Position numbers and translations under genes: made by a program | Origin: Chiloscyllium plagiosum | Taxonomy: Eukaryota | Length of the DNA: 64,000 nt | Reading direction: 5' to 3' | NCBI RefSeq assembly: GCF_004010195.1 | Contig: NC_057718.1 | Location: 55,901,862-55,965,861 of the forward strand | Shown: one piece after another, positions 1 to 64,000 of the stretch | How positions within the stretch are numbered: position 1 is the first letter of the stretch | How the letters are laid out: every line of letters begins with the position of its first letter | The notes under the pieces: generated by a model | The model's input: the letters and a program-made list of their open reading frames with translations, nothing else | Database searches by the model: none | Told to the model about the DNA's origin: nothing

Positions 1-565
1 GAGGTTTCACAAATTTAAGTTATCACAACAAGCACAAAAAAATTCTAAATAAAAGCAGTGGACTCAATCAATTCACAGTATAAAACCAGCTCTCAATTTC
101 TAGTTGTCTTGGGTTATAGCTGTGCTCCCATTGACTAAATTTATCCTTCTGTCTTTTTCTTTTAATACACAGTACCACTTAGAACTAAGCCTTATGAACA
201 CTTACTAGCCATTATGCCCAGCCATGATTAGGATAATCTTGAATTCCAATTGTCTTGTTAGTGCATGAACCATTCATGATGAAACATGGATTGACTTGGT
301 GGTGTATCCCCAATTCCTGATTAGTTTAACAGTAATAGTCATCTTAGTGGCATCTTTTCTTATTGTTTCGAGTCATTCTTTGACATTTCAATCACTTTAA
401 AAGATCACCACTTATACGGAAACTTACTCTTTCTTACTTACCAGCTCCATAGATCTTTACCAAGATAATACAGCGTCAATGAGGCCAATTCTGTGTCTGA
501 ACATAAAACAGAAGAAGATTACTTTTCATTATTATTTTTCGACAATTGATTCTACATTTTTCTAG

Positions 566-692
566 GCTATGACAGTGATGTTGCAAAAGAGAAGTCCATC
601 GATTACACAACCAAGATCTATGCAGTTAGTATCAGGGAGATGTCAGGCACAAAGCCACATCTTCAACCAAAAGAAGTCTCAACAGAAGAAAG
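566..692 (+). CDS. EML6: EML6-like coding exon (127 nt): (G)YDSDVAKEKSIDYTTKIYAVSIREMSGTKPHLQPKEVSTEE(R)
   Basis: tttttctag acceptor and AG|gtacat donor. The peptide closely resembles the recalled vertebrate EML6 linker GYDSDVAREKAIDYTTKIYAVSIREM and is less like EML5. Phase 1 in, phase 2 out. Confidence 0.92.
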
Positions 693-1982
693 GTACATTA
701 TTGCTTTGAAAATCCACCTTATTGGCAATGTTGATTATATCGTGTAAAAGTTAATAATTGTTCTCATTTTTATTACACTTTGGTTTAGTTCTTTTGCATG
801 TTCTTAATGGAAAATTTTATCATCTATATTTTCCACAGAAAATTCACAGCACAAATTAAATAATACTTCTTAGATATTCTAATAGTTTGAACACTCTTAG
901 AATAAACATAACTGTCTTAAACCTTAACAACTTTACATTACTTGAGGTATATAAACAATGTTCTTTATTTTAGGACAGATTTCATGCATAAACAAAAACT
1001 TACTGAACATATTTAATATTTTGCATCTACAACAGTCTCAACAGTTTTTCAAACTAAATTTTAGGATCTGCAGTGGATTTTTAATTCTTATTCAACATAC
1101 AAGCCATTACATGTGGCAAAAGGAAACTAACATACCAACATGTCACTCCAACATTTAATAAATCTGAAGAACAGAATAGTTGTAGGAGAAAATATTTGTG
1201 AGGGCTATGAATGAAGAAGATTATTAAAGATAGAAGCCAAAGCATGGTAGCCTTTGGCAAGTTTGTTAAAGGAAAGGACATGAGTTGTGAGGGAAATACT
1301 TGGTGCATTTTTCAGAAAAATGGCATTACTCAATTTCCACTCTGACCACTCAAACCAATGTGGTATTTCATGAAATCCTATTATGAGAATTTGGCTATCT
1401 ATGCCAATTCACAATGCTTCCCAGAAGTTAACATTGTGCCTTACTTACAATGAAGTGCAGCAAAGCTTTAGACCATGACTGACAATGATTGATCTTGCAT
1501 GTGCCAATCCAATCCTGTTTGGTACTTAAGTATTCTTTGATCAGTTGTCACAACTCTGCACTGCTTTCCTGCAGACCAAGACATTATGAAGGCAAATCCC
1601 CAATTCAACAACTGTAAAATTTCTTGATAGCATCCATTTACATGCCTTAGAATTATATTTATAAGATGTAATATGTTTAATTTTTTTTTAAAAAAAAGCA
1701 TTGCAAATATTTGTATGATTCTTGGGGTTTATTTTGGAAAATTTATGCTGGAATCCAGTTAGTAGTTATTGCTATTCAGTGATTTTGACTGACAGTTGTT
1801 CTTATGTACACAACGGATAAGAGGTGTTGTGGTGCAATGTATAGTCTCCTTTCTTCTGACTGAGTTCTGAGTTTCAGTCCACTCCAAGACTTAATGGTCA
1901 TGGAAAGTGCATTCGTAACATAGCCGAAAAACTTCACTCTCAATGTGTGGACCCTTCCACAATACCAGTGGCAGGTAGTTAT

Positions 1983-3141
1983 GCAAAGTTTGTGAAGGTT
2001 TGTAGCTCAGGTTGAGGTTTAGGGTGTAGGTTTGCTCGCTGAGCTGTAGGTTTGATATCCAGACATTTCATTACCTGGCTAGGTAACATCAGTGGCGACC
2101 TCCAAGTGAAGCGAAGGATCTTAGTAGACTGGCTGTCATTTCTGAAACTTCTTTGGTGTATGGTAAGGTGGTTAGGGTTTCTGGCTGTGTTTGATCTGCT
2201 TATTGTGGTTTGTTCTTGAGGAATCTGCGCACTGTATTTTTTGAGTATCCATTCTTCTTGAATACGTTGTATAGGTGGTTCTCCTCTGTTTTCCAAAGTT
2301 CATCTGTGCTGCAGTTTGTGGTGGCTCGTTGGAATAGTGTTCTCATACAGCTTTGTTTGTGTGTGTTGGGATGGTTGCTGGTGTAGTTAAGTATTTGGTC
2401 AGTGTTTGTCAGTTTTCTGTAGTTCTTCATTGTCCTTTCTTTCGACTGTGATGTCCAGGAATGCGAGTCTCAAGAACAAACCACGACAAGCAGACCAAAC
2501 ACAGCCAGAAACCCTAATCACCTTACCATACATCAAAAAAGTTTCAGAAATGACAGCCAGACTACTAAGACCCCTCGGAATCCTAGTAGCACACAAACCC
2601 ACCAACACTCTCAGACAAAGACTAACAAACTTAAAAGACCCAGTACAACCCATGGACAAAACCAACGGCTTCTCCAAAATTCCATGCAAGGACTGCCACA
2701 AACACTATATAGGACAAACAGGAAGAAAGTTAGCCACCAGGATACACGAACACCAGCTAGCCACAAAAATACATGATCCTCTCTCCCTCGTAGCCCTACA
2801 CACAGATGAAAAAAAACACCATTTCGACTGGGGTAACACATCTATCCTGGGACTGGCTAAGCAAAGACATGCCAGAGAATTCCTAGAGGCCTGGCACTCC
2901 AACCACAATGCCATAAACAAACATATAGATCTAGATACCATCTATTAACCCCTTAGAAAACGAACAGGAAATGACATCACCACAAACCCCAGGAACCCCA
3001 TCCAGGACAAACATATAAATAGAAAGCAGGAGACAACAGCTTCGCTTCACTTGGAGGTCGCCACTGATGATGTTACCTAGCCAGGTAATGAAATGTCTGG
3101 ATATCAAACCTACAGCTCAGCGAGCAAACCTACACCCTAAA
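1983..3141 (+). mobile_element. Penelope-like element (Poseidon type), 5'-truncated, with inverted 5' segment and GIY-YIG endonuclease
   Basis: ORF 2406..2948 has IPCKDC-HYIGQTGRKLATRIHEH. About 2010-2116 is the reverse complement of about 3038-3140. 12-bp TSD GCAGGTAGTTAT at 1971-1982 and 3142-3153. Confidence 0.9.
3061..3100 (+). ncRNA. Minimal type I hammerhead ribozyme motif in a PLE terminal repeat (slightly decayed)
   Basis: CCA-CTGATGA-t-GTTACC-tagcca-GGTAAT-GAAA-tGTC-TGG, with helix I CCA/TGG. Confidence 0.7.
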
Positions 3142-3329
3142 GCAGGTAGTTATAACAGAAGAATCTCCTGGTCATTCCTGCTTAATGTGGGGTGGTGATT
3201 CTCAAGTTATATCTCCTAGAAGCAGGTTCATAATTTGTTTCAGGAAAAAGAACAGATACAAGAACCAACATAAGCACAAGCTTTGTCTCCCACGTAGACC
3301 GCAAGGTGTGGAAAGGGAACAGAAGAACA

Positions 3330-4362
3330 CATCTGCTCAATCCAGGCCTCTCAATATTTTGTGTTTCAATTAGATCTCTCCTTTTCCTTCTAAACTCCAA
3401 GTACTGAACCACCCTGAAACCGCTTCTCATATGACAAGCTTTTCATCCCTGGAATTATTCTCATAAACCTCTCTGTACCCCCTCCAACAACAGTACATCC
3501 TTCCTTAGATATAGATCCCAAAACTGCATGTAATACTCCACGTGCGGTCTGACCAGAGCCTTATACATCCTCAGCAGTATCCTTCTGTTCAATATTACAT
3601 TTGCCCTCCTAACTGTGAACTGAACCTGCATGTCAATCTTAAGAGAATCCTGAACTCGGCATCCCAAGTCCCTTTGTGCTTCAGATTTCTGTAGCCTTTC
3701 CCATTTAGAGAATGAGAGAAAGTGAGGACTGCAGATGCTAGAGAGTCAGAGTCAAAAAGCGTGGTGCTGGAAAATCACAGCAGGTCAGGCAGCATCCGAG
3801 GAGCAGGAGAGTTGACATTTTAGGCATAAACCCTTCATTAGGAATGCTTCATCATGCCTGACCTGCTGTGCTTTTCCAGCACCACATGTTTTGGCCCATT
3901 TAGAAAATAGTCTATGCCTCTGTTCTTCCTACCAAAGTGTATAACCTCACATTTTCCCACATTGTATTCCATCTGCCACTTCCTTGTCCACTCTCCAAGC
4001 CTGTCCAAGTCCTCTGCAGCATACCTGCTACCTCAGCACTTCCTGCCCTCCACCTATCTTTATGTCATCTGCAAACCTAGCAACAATTCCCTCAGTTCCT
4101 TCAGCCAGTCATTAAAGTATAACATGAATAGTTACATAGCCTTGTGGAACTCCACTAGTTACCAGCTGCCATCCAAAAAAATACCTGTTTATCCTCTGCC
4201 TTCAGTCAGTCAGTCAATCCTTTAACCATGCCAGTACCTTGCCCCTAATCTATGAGTTCTTATCTTGTTTAGCAGCCTCCTGTGTAGAACCTTGTCAAAG
4301 GCCTTCTGGAAATACAAATAGATCGCATCCACTAACTTTTCTTTGTCTAATTTGCTTGTTCC
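3330..4362 (-). mobile_element. CR1 LINE 3' RT fragment, interrupted by a PLE-derived short element
   Basis: ORF 3461..3667 has LRMYKALVRPHVEY...LEGVQR, typical of the CR1 ORF2 C-terminus. Confidence 0.85.
3714..3894 (-). mobile_element. Short Neptune-type PLE terminal-repeat insertion (family A, decayed hammerhead)
   Basis: aaagtgaggactgcagatgct...cagcaggtcaggcagcatccgaggagcagg. TSD CCCATTTAGA(G/A)AAT at 3700-3713 and 3895-3908. Confidence 0.75.
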
Positions 4363-5524
4363 AAGGACAAGCAGAGAAAATTTTGAACAATGCATATTGT
4401 GTAAAGAGAGCTTACGGAAGTATCGTATATTTTGATATTTGGTATAGAATTAAGAGCTTTACTCATGATTAATACAATATCTGGAAATTCTGAAATTAAA
4501 GTGTTCTTCAATGAAATAGATTTAAGTAGTCTTGAAATAAATTTGTAGTTGGTAATTAGGAAGTAATAATTCTTTGTTTCACTTTGCTGCTTAAATGAAT
4601 TGACAGTTTTTTTAGTGAAAAATCTTTAAGGTCAGTTACTAAACAACTCTTTTGCTGTGATGTGATTAAAGATATACTGATTTGAATTTTTTTCCATTGT
4701 TGCATTTGCAACATTTGAATTCTATTCAAAGAACATCCTTCAAATCAAATCTATCTATTCTATTGCTCTAAACGTTTTGTTTGATGTTTTGAATAGTATA
4801 GTAGTATGCGAAAACACTGTAGTTGTTAACTCCGTTACTGAATGCTTTGAATACGAAGTGTCGGTAAAATTAATAGATTTCTATGTTCAAGTATCTCTAG
4901 GCTGCTGCTTCTGCTGTAAATAAATCAGCATTTAAATTAGTCTGCTGACCATGTTTTGACAAATATTATTTCAACTAGTAAACTGCCTGACTACAACTCT
5001 CTGATATCTGTAATATAAAAATGCTGCACAGTAATAAAAAGTGATGGATTTATATCGAAGTAGATGATCAACATGAATTTGTTTCTCCTCATGATTAAGT
5101 CTAAACCATACTTGATTTCAAATAACAAAAATCCACCATTTCATTTCACACAAATCAAGAATTTCAAGTGTTAAGCTACATCAGCGTAACACATTCAAGA
5201 TAGTATCAATGTCATCAGACTGTCTTGTAACGTGGCAAAGCACACTGATTAAAATGTTGGTGTCCGACTCCTTGCTACAGATTTAATTATTACCAGCATT
5301 AGCTAACAGTAGACTTAAGCTATCTTGCCTACTGAATAAGATTATACAAATTTGAATAAAGTAAATAAAATGACACAAATGTCTTCCTCACCTGTTTAGC
5401 AAATTTTCTACCTGAAAACAGATCTCTTAATAGATTCAGTCATTGTGCAATTACTTTAAAAATTTGAACATTTGCTAAGAAACACTTAATATTGTATTAT
5501 GTTTTAACTTGCTTTCCTTTGGAG

Positions 5525-5539
5525 GCAGGGAATTGTCAA
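5525..5539 (+). CDS. EML6: Candidate 15-nt alternative microexon GCAGGGAATTGTCAA, (R)QGIV(K)
   Basis: ttgctttcctttggag|...|gtaagt. It preserves frame in the phase-2 intron and resembles the recalled EML5 insert RQGVVRGSR. Confidence 0.75.
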
Positions 5540-5949
5540 GTAAGTATTATGTGTATATTTAATTATAAATATAATTTTATAATTCTATATTATATTAATA
5601 TAAAAACATTGTCACTGTATATTATATTGTGCATTCTGGTTTTGACATTTTGACACAATAAAATATCTTTGAGTTTTCTTAAAATATAGTGTATTGTATT
5701 GTTATCATTAAAGGGATTGAAAATACTTCAAAAGATATTTGAACTTCCATTGAGAGCTGAAAAAATACACAAGATTTCATACTCTAAAATTTTGTAAAAC
5801 AACTGACTGAAAGTGCTATTGATTGCATACTATTTTATTTTGTGTAGGCAACTTTTATTTTGAACTACAGAAAAGAACATTCCTCTAGACTTACTACATA
5901 TTACACCATGGAATGACAATTCTCATAACTTGTTCCCAGCATCCAAAGG

Positions 5950-6200
5950 ATTTCTGCATCCCCACTTTGTCAAGCAAGAACATAGAGTGACTATCTCTAA
6001 GTGCTTTCCACAGATTTTGGAGAGTTTCTAAAACCCTTCACCCAGTACCACTCTCTTACGAACAGCACTATGGATGCATATAAGCCCCAAAGATTGCAGA
6101 CACTCAAGAAAGCAGCTTAACACTCAGCTTCTCAAGTGCAATTTGGGATGGGCAATAAAAGCTGGCCTAGCCAGTGATGACCATATCCTGAAAATAAATG
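5950..6200 (+). mobile_element. L2-group LINE/SINE 3' tail
   Basis: cttctcaag...gggatgggcaataaa.gctggcc; the same tail occurs reversed near 12985-13090 and 18890-19000. Confidence 0.55.
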
Positions 6201-6559
6201 GGAAAAATATATGAAAGCCCATTCATATCATTCTTCTCATGCTAGCATGAATTTCCTGGAATCCTGTGATGGCTGCAGAATGTGTCTAAATCTCTCCCAC
6301 ATCAGACTATGGTGCCTTGAAAAGGCAAATAGCCTTTTCCCTCTGACAGATCTTCTACTGTCTATCTGAGACACTCATTTATTTCTAGGAACATCTGTAA
6401 CCTGATCTCAAAATTGAGTTCTACTGCTATCTTCCTCCTAGCAACATGAAACAAATTACCCTTTCATCCAGGGAGAGTAGTTGATGATTGGCTATTCTTG
6501 ACATTAATTGTATTGGAGCTTAGAAATAAATAGACAGTTTTCAAAAATGCAACATTAGG

Positions 6560-6972
6560 AGACAATCAACCTACTCATTGAGAACTGAGATTGCTGAGAA
6601 AATATGTTCAGTTCCCTCATCTAAATTATTAGTAGACATTGTGAATAACTGGGGTCCAACTATTGATCCATGCTGTACATCACTGGGTGTCACTTGGAAA
6701 ATGGTCTATTTATTCCTCATGTTTGTTTCCTTTCTGCCAGCCAGTTCTCAATCCATTATACCCAACCCCATGAATTTTAATTTTGCATGCTCATCTCTTA
6801 TTGGGACCTTAGTGAAACCATTCTGAAAGTCCAATAAAGCACGTTTACTTGTTCCCCTTTATCTACTCAACTAGTTAGATCCTCAAACTTCCAGTAAATT
6901 TGCAAAGCATGATTTTCCTTTCATAAAGCCATGCTGACTCTGCCCAATCCTGTCACTGTTTTCCAAATGCTG
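6560..6972 (-). mobile_element. Degenerate CR1 RT fragments
   Basis: Reverse-strand SQHGFMKGKSC and LDFQ motifs. Confidence 0.65.
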
Positions 6973-8042
6973 AGAGAAAGTAAAAATGAGGTGCAAAATG
7001 ATACTGACAGTGCACTGGTGCTGACTGCTTTAGCTATGTTAGTTTATGGAGGCCTGCCTTCTTGCCTTGCTCTATACTTGCAGAATTGTACTCACTCAAA
7101 TTAAGCATTACCAATTGTCTCTCCATAATGGAGAGTTGGCTGTATGATGTTTTGTGAACTGTAGCTAATTATTTAGAATCAGATATAATACATTGCAAAA
7201 TTTCTCCAGATTAATACTTCCCTATAATTCATCCAGTCTTCAACCACTTGGTTACAGCCCTAGTAACTTGCTATTACTTTCTAATTTATCAATATTTAGA
7301 GATTAATCTATGAATACCATGTTTGGTAATTATCCAGAAAAACCTGTAAGAAAATTCTTGTAAGGTATACAAACATTCTTTCATAGTTTGAAAGATGAAA
7401 AATTACAACATATGTTAATTTAATTTTACCTTACCTACATTAAGTAATGTATGGTAAAATTAAGTTGAGAAATACTGCATAGTTCTTCATCTTTCAGACT
7501 ATGAAAAAATTTTTGGATATAGAGTCATAGAGATGTACAGCACAGAACAAGAATTTTCATACAGGATTTTTTTGGATAGGTTCCCTAAGGAATAGTTACT
7601 TTGATTAAATATACTAATTACACCAGCAGCTGCCAGTTACTTTCTTCTATGATTCTATTATTTAATAATTTAGTATTATTCACCTTTTCATTTCAGAAAT
7701 TGCAAGTGCAGTAAGTATTATTGAGTACTGATTATTGAGGGTTACATGAACCCAGTGCTCATAGGAAGCATTGACATAGCTTCCTCTTTGTTTCCTCCTT
7801 ATTTTATAGGAGCTTAGTGCAGAATTTTCCCAGTGATATCAGGGTATGGGTTTTCTGAATTTGTAGACTGGTACAATCTGATTTTTGGTTTTATTTGCTG
7901 GCATGATTGAGAAGCATGGTTTGTGCAATACAGGAATGTTGGTTGAAACTGATGAAAATGCTTGTGCATGTGTTCAGTTATTTTACATAATTTTCCTAAT
8001 TATACTAATTCTTTTCACTTAAATTTATTTGCTGCTGTCAAG

Positions 8043-8051
8043 GGGATCCAG
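8043..8051 (+). CDS. EML6: Candidate 9-nt alternative microexon GGGATCCAG, adding GS(R)
   Basis: tactaat branch-like site near 8003, tttgctgctgtcaag acceptor, CAG|gtacat donor. In frame; completes QGIVK-GSR. Confidence 0.7.
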
Positions 8052-10329
8052 GTACATCACCAGTCTTATTTTCTAAATTTTCAGTAGTTCGTATCCTGAA
8101 TGTGTTGTGTAAAAATAACTCTATATACTTTCATTGTTCACATTACTCCATTAGTAAATATGAACATTTGGATTGTATAAAAACAGAATGATTAGCCACT
8201 GTTTCATTTATAGGCCAATATTGTTGATTACAAGAAGCTTTAAAATAATCTCTATTGACTGGACCAAACAAGGTTAAGCAAGGAACTAAGAGAGGTGCTC
8301 AGGGTTAAGATTACTTTCACTGATCATTGACTTGGTAATAACTGAATATAAGTCCAATATTGCTCCCATATATGCAGGAAGGGTGATCCAAGATCTAAGA
8401 AAGAAATTTAATACCTCATAGAAAGCCAACAAAGCACCAAATTACATGAGTTGCACTAGAAAGCCGTGTCCTTTAGGATAAATCTCAGTAATGTTCCTTG
8501 TCTAGTTACACATTAAAGATAGGTGTTCAGGGGTACTTTGCTGGCTTAGGGCCAACAAAGCTTGGTGGGCTGAATTGACACTCTATGTTCATAGGGGGAG
8601 TTAAGTAATGGGAAACATGTGGAGAGTAGGTGGTTGGGAATTAAAATCAAGAGCAATAGTAGCCCATATTTTCTTTCTTGGGCTTCACTAATGGGGAGCA
8701 TAGCTATGCGGCAATGTAGTGGACTTATTACCATTAAGTTTTACAAAAGCAAAATATTGCAAATGCTGGAAATCTGAAATTAAATGTAATTTACTTTAAA
8801 CTGGAACTACTCAGTCCAGATATCTCTGTTTCTTGTTTCACAGATGCTATCTGTTACTTGCCAATAAACTTGAGGGGAAATGGCAGGTCTGATAGCAAGC
8901 AGAAGACTTGGAAGTCTGAATTTCCCCACATATGGCTTTTAGCTGGGTCAGGTTCCTGTCTGGAAGTTAGCCGAACTGACAAACATGGTTTCCAATCAGG
9001 CTGATTGGTCTAATGCCCAGTCTCACATTTTGTAGATACAAGCAAGCATTCCTGCTCCTCCTCATTCACTGCATGCTATGAAGGGACCAGCCGTTTCCTC
9101 ATGGCTGAGCTGGCCACAAGTACTGAATCCGCCAGGTTTCCCGAGGCTCAGGAAGCCCATATACCAATGTTATAGCACAAAAGTAGATTAAATTTAGGTT
9201 GTCCAGTCTTACTAACTCTTCTGACATGTTAAACCTCCATGGAATAGTTTCACTGTCTGTTCTTAACCATGTGAACCCCAGAAGTTGATGGGTCCAATGC
9301 AGCTTTAAGTACTCAATTGGTTACCCATTTCATCACCATCTGAACTTAATCTCACCTCCTCACCCCCCCCCCCCCCCCCCCCGTTAAGATTTCTCCGTAC
9401 ATTTTAATAGAAAAAGCTAGTTTAAGTAAATGCAAAGGCATGGAAGGAACAAAAGGAAAAGTCTGACATAAGATGGAAAACAGGAGTTATAAAATGACAT
9501 TAAGAGACAAAGTAAGATAAAGGAAAGTAGTCATGGCACAAATAAAGAAATAAAATTGGATCTCAAAGAGGTGTAAATGACAACAGCAGAAAGGCAGCCA
9601 CTATCAAAAACTTTGGTTAATTTTGGGTTGACTTCTTGTTTGAATGACATTTTGGTTACTTATACAACATTTGTTTCACAGCGAACACACATATTTAAGT
9701 AGCAGGTCTTCAATAAAAGGATGTGCACTGTGTCTTCTTATTAGAATAATATTATTTCCATCTTCAAACTTAAATGAATTTTGCATATTTATAGCCTTGC
9801 AGAGACTGAGGTTCGAGTATTTTGGAAGAAGTAAATGACATGAAACTAAACTCAAAGTGCAAGAACAAAACAGATTCTGAAACTAAATGGTGAAGTTGTA
9901 CAGCACCTGAGAACTTGCTAATAAGTGAGGTGTTTGGAAGCAGAGTGCCCAAATGACACTTTAAGCCACATTTACCAAAGTAGTGGCCAGATTTGGTGCA
10001 GGTTATGTGCAATCTACAGGTGGTGCAAAGAGATGCATGATAAACTAAAAGAATATACCAAAGAAAAACATCCTAATGATACAGTTGTTATGGACAAAAC
10101 CAGATTTCCTCTATGGAGACAACCTCGACCGTAACTTTTATATTTTTGAAAAAGATAAGTGTAAGTCTCTCTGTTCCAGATATGATTTGATTGGTCCACC
10201 ACTAAGCTTTAATTAAAACACTTTTTAAATCGAGAGTTTTTCCAAATCTTGATCTCTAGTTAGTAATAAACCACACAATGAATTTATCAGGCAGTTGCAC
10301 AGTTACATTTTCTGTCAATTTATTTGCAG

Positions 10330-10408
10330 ACCACCAGTCAGCAGAGCCACTCCTCAACCAGAGAAACTACAAAAGAATAATCTTAACAAGAAGAAAAAAT
10401 TGGTGGAG
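10330..10408 (+). CDS. EML6: EML6-like coding exon (79 nt): (R)PPVSRATPQPEKLQKNNLNKKKKLVE
   Basis: tttgcag acceptor and GAG|gtaacc donor. Phase 2 in matches the previous exon; phase 0 out. Confidence 0.92.
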
Positions 10409-10914
10409 GTAACCAAATCCTGAGCTCTTTTAAGCATTTTCAGTGATATCAATTATCTTTTATTAACAGCTGATTAGACATCAAACATCATTGCATCAGT
10501 TTTGGAAACTTGAAATTCACATGTAGTGGAGTCATTTAATGATCAAGCAAAACACAGTCAAAAATGTCACATGAAGCTTATCATCCAAAATTTTAGAAAA
10601 TACTTGACAGGATTTTAACCAGTTTTGAAACTATTCCCTTTTGAATGCTCAAATAGTGGGTGACTCATCTAAGTATTCATTTTGAGCATTACATTTTAAA
10701 ATTGATAACAACTGAATTTCAGGCATAAAGGAGTGCTATTGATTTCAGAATTGAACAGCTCAATTGCATGAGATCTTTCCCCAGTTCACACATTTTTGAT
10801 GGGGAAACTGAGTGAAAGGAAATTTCTTAATAATTTAGAAAAGTTGATTTTATACAACTTGATCTGATGCACATGACGTGCAAACTAGAAGGTAGACACC
10901 TTCTTTAGAAATGT

Positions 10915-11045
10915 AAAAAACAAAAGAACTGTGGATACTGGAAATTGGAAACAAAAGCAGAAATTGCTGGAAAGGCTCAGCATATCTGGCAGCATCTGTG
11001 GAGAGAAATCAGAGTTAATGTTTTGGGTTCAGTGACCTTTCCCAG
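10915..11045 (-). mobile_element. PLE-derived short element (family D)
   Basis: Similar to 53545-53745; decayed hammerhead-like end gttaatgttttgggttcagtgacc. Confidence 0.6.
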
Positions 11046-11069
11046 TGAATGTTCCTGGGAATTCTCTTT

Positions 11070-11290
11070 CAGTAGCTCACTGGCTGAATGGCTGGTTTGT
11101 AATGTGTAATAACGCCAGTAGCATGGGTTCAATTCTCAAAGTGGCTGAGGTTACCATGAAAGATTGTCCTTCTCAACCTCTCCCCTTGCAAGAGGTGTGG
11201 TGACCCTCAAGTTAAACCCCCACCAGTCATCTCTCTCTCTCAAGTGAGAGAACAACCCTATGGTCTGGGAGGATATGGTGATTTTACCTT
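11070..11290 (+). mobile_element. tRNA-derived SINE (non-HE1)
   Basis: A-box-like tagctcactgg and B-box-like gggttcaattc. Related pieces at about 23362-23460, 25000-25112 and 22226-22300 (-). Confidence 0.65.
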
Positions 11291-12933
11291 CCTAATTTAT
11301 ACGGAAGTTTAATTTAAATGTTTCACTAAACTTCTAACACACCTGTTAGTCAGAGTTATAAACGTCTACAGTATAGGAAAAGGCCCTTCAGACTATCGAG
11401 TCTGCACAGGTCCAAACAAGCACCTAACTATTCTAATTTCTCTGTATTCATGCGTGGATAACATACTATCATTTGACCATCTTTATAAATTGGACACCCA
11501 GGATTTCTAGGGGCTGAGTTGCATTTGGAAGATAATTGCCGTAAGGAAATTGTTCGCAGAATTTTCTTGCCACTTCTCTTTTTGGCCCCAGATTTTGTTC
11601 CTAGGTTGGGTGCACAGAATCAGGAGAAATTGTGGCTTATCAAACCTGATCATTAAAAATGGCCACCTGCACTTCCCATTTTTAGCTGGGCCAAACAGTT
11701 TGGATTGGGAGTCAGGCCACTTGGCAGACTGGCAATTCGCAAGACAGGCTGAGTGGAAAGCCAGCCTGGAGGCTCAGGCAATGGATTATGAGTTTAAAAA
11801 TAAAGATTCAAATATCATCTGGTTGAAAGGGGACCTGATTGAAGCATGTAAGTTTATGATTGGTGTGGATGGGGTGGATAGGGAAGAAAAGCACAGCAGG
11901 TCAGGCAGCATCCGAGGAGCAGGAAAATCGACGTTTCGGGCTCTTCATCAGGAATATAGGCAGGAAGCCTCCGGGGTGGAGAGATATCCCTGGAGGCTTC
12001 CTATCTCTATTCCTGATGAAGGGCTTTTGCTCAAAACGTCGATTTTCCTGCTCCTTGGATGCTGCCTGACCTGCTGTGCTTTTCCAGCACCATTCTGATC
12101 TAAACTCTGGTTTCCAGCATCTGCAGTCCTCACTTTTTCCTGGATAGGGAACAGATCTGGAATGCACTGCCCAGGAGTTCAGTGTGTGGCAGGAAATGTC
12201 ACAATCTTTAAAAGGTACATGGATGAGCACTTAAAATGTCATTACATTCAAGGCTATGGGCCAAATTCTGAAGAGTGGAATTGGTGTACATAGTTCAGTG
12301 CAGACTCAATAGGCTGAAGGCCTCTTGTGTGCTTATCACCCTACAATTCTATCTTTCCTGCTCTCACCAATCATTCCCCATGCCACATTCATGCCAACCC
12401 ATATCAACCTGCACGGTCCCTCAACCCCATGCCAACCAGTGCCCTGTACCTGCCCCCACAACCCATGCCAGCGATTGCTGTTATATCAACTCCCAATGGC
12501 CCCCTTATGGCTCATGCATACAGTCATCCCCATGGCTGTTGATAGCCCTTATGCCAACTCAATGCAAACTCATATCTCTCAACTTTGTGGCTTTCTTCTC
12601 CATGTCAACTCACATTATGCAGCTTGAATGTAACTCAGGAAGTATCCTGACAGAAAAGAATGTTATAAATCTATTGATGATGTAATTATTGAAAGGAATT
12701 CTCATTCATAATTTGAGAAATCAGTCTAGAGTATAGATTGTATGATGATTTTTTGTGAACAGGTACCTTCAAATTACTAATTTTACCTTCCTAATTTATA
12801 TGGAAATTTTAATTTAAATGTTTCACTAAACTTCTAACACATCTGTTAGTCAGAGTTATAAACGTCTACAGTATAGGAAAAGGCCCTTCAGACTATCGAG
12901 TCTGCACAGGTCCAAAACAAGCACCTAACTATT
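11281..12933 (+). repeat. ~152-bp direct repeat (11281-11432 and 12780-12933)
   Basis: Near-identical copies ttttaccttcctaatttata...caagcacctaactatt with a few substitutions and indels. Confidence 0.9.
11886..12140. mobile_element. Fold-back PLE terminal-repeat insertion (family A) with two opposed hammerhead motifs
   Basis: Arms at about 11886-11976 and 11988-12084 are reverse complements. 11-bp TSD TGGATAGGGAA at 11875-11885 and 12141-12151. Confidence 0.85.
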
Positions 12934-13429
12934 TTTTTAGGAAGTTCTTTGAAACTCTTGACAGTCTAAAAGGATTTTGTTTCATTTATTCACTCATGGC
13001 ACATGAGCATTGCTGGTTGCCAGCATTTATTGTCTATTCTTACTTTCCCTTCAGAATGTGGTGAGTTGCCTTCTTGAATCTCCACAGTCCACACAGTAGG
13101 TTGATCCAGGATACTGAATGGCTTGGTGGTGTTCCCATGTATCTGCTACCCTTATCTTAGATGGAAGTGGTAAGGGGTTTGGAAGGAGCTGTTTAAAGAT
13201 CTTTGACGAATTTCTGCATGGATCTTTATAAACAGTACACCCTGCTGTTACCGAGCATCAGTGATGGAAGAAGTGAGTGCTTGTGGATGGGATGCCGGTC
13301 AAATTTCTTGAGTGTTGTTTGAGCTGACCCCATCCAGGTAAGTTTGGAGTATTTCATCACACTCCTGACTTGTACCTTGTAGCTGCTGGACAAGATTTGG
13401 AGAGACAGGTGATGAGTTACCAAGCTAGT

Positions 13430-13945
13430 GCGGCTGCACTTGGAATAGTGTGTACAGTTCTGGTCGCCATATTTCAGGAAGGATGTGGAAGCATTGGAAA
13501 AAAGGTACAGAGGAGATTTACCAGGATGATGCCTGGTCTGGAGGGAAGGTCTTATGGGGAAAGGCTGAGAAACTTAGCCTCATTCTTTCCAGTGAGAACA
13601 GACCTAAGAGAGGATTTGATAGAAACATACAAGATGATCAAAGGATTACATAGGGTTAACAGTGAAAGTCTTTTTCCTAGGATGATGGCGTCAGCTTGTA
13701 TAAAGGGGAATAACTACAAATTGAGAGGTGATAGATTTAAGACAGATGTCAGAAGTAGGTTCTTTACTCAGAGGTAAGGGCGTGGAATGCCCTACCTGCC
13801 AATGTAGTTAACTCAGCCACATTAGAGAAATTTAAACAATCCTTGGATAAGCACATGGATGATGATTGGATAGTGTAGGGGATGAGCTGAGAATAGTTCA
13901 ACATCAAGGTCTGAAGAGCCTGTTCTTTGCTGTATTGTTCTATGT
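13430..13945 (+). mobile_element. CR1 LINE 3' end
   Basis: ORF 13370..13777 has KVQRRFTRMMPGLEG, DLIETYK and FFTQR, followed by a CR1-type 3' UTR. Confidence 0.85.
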
Positions 13946-14846
13946 ACAATATTCCTAGCCTGTGACCTGCTCTTGTAGCCAGTGTTTATGTAATGACTCC
14001 AGTAAATGGTAGCCCCCAGGATGTTGATTGTGGGCACTCAGGGGAAGTTGTTAGATTGACTCTTATTTGAGATAGCCATTGACTGGCATTTGTATGGCGC
14101 GAATGTTACTTGTCATTTGTCAGCCCAAGCCTTGATATCATCCAGATCTTGTTGCATTTGAACATGGATTGTTTCAGTATCTGAGGATTTGGAAATGGTG
14201 TAGAGCATTGTGCAATTATTGATGAACATCCAAACTTTTGATCTTATGATGGTCATTGATGAAGCAGCTAAAGATTGTTGGGCCGAGGACACTACCATAA
14301 GGAACTATTGCAGAGATGTCCTGGAGCCGAGATAACTGAACTCCAACAACCGCAACCATCTTCCCAAGTACAACTCCAACCAGTGGAGAGTTTGCCCCTG
14401 ATGCCCATTGATTCCAGTTTTGCTAGGGCTCTTCGATGCCACACTTGGTCAAATGCAGCCCTGATGACAAGGGCTGTCACTCTCACCTTACCTCTGGAAT
14501 TCAGCTCTTTTGCCTGTATTGGAACCAAGGCCGTAATGAGGTCAAGAGCTGACAGAACCCCAAACTCAACGTCACTGAGCGGGTTATTGCTGAATAGGTG
14601 CTGCTTGATTGTACTGTTGATGACACCTTCCATTACTTTGCTGATGATCGAGAGTAGACTGATGGGGCAGTAATTGTCCAGGTTGAATTTGACCTTGCTT
14701 TTGTACAGGACACACATTTTCACATTGTTGAGCAGATGGCAATGTTGTAACTGCACTGGAACGGCTTGGCCAGGGGAGTGGTAAATTCTGAAGGACAAGT
14801 TTTCGGTACTATTGTCAGAATAGCGTCAGGACCCATTGCCTTTGGA

Positions 14847-14966
14847 GCCTGCAACCATACTTGTCTAAAAAATGCCTGATCTCATCTGATCTCAGAAGCT
14901 AAGCAGACTCAGGCCTCGTTAGGACTTGGATGGGAGACCACCTGGAATAGGAGGTGCATTAGGTTT
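14847..14966 (+). pseudogene. Full-length (120 nt) degenerate 5S rRNA copy
   Basis: gcctgcaaccatac...gcctgatctcatctgatctcagaagctaagcag...gcctcgttaggacttggatgggagaccacctggaat...taggttt follows the vertebrate 5S sequence with many substitutions. Confidence 0.88.
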
Positions 14967-14973
14967 AAAAGGA

Positions 14974-15282
14974 GGCCGCATCGTGGCTCAGTGGTTAGCA
15001 CTGCTGCTTCACAGCGCCAGGTTCAATTCCACCTTCGGCTGACGGACTGTGTGAAATTTGAACATTCTCCCCACGTCTGCATGGGTTTCCTCCGGGTGCT
15101 CCAGTTTGCTCCCACAGTCACAAAGATGTGCATGTTAGGTTGATCCGCCATAGGAAATGTAGAGTTACAAGGATAGGGTAGGGAGGTAGGTCTGGGTGGG
15201 ATGCTCTTCAGAGGATTAGTGTGGACTTGATGGGCTGAATAGCCTGCTTCACACGATAGGGATTCTAATCTATTCTGTTCTA
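14974..15282 (+). mobile_element. HE1-type tRNA SINE
   Basis: gtggctcagtggttagcactgctgc...gggtttcctccgggtgctcc...gatgggctgaatagcctg, with a CR1-like tail. Confidence 0.85.
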
Positions 15283-15689
15283 TACCCAGTGTTCCAACCA
15301 TTTTTTGATATCACCTGAAGTGAACCGAATTGGCTGAATACTGGTATCGGTCATGCAGTGGACAACTGGAGGAGGTCAAGATGGATCATCCAATTGATAC
15401 TTCTGGCTGAAGATTACTGTGAATGCTTTAGCCTTATCTTTTGCACAGATGTGTTAGGCTCTTCCATCATTGAGTATGATGACATTTGTGGAGCCTTCTT
15501 CTCTAATTAGTTGCTTAATTGTCCACCATCATTCAGGGCTGGATCTGTCAGGACTGCAAAGCTTAGATCTGACCTGTTGGTTGCGGGATTGCTTAGCTCT
15601 GTCTCTCACTTGCTGCTTATGCCGTTTGGCATACAAGTAGTCCTGTTTGGTAGCTTCAGCAGGTTGACACCTCATTTTTATGTACTCTA

Positions 15690-16750
15690 GACCATTGTCA
15701 ACACCTTTACGGAGGCATATGAGAGCAGGGGTCTTATCCTGAACATTCACAAGATGAAGGTCCTCCACTAACCTGACCCGGCATAGTGGAGTGAACCCCT
15801 GATCATTAAGGTCCACTGGGAGGTCTTAAGAGAATGTTGACCACTTCCAATATCTCAGGACTGTCGTGTTGGCCAAAGCACCTATTGATGAGAGATCGAG
15901 GACCACCACCTGTGCTAGCTCAGCCTTCAGCCACCAAGGGAAAGCATGTTTGAGGACAACGACATCAGATCCAACACCAAGATCATGGTTTACAAAGCTG
16001 TGGTGGTTCCCACCTATAGGTATGGCTCTGAGACATGGACTGTCTACAGCAGATACCTCAAGGCACTGGAGCAGTATCACCAATGCTGCCTGTGCAAGAT
16101 TCTGTGAATCCGCAGTAAAAGAAAAGACATACCAACACCAGTACCCTTGCCTAGGCCAACATGCTCAGCATTGAGGCACTGACCACTCTTAATTAGTTTC
16201 AAAGGGTTGGGCACATCATCGAGGAGAAAGTGAGGTCTGCAGATGCTGGAGATCAAAGTTGAAACTTTATTTACCCTTGCCTAGGCCAACATGCTCAGCA
16301 TTGAGGCACTGACCACTCTTAATTAATTTCAAAGGGTTGGGCACATCATCCACATGCCAATCAAGAGACTCCCCAGGCAGGTGCTCTATTACCAGCTTCG
16401 AAACAGCAGACAAGCCCCAGGTAGACAGAGGAAGCACTTCAGTGCTACTCTCAAGGCCTCACTGGTGAAGTGCAGCATTACCATAGACACCTGGGAATCA
16501 CTAGCCCAAAACCATACAAGTGGAGGAGGAGTATCCGTGAAGGCATCGAGCACCACAAGACTTGTCCTCAGGACTAAGCGGAAACCAGGAGAGAAAAGCA
16601 TAAGGGGCACACTGCCACACCAAGGCCCCACCTGCTTCTTCCGGTGATGACCTGCTCTAAGTCTATCAGAGCCTGCAGAAACCACATGGTCTGTACAGCC
16701 ACCTACAGACACTTCCTGAGAGTGGAAGTAAATCATCTTCATCTGTGAAG
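15690..16750 (+). mobile_element. RTE-clade LINE 3' fragment with an internal 79-bp duplication
   Basis: Motifs ENVDHFQYL, TKIMVYKAVVVP, YGSETW and RLPRQVLY...RQAPGRQRKHF. Confidence 0.8.
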
Positions 16751-18199
16751 TGATGATAACGAATGTCGTCATTTTTAGGTGTTCCTGATGCTGCTCCTAG
16801 CTGGCCCTCCTGCACTATCCATTGAACCGAGGTTGATACCCCTGATTTGATGATAAGGGAGTTGTGCCAGGCCATGAGGTTCCAGATTGTGGTGGAGTAC
16901 AATTCTACTACCGTTGATGGACAACAAAGCCTCGTGGATGGCCAGTCTTGACTTGCTAGATATGTTCGAAGTCTGTCACATTTAGTACAGTGATAGTGCC
17001 ACACAATACACTGTTAGTTACTTCAGTTATAACAATCACTTTTGTACACTTTCAGCCAATCTTTTCTAAAGTGGACCCACTGTTCCACACGGTGGCCAAA
17101 TCATCTAGTTCAGTTCCCTTTTTAAACAAAGTTCATAGGCAAGGGCTCACAAATCTTCAAGAGAAAATTATTAATCATTTAATTCTATCTACACTCTCAT
17201 TTCATTGAATATATTCCACTTAACTACACCCACCATTAGTCCTTTCCATTTCATACCATCTTACTTTTTTCCTTTCACTATTCGTTTTCTCAAAGTGCGC
17301 CTTCTATTAATTACTATTATAACTGATACAGAAGCTCTGGAGAAACTTTACTGTCCAATTTAAAGAAAAGCATGTCTTCATAATAGCTTTAAAACAGGAA
17401 AACAAACATTATTACTATGTGGGTTCTAGCATTATCAAGCTTTGCTCGTTTGTTCTTTCTCATGAGAGTACGTACAATTTTCTCAAATGTAACTTGCTAG
17501 ATTATATTTGACTTATTCTTTTAAAATTATTCCAAATTTAAAATTAACAGCAGAGAATCAAGAATTCCTCTTACGTACAGCTGCAGAAGTGTTGGTGGGC
17601 TAACAATTAATTGACTAATAATTAAATCTATTCGCAATCTTTTTACTATTTTTGTTGATACAAATTGAAACCACTGAGGCTTTCCATTAGCTCTAATTTT
17701 AAATTTCAATATTTAAAATTTAAGTTATTTACCCGTTAAAATTAAATTGAATTTCCTATTGCATGCTTGAATTAGCAATTTATATCAAGTCATTTTATCA
17801 GACAATTTCAGTAACAATTATATCTAGGCTTTGTAATTTTAAACAGTGTTCTTATATTGAAGATTCAAGTGATCATCGTCAATTCAGGGTTCTCCTGTTT
17901 TCAAAGACTTTGTCTGCTCAAAACTTCCAGCTCCCTCCTTGTGTTTTTGAAACTTGTTTAAAATACCAAAAAAAAACTGTGGCTCTGGAAGAAACCCAGT
18001 GGGTGAATAATGTATAAATTAAGGCTTTTTAAATATTTAAGTTTAATGTAGTGTACAAATTGATGGTAAAGTTAATAACATATGTAGTAAGCAATATAAG
18101 TGAATAACGTAACTAATTAAAACTCATTAAGGATCACAGTGCAGGTGATTTGACAAGGCTGCAGCATATGAGAGCTCCTGAATACCTTTGATATCCAGG

Positions 18200-21100
18200 G
18201 CAAGCATTTCTACTGTAAGTGTTTAAAGTGAGCTGCAACAGTTAGGAGTTTCAAAGCTGCAAACTGAACTATAGATGCTGTGATGCACCAGGAAGGATGA
18301 TATTTACCTTTTAGATTAATTGTGCCAGGAGGCAATCATACTACATAGGATTCCAGTCAGGATTTGGTCAGTGGACAAGAAGTTGATAGTGCGAATGATA
18401 CAGGTAGGGGGACCCATTAATAAGAGTGTCAAGATCTGCAAATTGTTGAATAGGTTTAATGTTCTCTCAGCCTGTTTGGCTGAAAGTAGGGTCGGAGGTG
18501 CAAGTCGGGGAGATAGTGTGGGTGAGGCTGCAGGTAGATAACCAAGCTGACCATGGTGCAGTAAGCCATTCAAGTTGGAGTAGCAATGAATGGCATAGTA
18601 GGGGCTAATATAGTGAGGAGGATTGACACCTCTAGCTTCAGAAAAGTGCGCCAGTCCAGATGTTTGTGTTGTCTGTCCACCAGCTGGTTTTGAGATGTCT
18701 ACTCATCACAGGTAAGCAACTAATAGTGGGATGGGAAGGATCAGTGGTCATGGTCCACAGAGATGAACAGCATAGCTGGAAGCAGGAAAGAGATTCTGCA
18801 TAAAGAATTTGAAGAGGTGAGTACTAAATTAGAAAGCAGAACTACAAAAGTTGAAGTCTCCGGATTATTACCTGAGCTGCGTGCATTTTTTTTATTCACT
18901 CATGGGATCTGGGCGACGTTGACTTCACCAGCATTTATTGCCCATTCATAACTGACCTTGAGAAGGTGGTAGTGAGCTGTCTTGAACCGCTGCAGTGTTT
19001 TTACTGTAAGAATAGTTTGAATAGAGTACATAAAATCAGAGAGATGAACGTGTAGGCTAGTGTAGGAGAAGTGGGTTCTCTTTTGTGTGCCATTGGCACC
19101 AGAACTGAGGAAAGTGTGGTCTGTATCATTGGGATGGTCTACACATGTGCTGTGCTCGGGTGGGGGAGGGGGAACCAAACAACAGGTCAAGGGATCAATT
19201 ATGAAAAGGCATGGTGTATCAAAGAGTAGAGACAAAATAGGAGAGGAAAATACTAATGGTGACTAATCAGAGAATGGCAGGAACAACGGAGGTTAAAAAA
19301 AACTTAGGAATACACGAAAAATCAAGAGCAGATGTCACAAAAATTACAAAAAAGGAAAACAGCTAAAGCCTTTGTATATGAATGATTTGATTTGATTTAT
19401 TGTTGTCACATGTACTTAAGTACAGTTAAAAAAGTTTTGTTTTGACTGTGGCACAGGCAGATCATAACATACGAAGACATAGATCATAGGGTATTTAGAC
19501 AGAGCAAAGCATACAAGGTTACAGCCACACAGGAGGTGCACAAAAGCAGGATCAACATTAGATTTTAAATTACAGGAGGTTCATTCAGCAGTCTAATAAC
19601 AGCAAGGAAGGTTTTTGAACCTGTTGGTACGTGTTTAAGCGTCTGTATCTTCTGCCTGACAGAAGAGATGGAAGAAAGTATAACCAGAGTGGGAGGGCTC
19701 TTTGATGATGTTGGCTGCCTTTCCTTGGCAGAGAGAAGTGTAGATGGTGTCCATGGATGGGAAGTTGGCTTGCGTGATGGTCTGGGCCATCACGCAAGCC
19801 ATCTTTATGGTTTCTTACAGTCCTAGAGTACTCCAAGCCATGATGCACCCAGATGGAATGCTTTCCATGGTGCGCCTGTAAAAGTTGGTGATGGTCCTAA
19901 TGAACATACCAAATTTCCTTAGCCTTCTAAAGAAAAAGAAGAGGCCTTCTTGACCATCTCATCTACATGGGAGGACCAGGACAGATTGTTGGTTATCAGT
20001 GTGAGGAATTTGATGGTCTCCATTCTCTACAGCTCTGCTTCATTGATGTAGATAGAACAATGTCATTCTCCTTTTCTCCTGAAGTTGATAATCACTTCTT
20101 TAGTTTTACTGACATTGAAGGAGGGATTGTTACCTTTGCATCATGACATGAAGCATTCTGTCTCATCATTGTTTGATAACCAGCCTGTAAGCTGGTGTCA
20201 TCAGCACACTTGTAGATGGTGTCTGGACAAAATTTGGCCACACAATTGAGTGTATAGGAAGTACAGTATGAGACTGAGTATGTAGCCTTGCCGGACACTA
20301 GTGTTGAGGATTATCATGGAGGAGGAGCTGTGGTCTGTCTTAATTGATTGCTGTCTGTGGGTCAGCAAGCGGAGGATCCTGTTACAGAGGGCAGACCTGA
20401 AATCTAGGTCTGGGGGTCTACTGATTAGTTTGGTTGGGATTAAAGTGTTGAAGGTGGAACTGTAGTTGATAAGTAAAAGCCTGACATGGGTAACTTTAAT
20501 TTCCAGATGCTCCAGAGATGGGCTAGGGAAATAGCATCTGCCATGAACATGGTACCCTGGTAGGCAAATTGCAAGGGATTGAAGCAGGCTGGGAGGCTAG
20601 AGTTGATGTGAATCATGACTAACCTCTCAAAACACTTCATAATTATGGAGGTCAGAACCACCAGGCAGTAGCCATTGAGACATGTTACATGTGTTTTCTT
20701 TGGTGCTAGGATGATGGTGGACTTTTTGAAGCAGGCGAGGACTTCAGATTGTAGCAAGAAGAAATTGCAAATAGTCTCACCAGTTGGTCCACATAGGAAC
20801 TGAGGGCACAACTGGGAACTCCATGTGGGCCAGTCCTTTTCCTTGAGTTCACGCTCATGAAGGCTGATCTGACATCTGCAGGTGCGTCCAGATGGGGCAG
20901 GTGACACCATACCACTGGCATCCTGCTCAAACAGAGCATAAAAAACATTGAGCGCATCAGAGGGGGATGTATCTCTGTCCACTATTTTGTTCTGCTTATT
21001 TTATATCCAATTATATGTAGGCCTTGCTACAGGCAGCTGGAATCAGTGTGGTTAGTTTTGGTCTCTAACTTGATCCAACTCTAATGGCTTTGCAGAGATG

Positions 21101-22560
21101 GTATCTGAATTTCCTACAAAAGCTTAGGATTGTCCAACTTGAATTCTACGTGCCTGACCTTCAGTAGACAATAGATTTCTTGCTTCATCCAAGGTTTCTG
21201 GTTGGGGAACACAAGGATGGACGTCTTTGGTACACAGTCCTCCATGCACTTGCTAATGCACTCTGTGACGGTGGTGGTATACCTATCATGGTTGTCTGCC
21301 GAATTCTTGAATGTGATCCAGTCCACCGATTCCAAACATTGCCAGAGAAGCTGTTCCGCTGCTTCACACCAGCATTATACTCAGTGCTGGGTCCTCATGT
21401 TTCAACTTCTGCTTATAAACTAGGGGGAAGAACTTAGCGTTGTGATCTGATGTTCCAAATTGCGAATGGGATGTGGGTTGATAGGCATCTTTGGCTGTGT
21501 AGCAATGGTCAAGGATATTTGGCCCCCTAATGAGCAGGAGACATGATGGTGGTATTTTGGTAGCACCCCCTAGAGGTTGGCCTGGTTGGTTGAAGTCACT
21601 AGCCACGATGAGTAAGGCCTCAGGGAATTAAGTCTCCAATACATTTGCACATAACATTCATAGTAAAAACAAACAAGTTTATAGTTATTTACTTCAATGT
21701 GCACTATGGTCTGAAAGCTATTACACAAACGTAGCTGCAACAGGATAAGAATTGGGTCCTGAACATTAAGGGGTGAATGGCATTCAAGAAGAATGGAACC
21801 AAGGTACAGGTACAGAGGTAGCACTGTTTATCAAGGATGGCATGTGTGCGGTAATTAAAAATGACATTGATTCTTGTTCATTCTAAATCTGAGATTTTTT
21901 TAAAAATTAAGCTAAAGTATTAAGGGATATTTGCCAAAGGCAGGTATTTGGAGATAGGTCACAGATCAGCCCTGATCTCATTGAATGATAGAAAAGGCTC
22001 GAGGGCTGAATGGCCTTCTGTTCCAGTGTTCAGGAGATCAGGATGTAGAATAAGTTTGGGTGAAGAAGAAAAATAGTAGGTCAAAGTAGTCAGTAGTGGG
22101 AGTGTTCTACAGGCCCTTTAACATTAACAATGTCAGATAAAGAATGCAGAAATATTGGATGCTTGTAATAAAAAAATGTCAATAACATGGGTGAAGTAAG
22201 GTAAAAGATTGAGAAGGAGAGTCCTTTGTGATGACCTCTGCCAGTGTGGGAATTGAACCCAAACTGTTTACATCAATCTGCATCGCAGACCAATTGCTAG
22301 TGACTTAGTAGATGCTTTGGTGTAATTTTCCAAAATTCCTTCAATTCAGGAAAGACCGCATCAGATTGGAAAGTAACAAATATAACTTCTCTTTTTTCAA
22401 GAAAGGAGGGAGGCAGAAAATACAACCCTATGGGCCAGTTAGCATTATATTTGTCAAGAGGAGTGTGTTTGAATCAATTGTTGAAGAGATCATAGCCATG
22501 TAACTGGGAAAACTCAAGGTAATGAGGAAGGATCAGCATGGTTTTGTCAAAGGGAAGCTG
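18200..22560 (+). mobile_element. Old CR1 (ORF1 esterase, endonuclease and RT pieces) split by the Rex1/Babar insertion
   Basis: NRFNVL and GxxIVR-like ORF1 motifs near 18450-18620; FKKGGRQ.PYGPVS near 22400. Confidence 0.55.
19383..21625 (-). mobile_element. Rex1/Babar LINE remnant
   Basis: ORF 20440..20982 has LTSIIMKCFERLV...PLQFAY; also FPNQKPW and ADDT motifs and a (gattt)n tail. Confidence 0.85.
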
Positions 22561-23704
22561 AAAATGTGTTGCTGGAAAAGCGCAGCAGGTCAGGCAGCAT
22601 CCAAGGAGTAGGAGATGCTGTACCTTAAAAGTTTAAGACACATTTAAAGAGACACACGAACAGTAAAGGAATTGAAGGACCATGTGCAGACAGATGAGAT
22701 TAGTTTAGACTGGCATAAATGGTTGGCAATAACATGTTCTTTTTAGAATGAGTTTAGTCCTGTCCAAAATCACACATTTCATTACACAGGTGTGTGAAAA
22801 GATTTAAAACTCTCAGCTGAAAGAGTTAACTGTGCTGGTCTGAGAAGGGCCAAACACCCAGATCACATTATGTTATACTTTCCTGTGCTCTGTTCAAAAA
22901 CTGTTCAAATCTTCTGATAATCTCAAACTGGCATTTTAAATTTCTAATGTCTTGAGAGGAATAACTACGAAAAGTTCTCTAAGACCCTCTTCACAAAAAA
23001 AAGTATACTGACAAAACAATCCTCATTCCAAATTTTGAGTTCAAATTGGATGTCTTCCAAAAATGTATCTACGTTTTGAGAACAAGCTAAACCATATTAT
23101 CACATCTTTTCTATAACAGTTTAAAACAAAAACTTTTTAAACTTTTCACTGATATAATATTACAAAGTTTTGAACCTATTAATACTTGCAGATTACTGTG
23201 TTTTAGTCCTAATTTCAGTTGAACTTAATAGATGCTTTCATTGAATTTGTATGCAAACTCCATTAATACAACCCAACTTGTCCTGTTACAATACCAGAAG
23301 TCTGCAGACAAATTCATAAATTCATAGCTTTTGTTAGGAAAACACCTTCTGCTGCTAATGCCCGATTAGCTCAGTTGGCTGGATGGCTGGTTTGCAATGC
23401 AGAGTGATGCCAACAGTGTGGATTCATTTCACACTCCAGCTGAGGTTACCATGAAAGCAGAGTCTTTAGTCAATGGCAGTTCTACAAAAGTATAAAAATG
23501 TTGTAAAATTTGTTCCAAGCATTTGAGTATTGTAATCCTTGGCAAATCTTTTGGAGATAGGTTGATTTCTTAGATTATAGTTTTTCAAAGATAAATTGCT
23601 GTGATAATGCATTGATAATAGTAATTAATGTTTACAGCAGAAGTCAACATTTAGAATTCTAACTTACAATTTCCTTTAAATTTGCCTTTATTTCTTACTA
23701 TAGT

Positions 23705-25000
23705 TTAAATAAGTTTGCAGAGGATATCAAAATTGGTGTGTAGTGAACAATGAAGAAGACTATCTCAGAGTACAATGGAACCTTGATCTGATGGGCTGAC
23801 CAATGGCAGTTAGAGTTTAAATTTAGATAACTGTGAGGAGTTGGTAAGGCAAGTCAGAGCAGGGACCTATACACTTAATGGCAAGGCCCTGGGGTGTGTT
23901 AGAGAAACTGAGGACTGCAGATCAGAGCTGGGAATGTGGTGCTGGAAAAGCACAGCAGGTCAGACAGCATCCGAGGAGCAGGAGAATCAGCGTTTCGGAC
24001 ATTAGCCCTTCATCAGGAATGAAGAAATCCTGGGGAGTGTAGCCAAACAAAGACCTTGAGGTGCATATTTATAGTTTCTTGGAGGTGGAGTTGCAGGTAG
24101 ACAGGATATTGAAGGAATTTGGTATGCTTGCCTTTATTGGTCAGTGCTATGATTATTGGAGTTGGGATGTCATGTTGTGGCTGTACGGGACATTGGTTAG
24201 GCCACTTTTGGAATACTGCTTTCAATTCTGGTCTCCCGGTTCAGAAAAGATTTACAACAATGTTGCCAGGGTTGGAGAGTTTGAGCTAAGGAAGAGGCTG
24301 ATTAGGCTGGAGCTATTTTCCCTGGAGCATCAGAGGGAGAGGGCTGACCTTCTAGAAGTTTTTTAAAATCACGAAGGGCATGGATAGGGTGAATAGCCAA
24401 GGTGGGAAGTCCAGAACTGGAGGGCTTAGGTTGAAGGAGAGAGGGAAAAGATTTAAAACAGACATAAGGGGCAGCTTTTTCATACAGTGGCTGGTGAGTG
24501 TGTGGAATGTGATGCCAGAGGAAGCTGGAGGCTGGTACAATTACAACATTTAAAAGGCATCTAGATGAGTACAGATAGCATGGTGGCTCGGTGGTTAGCA
24601 CTGCCCAGCACAAGAACCTGGGTTCAATTCCAGCCTTGGTGGCCCTGTGTGGACTTTGCATATTCTTTCCATGTCTGCATGGGTTTCCGCCCATAGTTCA
24701 AAGATGTGCAGTTTGGGTGGATTGGCCATGCTAAATTGCCTGTAGTTTTCAGGAATGTGCAGGCTAGGTCAGTGATAGGGTGGGGGGTGGATCTGGATGG
24801 GATGCTCTTCGGAGGGTTGGTGTGGACTCGATGGGCTGAATGGCCAGCTTCCACACTGTAGGGATTCTATGAATAGAAAAGATTTAGAGGGATATGGGCC
24901 AAATGCTGGCAAAATGGGACTAGATTAATTTAGGATATCTGGTAGGCATGGACAAGTTGGACCAAACGGTCTTTTTCCACGCTGTACAACTCCGACTCTA
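23705..25000 (+). mobile_element. CR1 3' fragment with nested family-A PLE piece (about 23900-24027 -) and HE1 SINE (about 24576-24870 +)
   Basis: ORF 24061..24366 has LYGTLVRPLLEYCFQFWSP; the nested repeats are visible in the sequence. Confidence 0.8.
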
Positions 25001-25149
25001 CTTCTCAACCTTTTCCCTCATGTGAGGTGTGGTGACCCTTAGGTTAAGCAACTCCTAATCACCTCTGTTCCTCTAATGAGAGAACAATCCTCTGTGACTG
25101 TGGCAACTTTACCTAGAGGGATGAAGTCCTGCAGAGTGAATGCAGGGAG

Positions 25150-27620
25150 TTAAGAAAGAGGCCGAAATGCAGGATCTCAAGAGTAATAATTTCTGGATTA
25201 CTACCAGTGTTACATGCCAGTGAGGCAAGGTATGGAAATATAGGACAAATAAATGCATGGCTAAGGAACCCTGCATAGGACAGGGTTTCAGGTTCTTTGA
25301 TCTTTGGGATCTCTTCTCGGGTAGGAGCGATCTATACAAGAGGAACATCTAAACAGGAGGGGAACCAATATCCTCTGCAAGGAGATTTGCAATGCTACAC
25401 AAGAGGGTTTAAACTGAAATGATAGGGGTTGGGAACAAGAGCAGCAGGTCAGCAAATAGAGGGAGTGAGGGAAAGGTAGATGTTAGGACCAGTAAGTCTG
25501 AAAGGAAAGCCAAGCAGAGACAGGAAAATGAACACAGTGGGCTAAAGTGTTTTTCTTTCAATGTAAGGGGTATTATGGGTGAGGCAAATGAGCTTAGTCC
25601 CATGCACTGATTCAGGCTCTATGATGTGATGGCCATTACAGACACTTGGTTGAGAAGGGGACAGGACTGGCGAGTCAACAGTACAGGTTGTTGTTGTTTT
25701 AGATGAGGTAGAGAGGGAGGTGAAAGAGGTGGGGAAGTTGCATAACTAAATCAGGGAGAATGTCACATCTGCACTCAGAGGATATAGTGGAGGGGTCATC
25801 CACTGAGGCAGTAGAGCTCAAAAATAAGGAGTGTGCAATCTCTCTGCAGGGATACTGTAGGCCCCCAACGGTCACCAAGACATTGAGGAACAAATATGTA
25901 AGCAGATTATGGAAAGATGCAATAACAACAGGGTTGTCATTGTGGGTGACTAACTTCCCCCGTATTGACCGGAACTTCCTTAGAGCAAGAGGCTTAGATA
26001 GATCAGAACTTATCCGGTGCATCAGAGGGTTTCTTGAAACAGTATGTGCATGGTCCATATAGAGGAGACTTACTGGACCTTGTATTGGCTCATAAGCCTG
26101 GCAAGGTGACTGTTCTTTTTTTTAAAATCATTTTCATTTTTTTTAAAACCCCCATGCTACTGCCTAACTGCGGTAGTGCTTATTTTTTCCCCAGCACCCA
26201 TGTTGTGTGCGCGCGCGCGCAGGTGTGAGACACAGTGAAAGACACAAGGTGTACAAATCTTTATTCAAATTTCCATCACCAGGAAGAAAAGGAACACCCA
26301 AGTAGCCAGTGACAAGCAGTGCCCTTCACATCAAAGTGTGACTGACCTTTCAGTGGGAGAGCATTTTGGAAACAGTGATTACAACTCATTAGGTTTTAAG
26401 ATAGCTATGAATAAAAAGTCAGAACTTTGCAGGAAGGTACTAAATTGGTGGGAGTGAAGGCAAATTAGTATTAGGCAGGAGCTAGGGAGATGTAATTGGG
26501 AGCAGCTGTTATTGTGCAAGGCCACATTTGACATGTGGGAGCTGTTTAAAGACCTACTGATCAGAGTTCAGGATGAGCATGTTCCACTAAGGAGGGAGGA
26601 CAAGGATGGCAGGGTAAGGGATCCTTGATTAACAAGGGAAGTTGTGAATTTAGTCAAAAAAGGGAAAAAAGCATACGTAGGGTTTAGGAAGCTAAAATTG
26701 GATAAAGCCCATGATGAATATAAAAGAATCTTGCAAAGATTTGTAGTGCAGGTTGTGGATGTGATGCCACAGAAGTCACATTTATATGGCCTAGCATGGT
26801 GAAGAAATATTTGCACGACAACCCACCAGCTTGGCAAGCTAACCTACAGTCACAAATATAACAAAAGCAGGAAAGAGCTCAAGCAGGGAATTAGGAGAGC
26901 AAGGAGGGGCCATGAAATGATCTTGGCAAGTGGTGTTAAAAGAGAATCCCAAGACATTCTATATATACACATTAAAAACAAAAGGATAACTAGGGAGAGG
27001 GTAGGACCATTCAAGGATAAAGGAGGGAGACAAAAGATGTGGGCAAGATCCTAGATGAATACTTTGCATTGGTATTCACCCAGGAGAAGGATGTGGAGGA
27101 TAGTAATATTAGTGTGGAATATGCTAGGGCATTTTGAGATCAAGAAAGAAGTGGCGTTGGGTCTCTTGGAGAGCATTAAGGTGGATAAAGTTCCCAGGGC
27201 CTGATGGTATCTAGCCCAGGTTATTGAGAGAGGCAAGAGACAAGATTGCTGAGGCCTTCACGAAGATCTTTGTATCCTCAATACCATGAGAGGTCCTGGA
27301 GGACTGGCAAGTAGCTAATGTTGTTCTCCTGAAGGAGTGAAATAGGGATAATCCAGGGAACTATAGACCAGTGAGTCTCACATCAGTATCTGGGAAGCTA
27401 TTGGAGAGAATGCTTAGGGATAGAATTTACGCAAAATTTGGAAAAGCATGGTGTAATTAGGAACAGTCAGCATGGCTTTGTGCAGGGCAGGTCATGCCTT
27501 ACCAGCTTGATTCAATTTTTTGAGGTCACAAAAGGTGATTGATGAAGATAGAGCTGGAGGTCCATGTCTAGTCGTGTTCCACATGGATTCGTACTGGGAC
27601 TTCTGCTGTTTGTAATATAT
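25150..27620 (+). mobile_element. CR1 remnant (ORF1 end, endonuclease, RT N-part)
   Basis: FNVRGI, LLDLVL, NYRPVSLTS and SQHGFV motifs in broken frames. Confidence 0.8.
26113..26337 (-). mobile_element. Tx1/L1-like 3' UTR fragment with A-rich tail
   Basis: Homologous to 59845-60030. AATAAA on the - strand; GTGACTG duplicated at 26106-26112 and 26338-26344. Confidence 0.75.
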
Positions 27621-27629
27621 ATCTACGTT

Positions 27630-28150
27630 ACAGTGCAGTGCAGGCCCTTGATGTTATGCTGACCAGTGAAAGTAATCTGATGTCCATCTAACCTGCAGTG
27701 TTCATTATCCATATGTACGCCCAATGCCCATTTAAATGCCCTTAATGTCAGCGAGTCTACTACTGTTGCAGGTAGGCCGTTCCACAACCCTACTACGGAG
27801 TAAAGAAACTACCCCTGATATCTGTCCTGTATCTAACACCCCTCAATTTAAAGCTACATCCCCTCGAGTTAGCCTTCACCACCTGAGGAAAAAGGCTCTC
27901 ACTGTCCACCCTATCTAACCCTCCGATTTTCTTGTATGTCTCGATTAGGTCACCTCTCAACCTTCTTCTCTCCAACAAAAACAGCCTCAGTTCCCTCAGC
28001 CTTTCCTTGTAAGGCCTCCCTTCCATACTGGACAACATCCTAGTAAATCTCCTGAACCCATTCCAAAACTTCCACATCCTTCCTATAGTGTGGTGACCAG
28101 AAGTACATGCAATACTCCCGGTGCGGCCGTACCAGTGTCATGTACAGCTG
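27630..28150 (-). mobile_element. CR1 3' end
   Basis: ORF 27793..28077 has RRFTRML...RRLRGDLIETYK. Confidence 0.85.
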
Positions 28151-28810
28151 AATCTGAAGTCAGAATTGAGAGTTTATTAAAATAATATTTGGAAGTTCAC
28201 TGAGGCCAGAGAATGAATTATTGTTTTGGAATTTCAATCATAAAGGTTCTGAAATTAACTATTTATCCAGGACTCTTTCCTCAAACTAAAAAACAACATA
28301 CATTGGTGTTTTAAGGAAAGGGGAAATAAGTTACTTGACTTTTTTTTTCCTCTTTGTTGGTTTTAGATAGAATTAATTACACAGTCAGTCAAAGAGGTAA
28401 AATCAAGAAGGTAATTCCAAATAAGTATTCTGTAGCAGGTTTTTTTTAAAATGACCACAGATTGTTCCTTAAATGGACACCACCTAACCAAACATATTCC
28501 AAACTGATAAAAATATACACAGTACTTTCAAAATCAGCATACACAAAATATAAACTAAACTCAAAGTATCCCCAGATCTCAAGATCCAAGGACGGAAAAC
28601 ATACAAATGATACAAGACAGCATTTTAAACAGCCAACAAACTACAAACTGTACTACAAGAGTTAACAGTTAGCTCAGGGACTGTTGACACTGGAAGAACA
28701 GAAAAGATTTATTACCACAATCGAGAACAAAAAGCTGGTCTCGGTCTTCCCCACAACATGTGAACAATTTGTTCCAATCTCAGTTTTTAACTTTATGCTT
28801 ATCCTTAACT

Positions 28811-29492
28811 CATGATTTGGAGATGCAGGTGTTGGACTGTGGTGTACAAAGTTAAAAGTCACACTACACCAGGTTATAGTCCAATAGGTTTATTTGGAAG
28901 CGCTAGCTTTTGGAGCGCTGCACATTCATCAGGTGGTTGCTCAGTGAGAGAGAGAGAGAGATGTACAAGTAGTTTCACATCTAATGATTCCAGAACCAGT
29001 ACTTATTATACACTGTCGCGGTACCCATAGGGAGGGCCTCAACCGGGACCTTGGGTTCATGTCACATTACAGGTGATCACCATTGCACTACAAGCGCGCA
29101 CACACCTACACACGCGCGCGCACACACCTACACACGCGCACACACCTACACACACACACACCTACACACCCCAGGCAGCTAACCCGAGAATGCAACTTTA
29201 AAAAAAAAAAGGGTTTGTGATTTACACATGAAAGAAGTGAAACTATCACTGTATTCTAACAGATGAAAGGCTTAACAGACAATCAATTCTTCAATGTATA
29301 ATTTCACTTACATCACACTGCAAATTTTTGCTATAAATTCTGTGTTACGATCGAGCCCTCCACAATCACCTGATGAAGGAGTGTCGCTCAGAAAGCTAGT
29401 GTGCTTCCAATTAAACCTGTTGGACTATAACCTGGTGTTGTGTGATTTTTAACTTTGTACACCCCAGTCCAACACCGGCATCTCCGAATCAT
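28811..29492. mobile_element. PLE-derived element (family B) with ~130-bp inverted termini, each bearing a hammerhead motif
   Basis: atgatttggagatgc... at the left and ...gcatctccgaatcat at the right. CTGATGA..GAAAGCTA at about 29370-29398; internal (CA)n/(GA)n. Confidence 0.8.
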
Positions 29493-29519
29493 AGAATAAG
29501 TATGTATTTTTTCTGGTTG

Positions 29520-30460
29520 GCAAGATGTGATGACTGAAGTCCTGGAGGGATCTGTGCAAATAACTTAGATGAGGGGAGCCAAGGTAAGGTAGCTAAATTT
29601 GCACATGACAAAACTTGATAGGGAAACATGAGAAAAGTACATAAGAAGATTGTGGACAGTTGTATGTAGGTTGCCAGAATGGGAAAAATCTGGCAAAAGA
29701 AGAATAGTCTGGCAAAATATGAATTGTGCACTTTTGCAGAATATTATTTAAATGGAGAATGACTGCAGGATACTAAAGGTACAGAGGGATCTAGGTGTTC
29801 TACTGTTTGAGTCACCAAAAGAACAAGCAGCTGAGAAAGCTAATGGAATGCTAAAACTTTATTAAGACAGGAATTGAACATGAAAGTAAGCATGTTATAT
29901 TTCAGTTCGACAGTGTTGGTCAGATCACATCTTGATTACTATATGCAATTGGGGAATTTAAGGAAGGGTGTAATGGGTATTGGAGTCAGTTCAGCAGATC
30001 TTTTCTATATTGATACTTGGAATGAGTGGGTTGTCTCATTAAGAAATTTTGGACAGAATAGGCTAGTTTCCACTGGAGTTTATAAGAATGAGGAGAACTT
30101 GATTGAAGTACATTAAAATCCTGAACAGTCTTGACAAGCAGAACCTGGAAAGGATGTTTCCTCTTGTCGGTGAGTACAGAATTAGGGGAAACTATTTAAA
30201 TATTAAAGGGTCACCCTTTGAGATTGAAGAGGAGGAGAAATTTTTCCGTTAAAAAGTTGTGCAGCTTTGGAACTCTACTTCAGAAGATGATGAATGTGTA
30301 TTTAGGACAGAGGTGAATATATTCTTGCAAGGCAAGGGAGTCACATGTTACAAGCTAGATGGGAAGGTGGAATTGGAAATACCACAGACCAGTGATGATC
30401 TTGAATGGCTGAGCAAGTTCAAATTATCTACTTCTGCTCCTAATTCATATTTTCATATGT
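29520..30460 (+). mobile_element. Degenerate CR1 3' fragment
   Basis: KFAHD, VLVRSHLDY and NLIEVH motifs. Confidence 0.7.
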
Positions 30461-32064
30461 TCTGCTGTTTAACCTCTTCTACCTTTTGAATGAGATTGAT
30501 CTTGGCAGAGGGTTTTGCAAGATCAAGTCATCAGACCTGAGGAGATCATAAGGTGAATTTATTCAATCTCGTACCACATCTATGCAGGATAGGCCTCGAA
30601 GTCTGGTTTGGATACAGCTGAAAACATCATACTTATACGTTTTGCATCATGATGGTTACATGCAATATTGATATGAATCAACTACCATATCAGTCATTTG
30701 CTAGTCAGTTCTCAATTGTGGGTTTTCACATTTCCACCAGACCCTCTGTTTCCCTAATGAGGCAAATCTGTTTTCACCATCTGTCCTCCATATCCTGTAT
30801 TCTTATACATAGCTCACTGTACTGTGCAATGCCATTGACCTGTGGTCTAGGAATCATATAGAATGACCATCTTGCCCAACACACACACAAACAAACAGCT
30901 GATCCTTCAGTAACTGCTGATTGTTCCCTTTCTATATTCCTGTGGTTAAATTGCCTAAGCTGCACTATTTCATTATATGAATGTAGTCCACACTTAGCCC
31001 TACCCCCTACTGCTAGTCTGATCTTACATTTTACTGTACATCATGTTTTATAGTATTCTGCTCCTTTCCACATGTTTTCCCCTTTTACTTTCTCCTATCC
31101 TCCTTACTCTTTAGTTCAAGAATTGGTTAGGGTTACAGTTAAGGTTCCTACTTCACAGTCAAGAATTAATTATCGCTCTGAAGTACATATATGATTTCTA
31201 CTATTTGACCTCCTCTATATTGCAAAATTGCTGTAACATTCCTTTAATCTTAAATGATATGTCTCAGACAATTTATTTCCACTGTTGCTGGCTGTAAACT
31301 TTTCTTAACCATAAGGTAACCATCCGATGAAAAAGCAATACTTCCCCCAGTGTATAAATACATGAGGTAAACCCGATTTAAGTATCAGGTTCCTAAAATG
31401 CAGGTTTTTCACCCTTATTATTAGTCATTATTTGATTTCTTGCTTTTCTGGAACAGTGTCCCATTTCCATTCTTTTGCAGGAAGTGACAGATAAAACACT
31501 CACATAATAGCTGGGCAATGTCTGTGCCTGTGAAGTACCTTTGGTTCACAGCACTGATGAAGAATTTTACTGTCTTGTACCGAACTCACTAAGTTGTTTG
31601 TAGTTTTGTACCTTAAAAATTGAGTGGATACTGCTCATCTCCTTTGCCAAGACTGATACTCTCCTTGAAGGATGGATCTGGTGCTGCTTTCAAACTTTAG
31701 CTTCAGACACCATCTGAATGGCTTTCTGTGCAGTCAGGTTTTCCTTGGACTGTAATAAATCTGACAAAGCAATTCTCTGTCTGTTATGAGGTATGACCAA
31801 AGTCACCTTAGTTTCATTTCTCTAGTAAATCTGTAGAGATCATTAATTAAACCATCTAGGGGTTCCCCTGAATGTTTAACTCTTCTATTCAAAAGCTTTT
31901 AATGTTTTAAGACTTCTTCAAAAGTAGGTGTTGCTTCTTTTACCCTTGATGAGTGAATGACGTCATCAGCTATGTTCCCAGTTGTGTGTTAAAGTCAATT
32001 TACTCCTTCAGCTTTTGGTTTAGTATCTAATTTAGAAGTTATTAGGTGCCTTATAAATTATTTA

Positions 32065-35000
32065 GAGCCATACAGTCAGATGTACAACACAGAAACAGAC
32101 CCTTCGGTCCAACTCGTCCATGCCGAGCAGATATCCTGACCTAATCTAGTCCCATTTGCCAGTGCTTGGCCCATATCACTCTAAACCCTCCTATTCATAT
32201 ATCCACCCAGATGCCTTTTAAAATATTGTAATTTGTATCAGCCTCCACCAATTCCTCTGGCAGGTCATTCCATACACGCACCACCCTCTGCATAAAAAAG
32301 CTGCCCCTTAGATTCCTTTTAAATCTTTCTCCTCTCACCCTGAACCTATGGCCTCTACTTCTGCACTCCCCCATTCCAGGGAAAATACCTTGAATGTTTA
32401 TCCTACCCATGCCCTTCATGATTTTATAAAGGTCTATAAGATCACCCCTCAGCCTCCAACACTGCAGGGAAAACAGTCCCAGCCTATTCAGCCTCTGCCT
32501 ATAGCTCAAATCCTCCACACCTGGCAGCATTCTTATAAATCTTTTCTGAACCCTTTCAGATTTCACAACATCTTTCCGATAGGAAGAAGACCAGAATTGC
32601 ATGCAATATTCCAAAAGCAGCCTAACCAATGTCCTGTATAGCTGCAATATGACCTCCCAATTCATATACTCAATGCTCTGACCAATGAAGGAAAGCATAC
32701 CAAATGCCACCTTCACTATCCTATCAAGTGTGACTCCACTTTCAAGAAACTATCAACTCCACTCCAAGGTCTTTGTCAGTAAGTTCCCTAGCACCTTACC
32801 ATTAAGTGTACAAGTCCTGCTAAGACTTACTTATCCAAAATGCAGCATCTCACATTTATCCAAATTAAACTCCATATGCCACGTCTCAGCCCATTGGCCC
32901 AGCTGATCAAGATCCTGTTGTAATTTGAAGTAATCTTCTTCGCTGTCAACGACATGTCCAATTTTGGTGTTATCTGCAAACTTACTAACCATACCTCCAC
33001 GTTCACATCCAAAAGCATTTATATAAATGATCAAAATCAGTGAAACCAGCACTGATCCTTGTGGTACACCACTGGTCGCAGACCTCCAGTCTGAAAAGCA
33101 ACCCTCCACCACCACCCACCCTCTATCTTCTACCTTCGGACCAGTTGTATATCTATATGGCTAGTTTTCCCTGTATTCCATGAAATCTAACCTTGCTAAC
33201 CATTCTCCTATGAGGAGCCTTGTGGAACATTTTACTGAAGTCCACATAGATCACATCCACTCTGCCCTCAAACTTCTTTGTTACTTCTTCAAAAACGCAT
33301 AAGAGAAAGGATTTCCCCACACACAAAGCCATGGTGACTATCCCTCATCAGTCCTTGCTTTTCCAAATACATATAAATCCTGTCCCTCAGGATTCCCTCC
33401 AGCAACTTACCTACCACCGATGTCAGGCTCACTGGTCTATCGTTCCCTGGCTTGTCTTTACCACCTTTCTTAAAAGGGTAGCACCATGTTAGCCAACCTC
33501 CAGGTCATCCAGCACCTCACCTGTGACTATTGATGATATAAATATCTCAGCAAGGGGCCCAGCAATCACTTTCCTAGCTTCCCAGAATTCTAGGGTACAC
33601 CTGATCAAGTCCTAGAGATTTATCCACTTTTATGCATTAAGACATCTAGCACCCCCTCCCCTGTAATGTGGTGACATCTTGAAAAATGTCCATCTACTTC
33701 CCCACATTCTATCCTCCCATGTCCTTCTCCACAATGAACACTGATGCAAAATACTCATCTATTATCTCCCCCATCTCCTGCAGCACCACAAATAGGCTGC
33801 ATTGCTGATCTTTGAGAGGCCCTATTCTCTCCCTCATTACTCTTTATTCTTAATGTATTTACAAAAAAAAACTCTTAACCTTTTTTGCCAAAGCTCTCTC
33901 ATGTCCCTTTTTTGCCCTCCTGATTTCCCTCTTAAGTATACTCCTACTGCCTTTATACTCTAAGGATTCACTCTATCTATCCTGTCTATACCTGACATAT
34001 GTTTCCTTCTTTTTCTTAATCAAAACCTCAATTTCTCTAGTCATCCAACATTCCCTACACCTACCAGCCTTTCCTTTCACCCTAACAGGGATATACTGTC
34101 TCTGGACTCTCGTTATCTCATTTCTGAAGGCTTCCCATTTCCAGCTGTCCCTTTACCTGTGAACATCTGCCCCCGGTCAGCTTTTGAGTGATCTTGCCTA
34201 ATACTGTCAAAATTAGTCTGTCTCCAATTTAGGAGATCAACTTTTAGATCCAGTCTATCCTTTCCATCACTATTTTAAAACTAATAGAATTATGGTCACT
34301 GGCCCCAAAGTGCTCCCCTACTGACACCTCAGTCATCTGCCCTGCCTGACTTCTCCAAGAGTAAGTCAAGTTTTACACCTACTCTAGTAAGTACATCCAT
34401 ATACTGAATCAGAAAATTTTCTGGTGCACACTTAAATTCCTCTCCATCTAAACCCTTAACACTATGGCAGTCCCAGTCTATGTCTGGAAAGTTAAAATCT
34501 CCTACCATAGCCACCCTGTTATTCTTAACAGATAACAAATCTCCTTCCAAATTTGTTTCTCAATTTCCCTCTGACTATTAGGGGATATATAATACAATCC
34601 CAATAAGGTGATCATCCCTTTCTTATTTCTCAGTTCCACCCAAATAACTTGTCTGGATGTATTCCCAGGAATATTTCCCATTAAGTACAGCAGTTATACT
34701 ATCTCTTATCAAAAATGCCACCTCTCCCCCTTTCTATCCTTCCTATAGCATTTATATCCTTGAACATTAAGCTGCCAATCCTGTCCATTCCTGAGCCACT
34801 TTTCTGTAATTGCTATATCCCAGTCCCATGTTCCTAACCATGCCCTGAGATCATCTGCCTTCCCTGTTAGGCTTCTTGCATTGAAGTAAATGCAGTTTTA
34901 TTTAATCAGTCCTACCTTGTTTTCTGCTTTGTTCCTTCTTGCCCTGACTCACTTCCTTTCCCAGCTGTACTAGTCTCAGATTGATGTCCTTCCTCATCAT

Positions 35001-35145
35001 TTCCCTGGGTCCCAACTCCCTACCTTGCTAGTTTAAATCCTCCCAAGCAGCTCTAGCTAATTTCCCTGCCAGTATATTAGTTGCCTTCCAATTCAGGTCC
35101 AATTCATCCTTCTTGTACAGGTCACTTCTACCCATGAAGATATTC
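32065..35145 (-). mobile_element. Long CR1 LINE remnant (~3 kb)
   Basis: SGVPQGSVL, SKFADNTK, LYRTLVRLLLEYC and VGDFNFPDIDW in ORFs 32195..33115 and 34329..34550. Confidence 0.92.
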
Positions 35146-36082
35146 AGTTCTGTGTTCAATTTGATCCATCTCGGAAATTAAGTCTTCCTGGCAACATCAT
35201 TTCCATTGTCATGCCTTCCTAATGCAAAATATATATTTTACTAGCTTTAGAGAAAAAAAAATTCTCAGTTCTGTTGCTGTTTTCAACCATACTGAAAAAA
35301 AAAGTTATATTTTCTGGGCAAATGCCATTGTGGCAGATAAAAAAACAACAGTAAATTCTCCTGACAGCCTGTCGTGCTGCAGCTTTTTCCTGTCATTAGG
35401 AGCCTAATCTCTTATGAGGCTCAAGATGCTAAAACTTTTCAAGAAGTCACTGACATAGTTAAGGAATATTAAAACTCCAAGCCTCCTCTAATTCTGAGGC
35501 ACTATCACTTTCATTGGGCAATGAGAGAGCCAGGAGAATCCGTATTCAGGTTTTTGACAAGGTTAAGATGACTGACAGAAGGCTGTGAATTTGGTTTAAT
35601 CCCTTAATGAGATGCTTAGAGACCATCTGATATGCAGGTTAATGATGTAATTATGCAAAAAATGCCTGCTTGGTGAAGCTCAACTGGATTTCAAACAGTT
35701 GCTACAAATGGTTTCATCATTGGAAAATGTGGGGCATGAGCTACAGGGAATTCTGATGGAAGTGGACACCCTCAGTCCAACTAAGCCAAGTGAACACCAC
35801 TTGAGTGCAGGCAAGTGCACAGCCTCACTCAGGAGATATCCTGATCAGAGGGACTCTAGGAAGGCCCACAGTAAAGCTCCATAACCAAAGCCAAGTCTTT
35901 ACCAAACAGTTAAAACTTCTCCAGGATTCTGACCAGCAAGCTATTGTAGTTATTGCCAGTATGCAGAATCAAGACAGCAAAAGGGTCCTACTACATCTAA
36001 GTTGATTAAGATGGCTCATAGGCTGGCATTCTTAAAGCTCATACCCTGAAAAGTCCACCTACATCAGATTTGCAACAGTTAA

Positions 36083-37269
36083 AAGTTTGTGAGAAGATTT
36101 GTAGCTTGGGTGCACGTTGCTGTGGTTCTGTTCGCCGAGCTGGAAGTTTTTGTTGCAAACTTTTCGTCCCCTGTATGGTGACATCCTCAGTGCTTGGGAG
36201 CCTCCTGTGAAGCGCTTCTGTGGTTTTTCCTCCGGCATTTATAGTGGCCTGTCCCTGCCGCTTCTGGTTGTCAGTTTCAGCCATCCGCTGTAGTGGCCGG
36301 TATATTGGGTCCAGGTCTATGTGTTTGTTGATGGAGTTTGTGGATGAGTGCCAAGCTTCTAGGAATTCCCTGGCTGTTCTTTGTTTCGCTTGCCCTATAA
36401 TGGTAGTGTTGTCCCAATCAAATTCATGTCTGCATGTGTCTGCGTGTGTGGCTACTAGGGATAGCTGGTCGTGTCATTTCGTGGCGAGTTGATGTTCGTG
36501 GATGCGGATCGTTAGCTGTCTTCCTGTTTGTCCTATATACACCAGAACTGCAAAAAGAGGAAGAGGAACACCTATACAAGGTATTCGCAAAAAACGATAT
36601 CCTCGCAATTTCATCAACAGATGCCTAAGAGAAAGACAACGGAACGAGGACATGCCGCAACCCAAAGGACTAGCCACACTACCATACATCAGGAGCATTT
36701 CAGAACTGACAGCCAGACTACTGCGACCACTAAGACTTATAACATCACACAAACCAACAGCCACTCTCAGACAACAACTCACCAGAACGAAGGACCCGAT
36801 ACCCACATTAGCATAACTAATGTAGTGTACAAAATCCCATGCAAGGACTGCACAAAACACGATATAGGAAGACAGCTAACTATCCGCATCCACGAACATC
36901 AACTAGCCACGAAACAACACGGCCAGCTATCCCTAGTAGCCACACACGCAGACGAGAAGCAACATGAATTTGACTGGGACAACACTACCATTATAGGGCA
37001 AGCGAAACAAAGAACAGCCAGGGAATTCCTAGAAGCTTGGCACTCATCCACAAACTCCATCAACAAACACATAGACCTGGACCCAATATACCGGTCACTA
37101 CAGCGGACGGCTGAAACTGATAACCGGAAGCGGCAGGGACAGGCCACTATAAATCCCGGAGGAAACACCACTGAAGCGCTTCACAGGAGGCTCCCAAGCA
37201 CTGAGGATGTCACCTAGGCAGGGGACGAAACATTTGCAACAAAAACTTCCAGCTCGGCGAACAGAACCA
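36083..37269 (+). mobile_element. Penelope-like element (Poseidon type) with inverted 5' copy of its 3' region
   Basis: GIY-YIG NVVYKIPCKDC...IRIHEH. About 36110-36535 is the inverse of about 36860-37268. 13-bp TSD TTGCAACAGTTAA at 36070-36082 and 37270-37282. Confidence 0.92.
37198..37238 (+). ncRNA. Decayed hammerhead motif in a PLE terminal repeat
   Basis: GCA-CTGAGGA-t-GTCACC-taggca-GGGGAC-GAAA-catt-TGC. Confidence 0.6.
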
Positions 37270-39335
37270 TTGCAACAGTTAAGTTGCTTAGCAACATTAA
37301 AATCAGAACCAAGATAAATGTCTGCTTAAATGGTCTTTTCAGTGCTAATGGAGGTCAATATTGGCACAGTTGTATCAGCGATCGCAGTTTTTAATAAAAA
37401 TTCACTCTGGACTCCTCCTTGCTCTTTGCACAAGAGCACAGCTAAGCTGAGAACCTATACCAGGAAACCTTGACAGATTCAGGATACAATTTCAGTTCCG
37501 GTCTCTTATGAACAGAGAATGATTCTGTTACAATCAAAGGCTCAGGCCCAAGAACAAAATTGGTTGAGAGAGATTCACCTGGATTGGCTCAACATTTTTC
37601 CAATTAGAAAATGGTTGACTGGGTGAAGTCCAAATTAAATACCAGGAAGTCTTCCAGGAAGGTCGAGGGAATGTCAAAGGAGCCAAAATGACTTGTAAGC
37701 AATTCCATGATTCAGCAAGGTCTGTCCAGCACCATTTGCCTTACAGGCAAAAGTAGAGGCAGAAATCAGAAGCTGGCAAATGAAGAAATCAAACCAGTTC
37801 AATTCGTGTACCAATTTTGAAGCCCAATGGGTGTTTGTGGGAGATTTTAAACAAACAATAAATCATTTTTCACTGCTGATTAATTACCCAATCCCTCAGA
37901 TAGAGGATTTATACCCAAAAGATGGCAGCGGTGGGGGCTGATCTCCACGAAGGTGGAGATGAGCCACACTTAGTTGCAGAAGAACACTCCAATTAATACC
38001 CATAAGGGCTTGTGCTAATAGATGAGATTAAGGAACACTTTAGAGAACCTGGACGTAGTCCAAAAAGGTCTTTTTCGGAGGCAGGCATATGGCTAAGAAA
38101 GGAAAATGAGTGTTCCTGAACCTGCAAGTGACCTGCTTAGGCTACAGAGTTGACAAGACTAGGGTACACCTGTTAAAAAAAAAAGTAGTGACAGTGATCA
38201 AGGGTGCCCCAGATTACCATGTCTGTCCAGGAGCTTTGTTTATTTCTTGGGCTGCTAAATTATGGAAAAATCATACATAACCTGGCATTTGCGTGTCAAC
38301 CCCTAAAATGGAGTTAGTCTCATCAACCAGCTCTGGCTTTCATTGAAATAAAGAAGTAGTTGTCATCCTATAAAAAGTGTTGACACACTGTGATCCCAAG
38401 AAAGATGTGTTATTGATGCGAGATTCCTTACTGCATGGCTTTGGGCTGGTATTCACATATAGGTGGCTCAATGGAGAGGAATGGCTAATAGCTTATGCAT
38501 CCAGGGCTTTGACTAAATGCAGAGCACAATAATGCCCAGATAGTAAACGAAGGATTAGTGGTCATATTTGGAGTCAAGAAATTCCACAAATATCTTTATG
38601 AATGGAAATGTGTGTTAATCATGGACACAAACTCCTACTTAAAGAGAATAAGGCCAGTACCACCCATATTTTCAGGCCACATTCAGTGATGGACTCTAAT
38701 ACTAAGTGCTTATAACTAAAAGTTAGAACACTGTCTGGGAGCCAGAGTAGTGATACAAAGTCAATGGTGCCCCCAATGGAAGATTCTGTAACGATATTAA
38801 ATTTTCTGGACACTGTCTTAGTCACAGCTAACAATAACAAAATCCAGCCTTTTCCAAACTGAAACTGGTATTTATGGGGAAAACCAAAGTGCTGTCCCAA
38901 CTAGATCTGAAACCTTTTTGGACCCGGAGAGACCAGCTTACTGTAGAGGATGGCGTATTGTTAGGGGGAAATCAAGAGTGATTATCCCAAGCAAAGGTTG
39001 CTGTCACATACTGGCTGAAATCCACCAGGGCCATCTAGGAGTCTCCAAAATGAAGATTGTTAAGTCTGGTGGCCAGGCTTGGATATACATAGCTATGTTG
39101 GTGGGATAGTGTCCAGAGTGCCAACAGCAGCTCCACCACATCCATGGAAATAGCCAGATAAATGGGACAAAGTTGCATGTCGATTATGCAAGTCCTTTCA
39201 TGGGTTCAATGTTCATAATAATTATAGATGCCCACTCAAAGTGGTTGGACCTACATAGGGTCCATTTATCAAAAACCGGGACAACCATAGAAAAACTGCA
39301 CGCGTCTTTTGTAACACATGGAGGCCCAGAAATTT

Positions 39336-40600
39336 TTTTGATTTCATTTAATTTATTACTAGCACGTATCTAGGTACACTGAAAAGATTTTTTTGCATGC
39401 AGTACAGGCAGATCATACCATAAAAAGTGCATAATAGTAATAGAACAGCGCAAAAAATGTTATGACTGCAGAGAAGGTGCACAAAGAGCAAGATCAACAC
39501 TAAACTCAAAATCTCAGAGGTCCATTCAGAAGTCTAATAAGTGGAAAAAGCTTTTCTTCAATCAGTTGATGTGCGTTAAAGCTTTGTATCTTCTGCCCCA
39601 TGGAAGAGATTATAACCAAGGGAAGGAAGGCAACCTTGCGGGGCGCCAGTGTTGAGGGTTATCATGGAGGTATTGTTCCCTATTCTCACTGATTGTGGTC
39701 TGTGGTTCAGGAAGTTGAGGATCCAGTTGCAGTGGTTGAAAGAAACCACTGGGAGTTTGAAGATTAGTTTGGTTGGAATTATGGTGAAGCTGTAGTCAAT
39801 AAGTAGGAGCCTGACAGAGGTATCCTTGTTATCCAGATGTTCCAGGAATGAGTATAGGGAGATGGCATGCGCCGTTGACCTATTGTGACAATAGATGAAT
39901 TGCAAGGAATCAAAACATGCTGGGAGGCTAGAATTGATATAAGCCGTGACTAATTTCTCAAAGCACTTCATGGTTAAGTCAGAGCTACCAGGCGGTTGTC
40001 ATTGAAGCACAAGTCTTTTTTGGCACTGGAATGATGGTGGTATTCTTGAAGCAAGTGAGGACCTCACACAATAGTAAGGAGAGGTTAAAGATGTCATAAA
40101 ATACTCCCACTAACTGGTGTACGCAGGATCTGAATGCACAGCTAGAGACTCAATCTGGGTCAGTCACTTTCTGTAGGTTCACTGTCAAGAAGGTTGATCT
40201 GACATCTGCAGTGGTGACTGCAGGAACAGGTACATCAGAGGCTGTTGGGGCAGGTGACATTGTTTCACTAACTTGCTTTTCAAAACAAGCATAAAATGCA
40301 TTGAGAGCATCAAGGAGGAATGAATATTTGTCTGCTGTTATGTTTTGCTTCACTCTGTAGCCCATTATTTCATGTAGGCCTTTCCACAAATGGCAGGTGT
40401 CCATGTGGTTAGTTTGGGTCTCTAGCTTAGTCCAGTATTGTTCTCTTGGTGTCTCTACTGGCCTTACACAGTAATCACTTCTGGATTTCCTGTAAAGGCC
40501 AGTATCGTTTGACTTGAATGCCACACACCTGGACTTCAGTTGGCAATGGATCTCTGTTGTGCTGCCTCAGACCAGCACTGTGCTTCTAACCATCACTGAT
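39336..40600 (-). mobile_element. Rex1/Babar LINE remnant
   Basis: ORF 39576..39971 has MKCFEKLV, LLLIDYS and NTGAPQGC. Confidence 0.85.
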
Positions 40601-43600
40601 TGTAGTAACAGGTTCGTGCCCAAGTCTATTGCAACAGAATTGGTTGAGGAAAGTTAATCTTTATTGGTTTAACATTTTTCAATTGGAAAATGGCTGCCTA
40701 ATTAAATATACAGAAGTTTTTCAGGAAGGGCTAGAGACTAACAAAGGGCCAAGGCTAGTTTACATGTTGACCAAAAGGAAATTTTGCAAGGCCTGCCCAG
40801 TGCCATTTTCCTTATGGACAAAAATAGAGGCAGAAAACAAGAGGCTGGAAAGCAAAGGAATCATCAAACCAGAGCAAATTACGGAATGGGCAGCACTGAT
40901 CATATTGATTGTGAAACCTGATGTTTCGGTTCGCCTGTGTGGGGATTTTGAGTAAACAATAGGCCACTTCTTGCAGCTGGATAAATATCCAATCCCTCTT
41001 GTAGAGGACTTGTATGCAAAAAACTGATGAAGGGGCTGTCCTTCACAAAGCTGGGCATAAGCCATGCATCCCCACAAGAGCTACTAAATAAGGAGTTCCA
41101 GAAGTATAACACAATTATGCCCATAAAGAGTTTATACAAGTATACAAGGCTGCCAATTAGGATATCAGCCTGCACCCTTTGAGTGGATGATTGAGAACAT
41201 TTTGCAAGATTTACCCCAGGTTGCCATTTTTCTGGATGACATGCTAATAATCAGACGAACCAATAAAGAGCACTTTGAGAACTTGGATTTGGTGCTTAAA
41301 ATGTTTCTCCCAGGTGGGCATACACATGAGAAGGTAAAAATGTGTGTTCCAGGTATTCCAGATAACCTACTTTGGTTACAGAGCCGACAAAAGCAGGTTA
41401 GACCTGTTGGAAGATAGAGCAATCAAAAGTGCTCTGGCTCCCAGGTCTGTATTGGAGTTTAGTTTTTCCTGGGTTGGTGAATTATTAAGGGAAATTCCGA
41501 TGTAACATGACATTCATTATAGCACTCCTATATCTGCTATTCATGAAGAGTCAGCCTTAGAAATGGTTATGTAGACAAGTAACTTTTAGTTATCTGAGGT
41601 GTTGTCTCACTATGATCCTAAGCGACATGCAATGCCTCCCCACATGGTATGGAGCCCGGTGTGCTTCCCAGACTTTGGTCTGTGCCAAATGCAAATATGC
41701 CCAGGTAGAGAAAGACAACTTGGGAGTCATCTTTGGTATGAGAAAGTTCCAGCAATACTTTTGTACATGTACATTTGTCATATTAACAAACCACAAGTAC
41801 CTGCTGGAACTATGTAAAGATGTCAAGGCTATACCGACCATAGCTTCTAGTTGAATTCAGTGGTGGACCATTATTCTCAGTGCATACAACAAGTTGGAAC
41901 ACTGTCCAGGAGCCATGTGGTAAATGTGGATGCCTTGAGCTGCCTCCCACCAGAAGAGTCAGTTATGGTTTTTAACTTCCTGGACATCCTTCCGGTCACT
42001 ACTGACAGCATGGACACAAAAACATCCCATCCTGTTAAAATTAAAACAGCTGGTGGTTGCAAGGGAAACAGATGCCCCATCAGAACCAGGACCAAAAACA
42101 CAGGATGGCATATTATGGGGAGCAAAAATGATTGTCACCGCCAGATACTGGCTGAACTCCACCAGGGTTATCAAAGGGTTTCCAAAATGAAATTGTTGGC
42201 AAGGAATTATGTCTGGTGGCCAGAATTGGATAGCGACATAGCTGTATTGGCGTGGCAGTGCCCAGAGTGCCAACAAGGACAAAGCTTACTGCCAGCAGCA
42301 TGCCCACATTCGTGAGAATGGCCAGTTAAACCCTGTACTTGGTTATGCATCTACTGTGCCAGTCCTTTCATTGGCTCAATGTTCCTGGTCATTGTGGATT
42401 ACTAAAGTGATTGGACATGCATAGAGTTCATTTGGCAAACTCAGGTGTGACGCTTGAAAAGCTGTGAGGATTGTTTGCAATGCATGGACTCCCAGAAGTA
42501 TTGGTCATAGGCAACGGAATGTCATTTACCAGCAGGCAATTCGAGTATTTCCTAAAGTCAAACAGCATTCACAATGTTTGGAAAGCTCTATACCAACCAT
42601 CCTCCAATGCTCTGGTGGAAAGAGCAGTCCAAATGTTGAAAGCTGGTTTAAAGAAGAAACAGCCTTGTCCTGGTTCCTGTTTGATTGAGGACTCCCCTCA
42701 CACAACTACAAGGATAGCTCCAGCAGAGTTGCTGATGGGGAGAAGATTCCGCACCAGGTTAAATCTAATATTCTTGGGCCTAGTGGAGGGGTAAAGGGTG
42801 AAATAACAGCAGGAATGCAGGTGCTGCCTGCATGCCTCCTCTAGGCAAGAGAGACATTTGACTTCAGGGGATGAGGTTTGGTGCCAGAATCGCAAAGAAA
42901 CCTCAGTATGAGATGAATGCAGACTCAATAGTAGGTCTAACATACGATGAACGGCTGAGGATCTTGGGATTGTATTCATTAGAGTTTACAAGTTTGAGGG
43001 GAGATCTAATAGAAGCTTACAAGATAATGCACAACTTAGAAAAGGGTGGTCACTGGGAAGTTGTTTCCATTAGGCAGGGGGACTAGGACCCGTGGGCACC
43101 ACCTTAGAATTAGAGGGGGTCAACTTAGAATGGAAATGAGGAGACATTCCTTCAGCCGGAGAGTGGTGAACCTGTGGAATTCATTGCCACAGAGTGCAGT
43201 GGAGACTGGGACATTAAATGTCTTCAAGAATTTAATCAAGCTCTGCCTTGATCTCGCAAGAAATTAAGGGCTGGGGAGAGTGCAGGTAAGTAGAGTTGAA
43301 ATGCCCATCAGCCATGATTAAATAGCGGAATGGATTCAATGGGCAAATGGCCTTACTTCCACTCCTATGTCTTAAGGTCTTAATACTGTTATCATTGGGG
43401 AAAACAAAAAGGAGAAAACTCTCCCAAGGCACTCTGGGCACAAAGGACAGGCTACGAACCAGTACCCCACCACCTATGTTTGCGTCTGAGTTAGAGGAAC
43501 TGGACCTGGAGCAAAAATGTCCCAGGAGAAGTTACAACAGAAAGAACAGGCCTACATTCTCTGAGTTAGATTCAGAAGGTCTTCTCAGTCTAGGGACTGG

Positions 43601-43690
43601 TTTTGAGCTGGCTGGTCAGAGCCCATGTATTGTCCGCATGTAATAAAGAGTGACTTGGTGACAGGATACCTGCCTCTGCAGTTATTTCAC
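40600..43690 (+). mobile_element. Second degenerate Gypsy pol region with nested CR1 3' end (about 42915-43385) and partial LTR (about 43590-43690)
   Basis: KPDVSVRLCGDF, FLDDML, YAQVEKD.L.VIFG, ELHQGYQRVSKMK.LARNYVWWP and HGLPEV motifs. Confidence 0.85.
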
Positions 43691-43741
43691 TCTCCAACAA
43701 AAAAGGACCAGTCTATGTCCATGGACACAGAATGGGAAGGA

Positions 43742-43979
43742 TGTGGTGATTGTAACAAGGTCAGCTAGCTGGACCTCATAGGATATGATTTCCCTGATTT
43801 GGGCTGTTAATCTGGTCGAATCAGGGAGACTTGGCTGATGTACAATAAGTGTGAGTATCAAAGATACTGACATTCTTGAGCCGGACTCTGTACGAGACTG
43901 TACTATAGTCAAAGACTATTAGTGTGCAAAGAAAGGGTGACTTGGTGATGCGGATACCAGCTGCTGTAAAACTATTTCA
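43742..43979 (+). mobile_element. Gypsy LTR (TG...CA) after a purine-rich PPT-like tract
   Basis: gaatgggaagga|tgtggtgattgtaac...gggtgacttggtga...tatttca. The 3' part is similar to 43640-43690 and to the reverse complement of 63897-64000. Confidence 0.7.
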
Positions 43980-44205
43980 GTCATCATCCTGCCTGTCCTT
44001 AACCCTTCCATTTGTTTCAACACCTGCGTTCATAATGTGGTAATCATGAAGTTACTTATTCTTTGTCTCCATGAAGTGTTCCATTGGTTCCACAATAGCT
44101 GAAGGAAATACTGCTTCCCTATAAGCTTTTTCAAAGCTTCAAATTTAACATGTCCCTCTGAGGATCAATCACATATGAAACATTCTAGCAATTTAAACAC
44201 TAATA

Positions 44206-44519
44206 TTAGATGACTTACAGTGTGGAAACAGGCCCTTCGGCCCAACAAGTCCACACCGACCCTCCGAAGAGCAACCCACCCAGACCCATTCCCCTACATT
44301 TACCCCTTCACCTAACACTGCGGGCAATTTAGCATGGCCAATTCACCTAACCTGCACATTTTTGGACTGTGGGAGAAAACTAGAGCACCCAGAGGAAACT
44401 CACGCAGACACAGGGAGAATGTGCAAACTCCACACAGACAGTTGCCTGAGGCGGGAATTGAACCCAGGTATCTGGCGCTGTGAGGCAGCAGTGCTAACCA
44501 CTATGCCACCGTGCCACCC
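44206..44519 (-). mobile_element. HE1-type tRNA SINE (well preserved)
   Basis: Reverse complement of the 49008-49335 family. Confidence 0.92.
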
Positions 44520-45484
44520 AGTTGGGAATAATTACTTAACTTTAAGGACTATGAAAAAAATTACAAGATATGGAGCAGTTTAGACATTTCTGGATTGCAC
44601 GTGTTTACCATGTGAATTTATCAAGGAATAACGATAAGCCGTTTGGTTACTGATGCCTGAACCTTTGCAATTTTTCTTAGTGTCACCTGGTTACTAATGA
44701 CTACAGCTTTGTAAATCAACAAATTTATGCATGCTGTAAGCTAACTGCTGTTTAAAAGAAAATTTGTTGACTTTAGAGCAAAGGGAAGCAAACTCAAGGA
44801 GATAAAAGATTGGTTTTTCAGTATTTAAGGGCCTTAAACTCATGGTTGCCTAGCACCCCTTTCTGGAATGGTTTCCTATTTTATAGACTAATGAATTCAT
44901 TAAAGAAGATACCCCAGAAGCTGCAAGTCTCTCTCATTTTATCAGTAGAAGTTCCTGGGAACTTGAAGTTTCCTAAAGTAATATTTCTAACAACTTTGCA
45001 TATCACGAAAAACTGGACTGTGACCACTTTCCAAAGAATTGGATTCAAGTTAATTACAACCAGAATTGGAATAAGTTGTTATCAGAAGACGCAGTGGACC
45101 ATGAGAAGCCATTACATTCTATCCTTTGTTTTCAAATCCTTGGTTCAGTTTTCTTTTTCCTTTGGCCCTTGTTAAAAGTAGCATCTGTACAGGGACTGTT
45201 TTCTTTTTGTGTTATGTGAGGATTCATGGGATATTATTCCAGTTCTGGATTATCGTTTAGATATTAATCATTGTTGGTTTATAATTACTAAAATTGAGTT
45301 CATTAAAGAAGCCTGATGAACATTTCTTTTATGCTGAACAATAGTACAAAAGAAAAGTAATTAGCTATTTTGGTGATTGGATTAAACATTTATACTGATG
45401 ATGCAACTGTTAGAGGGGTTTGATTTTCTGTGCACTCCTTCCATTACGGTTGCAACAATACTGGTCTAAATTCAATTATATCTA

Positions 45485-46400
45485 GTTGCAGGGTCCCAAA
45501 GTAGAAGATGGGCATTCTTCCTCTAGGCATCAGGTGGTTAGGATTTGGTGATCGAGGCAACCTAGGACCTAAATGTCCTTGGTGGAGTGGGAGGGGTGGT
45601 TGAATTGTTCAGTCACAGGGTGGTGGGGTTGGTTTGTGCGGGTGTCCTGTGCCCACACCTCCCCTCTCACCTGATCCATGGCGCCCCCACCAGCCCTCAC
45701 CTCACTCCTAGCACCTTCCCCTGCCACCGCAGGAAGTGCAAAACCTGTGCCCACACCTCCTCCCTCACCTCCATCCAAGGGCCCAAAGGATCCTTCCACA
45801 TCCGACAGAAATTTACCTACACCTCCATTAATGTCATCTGCTGTATCATTTGCACCCAATGTGGTCTCCTCTATATCGGGGAGACAAGATGCCAACTTGC
45901 AGATCGTTTCAGAGAATATCTCTAGGACACCCGCACCTATCAACCCCACTGACCCGTGGGGAAACAATTCAATTCCCCCTTCCACTCCAGTAAGGACATG
46001 CAGGTCCTGAGCCTCCTCCATCGCCAAACCCTAACCACCCGACACCTGGAGGAAGAACACATCTTCTGCCTTGGGACCCTGCAACCACATGGGATATGGA
46101 TTTCACTATATTTCTCGTTTCCCCTCCCCCCACATTATCCCAGTCCCAAGCCTCCAACTCAGCACCGCCCTCTTGACCTGTCCATCATCTTTCCCATCTA
46201 CCCACCCCACCCTCGTCTCTGACCCATCCCCATCTACCTATTTCATTCTCAGCCTCCTTCCCCACCCTCTCCCATTTATCTCTCAGCCCCCGGCCCACAA
46301 TTCTCATTCCTGATGAAGGGCTTATGCCTGAAACGTCGATTCTCCTGCTCCTCAGATGCTGCCTGACCTGCTGTGCTTTTCGAGCACCACACTCTCGACA
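45485..46400 (+). mobile_element. Neptune-type PLE 3' fragment (C-rich Zn motif plus GIY-YIG) with inverted 5' piece and terminal hammerhead
   Basis: ORF 45587..45925 has PCHRRKCKTC...NVICCIICTQCGLLYIGETR..LADRFRE. Confidence 0.85.
46306..46341 (+). ncRNA. Minimal type I hammerhead motif (family A), core intact
   Basis: CTGATGA-a-GGGC-ttat-GCCT-GAAA-CGTC; predicted cleavage after GUC at 46337. Confidence 0.75.
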
Positions 46401-47178
46401 CCACTAATACCCAGTCAATCTCATCTCTGTTACATTATCCAAACGCTGTTTGCCTCTGAATCTTTGCGGCTGCTATAGTATTAAGTGACCCTAACTTGAA
46501 TCTCCACCCCAATCCCAACTCTATCTCCTACCTGATTACACTTTTCCACCCCTCCACCTTGATCCTGATCTGACCCACTTCCCTCTTTGACAACACTACT
46601 TGCCCGGTGCTGACCCCTGTTCCCTTCCCTCTCACCTCATCTCTCAGACTAGGTCCAACCTGACTCCCACTCAGTCTCAGCCCCAATCTGGACTCCCTTC
46701 TCTTCTTGGGTCTTGATTGCAAATCCTCCGCCAGATTATGACCCCTTCTTGGACTCCTTCCAGCATCTATACTGAGTACCCTAGCAACCGCTGTGCTGCC
46801 TGGCTCCAACTTGCCCCATTCAGCTCTTTCTCACCCCACACATCGTACAGACTTAACTCTCCTCTTAGCACCAGTCAAAACCCAATTCCTGCTTGACCCC
46901 CTCCCAAACTCACCTAAGCCCCATCACTACTTCCTCCTCCCAATTTTAAAATTATTGAAATAGCTTTGCATGTAAAAGAGGCTTTTAGACTTTGTGAAAA
47001 GTGGGCTTGGCTTCTGTCCAGATTCTTTTTGACTCCGTCTGCCCCAACAATGAATCATGGTTTCATCATAACATGGCTTCACTTTCTGAAACTCCAGTGT
47101 TCATATTATAACAGATTTCCACTGTGTGTAATTTTTAAGTGTGGTGTTTTTGAAATTAAATTCATGTTTTTCTTTCAG

Positions 47179-47308
47179 GAAATTGCCTTAGAACATGTGT
47201 TTGGATACAGAGGCTTTGACTGCCGCAACAACCTTCATTATCTCAATGATGGGACTGATATTGTTTTTCACACAGCTGCTGCTGGCATTGTTCAGAACCT
47301 GTCATCAG
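47179..47308 (+). CDS. EML6: EML6-like coding exon (130 nt), HELP motif: EIALEHVFGYRGFDCRNNLHYLNDGTDIVFHTAAAGIVQNLSS(G)
   Basis: tttttctttcag acceptor and CAG|gtaata donor. VFGYRGxDCRNNL is the EMAP HELP signature; lies inside ORF 46966..47319. Confidence 0.95.
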
Positions 47309-47957
47309 GTAATAAGTAAATGACTTTTCAATTCAGGCAAAAAAGATAGAATTCTGAACATCAAGCAACAATTATGCTATTTTATTTCTGCCTTCAAGTG
47401 AATTCATATATAAATATTAACTTCATTCCATAACCCCTAGTTCCTATGCCAAACATAAATCCAATAATCTCGGTTTTTAAAATTTCCAATTGACAGTCTC
47501 AATAGCATTTTGGGGAGAGTTCCAGGTTTTTACACGAAGTCCAGAGAAGTCCCTCCTGAAATCAACCCGAACAGCTTAGCTCTAAGTCTAGGGTTATGTC
47601 CTTTTGCTCTGAACTTGTATCAGAGGAAATAGTTCCTATCCAGCCTCTTTAGTAGCTTAAACACTCAATTAGGTCCCCTTATCTTCTATATTAGAGGGAA
47701 TACAAGTTGTTTGGTCCTTAGATTGATTGCATTGTGCTGGTAGCCATCAATCATTTTGGCAAAAATGGTTTTATAGGATAAAACCAATCTCCTCTGTGCA
47801 GATAATGGATAGTTTTTTTAAAAACTTATGTTAATCTGTTTAAATATCAAAGCATTTGTGTAAATTAAAACGTGTGAATGTACAATAGGAAATTTATATC
47901 GTCTTGTTTCAGTATGCATATGTCTTATTTTGTATTGTATCTGTTCTGTTTAAATGA

Positions 47958-48134
<177 letters not shown>

Positions 48135-49007
48135 TAGTATTTGTATAGTTAAAAATCACAACACCAGGTTATAGCCCAAAAGGTTTAATTGGAAGCACTA
48201 GCATAGTATTTATATGTTAGCTTAAAATTAAACCACAAATCAATTATAGTATAACAATCCAAACATTAACATTAGGGCATTTGATATTATATATATTTGT
48301 AAGTTATTGACAAATCTAGATAAAAGAACAAGATATACAGTGGAGGATAACACCAAGATTTACAAAAGTAGGGAAGAATAAAAGAAAAAAAAAATCAAGT
48401 CGTCCAGAACTTGAGTCTGTGCCTGTTCACTCACTGTAGCTTCACTAGAAATACAACAACAGGTCTACTTGCAGGATCTCCACCAGATTTGTGGTGAGAT
48501 ACAACAGTTGCCAGGAAATTCAGGGCTATGGTGGTTAAGGATTCCAAACTTGGCTTTTAAAAGTGTTGTTTGAAGAAAAGCAAATACTTCTGTTATTGCT
48601 CAAAATGTCACACTTCAGGTATAAGTGTAAAGGAATCATTCTCTCACCAGGATACAAAATACAGAACGTGTATAGCTATTTAACTATCTTTTGCACAAAA
48701 CAAACCACTAGTTATTCAACAATAATTAGACTCTGTAGCCTTAAGGGGTAAATCTAAAGCAAGAAATATTAATGATTTGCCTTGTATATTGCTTATAAAG
48801 CAATATACATGGTTGTGTTACTGTGAGCAACACCAAATAAAATTTACTTCTAACAAAATGAAAATAGAGAATTTTTCTTCCATCATATTTCAAACAGTGG
48901 TCGTTTGTATTGGCAGATTTCAGTGTTACTTTTCCATATAATTATTAAAAATGGCACATTCCTAACATTGCAACAGATCAGTGTTCAATGAGCAATACTT
49001 ATATGAA

Positions 49008-49335
49008 GGGCAGCACGGTGGCACAGTGGTTAGCACTGCTGCCTCACAGCGCCTGAGACCCGGGTTCAATTCCCGCCTCAGGCGACTGACCGTGTGGAGT
49101 TTGCACATTCTCCCCATGTCTGCGTGGGTTTCCTCCGGGTGCTCCGGTTTCCTCCCACAGTCCAAAGATGTGCAGGTCAGGTGAATTGACCATGTTAAAT
49201 TGTCCGTAGTGTTAGGTAATGGGTAAATGTAGGGGTATGGGTGGCTTGCGCTTTGGCGGGTCGGTGTGGACTTGTTGGGCCGAAGGGCCTGTTTCCACAC
49301 TGTAATGTAATCTAATCTAATGTAATCTAAATCTA
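49008..49335 (+). mobile_element. HE1-type tRNA SINE (well preserved)
   Basis: A box ggtggcacagtgg, B box gggttcaattccc, and a (taatc)n tail. Confidence 0.92.
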
Positions 49336-49599
49336 AAGATGAACAAAATAATTCAGTCAAAACTAATCAAAATGCTTTCATCAGTATGAAATAAGAAGCT
49401 TCTGCTGAGTGGTGCAGAAATCTATCAATAAAAGAAAGGTACGGATTGAACTAATGTTTTTTAAAAATGCTGAAACAGTAAAATTCTGCCCTGGGTAAGG
49501 TAGAAAATGGGCAATAGCCAATCAGCCACCATTACCCACCTACCTGATTTTCTTTTCTCTTCATTTGAAAGTAAAGTTACAATGGATATATATATAACA

Positions 49600-50398
49600 C
49601 TGAGCAGATCAGGCAGCATCCAAGGAGCAGGAAAATCAACATTTCAGGCTGGAGCCCTTCATCAGGCATGAGGCTAGGAGCCTCTGGGGTGGAGAGATAA
49701 TTGGGAGGGGGTGGGGCTGGGGAGAAGGTAGCTGAGAGTGCGATAGGTGGATGGAGGTGGGTGTAAAGGTGACAGGTCAGAGAGGAGGGTTAAATGGATA
49801 GGTTGAGAAGGAAGATTGGCAGGTAGGACAGGTCATGAAGATGGTGCTGAGCTGGCAGGTTGGAACTGGGGTAAGGGGGAGGGGAAATGAGGAAACTGGT
49901 GAAGTCCACATTGATGCACTGGGGTTGTAGTGTTCTGAGGCAGAAGATGAGGCATTCTTCCTCCAGGCGTCAGGCAGTGAGGGAGTGGCGGTGGAGGGCG
50001 CCCAGGACCTACATGTCCTCGGCAGAGTGGGAGGGGGAGTTGAAATATTTGGCCACGGGGTGGTGGGGTTGATTGGTGTGGGTGTCCCAGAGATGTTCCT
50101 TAAAGCGCTCTGCGAGAAGGTGTCCAATCTCCCCAATGTAAAGGAGATTGCATCGGGAGCAACGGATACAATAAATAACATTTGTGGAAGTGCAGCTGAA
50201 ACTTTGATGGAATATGGAAGGCTCCTTTAGGGCCTTCGATGGAGGTGAGGGGCGCAGATTTCGCAATTCCTGCAGTTGCAGGGAAAGGTGCCAGGAGGGG
50301 AGGGTGGGTTGTTGGTGCTCCTTGGATGCTGCCTGATCTGCTGTGCTGTTCCAGCACCACTTTAATCTTGACTCTGATTGCAGTCCTCACTTTCGCCT
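49600..50398 (-). mobile_element. Neptune-type PLE 3' fragment
   Basis: ORF 50009..50266 has CTSTNVIYCIRCSRCNLLYIGE...AERFKEH; inverted terminal piece at about 50315-50398. Confidence 0.85.
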
Positions 50399-50932
50399 AT
50401 ATATATAATGCTGAATCATTTTGCTACTCTTCCCCAATAAATGGTGAGTTTTATCCCCAACATCTTTTCAATTATATTGGACCAAATCTTATAGGGGTCT
50501 GAGCAATGTTGACTTTATGGCAAGATTTGTGGCAAAAAATAGATGAGAAGTCCAGCAAGGCTTAATCTCTACATTGAAGTATCTTGTTCCATTTTTTTAA
50601 TGCTCTTGTCAAGCTGCAAGGCAAATTTCTTGCTAGGCAGTGAAGAGTTGCCAATTAAGAATTATTATTGCTTGTTAATTGCCTTGTTAACTTCCCAACT
50701 CACCTGATTTATACTCAGCTTTCTATCTTGCCAAATGCACCAAACAAGTTGGATGTGCCCTGAGATGCTGTTTTGTGCTGAGCAACATATAAGCTATTTG
50801 CAGCCAATGGTGAGCTGGAGTCACCAGGTTTCTGCACTGACTTCCATATTGAGAATTCTTGGCATCTTGTTTGTTTAATAAATTTAGTGAGATTGGAAGG
50901 TATATATGTCAATGAGGCAAAAAATGCAATTA

Positions 50933-51370
50933 CTGTACATACTCGAGTAATAGTCAAATTTTTTGGACTACTTTTTAAGGTTAAATTTATAAAGTCGACT
51001 ATTACATGGATACTACTTTTGAGGGGCTGAAATTCATGCCCATCAAAATTCATACTATATCATTAGCAGAAACTCAACTGATCTCTAAATGAAGAAAGAG
51101 GAAAAAAAAATTGTTAATTCTGAAAACCTGGAGCGGAGCACAACAACCAGCGGACTGCAAGACTGGGAGCAAAGCAGAACAACTGGCAGAATGGAAACTG
51201 GATTGGAACATGATTGCCAGCACATAGACTTAATAAATATTGATCTGTTATCTGTGAAGAACTAGAGTCAACTTTTACAAGAGATAACCTGGAATTTTCC
51301 ATCTATTTGGTAAAAAGTAGAGGATTGACCTTTACATGACATTGACTGACTGTTACTTATGTATATATGG
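50933..51370. mobile_element. Non-autonomous Tc1/pogo-like MITE
   Basis: TA|CTGTACATACTCGAGTAATAGTC ... GACTGTTACTTATGTATATATGG|TA imperfect TIRs with TA flanks. Confidence 0.6.
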
Positions 51371-51599
51371 TAATAAGGTGCTTAACAAGCAGTAATCCAC
51401 CCTAATAGGCAACTTCACCGCTGCCTCACAAGAAACTCACCTCAATGCTCAGTGGTTGCATGAAAGGTGGAGCGAGAGCCCACATCAGCCAGGCCCCTAT
51501 ACGATTCTGCACATGGAACATTCCTCAATTAAAACTTTGTTTCTATCTCCACAATGAAAGGGATAATACTGTTATAGACTTCAGGGGAAGAGCATGAAA

Positions 51600-52455
51600 T
51601 AGTGGAAGAAATTAACAGAGAGAGAGGAGGGACTAGTGGGTTTAGTGGTGTTAAAAGGAATAAATTGGCTGGATTGGATGATATGTATCTCAAGGGAGTG
51701 TTGGGGCAGTGATTTGTAATCTTCTTTGACCATAGGTGGGATGCAGAAGGACAGCCCACATTGTCTGATTAGTTAAAAAGGTGGAAAGGTTATACTAGGA
51801 AATTACAGGCTAGTCAGTCTAATCTCAGTGTGGAGAACTTATTAGAAAGTATTCTGAGGGACACAATAGAAGGACGCTTGGAGAGACATGAATTATTTAG
51901 GAATAGTTGGCATATGTATTTAAGGGAATGTCAAATTTGGCAAATTTGAGGTGGTAACTGGAAGTGTTGATGAGGGAAAATGCATTTGATATGCTCCAAA
52001 TGGACTTTAGCAAGGCGTTTGATAAGGTCCAACATGGCAGATTGTTCAAGAATATAAGATCGCATAGAAGCGTAGTTACCACCCTATCTATTTTCATGTC
52101 ATCCATGAACTTCTTGAACATACCTCTTACATGTAAATCCAAATTATTAATGCACATCATAAATAGCAGCCATTCAGAACTCCACAGGAGACAGAGTTTC
52201 AACAGAGAAACATCTGTCTACCACCACCCTCTGCTTCCTACCACTCAGCCAAATTTGGATCAAGTGTGCCACCTTGCCTTGGATCTCATGGGGTCCTATT
52301 TTCTTGACCAGTTAGCCATGAGAGACCTTGTCGGAAGCCTTGCTAAAGCCCATGCAAACCACATCAAATGCATTATTCTCATCAACAGGCTAAGTAAGCT
52401 CCTCAAAATATTCAATCAAATTTTTCAAACACAACCTTTTCTTAACAAATCCACT
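51600..52455. mobile_element. CR1 RT fragments in opposite orientations
   Basis: MDFSKAFDKVQHGRL on the + strand, then reverse-strand RT pieces. Confidence 0.65.
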
Positions 52456-52759
52456 GTGAAGTACTTTGGCAGGATATTGTTCCAAGGTAGCAAAGTGTGA
52501 CAGCCAATTTTCACACAAGACGCCATAAACATAAAATTGTTGAATTCCTTGTGTTAATTAGCAAGCAGCACAGATTAGTAACACGGATTTAGTTTCCTTG
52601 AAAATCTCATGCGAATTTAACAGCTCAATCTACAACTCACATTTAAATACAATCACATATGCAATCTGCTTCTAGCTTGTTTCTGCTTGACTGTGCATGA
52701 TATTTGGTAATGTGGATACATATGTTATTTGGTTGATTTACATACCAATTCTTAAAGCC

Positions 52760-53460
52760 ATGATATGGAGGAGCTGGTGTTAGACTGGGGTGGGCAAAGT
52801 TAAAAATCACAGAACACCAGGCTATAGTCCAACAGGAAACACTAACTTTCAGAGCACTGCTCCTTCATCAGGTAGCTGTGGAGCAGGACCATAAGACACA
52901 GAATTTATAGCAAAAGATTACAGTGTTGTGCAACTGAAATGATATATTGAACAAACCTAGAATGCTGTTAAGCCTTTGATCTTTTAGAATGGATTGCAGG
53001 TTTCGGTTCATTAATATGTAAATCCCAGAACTACTTTTAAGTCACATTCTCAAGATAACTTAAGGTTTTATAAAAGAAGGCGACATCTCAGCTCAGACAA
53101 TGCGTTAAAGGTATGAGGTTAGAGTCTGTCTGTATCTCAACCTTGAGTCAGACTGGTTCTATTTCCAAAGTGGAATTTATAAAATATCACATGGATTGAC
53201 TGCCTGCAGATGGTGCACGTTTTGAGCAAAATAGAATGTATTTGCAAATACAAATTCACCCAATAGACTTTTGTGTGTGTGTGCGCGCATGAGAGCAAGA
53301 GAGTTTGTGAGTGTGTGCATGAGAGAGTGTGTTTGCATGTGCACATGCTTGGTAAGGTATGTGTGTGTGTGATGGATATAAGCCTGTGAGAGGGTGTGTG
53401 CAAGGGTGTGAGTGTGGGGTGTGTATGTGTGTGTCTGTTGTGTATGAGAGAGTGTGTCTT
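52760..53460 (-). mobile_element. PLE-derived element, family B, with (TG)n/(GA)n tract
   Basis: Homologous to 29200-29492; decayed hammerhead at about 52840-52872. Confidence 0.75.
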
Positions 53461-53542
53461 AAAGTAACATAGCTCTTAAAATAATAATACAATCCCATTC
53501 TTCCATGAACAAATTACATACACCCTATATAAGTGTTATGGT

Positions 53543-53745
53543 AAAAACTGAAAGAACTGCAGATGCTGGTAAATCAGAAACAAAAACAGAAATTTCAGGA
53601 AAACCTCAGCAGGTCTAGCAGCATCTATGAAAAGAAATCAGAGATAATGTTTCAGTTCTGAGGAACGGTCACTGGACCCAAAACATTAACTCTAATTTCT
53701 CTTCACAGTTGCTGCCAGATCTGCTGAGCTTTTCCAGCAACTTAC
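53543..53745. mobile_element. Fold-back PLE-derived element (family D) with central decayed hammerhead
   Basis: Inverted arms ctcagcaggtctagcagc.../...gctgccagatctgctgag; CTGAGGA-acGGTC-actg-GACC-caaaacatt at about 53658-53688. Confidence 0.65.
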
Positions 53746-54324
53746 ACTTTATGGTAGTTGTGAAATTACTTACAAAAAAGATTGAAAAGATTACGAGTTT
53801 GACTCCAAGAGTCTATATAATGCATATTTGTTTTGACAATATTTCTGGGTCTTGTGATGGTGTAACCTTCCAGAGATTTAGACTTTGCACTTGGCTTTTC
53901 TTGATTTGTAGGTATGTTGGAATCTTATTTGCTGTTAGTGTGTTAACTGTTATCCTAATGGTTTTCCATACCTTAATATTCAAAGCTATTTTTGTGTGTG
54001 TTTTGTGCATAATTCTAGTACTGCACAGTTCCTTGTGTTAGCTTCTGTCTTTCCTTTATGTTGGTCAGTGTTAGGACTTGTTGAGAGTCTAGACAGATAG
54101 CAGCCTGGCAATATTATCCTGTCTTGGTCTCTGTTGGTGAAGGTAAGCCTATGTCCAGAGATATAGGCACTTTGAAGCCAAGTGTGTAATAAGTGATCAA
54201 GTCATAATTCTGTAGTGTTACAGGAATTTGTTGTAGTCTAGATATTGCACTTATAGTGATTTGTACAAAATCATTTCCAATTCTCTGTAGTTTCCCTAGT
54301 GAATTGCTTTCCAAATAGGTATGT

Positions 54325-54578
54325 TTGGAACTTGTGATACACACCACCAACTTCCAGAACATTTCAGAAAATATCTCTGGGATACATGCACCAAACAACC
54401 CCACCACCTTGTGGCCGACCACTTCAACTCCCCCTCCCACTCTGCCAATGACATGCAAGTCCTGGGCCTCCTCCACCACCAAATCCTAGCCACTCGATGC
54501 CTAGAGGAAGAACATCTCATCTTCTGCCTTGGGACCCTCCAACCACACTGCATCAATGTTGATTTCTTCAGTTTCCTC
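54325..54578 (+). mobile_element. Neptune-type PLE GIY-YIG C-terminal fragment
   Basis: VADHFNSPSHS...EEEHLIFCLGTLQP. Confidence 0.75.
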
Positions 54579-55535
54579 ATGTGGACAAAATTTCCTCTTT
54601 TCATTATACAATACAGCACCAACTTCAAATGTTTTCTATGGCATTGAATCTGTCTGGGTTAGTCCTACAACAATTATACTCAATGTGAGGATCCTTGGTC
54701 TCTTCTGCTGCAGTTGGTATTTAGTGATGTCATGCATGGTCAAAGTATTTGGATCCAAGCTGGTCAGTTAAATCTTATAGCTGTTCTAATGGTGAATTCT
54801 GAAGTTTATTTTTACACAAGGCTGATTTTCCACCATTTCTCATAGTTCAGCAAGATTTATATGGTCTTTTTGAAACAGGCCAGAAATGTTTCCAATGATT
54901 TCTTTCTTTTCTCTCCTTGCTTACCTTGTTTTTTTCCATCTAAAAACCACAGCTCCATTGTTTGTTGAAAGAGCCTACACGTGAATAGGATGGGTATGGC
55001 CTTTGTTAGTCATCTTTCTAATGTTTCTTGCTTTCAACAATGGGAATTTATTGTGCTCTTGCTACTATAAGGTTACTATCTCACTACAAAGATTCAGCAG
55101 TGGTGTTGTTCTGTTTCTTTTATGTTTGTTTCATTCTGTCCTGTGTTTTTTTTACATGAAGCTTGGACTTTGTTTAATTTTGTTTTACAAATCTCTTACT
55201 CACATTTGGGTAGCTTTTTAAATCTGGAATCCCAGCATAGGTGTAACTTCTTCACTGTTGCAACATTTCTCTGAAGTCATCTCTTGTGATATTCAAACTT
55301 GTCACTGCTTTGTTTTTAAGAAAAATCCCCAGTTCTGATCACCATCTCTTATTTCCTGTGTTATCGGTAAGAATACAGATTAAGAAGCTTGGGTATTCAG
55401 TTTATTTTAAAATCGCATGAAGACTTATTTAAAACCTTGAGCTATAACTTTCTGTACAGATAACTATATATTTAACCTACATCTGATGAACTGCATATAG
55501 CAGTTGTTCATATTCTTACATTCTGGTACTTGACT

Positions 55536-55765
55536 TGATTTGGAGATGCCTGTGTTGGGTGTACAAAGTTACAAATCACACAACACCAGGTTATAGTCCG
55601 ACAGGTTTAATCGGAAGCACTAGCTTTCGGAGCACCGCTCCTTCATCAGGTGGTTGTGGAGTGCACAATTGTAAGACACAGAATTTATAGCAAAAGTTTA
55701 CAGTGTGATGTAACTGAAATTATACATCGAAAAATACCTTGATTGTTTGTTAAGTCTCTCATCTA
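55536..55765 (-). mobile_element. PLE-derived short element, family B
   Basis: gatttggagatgcc...caacaccaggttatagtcc, same family as 28811-29492. Confidence 0.8.
55615..55655 (-). ncRNA. Intact minimal type I hammerhead ribozyme motif (family B)
   Basis: Minus strand: aacCAC-CTGATGA-a-GGAGC-ggt-GCTCC-GAAA-GCTA-GTGctt. Confidence 0.82.
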
Positions 55766-56212
55766 ATAGAATTATAACAGATGAACAAAAGGAGGCACAA
55801 ATGATGTTGTAATTTATTTTTTATGGCTCTTCAAATATGTAGTTGGTATTCTCATTGTGTTAGTGCTTAGTTCCTATTATGTAGTAAGACTAAAACTATT
55901 TCTTCACTGTACTTTATAATGTAAACCTCGTTTGAAATATGGGTCAATTATTTAAATTGCAATCTTAATTTAACAAGCTAGTTTGAATAATAAAGTTTCA
56001 TACATGGTAATAATACCCGTGTCACACTTCTAATTTGCCTTCAAATCAGAATTTTGCTTTTCTTAAAAGCACATCTTACCTTGCATCCATTTTACTTGTT
56101 TATTTTGTTATTGGTATTTTTCCTCGGATTCTGTTGTATAATGCCTCAAGATCAGAGGTATAATTTATCTAGGATCAATATTTCCTCATTTGCACTTGCT
56201 GTCTCAATGCAG

Positions 56213-56233
56213 GTGATATTGCAGATACATCAG
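56213..56233 (+). CDS. EML6: Candidate 21-nt alternative microexon GTGATATTGCAGATACATCAG, (G)DIADTS(G)
   Basis: tttgcacttgctgtctcaatgcag acceptor and consensus CAG|gtaagt donor. Phase 1/1 and frame preserving; resembles recalled EML5 GDSADMSA at the same position. Confidence 0.8.
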
Positions 56234-56577
56234 GTAAGTTTATCAGTTCTTTCCCTTTTCCAATGCCCACTGTTCCTCCTCCTTTCCATCATTCTCTTTA
56301 TATGTATTTGTGCAGTTTCATTGGTTCTCTCATGCCTGTGAAACTGTCACAATGTATTTGCTCATAAAGCCAATACATGTGGTTGTGCAACCTATGATTT
56401 TGTTCTGAGTTCATTGCAGTGCTTAATAGTTAGTATTAGAATAATAAGCCTTTATTCTACGTTACATGCCTGAACTAAATTAGTTGACTGTGAATGGATT
56501 TTGTTTCTGAGAAGATTCAAATAATTAATCAAAATGTTTATGCAAGCTACTGAAAGAAAACCACCTTCAAGTTTTAA

Positions 56578-56838
<261 letters not shown>

Positions 56839-57334
56839 TAATTAAGAAGTTATTTATTATATTTATTCTATTTTACAAAGTCATTGACCTACATTCATTT
56901 ATTTATAATTATGGTAGTTAAGTGAGCAGGTTGTAGATTCTGCACAACTTGCATCAATGCTATATTTGAACTCACAGCAAAAGGCAAAAAATGATTAACA
57001 AGATATCTCATCTTACATTTTCATCAGTAGCAATGAGGCAGAGACCATTTGTCTGAGTTTTTTCTTTTATTCTATTATTTTCTCACTTTCTGCCTAGTTA
57101 ATTTCTGATTTTGACAAAAATTTGATGCACATCCCCCAAGTCTGACTGGCACAACTCACATCTGACATTCAGCCATCCATGTTAGATTTGGGTAGACCCC
57201 ATAAAATCCTATAGAGCCTATACAACTTTAGAATCATCCTAGATTCTTAAAAACAATGCTTTGTCTCTCTTCTTCAATATCCACCATCTACTTCAATTCT
57301 TCTCCCACCTACTTTACCTTCACCTTCAAGAATA

Positions 57335-57554
57335 CAGGTAGTTCTTCTATAACGCAGTGGTTGCATTCTGGTGCAAACCTGCATTATAGAAAAATTGCAC
57401 TTTAGAAACGGTGCTTAAAGTGTTTGTGATGTAATTTGCATTACAGCCAACACACGTTTTAAAAGTTCATGCTTTAGAAACAGTGTCCCCAATTCATCAA
57501 TTGCGTTACAGTGAATTTGTGTTAACAAAACACATGTTATAGCAGAACAACCTG
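57335..57554. mobile_element. Tigger/pogo-like MITE, 220 bp
   Basis: TA|CAGGTAGTTCTTCTATAAC ... GTTATAGCAGAACAACCTG|TA: 19-bp TIR with 2 mismatches and TA TSD. Confidence 0.8.
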
Positions 57555-58571
57555 TAACTGAAAGGAGCTTATGAACATCTTTTCACAAAAGTTGAAAATT
57601 ACCTATTCATTTGCCCTTTCCCCTAACCAGTAAGCTTAATGGCCTTAAGTTCTCCCATGCTAAAACCTTGAACTCAAGTCTTTCTCTAGCTTCTCTCTTG
57701 TCTCCTCCCACATGTTCTCTGAATGACTTCCACATAAGATGCAATCTCTCTCTGTTTCCACCAACCTGATGACCAAACAACTAAAACCCCCTTCCATCCC
57801 CATGCTAAATGAAACTGTAAACACATACCATGGCAGCGATTACTTATTTTTCAAATCTGTCACCATTACCCTCCTCCAGTATACCCACAACCACTGCCTG
57901 CTGGACTTGTGGTCAATGTATTTTCCTTCACAAATTTTTCAATGAAGGAAGAGTGATACAGAATCATCCAACTACTTGGGGTGTTCTGCAACGAGAAGGC
58001 CAGGCCCATCCTTCATAACTACAAAGTACTTTATCTCTCTCCAAGCACTATTCACTCAGTCTACATATCTAGTTCTTGAGCAGCCAAGCTTATACCCACA
58101 ATCCTCTTCTCAGTTGTGATGACTGAGCTGACTTCTCCCAGAATCCAACTTGGTCACTTCTCACCAGCATCATCTGTAATGGGAAGGTTGCATTCATGTC
58201 ATGGGATCAGGGATATGGGAGAAAGGGTCTCCAGTAGCAATTGATGGAATGAGATCTCCATGTAAACCACATTTTGGCTCTCAACTCCAGACCTTCTACA
58301 AAAAATTTGACATCAGTCCTAACAATTAGTTGGTGAATACTTACTCATTCCACATTATTTTGCAGTGACCCCCTATACCTTCAGAAATTCAATTTTTATA
58401 TCCTTATTGATGATTGACATTTGGTCACGAGAAAGAGTGATTCTGCAACTTGACAATGATGCCTAATGATCAGGCGAAGTGGTAATAAAGGAATGCAATC
58501 AGATAACTAATTTACACAGCATTGTGTCTTCAGTTGGATAAAATTGGTAAAGTTTGCCAGTGTTGCACATA

Positions 58572-59097
<526 letters not shown>

Positions 59098-59733
59098 TGA
59101 TTATTCAATTAGTAATTATCTTATTATTCAATATTATAAGAAGTGAATAGATTTACATATTGGAAAACTAATAATTATCATTCTAAAATATACTCCCAAT
59201 CCAGGACTCTTCTTGCGATAAAACCTAAGCAGGAAATTGTTGTGTTTTCTTTTCCATGGCTGGAATTTATTGTTTTTTATAAGTATTGTTAGCAAATCTG
59301 TGATATTAAAATTCTTATGTTCTATATACATTTCTTGCCATAACCCTTGCTTTCTTTTGCCGCTTTTATGTTATTTTCTGCTCTATTTATCCCAATGTCC
59401 ATATTTATAATGAAAAATGTTTAATTAAATTGACTAAATTACAATTTTATCCTCCAGCTGCTGGTTTTGACTCTTACACAAAAATAGGAGAATGAGACAG
59501 TATCTCTCACTAAGCCTGTACTTGTTTTCAATATGGCCATGGCTGACCTTGGACTTCAACTCAATCTTTCGCCTGCTCTCCATATCCTTTGATTCCCTGA
59601 GAGACTCGAGCCTTAAATCCATTTAATTATGGACCATGCACAATCCTCTGGGCTGGATGATACCAAAAAATCACAACTCTTTGAGTGAAGCAACTTCTTC
59701 TTATCTCAGCACTAAATGATTGCCCCTTTTATT

Positions 59734-60245
59734 TTATTTTTTAATTTTTTTTTAGAGCCAGCTCTGAGTGAACAGAATCTCTGACACTCCAGTTTATTTT
59801 TTCATTTTTTATCTTTTTTTCTGACACTCCTGTTCTTTTTTTTCCCCTTACCCCCACACTACCGCCTAACTGCGGTAGTGCTTATTTTTCCCCCATACCC
59901 ATATTTGTGTGTGCGGGTGTGGGACACAGTAAAAGACACAAGGTGCACGAATCTTTATTTAATTTCCACCACCAGAAATAAAATAAAACACCCAAGTGGC
60001 CAGTGACAAGCAGTGCCCTTCACATCAAAGGGCAAAAGGGCAATGCTGTGTGATCAAGCAGTGAAGGGGGGGAGGGGAGCAGGGATTAAATCAAAATACA
60101 ATTGGAGGGGGAAATAATGCACTCCACTCCCTGTGGTGCCCACCTGTCCTTGAACAGCTCAAGGGTATTGGTGCTCTTTCTCCAGAGATACCCAGGCTCT
60201 AATGTAACCACGGAAGAGGGGCAGGCAATCGGTCTTTAGAGCCCC
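59734..60245 (-). mobile_element. Tx1-like LINE 3' end with tripartite A-rich tail, inserted in a CR1 3' fragment (about 59510-60340 -)
   Basis: Minus strand DCLPLFRGYIRAWVSLEKEH...FKDRWAPQGVEC. 17-bp TSD TGATTGCCCCTTTTATT at 59717-59733 and 60246-60262. Confidence 0.8.
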
Positions 60246-61736
60246 TGATTGCCCCTTTTATTCTGAGACTGGGCTCAGAACCCCCATTGGAAACAAGCTT
60301 TCAGAATCTACCTGATCAAACCCCATCAGTATCTTATATGTTTTCCAACCATACAACTTGTCCACAAAAGAAACTCCTACATCCCAAATAAATATTTCTG
60401 AGCCTTGCCATCAAACTAAAATATGGGTCAATATACCGGGAGGGAAACAGTGCTCCCGTTGTCATTTTCCACAGTGTGGCCAATTAATGGCCAGGGGTTG
60501 GGCTTCCTATTCATTGAATGATGAAGCGTGTTCTCTCAAGTCTAAAGGCCTAATCAGAGGCCGTTTAAAAACTTTCTGTCACTCAGTTATGGCAGGCACC
60601 CAGGGCTCCTTGATTGGCTCTGGTTAACAACCCCATCAAGGATCTCCTAGTCAATGAGATCCACTGGGCCCTGGTTCCAATCACTACATCCCTCCACAAA
60701 CAATCCCCTCCCTCCCCAAAATTCTGGGGATATGGGCCTGTTCCTTCTCTTGTAGATTCTCCTGGGACATTTTCGTCCCAGGTCCGGTTCCTCTGACTTA
60801 GGCTCAGAAAAGGGCAGCGTGTACCAGACCGTAGCCCATCTCTTGCACCTGGAACGTCTCTGAAGAGTTTCTTCATCTTCTGGCAGTAGCAATATTGAGG
60901 CTGCATCCATCTCAGACTCAGAGGTTTCCTCAATGCTAGAGGGAGAGGACAAATATACAGTTTCTGACAGCCTTTCCAGCTGTTCTAAGGGGTAAGTATA
61001 CTTTGCTCCTGCCCAGTTTGCACAGTAGCAGCTTTCAGGTGATCCACAAGTTTGTTCAGGACCACCTCATCTACTCGAACTTTGTATGTCACGATACCTG
61101 ACTTCGCAATGACCTCACTTCATACCCATGGCAGGCCATTTCTGTGGTTCTGGCACCAAGTCTCGTCTCCTTAAATAAACAGTCTATCTCTTGCTTAGGA
61201 GTGGCAAGTGGCCAGCATTGGCATTCCTGTTGCCATTTCACCCTCCATCCCCAGGTCCAGGAATGTCAGGTCTAACCTGCTGCAGAGTCTTCTGCCCATC
61301 AGCAACTCTGCTGGAGCTATCCCTATAGTTGCGTGAAGGAGAGTCCTATAATCGAACTGTTTAGTATCAAATGAAGCTGTAGGCTGTTCCTTTAAGCCTG
61401 CCTTCAACATTTGGACTGCTCTTTCTACCAGACCATTGGATGATGGATGGTATGGGCAAAGGTGAGGACTGCAAATGCTGGAAACCAGAGTTTAGATTAG
61501 GGTAGTGTTGGAAAAGCACAGCAGGTCAGGCAGCATCCGAGGAGCAGCAAAATCGACATTAGATACTGGCTAAACAATACCAGGGTCATCCAGGAGTTTC
61601 CAAAATGAAGATGTTGGCAATGAGTGGTCAGATGGTGGAGCTGTCTGAACATGCTGAAGGCCATTCAATTTTAGGAAATACTCGAATTCCCTGCTGATAA
61701 GTGACATGCCATTATTCATGACCAATACTTCTGAAA

Positions 61737-62200
61737 TGTTGTGGTTCTGTTCACCGAGCTGGGAATTTGTGTTGCAGACGTTTCACCCCCTGTCTAGGTG
61801 ACATCCTCAGTGCTTGGGAGCCTCCTGTGAAGCGCTTCTGTGATGTTTCCTCCGGCATTTATAGTGGTTTGTCTCTGCCGCTTCCGGTTGTCAGTTCCAG
61901 CTGTCCGCTGCAGTGGCCGTATATTGGGTCCAGATCGATGTGTTTGTTGATAGAATCTGTGGATGAGTGCAATGCCTCTAGGAATTCCCTGGCTGTTCTC
62001 TGTTTGGCTCATCCTATAATAGTAGTGTTGTCCCAGTCAAACTCATGTTGCTTGTCATCTGCGTGTGTGGCTACTAAGGATAGCTGGTTGTGTCTTTTCG
62101 TGGCTAGTTGGTGTTCATGGATACGGATCGTTAGCTGTTTTCCTGTTTGTCCTATGTTGTCCAACGAGCACCCGAGCTACAAATCTTCTCACAAACTTTG
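61737..62200 (-). mobile_element. Short Poseidon-type PLE insertion
   Basis: Same family as 36083-37269. 13-bp TSD AATACTTCTGAAA at 61724-61736 and 62201-62213. Confidence 0.88.
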
Positions 62201-62739
62201 AATACTTCTGAAAGTCTGTGTATCACAAATGGTGCTAGCACCTTTTCAGTTGTCTTCCCTGAGTTTGCCAAACGAACTTTATACATGTTCAACCGCTTTG
62301 AATGGGCATCCACAATGATCAGGAACATTGAGCCCATGAAAGAATCTGCATAGTCGACGTTTAACTAAGTCCAGGATTTACCTGGCCATTCCCATGAATG
62401 TGGGGGCACTGCCAGCAATATCTTTTGGTCCTTGTTGGCACTCTGAGCACTACCACACCAACGCAGTATGTCAGCATCCAATTCTGACCACCATCTGACC
62501 ACTCATTGCCAACATCTTCATTTTGGAAACTCCTGGATGACCCTGGTATTGTTTAGCCAGTATCTAATGGCAACCTTTACTCAGAGCAGTCACTCTTGCT
62601 CCCCATACTAATATGCCATCATCTACAGTCATCTGGTCTTGTCGGGTCCAGAAAAGTTTCAATCCTGGTTGTAATGGCTCTTCTGTTTTTTTTTGTCCGC
62701 AGTCAGATATTGTCAGTGGTGACTGGAAGGGTGTGTAGA

Positions 62740-62905
62740 TGGCTTATCTCTCCACGCTTCAGGCTCTCTACCTTTATTCCTGATAAAGGGCTTTTGCCCG
62801 AAACGTCGATTGTGCTGCTCCTCGGATGCTGCCTGAACTGCTGTGCTCTTCAAGCACCACTAATCCAAAATCTGGTTTCCAGCATCTGCAATCATTGTTT
62901 TTACC
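62740..62905 (+). mobile_element. Family A PLE terminal piece with a mutated hammerhead core (CTGATAA)
   Basis: ttcctgataaagggcttttgcccgaaacgtcgatt. Confidence 0.75.
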
Positions 62906-64000
62906 CGGTTTAAAACCAGAACTGACTCTTCCAAGGGAGGCATTATCAGTGGAGTATCTGCCAGTGGGAAGCAGCTAAAGGCATCTGCATTTGTCATTTG
63001 GCCTCCTGGATGGTGTGCCAACTTGTAATTGTATGCACTGAAAATAAGGGACCACTGCTGAATTTGACCAGAAGCTATGGGTAACACAGTTTTGCCTTTC
63101 TGGTAGCAGGGGTTTGTGATTCAATCCTGTGACATATTTACATTCAAAATGGCATTAGTTTCTCACACCAAAGATGACCTCCCTTCTCTATCTGGGCATA
63201 TTTACATTTGGCATCAGCCAAAGTCTGCTATTGGGCGTTCCTCTCCATTGGGCCCCTGGTGAGCCAACACCACATCAATAACATACGGGGAGGCATTGCA
63301 TGTCATATTACCTTTCGCTTGGGATTGTAGTGGACTAACAACTTAGATGACAATAGCTGCTTTTTCACTTCCCTGAAGGCTACTTCTTGACTATGCAACC
63401 ATTACCAAGGCTGATCCTTTTTCAATAGCAGGTTTGAGGGTGTCAAGCTGGAGGCCAGGTTACATATGAATTTCCTGTGATAATTCACCAACCCAAGGAA
63501 AGACCTAAGCTCCAGTACAGGCATGGGAGCTGGGGCACCTTTGATCACTGTCACTTTATCTTTGAATGGATGTAACCCGGTTTTGTTGATTCTCTCCACA
63601 CCAGGGAGAGACATTTAAGCACAATGTCCAAGTTCTCCAAGTGCTCTTTATTGATCTTCCCAGTTATTAGTACATTAGCCAGATAAATGACAACCTGAGG
63701 TAGCCCTTGTAAAATGTTCTTCTTTGTACAATGGAAAAGGGTACAGGCTGATGATACTCCAAATAGCAATCTTGTATGGTTGTGGCTCCTGTCCAGCTTC
63801 ATGAAGAACAGCCTCCCTGTCAGTTTTCCATCTGCAAGAAGCAGTTAATCCATTGTGCTTTGCATGCATGGGTTCAGATCCCACTCTCGTCACCACTGAA
63901 ATAACTGCACAGAGGTTGATATCCTGTTACCAAGTCACCCTTTATTTACGTGCACGCAGTACATGGGCTCTGACCAGCCAGTTCACAGCAAGTCCCTGAA

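Follow-up and report, generated by a model that had tools for sequence, protein, structure and literature searches.

A conserved 15-nt microexon in the inter-TAPE linker of EML6 from Chiloscyllium plagiosum and its probable neuronal, SRRM3/4-driven inclusion

The window, i.e., the whole 64-kb stretch of Chiloscyllium plagiosum DNA that was analysed, contains the 3' part of the EML6 gene (Table 1). Its coding exons best match the models of this species, with 43/43 and 70/70 identical residues (68/70 for C. punctatum), and its identity as EML6 is given by 41 residues out of 41 shared with the protein P0002. In the tree, EML5 falls into one clade and EML6 into another (support 0.999 and 0.884, respectively). 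A phase-2 intron of 9.6 kb, located between the upstream and downstream exons of Table 1, hosts the 15-nt exon considered here, and joining of the latter to the 9-nt exon of the same intron yields the insert QGIVKGSR. The four possible joinings (skip, 15, 9 and 15+9) are all in frame and free of stops.

Table 1. Coordinates of the EML6 exons, microexons and splice signals of the window (minus values count upstream from the exon).
Feature	Position	Strand	Basis
Upstream EML6 exon; phase 2 end, split Arg codon	566-692	+	43/43 residues identical to P0002/P0106
24-nt microexon candidate (SFFSEKSL-R); UGC at -22 and -19	4607-4630	+	Best intron match to skate peptide P0125/P0126; AG/GT borders, in frame
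Conserved 3' intron element: branch-point-like A (5507), UGC (5510-5512), pyrimidine tract	5492-5521	+	Identity to L002 and L003
In-frame acceptor, GAG triplet (rare)	5522-5524	+	Sequence; needed for QGIVK
15-nt EML6 microexon; adds QGIVK, residues 1334-1338 of P0002	5525-5539	+	In RefSeq XP_043551898.1
Rival CAG acceptor (the Gln codon), 4 nt downstream of GAG	5526-5528	+	Models P0103, P0110, P0130
Donor GTAAGT	5540-5545	+	Sequence
9-nt microexon, adds GSR; AAG acceptor, UGC at -13 and -10	8043-8051	+	Alone in C. plagiosum X2 (P0109)
Downstream EML6 exon, basic half of the linker	10330-10408	+	
Exon with third HELP motif; premature stop site of the 11-nt form	47179-47308	+	Pfam HELP, E 4e-15
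Separate 21-nt microexon (DIADTSG), third TAPE unit, phase 1; UGC at -22, -16 and -5	56213-56233	+	Exact peptide in Hemiscyllium and catshark models

On the acceptor side of the 15-nt exon, a UGC starts at -15, three bases past a branch-point-like A at -18; a second such A stands at -36, both being motif matches. Pyrimidines occupy 13 of 17 positions in a tract that adjoins the AG, and the AG-free zone extends over 43 nt. The donor is the full consensus GTAAGT on the intron side, with an A at exon position -1. The original prediction had placed here an in-frame 15-nt exon of a phase-2 intron, with a GTAAGT donor and a UGC close upstream of the 3' splice site; its coordinates and frame were borne out, and the UGC is present. 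The proposed insert QGIV was right in sequence and too short: because the next exon completes the last codon, five residues (QGIVK) are added and not four.

The window was then screened for an AG followed by 3-27 nt in frame and a GTRAGT donor, which gave 9 candidates on the plus strand and 14 on the minus strand. Among these 23, a UGC together with at least 12 pyrimidines was found only at the 15-nt exon. Being restricted to phase 2 and to GTRAGT donors, the screen does not list the other three EML6 microexons. As 27% of the window's 4379 AGs have a UGC within 25 nt, this motif is by itself weak evidence for an exon, and the strong evidence comes from the conservation seen in the sequences described below. 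Tandem-repeat and repeat scans gave no match at the site of the exon.

The same gene, exon and peptide are found in RefSeq isoform X1 of C. plagiosum (XP_043551898.1, P0002), the top match for the upstream exon, which includes the 15- and 9-nt exons and reads QGIVKGSR. Isoform X2 (P0109) has the 9-nt exon alone (GSR) and X3 (P0106) skips both; these predicted (XP_) models differ only at the 15/9-nt site. RefSeq bases such isoforms on RNA alignments. The expected alternative use of an EML6 exon is thus reflected in inclusion and skip isoforms of the RefSeq predicted models. The expectation that the exon was hidden and would be missed by gene predictors does not hold for C. plagiosum, since X1 has it, although the exon is missing from single-isoform models of several other sharks (P0104, P0105, P0111). 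Seventeen sequencing runs were listed as matching the upstream exon, with no RNA run among those listed.

The EML6 15-nt exon is therefore already known in annotation, and uncharacterised in the literature searched. Within that search, which reached few subscription journals, no paper was found describing EML5/EML6 microexons or linking EML6 to SRRM4, and VastDB may well list the exons. EML5/6 exon entries were absent from the searched supplements of PMC10250204, PMC12868881, PMC13281805 (rows listed), PMC12064062 and PMC12626424, and the 12 of 19 supplementary files of PMC7935315 that were searched contained a single EML5 expression row and no exon entry. The gain for annotation is small because RefSeq already has the exon.

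Conservation of the insert was assessed in 504 proteins, of which 314 were parsed as EML6-like, 146 as EML5-like and 44 remained unparsed; P0369, first sorted as EML5, is placed in EML6 by the tree. Counted as models and not as independent events, and with two of the three protein searches having used insert-bearing queries, the EML6-like set comprises 194 skip forms, 30 with QGIVKGSR directly, 24 with QGIVK alone and 5 with GSR alone. QGIVK is exact in 63 of 64 EML6 carriers, from chimaera to baboon; four of the twelve positions preceding it take 3-5 residues (55 EML6 carriers). In these alignments, the constancy of the peptide reveals selection at the protein level. Carriers were found in chimaera, rays, sharks, bichir, many teleosts, lungfish, frogs, newt, lizards, crow, tenrec and Old World monkeys. 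Hence, the idea of a shark exon was too narrow, as QGIVKGSR-type models also occur in teleosts, lungfish, frogs, lizards, crow, tenrec and Old World monkeys.

A counterpart exists in EML5, where 38 of the 146 models read QGVVRGSR, 12 QGVVR, 8 QGIVRGSR and 5 GSR, and 69 skip. The EML5 microexons (e.g., those of human XP_016876553.1) resemble those of EML6 in position, lengths and isoform combinations, but carry R for the K of EML6 and usually V for I, and the 146 EML5-like proteins include neither a frameshifted form nor a counterpart of the 24-nt candidate. The EML5 peptide RQGVVRGSR, cited in the original prediction, is real and belongs to human EML5 isoform X7 (XP_016876553.1, P0669). The simplest reading would be that both the 15-nt and the 9-nt exon predate the EML5/EML6 split. 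The insert is absent from all 13 oyster orthologues that have the linker, and the named matches (10 of 150 listed representatives plus earlier matches) included no protein recognised as coming from lamprey, hagfish or amphioxus. The origin of the exon can thus be placed no more closely than between oysters and jawed vertebrates. What is preserved is a five-residue insert that stays unchanged across jawed vertebrates and is present in each member of a paralogous pair about which little is understood.

Could the exon have been copied among models by alignment to EML5 and never be spliced? The splicing evidence is indeed second-hand, from predicted (XP_) models, some of which have forced fills at the site (P0021, P0257, P0351, and the lemur model P0050, whose YGVVRGSR resembles intron read-through). 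We nevertheless consider such an artefact highly improbable: EML6 models have K where EML5 has R, in agreement with the window DNA, separate 15-only, 9-only and 15+9 isoforms recur across many species, and the exon, its donor and the 30 bases upstream recur in two other genomes.

These genomes were reached through a motif scan whose pattern fixed GAG, most exon bases and GTRAG, and which returned four loci. Two of these (L001 and L004) were rejected as chance matches, with a GC content of 62%, an upstream identity of 4/30 and near-identity to each other. For the remaining two (L002 and L003), the pattern-fixed bases were left out of the evidence, and the free positions were the upstream 30 nt, the choice of the CAG codon and the sixth donor base; because the pattern fixed GAG, its conservation is unproven by the scan. 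Immediately ahead of the acceptor, L002 agrees with the window at 24/30 positions and L003 at 30/30, the best of the other 4378 window AGs reaching 18 and 20, respectively. The window, L002 and L003 all have a branch-point-like A at -18 and a UGC at -15, and the downstream introns of the two loci are unrelated to the window (22/60 and 18/60). Conservation, one of the grounds on which the original prediction proposed to judge the exon, is found in QGIVK of 63/64 carriers and in the upstream 30 nt of L002 and L003. Judging from these comparisons, the 15-nt exon is almost certainly real.

The exon contains a second potential acceptor, the CAG of its own Gln codon, which the original prediction had overlooked. 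Use of this site would generate an 11-nt exon (5529-5539) and a frameshift, with a stop 10 nt into the exon 47179-47308, i.e., 120 nt before the end of that exon and with further exons downstream. By the 50-nt rule, such a stop predicts nonsense-mediated decay, and the 11-nt message is therefore predicted to be degraded. The frameshifted peptide appears in models of catshark (P0103 and P0110) and bichir (P0130), from which the rival site seems to be used; the same reading is found in the Amia model P0021, and the 11-nt form is in none of the three C. plagiosum models. According to the available parts of PMC2018619 and PMC3095350, acceptors are preferred in the order CAG > TAG > AAG > GAG, GAG being the least used.

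The element could then have been kept as a two-way switch, with GAG giving the in-frame insert and the stronger CAG an 11-nt poison exon that would set EML6 dosage via nonsense-mediated decay. This explanation, which we regard as quite improbable, would account for the frameshifted models and for the position of the stop ahead of further exons, and CAG generally outcompetes GAG (PMC2018619, available part); yet full frameshifted models number just 3 versus 63 in-frame, the invariant peptide argues for selection on the protein, and leakage to a nearby AG requires no function. The Gln codon is CAG in 3/3 DNA loci where the pattern also allowed CAA, but three loci are too few to prove selection for CAG over CAA. 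A broader version would be an ancient dual-outcome exon, kept throughout jawed vertebrates, in which the weakest acceptor, GAG, serves the insert and the stronger CAG a poison exon. A neural factor would then determine which EML6 isoform is made as well as how much of it, and the 24-, 15- and 9-nt exons would form a combinatorial code in the basic linker. We hold this version to be improbable; if it were true, the linker with its 24/15/9-nt cluster might provide the contact with the microtubule lattice that is still missing for EML5/6. The EML6 exon also offers a natural test case of how the spliceosome chooses GAG over a CAG 4 nt away.

Besides the 15-nt exon, the window contains three further EML6 microexons, including the 24-nt candidate upstream in the same intron, which the original prediction had likewise overlooked. 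Skate and catshark models have eight more residues ahead of QGIVK, and the catshark peptide (P0113/P0114) is related to the product of the 24-nt candidate. The window DNA offers the 24- and 21-nt exons, and both are absent from the three C. plagiosum models listed (X1-X3). All four microexons have a UGC within -23 to -5, and the upstream constitutive exon has none; the downstream constitutive exon (10330-10408) also has one, at -5. The peptide of the 24-nt candidate is fast-diverging, with bamboo shark, skate and catshark all different, and was seen in elasmobranch models only. Seven-residue inserts related to the 21-nt exon range from chimaera to mammals, and their sequence varies far more. 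In P0102 (Hemiscyllium EML6) and in P0278 plus four more models (Hypanus EML5), the 9-nt exon is extended upstream via another acceptor; the additional residues are encoded in the window at about 8029-8042, with no AG directly before.

Concerning regulation, the 15-nt exon is probably mainly neuronal and driven by SRRM3/4 via the conserved UGC. In the available part of 10.1101/2024.09.17.613571, the branch point and the AG are separated by a stretch with a UGC in 74-79% of SRRM3/4 microexons, and the regulation of these microexons is shared by sharks and mammals. The EML6 exon shares with these microexons (same source and PMC12626424) the 3-27 nt size, the keeping of the frame, the UGC position, the GTAAGT donor and the shark-mammal conservation, but differs by its close branch-point-like A, its GAG acceptor and the rival CAG. 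SRRM3/4 exons are also described there as having the branch point and tract set farther from a weak 3' splice site. The weak GAG and the AG-free zone of the EML6 exon fit this architecture, whereas a branch-point-like A just 18 nt from the AG fits it less well, and the pyrimidine tract adjoins the AG. In the proposed mechanism, the weak GAG would make skipping the default, and binding of an activator to the UGC would permit the exon to be included, either by itself or together with the 9-nt exon; splicing to the rival CAG would yield the frameshifted EML6 message, with predicted decay.

Published data bear on this in several ways. EML5 expression is mainly in the nervous system (PMC9037033, available part), and Eml6 is differentially spliced in mouse trigeminal ganglia, the exon being unnamed in the available part of PMC8535871. 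EML5/EML6 are absent from 708 zebrafish neural exons (PMC12626424, supplement 1), a list that demands coverage in five tissues and has no eml gene at all, hence no positive control, and from 314 SRRM4-induced exons of cell lines (PMC7935315, file 7); both absences weigh little because of the coverage filters. The available main text of 10.1101/2024.09.17.613571 does not mention EML, and no RBFOX site was found in the 200 nt downstream of the 15-nt exon.

A rather unlikely alternative is that the exon, real and alternative, belongs to another tissue (testis, ovary, retina or endocrine cells) or to other factors, the UGC being merely part of the pyrimidine tract. Testis has high levels of EML5, and oocyte meiosis involves EML6 (PMC9037033, available part); a UGC lies near 27% of the window AGs, the branch point is near the AG, and EML5/6 are missing from the two neural/SRRM4 lists, though coverage filters stand behind both. 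Against such a reading, the UGC is kept at exactly -15 in three loci with otherwise divergent flanks, and is present at all four EML6 microexons.

In the protein, the insert corresponds to residues 1334-1341 of P0002, within the linker (1265-1367) that joins the second and third TAPE units and precedes the third HELP motif. The first half of this linker is acidic (net -12, 1265-1304) and the second basic (net +8, 1335-1364). AlphaFold2, run on the lynx EML6 skip form with a 29-sequence alignment, gave a pLDDT below 50 over residues 445-533, i.e., the whole linker with the insertion site at 509, and the linker is thus predicted to be disordered. The search for solved structures gave none of EML5/6, and the closest one is that of EML1 (4CI8).

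According to the available part of 10.1101/466979, a basic stretch that precedes the TAPE domain is what EML1 and EML4 use to bind tubulin tails, and the microtubule binding of EML5/6 is stated as unclear. The EML6 linker likewise has a basic, unstructured stretch just before a HELP/TAPE unit, but its first half is acidic, and EML5/6 are without the N-terminal trimerisation domain. Where the basic half begins, the 15-nt exon and the 9-nt exon contribute one positive charge each, which might, as the most speculative step of the mechanism, tune the binding of microtubules or partners. The insert offers a direct handle on the question of microtubule binding by EML5/6, including the way in which it could work when the N-terminal domain of EML1-4 is missing (10.1101/466979, available part).

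Several additional observations concern the distribution of the exons and the surrounding introns. In the teleost eml6 duplicates, the microexon peptide occurs in 0/59 models of one copy (support 0.93) and in 29/72 of the other, which suggests that both exons were lost in one copy after the teleost genome duplication, the models not being independent. Frog and caecilian EML6 models (P0242, P0317, P0320, P0321, P0325, P0326, P0330, P0340) have, before QGIVK, one more exon in this intron, which encodes about 36 residues. In the lemur model P0050, YGVVRGSR replaces QGIVK, and the intron start in mammal-like read-through proteins reads YGVAR; this insert may come either from an alternative donor or from a modelling fill. 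Odd inserts of single models (P0050, P0077, P0257, P0333, P0351, P0206, P0161, P0163) were put aside as likely modelling fills, and two QGLVK matches because they are located in a propeller and not in the linker. Inverted repeats were found at 2018-3141 and 3753-3893 in the same intron as the 15-nt exon, with arms of 109, 74, 39 and 30 nt that are 90-100% complementary; they are probably transposon copies, and base pairing between them could occur in the pre-mRNA ahead of the microexon cluster. Finally, the basic-linker exon is followed by a 36.8-kb intron (10409-47178), which contains a stop-free stretch of 233 codons on the plus strand (36516-37214).

Follow-up and report, generated by a model that had tools for sequence, protein, structure and literature searches.

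A conserved 9-nt cassette microexon ahead of the third TAPE unit of Chiloscyllium plagiosum EML6

The EML6 gene of Chiloscyllium plagiosum contains a 9-nt in-frame cassette microexon that adds the residues G-S-R to the protein, and this exon is real, ancient, already annotated and an ordinary member of a well-known microexon class. In the preferred reading, to which we give a probability of roughly 0.65, the exon would be included mainly in neurons or photoreceptors through SRRM3/4, and would modulate how long and how highly charged the linker ahead of the third TAPE unit is, a linker predicted to be disordered.

Host gene and annotated isoforms

The window, by which is meant the whole stretch of 64,000 nt of C. 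plagiosum DNA that was analysed, carries seven exons that could be joined to public protein models (Table 1). The best matches of the exon preceding the microexon cluster are named EML6, with 100% identity to C. plagiosum EML6 (XP_043551898.1), and by this comparison the host gene is EML6 and not EML5. The EML6 protein gives three matches to Pfam HELP and three to each of the two EML propeller models, which indicates three HELP-TAPE units. The seven exons, including that of 9 nt, translate into an exact 275-aa piece of isoform X2 (XP_043551899.1), and the six exons without it into an exact 272-aa piece of isoform X3 (XP_043551900.1). Isoform X2 equals X3 with only GSR added, and X1 (XP_043551898.1) equals X3 with only QGIVKGSR added; in these automated gene models the 9-nt exon is included in X1 and X2 and skipped in X3. 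Because X1 and X2 contain GSR, the exon is already annotated in public RefSeq models. RefSeq isoform sets of this kind are usually based on RNA-seq alignments. Between the PPVSR exon and the one that carries the third HELP motif lies an intron of 36.8 kb (10409-47178); repeat-like stretches occur in it and in the upstream intron, and a near-identical stretch of about 150 nt was noticed by eye twice within it, at about 11283-11435 and 12782-12935.

Table 1. Exons and splicing signals of EML6 located in the window.
Feature	Position	Strand	Basis
Upstream exon (YDSD...VSTEE), phase 2 end	566-692	+	100% identity; exact spliced match
Candidate third cassette microexon, 24 nt, S-FFSEKSL-R	4607-4630	+	skate/catshark EML6 inserts; site scan
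15-nt cassette microexon (QGIVK)	5525-5539	+	sequence; in RefSeq isoform X1; counterpart human EML5 HsaEX0022381
TGCATG, RBFOX-type motif upstream of 9-nt exon	7965-7970	+	sequence motif match
Likely branch point TACTAAT, 40 nt 5' of 9-nt exon	8003-8009	+	consensus match only
T-rich polypyrimidine tract	8010-8029	+	sequence
TGCTGC: UGC motifs of the SRRM3/4-target type, 3' of the tract and 5' of the AG	8030-8035	+	offsets; available part of 10.1101/2024.09.17.613571
Acceptor AAG of 9-nt exon	8040-8042	+	sequence
9-nt cassette microexon (G-S-R)	8043-8051	+	exact match to RefSeq X2 (XP_043551899.1); EML6/EML5 conservation
Donor GTACAT of 9-nt exon	8052-8057	+	sequence
Downstream exon (PPVSR...KKKKLVE)	10330-10408	+	sequence; exact spliced match
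Exon with third HELP motif	47179-47308	+	tblastn; exact spliced match
Further EML6 exons	47968-48066, 56645-56818, 58877-59085	+	tblastn; exact spliced match

Splice signals and reading frame

The exon, read from the window as GGGATCCAG, lies between AAG and GTACAT, is of phase 2 on both sides with AG and GT flanks, and falls inside the 3–27 nt range of microexons. Phase 2 is found at all junctions of the upstream exon, the 15-nt exon, the 9-nt exon and the downstream exon, so that every combination stays in frame. A sequence-only reading of the same DNA had placed the TGCATG, the TACTAAT, the T-rich tract, the TGCTGC, the AAG and the GTACAT exactly where they are found, and its translations for all four ways of combining the 15-nt exon with that of 9 nt were reproduced. 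When the interval 693-10329 was scanned, R-G-S-R, the insert that orthologues carry, was encoded by a single one of 36 AG-N9-GT sites, that at 8043.

On the acceptor side, the pyrimidine fraction is 0.71 between -35 and -5, TGC triplets stand at offsets -13 and -10, and no AG other than that of the acceptor occurs in the 63 nt that precede it; a second CTAAT-type site lies 49 nt before the exon. The donor, CAG/GTACAT, compared with the consensus position by position and not by a splice-strength score, agrees with it at -3 to +3 and at +6 and departs from it at +4 and +5. The same donor hexamer follows the upstream exon (693-698). Because the plus strand of the window holds 34 copies of TGCATG, which gives a chance of about 5% of finding one in any given 100 nt, the copy upstream of the exon is weak evidence on its own. 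GCATG occurs upstream at 7901, 7914 and 7966, and none is present within 300 nt downstream. According to the available part of PMC9303857, RBFOX binding on the upstream side of an exon should repress its inclusion; the motif named in the sequence-only reading lies on that side.

Conservation in EML6, EML5 and lamprey proteins

The linker junction was tallied at the protein level in 304 proteins, counted as isoform records and not as independent species, 23 of which had no upstream anchor. The EML6 bin comprised 226; 34 of these had no downstream anchor, being fragments with intron read-through or models that were truncated or frameshifted, leaving 192 that could be scored. No insert was present in 133 of these, QGIVKGSR in 22, QGIVK only in 11, GSR only in four and some other string in 22; GSR forms the end of the insert in 36 of the 192. 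In the 40 EML5 records, QG[VI]VRGSR is found 19 times and QG[VI]VR only three times, 18 records have no insert, and GSR alone does not occur. An exon of this kind is represented, at the protein level, in orthologues of both genes, and the EML5 string given in the earlier reading is correct. The 15 lamprey records comprise two from Petromyzon marinus with GTR at the same junction, 11 without insert and two with an unrelated string. The two sea lamprey GTR models (P0236, P0237) are UniRef/nr records, and GTR is absent from the NCBI-listed lamprey models inspected. Distant homologues such as P0305 and P0325 have the linker without insert, each cluster being seen through one representative.

GSR is unchanged in both paralogues, in EML6 from cartilaginous fishes and in EML5 from teleosts up to mammals, and by this comparison the 9-nt exon is common to jawed vertebrates. 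Because GSR is found in both paralogues and GTR at the lamprey junction, the 9-nt exon likely predates the split between EML5 and EML6; the conserved peptides suggest that both the 15-nt and the 9-nt exons are likely older than this duplication, and that the 9-nt exon is probably older than the lamprey split as well.

Neighbouring cassettes and the number of isoforms

In the earlier reading, the 9-nt exon and its 15-nt neighbour were proposed to be distinct microexons, each included or skipped irrespective of the other. Models with GSR only are known from C. plagiosum, Polypterus (bichir) and two killifishes (Cyprinodon and Fundulus), and models with QGIVK only from teleosts and amphibians, none of the latter kind being found in cartilaginous fishes among the 192 scorable EML6 records. 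The existence of both kinds across species supports independent use, as far as protein models can indicate it. Of the four linker isoforms predicted at the same time, the forms with +0, +3 and +8 residues exist in the C. plagiosum models listed (15 of 36 cluster members), but the +5 form is not among them.

Skate and catshark EML6 models carry an extra insert of eight residues ahead of QGIVK. When 29 AG-N24-GT sites of the window, outside a short range around the 15-nt exon, were scored against the inserts annotated in skate and catshark, the site of the 24-nt candidate in Table 1 came out best, with 33 against 10 for the next; its flanks are AG and GTCAGT, and TGCTGC stands at -22/-19. An AG inside this candidate, at 4614-4615, could give an in-frame form of 15 nt. 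The exons of the window are exact pieces of X2 and X3, and X1 and X2 carry the 9-nt exon. Neither the +5 form nor FFSEKSL of the 24-nt candidate occurs in X1, X2 or X3. EML6 models that are frameshifted and truncated after EER occur in catshark (P0102, P0109), bichir (P0286) and shad (P0012); these may come from an alternative acceptor of the 15-nt exon, displaced by 4 nt and yielding a poison isoform, or may be alignment slips. Because of the 24-nt candidate and the shifted-acceptor models, a total of four isoforms is likely an undercount, and more than four products would be expected.

Some records carry strings of other kinds at this junction. The odd inserts of P0101, P0020, P0049 and P0170 (LLLSRGSR, ELSNSSFR, YGVVRGSR and LIDWSSR) resemble misplaced microexon calls; LLLSR is the translation of the intron right before the 9-nt exon, which suggests that the TGCTG context is common to this shark and Hemiscyllium. 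Amphibian EML6 models (P0168, P0271, P0274, P0275, P0279, P0280, P0284 and P0303) contain some 36 additional residues here, together with either or both microexons, and this insert is possibly an extension of the upstream exon.

Splicing regulation

The targets of SRRM3/4 are described, in the portion of 10.1101/2024.09.17.613571 that was available, as having branch point and polypyrimidine tract at a distance from the AG and UGC motifs in the gap. These features are present here: UGC motifs between branch point and AG, a distal branch point (-40) and the 63-nt AG-free zone. By analogy with such targets, the weak AAG acceptor combined with the distal branch point would cause the 9-nt exon to be skipped by default, SRRM3/4 would come into play at the UGC motifs lying between these two elements, and inclusion would occur in neural and retinal tissue, a scheme that we regard as quite likely. 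The same portion of that source has the target exons tending toward strong donors, and the departure of GTACAT from the consensus at +4 and +5 may count against SRRM3/4 control. The exon is like the neural and retinal microexons (3–27 nt) governed by SRRM3/4 in length and frame, in having UGC motifs close to its acceptor and a distal branch point, in its deep conservation and in being inserted into an exposed loop; it differs from them in a donor that is not close to the consensus and in that one or two further cassettes stand in tandem with it.

Measurements of regulation exist for an exon of the sister gene. In the part of the PMC9303857 supplement that was available, the human EML5 exon with the VastDB identifier HsaEX0022381 is given as 15 nt long, next to P1336-S1339 at the same PPVS junction, and its site is mapped as coil with 80% accessibility. 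Its inclusion (PSI) is 89.3 in retina versus 9.7 in other tissues, with neural tissue given as NA, and its dPSI is +15.6 for SRRM3, +20.5, +72.7 and +28.1 for SRRM4, and 0 for MSI1. To judge from its length and site, HsaEX0022381 is presumably the QGVVR exon. It resembles the case studied here in that it occupies the same junction, preserves the frame and belongs to the sister gene, with the length of the 15-nt QGVVR exon; on the other hand, it is the 15-nt neighbour in the paralogue, and the regulation measured there does not concern the 9-nt exon, for which no row was found in the same part of the supplement.

Protein context

In X1 the residues GSR occupy positions 1339-1341, between an acidic stretch and a lysine-rich stretch, and the insert ends 29 residues before the core of the third HELP motif (1371), which agrees with the earlier placement just upstream of a HELP motif. 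Net charge from KEVS to HELP is +3, +4 and +5 for the +0, +3 and +8 forms, respectively, and inclusion of the 9-nt exon always creates R/K-G-S-R. An AlphaFold2 model of the bichir +8 linker with the third TAPE unit, built on a 60-row alignment and without the second TAPE unit, has a mean pLDDT of 83.6; residues 1-64, with the insert at 46-53, are below 50, and no strands lie over the insert. The insert is thereby predicted to sit in a disordered linker. No solved structure of EML5 or EML6 was found among 19 structure matches, and the EML1 structure 4CI8 aligns only from the HELP motif onward.

The EML1-4 proteins have, ahead of the TAPE domain, an unstructured basic segment that binds tubulin tails and is released by phosphorylation, according to the available parts of 10.1101/466979, PMC4761370 and PMC12182296. 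By analogy, GSR would raise the positive charge by one and bring in a serine flanked by basic residues, ahead of the lysine-rich stretch before HELP, and the altered charge would adjust electrostatic contact with tubulin tails or with a partner; this is the preferred function, put forward as tentative. As far as these sources were available, the EML1-4 region is likewise basic, unstructured, located right before HELP/TAPE and alternatively spliced. The likeness has its limits, in that EML5 and EML6 are without the trimerisation domain, their microtubule binding is not established, and the change considered here amounts to one to two charges. Functional expectations are tempered because the removal of 45 microexons in zebrafish gave mostly minimal phenotypes, as given in the available part of PMC12626420.

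Alternative explanations

Some chance, though a minor one, must be given to a real conserved cassette controlled by factors other than SRRM3/4, or used outside the nervous system (for example in testis, or with broad partial inclusion), with RBFOX repressing from upstream. The non-consensus donor, the TGCATG and the three upstream GCATG copies would suit such control, as would the lack of the 9-nt exon in the microexon supplements searched and the description of EML5 as high in testis and brain in the available part of PMC9037033; the UGC motifs between tract and AG and the long AG-free zone argue for SRRM3/4 instead, and so does the response of the adjacent EML5 exon to these factors in what was available of PMC9303857. 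Annotation artefact or splicing noise is the least probable explanation: the evidence does consist of automated models, several of which misplace the junction (the four odd strings given above), but these same three residues turn up in many lineages and in both paralogues, and one genomic site alone, equipped with a full acceptor, encodes them.

Two further explanations accept the exon and differ on what it does. That the peptide is of minor importance, and that the cassette cluster mainly couples the level of EML6 to splicing through frameshifted, truncated and likely degraded products, is suggested by the models that lose frame after EER in catshark, bichir and shad; we consider it very unlikely, since the constancy of GSR across the two paralogues speaks for selection on the residues themselves, and the frameshifted models may themselves be alignment slips. 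Slimmer still is the chance that the insert rebuilds structure, IVKGSRPPV being similar to the [FY][LI]RGRP[VI] that precedes HELP in single-TAPE EMLs and closing the atypical blade of the third TAPE unit. Three EML1-4-type proteins carry the RGRP motif at a nearly equal distance from the HELP core, and the atypical blade is built from N-terminal and C-terminal parts (available part of PMC4761370), but the two segments match only with a gap of two residues, and the hydrophobic residues following PV are lost. Ordered strands packed on the second propeller, as in the N-terminal part of this blade in EML1-4, were unsupported by the low-confidence, strand-free insert of the model described above, which lacked the second TAPE unit.

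Significance

No paper on the 9-nt exon was found in the literature on EML5 or EML6 combined with microexon, SRRM or splicing, so far as it was within reach (most subscription papers were not), and no relevant shark or lamprey microexon work was among the matches listed. Besides PMC9303857, the supplements covered belong to three zebrafish microexon papers, one on mouse and one on human cancer: those of PMC12626424, PMC12626420, PMC7821500 and PMC13281805 contained no eml5 or eml6 exon row in the parts covered, and those of PMC7935315 gave eml5/eml6 rows at the gene level only, with no exon row found. The exon may well be catalogued in VastDB, in subscription papers or in bioRxiv supplements.

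The exon is of modest interest in itself, being present in public gene models and belonging to a class that is well studied. Three things are added here: the age of the exon, which is common to EML5 and EML6 and probably to lamprey; its use independently of the 15-nt neighbour; and, in sharks, a candidate for a third cassette. Since the available part of 10.1101/466979 describes it as unclear whether EML5/6 bind microtubules, the natural +0, +3, +5 and +8 linkers are useful as a clean set of constructs for testing this. A wider reading, which we hold to be unlikely, is that an ancient tandem-microexon switch in EML5/EML6 creates a basic patch, open to phosphorylation, in front of the third TAPE unit, turning on or tuning microtubule binding in neurons and photoreceptors; in that reading the 9-nt exon would date from before the lamprey split, the 15-nt exon from before the EML5/EML6 duplication, and the 24-nt exon would be an addition of cartilaginous fishes. 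If true, such a switch would explain how EML5/6 could bind microtubules without the N-terminal domain of EML1-4.

Follow-up and report, generated by a model that had tools for sequence, protein, structure and literature searches.

The EML6 gene in the window

The window, by which we mean the whole 64,000-nt stretch of Chiloscyllium plagiosum DNA that was analysed, contains nine exons that could be placed in the gene EML6, comprising three microexons and six ordinary exons. They are listed below with their coordinates in the window, strand, description and the basis of each assignment.

566..692, + strand: EML6 exon of 127 nt in the linker between TAPE2 and TAPE3; match to EML6 isoforms
5525..5539, + strand: second EML6 microexon, 15 nt, with GAG acceptor and an upstream TGC; RefSeq isoform X1, the exon chain being an exact substring of P0010
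8043..8051, + strand: third EML6 microexon, 9 nt, with AAG acceptor and two upstream TGC; RefSeq isoforms X1 and X2, the exon chains being exact substrings of P0010 and P0129
10330..10408, + strand: EML6 exon of 79 nt, basic linker 5' of TAPE3; match to EML6 isoforms
47179..47308, + strand: EML6 exon of 130 nt, HELP motif of the third TAPE domain; match to EML6 isoforms
47968..48066, + strand: EML6 exon of 99 nt upstream of the 21-nt microexon, terminating in blade strand b; match to EML6 isoforms
56213..56233, + strand: EML6 cassette microexon of 21 nt, phase 1/1, encoding DIADTSG in the third TAPE domain; sequence, shark isoform peptide and a 283/287 chain match
56645..56818, + strand: EML6 exon of 174 nt downstream of the 21-nt microexon, starting shortly 5' of strand c; 100% identical to C. 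plagiosum EML6 (P0010, XP_043551898.1)
58877..59085, + strand: EML6 exon of 209 nt, the final one found in the window; match to EML6 isoforms

Exon chains that omit the 21-nt exon are exact substrings of the C. plagiosum EML6 RefSeq isoforms X1, X2 and X3, and C. punctatum EML6 differs from the window chain at 2 of 272 residues. In a quick tree of 34 rows, the window gene falls in the EML6 clade (SH-aLRT 99), separate from EML5 (100), and one branch with a support of 100 holds all vertebrate rows. Triple-TAPE EMLs have been defined as having three modules, each of HELP plus tandem propellers, and no coiled coil (PMC4761370); an included-form relative, P0122, carries HELP and three stretches each of PF23409 and PF23414. 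The 21-nt microexon lies in the third of the three TAPE modules.

Several other features of the locus were recorded. The acceptors of the 15-nt and 9-nt microexons (GAG and AAG) are unusual, and both exons have counterpart inserts in EML5 and in primates. For the region 693-5524, catshark and skate models contain an extra 8-residue insert 5' of the 15-nt microexon, and Hemiscyllium has a different one (P0133, P0134, P0159, P0160, P0122); no matching exon was located in the window. The 36.8-kb intron at 10409-47178 contains many retroelement-like reading-frame fragments, among them ones that we take to be integrase-like at 41851-42791 and reverse-transcriptase-like at 26239-27540, with presumably similar ones at 2391-2945 and 36516-37214.

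Splice signals of the 21-nt microexon

Two further features flank the microexon, and both were read directly from the sequence.

56185..56212, + strand: acceptor region, with a branch-point-like CTCAT at 56185-56189, TGC at 56191, 56197 and 56208, and AG at 56211-56212
56234..56239, + strand: donor GTAAGT of the microexon

The original prediction described a 21-nt segment between cAG and GTAAGT, in phase 1/1, together with the peptide formed on joining it to its neighbors, and the window sequence agrees throughout. The trinucleotide cAG at 56210-56212 directly precedes the exon. Because the last base of the upstream exon, at 48066, is the first of a codon and the downstream exon opens at 56645, both flanking introns are in phase 1, so that inclusion gives ATGQIG-DIADTSG-TTPSIH and keeps the reading frame. 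Its length in the 3-27 nt range, its AG and GT sites and the preserved frame are those of a cassette microexon.

The three TGC motifs that had been predicted in the acceptor region are all present, at -22, -16 and -5 relative to the acceptor. The last of them overlaps the acceptor itself, leaving just two that are free-standing. The branch-like CTCAT is at -28, and AG is absent from -41 to -3. The TGC at -22 and -16 thus lie 3' of a branch point that is a motif guess, in the arrangement reported for SRRM3/4-dependent microexons, and may act as an SRRM3/4 enhancer.

How often such an arrangement arises by chance was gauged by scanning the window for YAG, an exon of 3n nucleotides (3-27 nt), GTAAGT, TGC and a pyrimidine-rich stretch. 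The pattern matched once, vs. 0.18 matches per shuffled window, and at least one match occurred in 35 of 200 shuffles. At least three TGC were found in 63 of the 8059 25-nt windows of the host intron. Splice anatomy by itself is therefore weak evidence, within reach of chance, and the shuffles lend some color to the idea that the segment is a splice-like accident inside an 8.6-kb intron. That idea is refuted by homology, as annotated isoforms from two further shark species have 7 of 7 residues in common with it at precisely this junction, and we give it almost no weight.

The 21-mer occurs a single time in the window. The intron 5' of it contains, at 48157-55734, dispersed repeat copies with 74-91% similarity to one another, as well as two inverted pairs, one of 236 nt and the other of 87 nt.

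Inclusion and skipping in protein models

DIADTSG is present at the identical junction in EML6 RefSeq models from Hemiscyllium ocellatum (XP_060686923.1 and XP_060686925.1; 2/2 among those listed) and Scyliorhinus canicula (XP_038665843.1, XP_038665860.1 and XP_038665868.1; 3/3 of those listed that reach the site). The window's exon chain including the microexon translates as an open frame, and 283 of its 287 residues, insert included, are identical to H. ocellatum EML6 isoform X5 (P0127). It is this homology at the exact junction, not the splice pattern, that makes the microexon real. RefSeq models are usually based on RNA alignments.

In contrast to the two related sharks, in which the insert is annotated, the listed isoforms of C. 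plagiosum itself lack it: the microexon is skipped in three isoforms (among 15 of 36 cluster members listed), and likewise in the C. punctatum protein. Among short transcript-derived proteins with the insert (21 matches, 70 candidates), none was a shark inclusion form. These skipped models would suit an exon that is vestigial in this shark, its sequence kept and its inclusion lost. Against this, the peptide is the same as in the Hemiscyllium and Scyliorhinus models, both splice sites are intact, and microexons are in general easy to miss where neural RNA is sparse; we consider a vestigial exon very improbable. Inclusion in C. plagiosum, as judged from the conserved junction and splice sites, is highly probable.

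Alternative use of the segment is visible in other species. The presence or absence of just these 7 residues is what separates paired isoforms of chimaera, stingray and horn shark EML5, and a tilapia pair (P0191/P0193) differs by the 7 residues plus skipping of the next exon, which indicates that the 7 residues come from an exon of their own. Nine non-teleost species entries have protein models of both forms, these being gene models and not reads: three among 16 cartilaginous fishes, three among 6 amphibians, one among 5 non-teleost bony fishes and two among 30 EML5 species. Some gene models have obvious fillers at the microexon site, several of which resemble intron read-through. Taken together, the segment is a real, in-frame EML6 microexon, of the ordinary conserved vertebrate kind and not a shark relic.

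Distribution and age of the insert

The occurrence of the insert was tallied by species entry at the level of protein models, with exon boundaries outside the window inferred from proteins; teleosts were not counted by species. A missing insert in this tally means that the listed models of a species skip the exon, and nothing more. For EML6, the acidic 7-residue insert was found in 8/16 cartilaginous fishes, 3/5 non-teleost bony fishes, 6/6 amphibians, 6/17 reptiles and birds, and 3/16 mammal entries. Holders include rays, chimaera, paddlefish, sturgeon, bowfin, a snake, lizards and a turtle, as well as many teleosts, zebrafish among them (P0044). A matching acidic insert occurs in EML5 from 25 of 30 species and in both hagfish species, and in none of the 16 invertebrates sampled, which were echinoderms, a hemichordate, a tunicate, molluscs and a brachiopod; the sample covered neither amphioxus nor lamprey.

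The EML5 counterpart had been given in the original prediction as ATGQVG-DSADMSA-TAPSIH and proposed to be homologous; human EML5 isoform XP_016876553.1 (P0265) indeed carries DSADMSA. Homology is borne out by the two EML5 forms, ...GQV-A-TAP when skipped and ...GQV-GDSADMS-A-TAP when included, which is what a 21-nt phase-1 exon is expected to produce. The vertebrate EML5 segment thus shares with that of EML6 the TAPE3 position, length, phase-1 signature, D/E at positions 1 and 4, and the presence of both forms among models. The two differ in their middle residues and in usage, as inclusion is common in EML5 models (25/30 species), whereas for EML6, amphibians apart, the share of species with inclusion is about half or lower.

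Since the insert is found in EML6, EML5 and hagfish, and in none of the 16 invertebrates, it is probably older than the EML5/EML6 duplication. The counterpart turns of TAPE1 and TAPE2 are short in 227/227 and 226/226 full-length proteins, respectively, and one gain in TAPE3 on the vertebrate stem, ahead of the EML5/EML6 split, would be the simplest history. Hagfish sequences form a long branch that groups with EML5 in the 34-row tree, and invertebrate gene models could miss a microexon. On these comparisons, an origin in the vertebrate ancestor is very likely.

Mammals deserve separate mention. Three mammalian EML6 models contain the insert, from gray whale (P0206, which continues past the donor), wild camel (P0232, EPY88709.1) and gray squirrel (P0237, MBZ3880418.1). 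All three are GenBank models based on genomes, so they indicate that the sequence persists and do not imply splicing. Of the 16 mammal entries, 11 show the skipped form alone; the insert is likewise missing from every mammalian EML6 RefSeq isoform examined, a set without human EML6, whose canonical form the original prediction took to lack it. With three genome models keeping the exon and the RefSeq isoforms examined not doing so, the pattern suggests that the exon of mammalian EML6 has been overlooked or is fading, and some mammals may have lost the microexon or seldom use it.

The segment had been interpreted as an ancestral microexon retained in shark EML6. Ancestry is supported; a retention special to sharks is not, as the insert occurs in EML6 from rays through birds and in three mammal models. 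The stronger version, an exon kept in shark EML6 and lost from the EML6 of other vertebrates, can draw on the mammalian entries that list only skipped forms and on the RefSeq isoforms, but is contradicted by amphibians, reptiles and birds, non-teleost bony fishes, many teleosts and the mammalian exceptions at the frequencies given above, and we regard it as highly implausible.

Seven-residue differences at other sites were also encountered. Those between isoforms of Acanthaster and of Myxine were considered as the same exon and rejected, as they lie elsewhere: in hagfish (P0293, P0298) another 7-residue piece differs near the C-terminus of TAPE3, and in Acanthaster (P0314, P0317) the difference is at a third site. 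Seven teleost EML6 models (P0024, P0031, P0084, P0101, P0114, P0188, P0195) have a 12-residue insert, the 7 plus 5 more, which would point to another very short exon, or to use of an alternative donor, in one of the teleost paralogs.

Position of the insert in the third TAPE domain

In a predicted model of the skipped-form TAPE3 (mean pLDDT 88; TM 0.90 to the EML1 crystal structure 4CI8), strands 76-81 and 87-92 border the insertion point on its two sides. By our own count of strands, the site appears to be the b-c turn of the second four-stranded blade. Such b-c turns are on the narrow top face of WD40 propellers. The included-form model, in which the same strands flank the loop and the insert (83-91) falls below pLDDT 50, has a mean pLDDT of only 60, probably because its alignment was narrower and had no invertebrate rows. 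We considered whether the insert destabilizes the domain and rejected this, given that alignment and a low confidence that extends far from the insert. The predicted placement of the insert between two strands, both with and without it, upholds the earlier assignment to a WD40 blade loop.

The turn tolerates insertions, as judged from a control set of 148 distant TAPE representatives with 109 measured sites, of which 79 have a short loop and 22 have at least 10 residues. At the matching turn, EML1 has a constitutive loop that is one residue longer than the included form and aligns with one gap. The EML1 TAPE (4CI8) has the same fold, but its loop is fixed and contains lysines, whereas the microexon is optional and acidic. 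Because unrelated TAPE proteins are also long here, the similar loop length is not evidence of common origin with EML1. The notion that inclusion restores an EML1-like loop by homology was accordingly rejected, as unrelated long loops recur at this turn and the charges differ.

Constraint on the peptide itself was assessed across 321 proteins, of which 282 have the site: 146 have a short loop, 113 are longer by 7 residues, and 23 are of other lengths. Among the 113 longer loops, D/E occupies position 1 in 105 loops and position 4 likewise in 105, and the net charge is -2 in 103, counts that are not independent because isoforms are included. Several of the 10 without a charge of -2 look like intron read-through. 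The acidic pattern spans hagfish, EML5 and EML6; positions 2, 3, 5 and 6 vary widely.

These data bear on whether the exon is spliced with little effect on the protein, merely lengthening a permissive loop, its conservation being mostly that of splicing signals. The unrelated long loops at 22 of 109 distant sites, the longer EML1 loop, the low-confidence prediction for the insert and its variable positions are all compatible with this, as is the minimal impact of microexon removal described in a zebrafish study (PMC12626420). Against it stand the D/E at positions 1 and 4 and the charge of -2, which are kept from hagfish to mammals in both paralogs, and the mid-exon place of position 4, distant from the splice sites. 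A spliced exon of little consequence for the protein is therefore judged improbable.

Putative neural regulation

Each of the three EML6 microexons has a TGC within -20 to -4 of its acceptor, in contrast to none of the six ordinary exons of the gene in the window. UGC between the branch point and AG has been reported for 74-79% of SRRM3/4-dependent microexons, without being a strict requirement for the SRRM4 response, and that response is reported to be conserved from shark to mammals (bioRxiv 10.1101/2024.09.17.613571). The EML6 exon has in common with these neural (eMIC) microexons a length of 3-27 nt, a preserved frame, UGC between the putative branch point and AG, a consensus donor and deep conservation, the last seen across vertebrates at the level of protein models; its membership in the class is putative, and eml genes are missing from the zebrafish neural-exon table. 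As for expression, mature neurons have a 20.9-fold higher level of human EML5 than progenitors (PMC7935315), and EML5 has been described as high in testis and brain (PMC9037033). With the UGC motifs as its basis, control by neural SRRM3/4 is rather likely, and in neurons these factors would switch the microexon on.

Published supplementary data were searched for the exon. Twelve supplementary files of PMC12626424, including the zebrafish neural-exon table, contained no names starting with “eml”, and the control itsn1 was found. This could reflect gene naming or the read-coverage filter stated in that paper. Likewise, eml5 and eml6 were absent from the files searched for PMC12626420 (12 of 13), PMC13281805 (2) and PMC7821500 (8 files, searched with no control, in which tables may use ids). 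In the supplement of PMC7935315 (12 of 19 files), an EML5 expression row was present and an exon row was not found.

A somewhat unlikely alternative is that the exon, though ancient and real, is not a neural SRRM3/4 target and is instead included broadly or in another tissue (testis, sensory cells) under other regulators. The zebrafish table, with its working control, speaks for this, as do the usual inclusion in EML5 models, the presence of the insert in all 7 hagfish proteins that have the site, a pattern compatible with broad inclusion and with neural use alike, the high EML5 expression in testis as well as brain (PMC9037033), and the absence of TGCATG within about 300-400 nt on either side of the microexon. 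It has to be set against the acceptor-near TGC that distinguish the microexons from the ordinary exons, the length, frame and strong donor that suit the SRRM3/4 class, and the possibility that naming or the coverage filter removed EML genes from the table.

Possible effect on tubulin binding

With the microexon included, the third tubulin-binding TAPE domain would gain seven residues, acidic overall, at a surface turn. In TAPE3, four basic positions are each kept in 39 of 40 alignment rows. They are presumably equivalent to the basic patch of EML2-S, and one position that is presumably equivalent to a clamp position of EML2-S is Thr in 40/40 TAPE3 rows. TAPE domains have been reported to bind soluble tubulin (PMC4761370), and in the TAPE of EML2-S four basic residues and a hydrophobic group in the first propeller bind the tyrosinated alpha-tubulin tail (PMC12182296, PMC10471123). 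A preference for tyrosinated microtubules is described for EML1-3, and syntaphilin provides a precedent for splicing that alters how a microtubule protein reads tubulin modifications (PMC13672295).

Two acidic residues, if placed on the propeller face that carries the conserved basic residues, could make binding to the acidic tubulin tail weaker or tune it differently. By analogy with EML2-S, such an effect of the insert is possible, and we offer it tentatively. For the reading as a whole, in which a 21-nt cassette microexon shared with EML5 and hagfish would be switched by neural SRRM3/4 and add an acidic TAPE3 extension that tunes tubulin binding, we estimate a probability of roughly 0.55. 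A more far-reaching version, in which a microexon from the vertebrate ancestor, kept in both EML5 and EML6, is hidden and mostly unannotated in mammalian, and perhaps human, EML6 and in neurons lays an acidic flap over the basic face with which the third TAPE domain reads the tubulin tail, so that splicing would change the reading of the tubulin code by EML5 and EML6, is doubtful.

Novelty and meaning

The microexon is already contained in database models of related sharks, and its counterpart in a model of human EML5. No published description of it was found in the literature searched, with VastDB and subscription papers outside the search, and it is quite possible that VastDB or unsearched supplements have an entry for it. 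If not new, it is at most a lightly annotated example of a well-known exon class.

As it stands, the finding matters little: it corrects a shark EML6 gene model and lengthens by one the list of conserved vertebrate microexons, here in a gene of the cytoskeleton. As an exon common to two paralogs and hagfish, it dates the microexon to early vertebrates, with usage that differs after duplication. If it is true that the acidic insert alters tubulin binding, the exon would be a testable splicing switch for the poorly studied EML5 and EML6.
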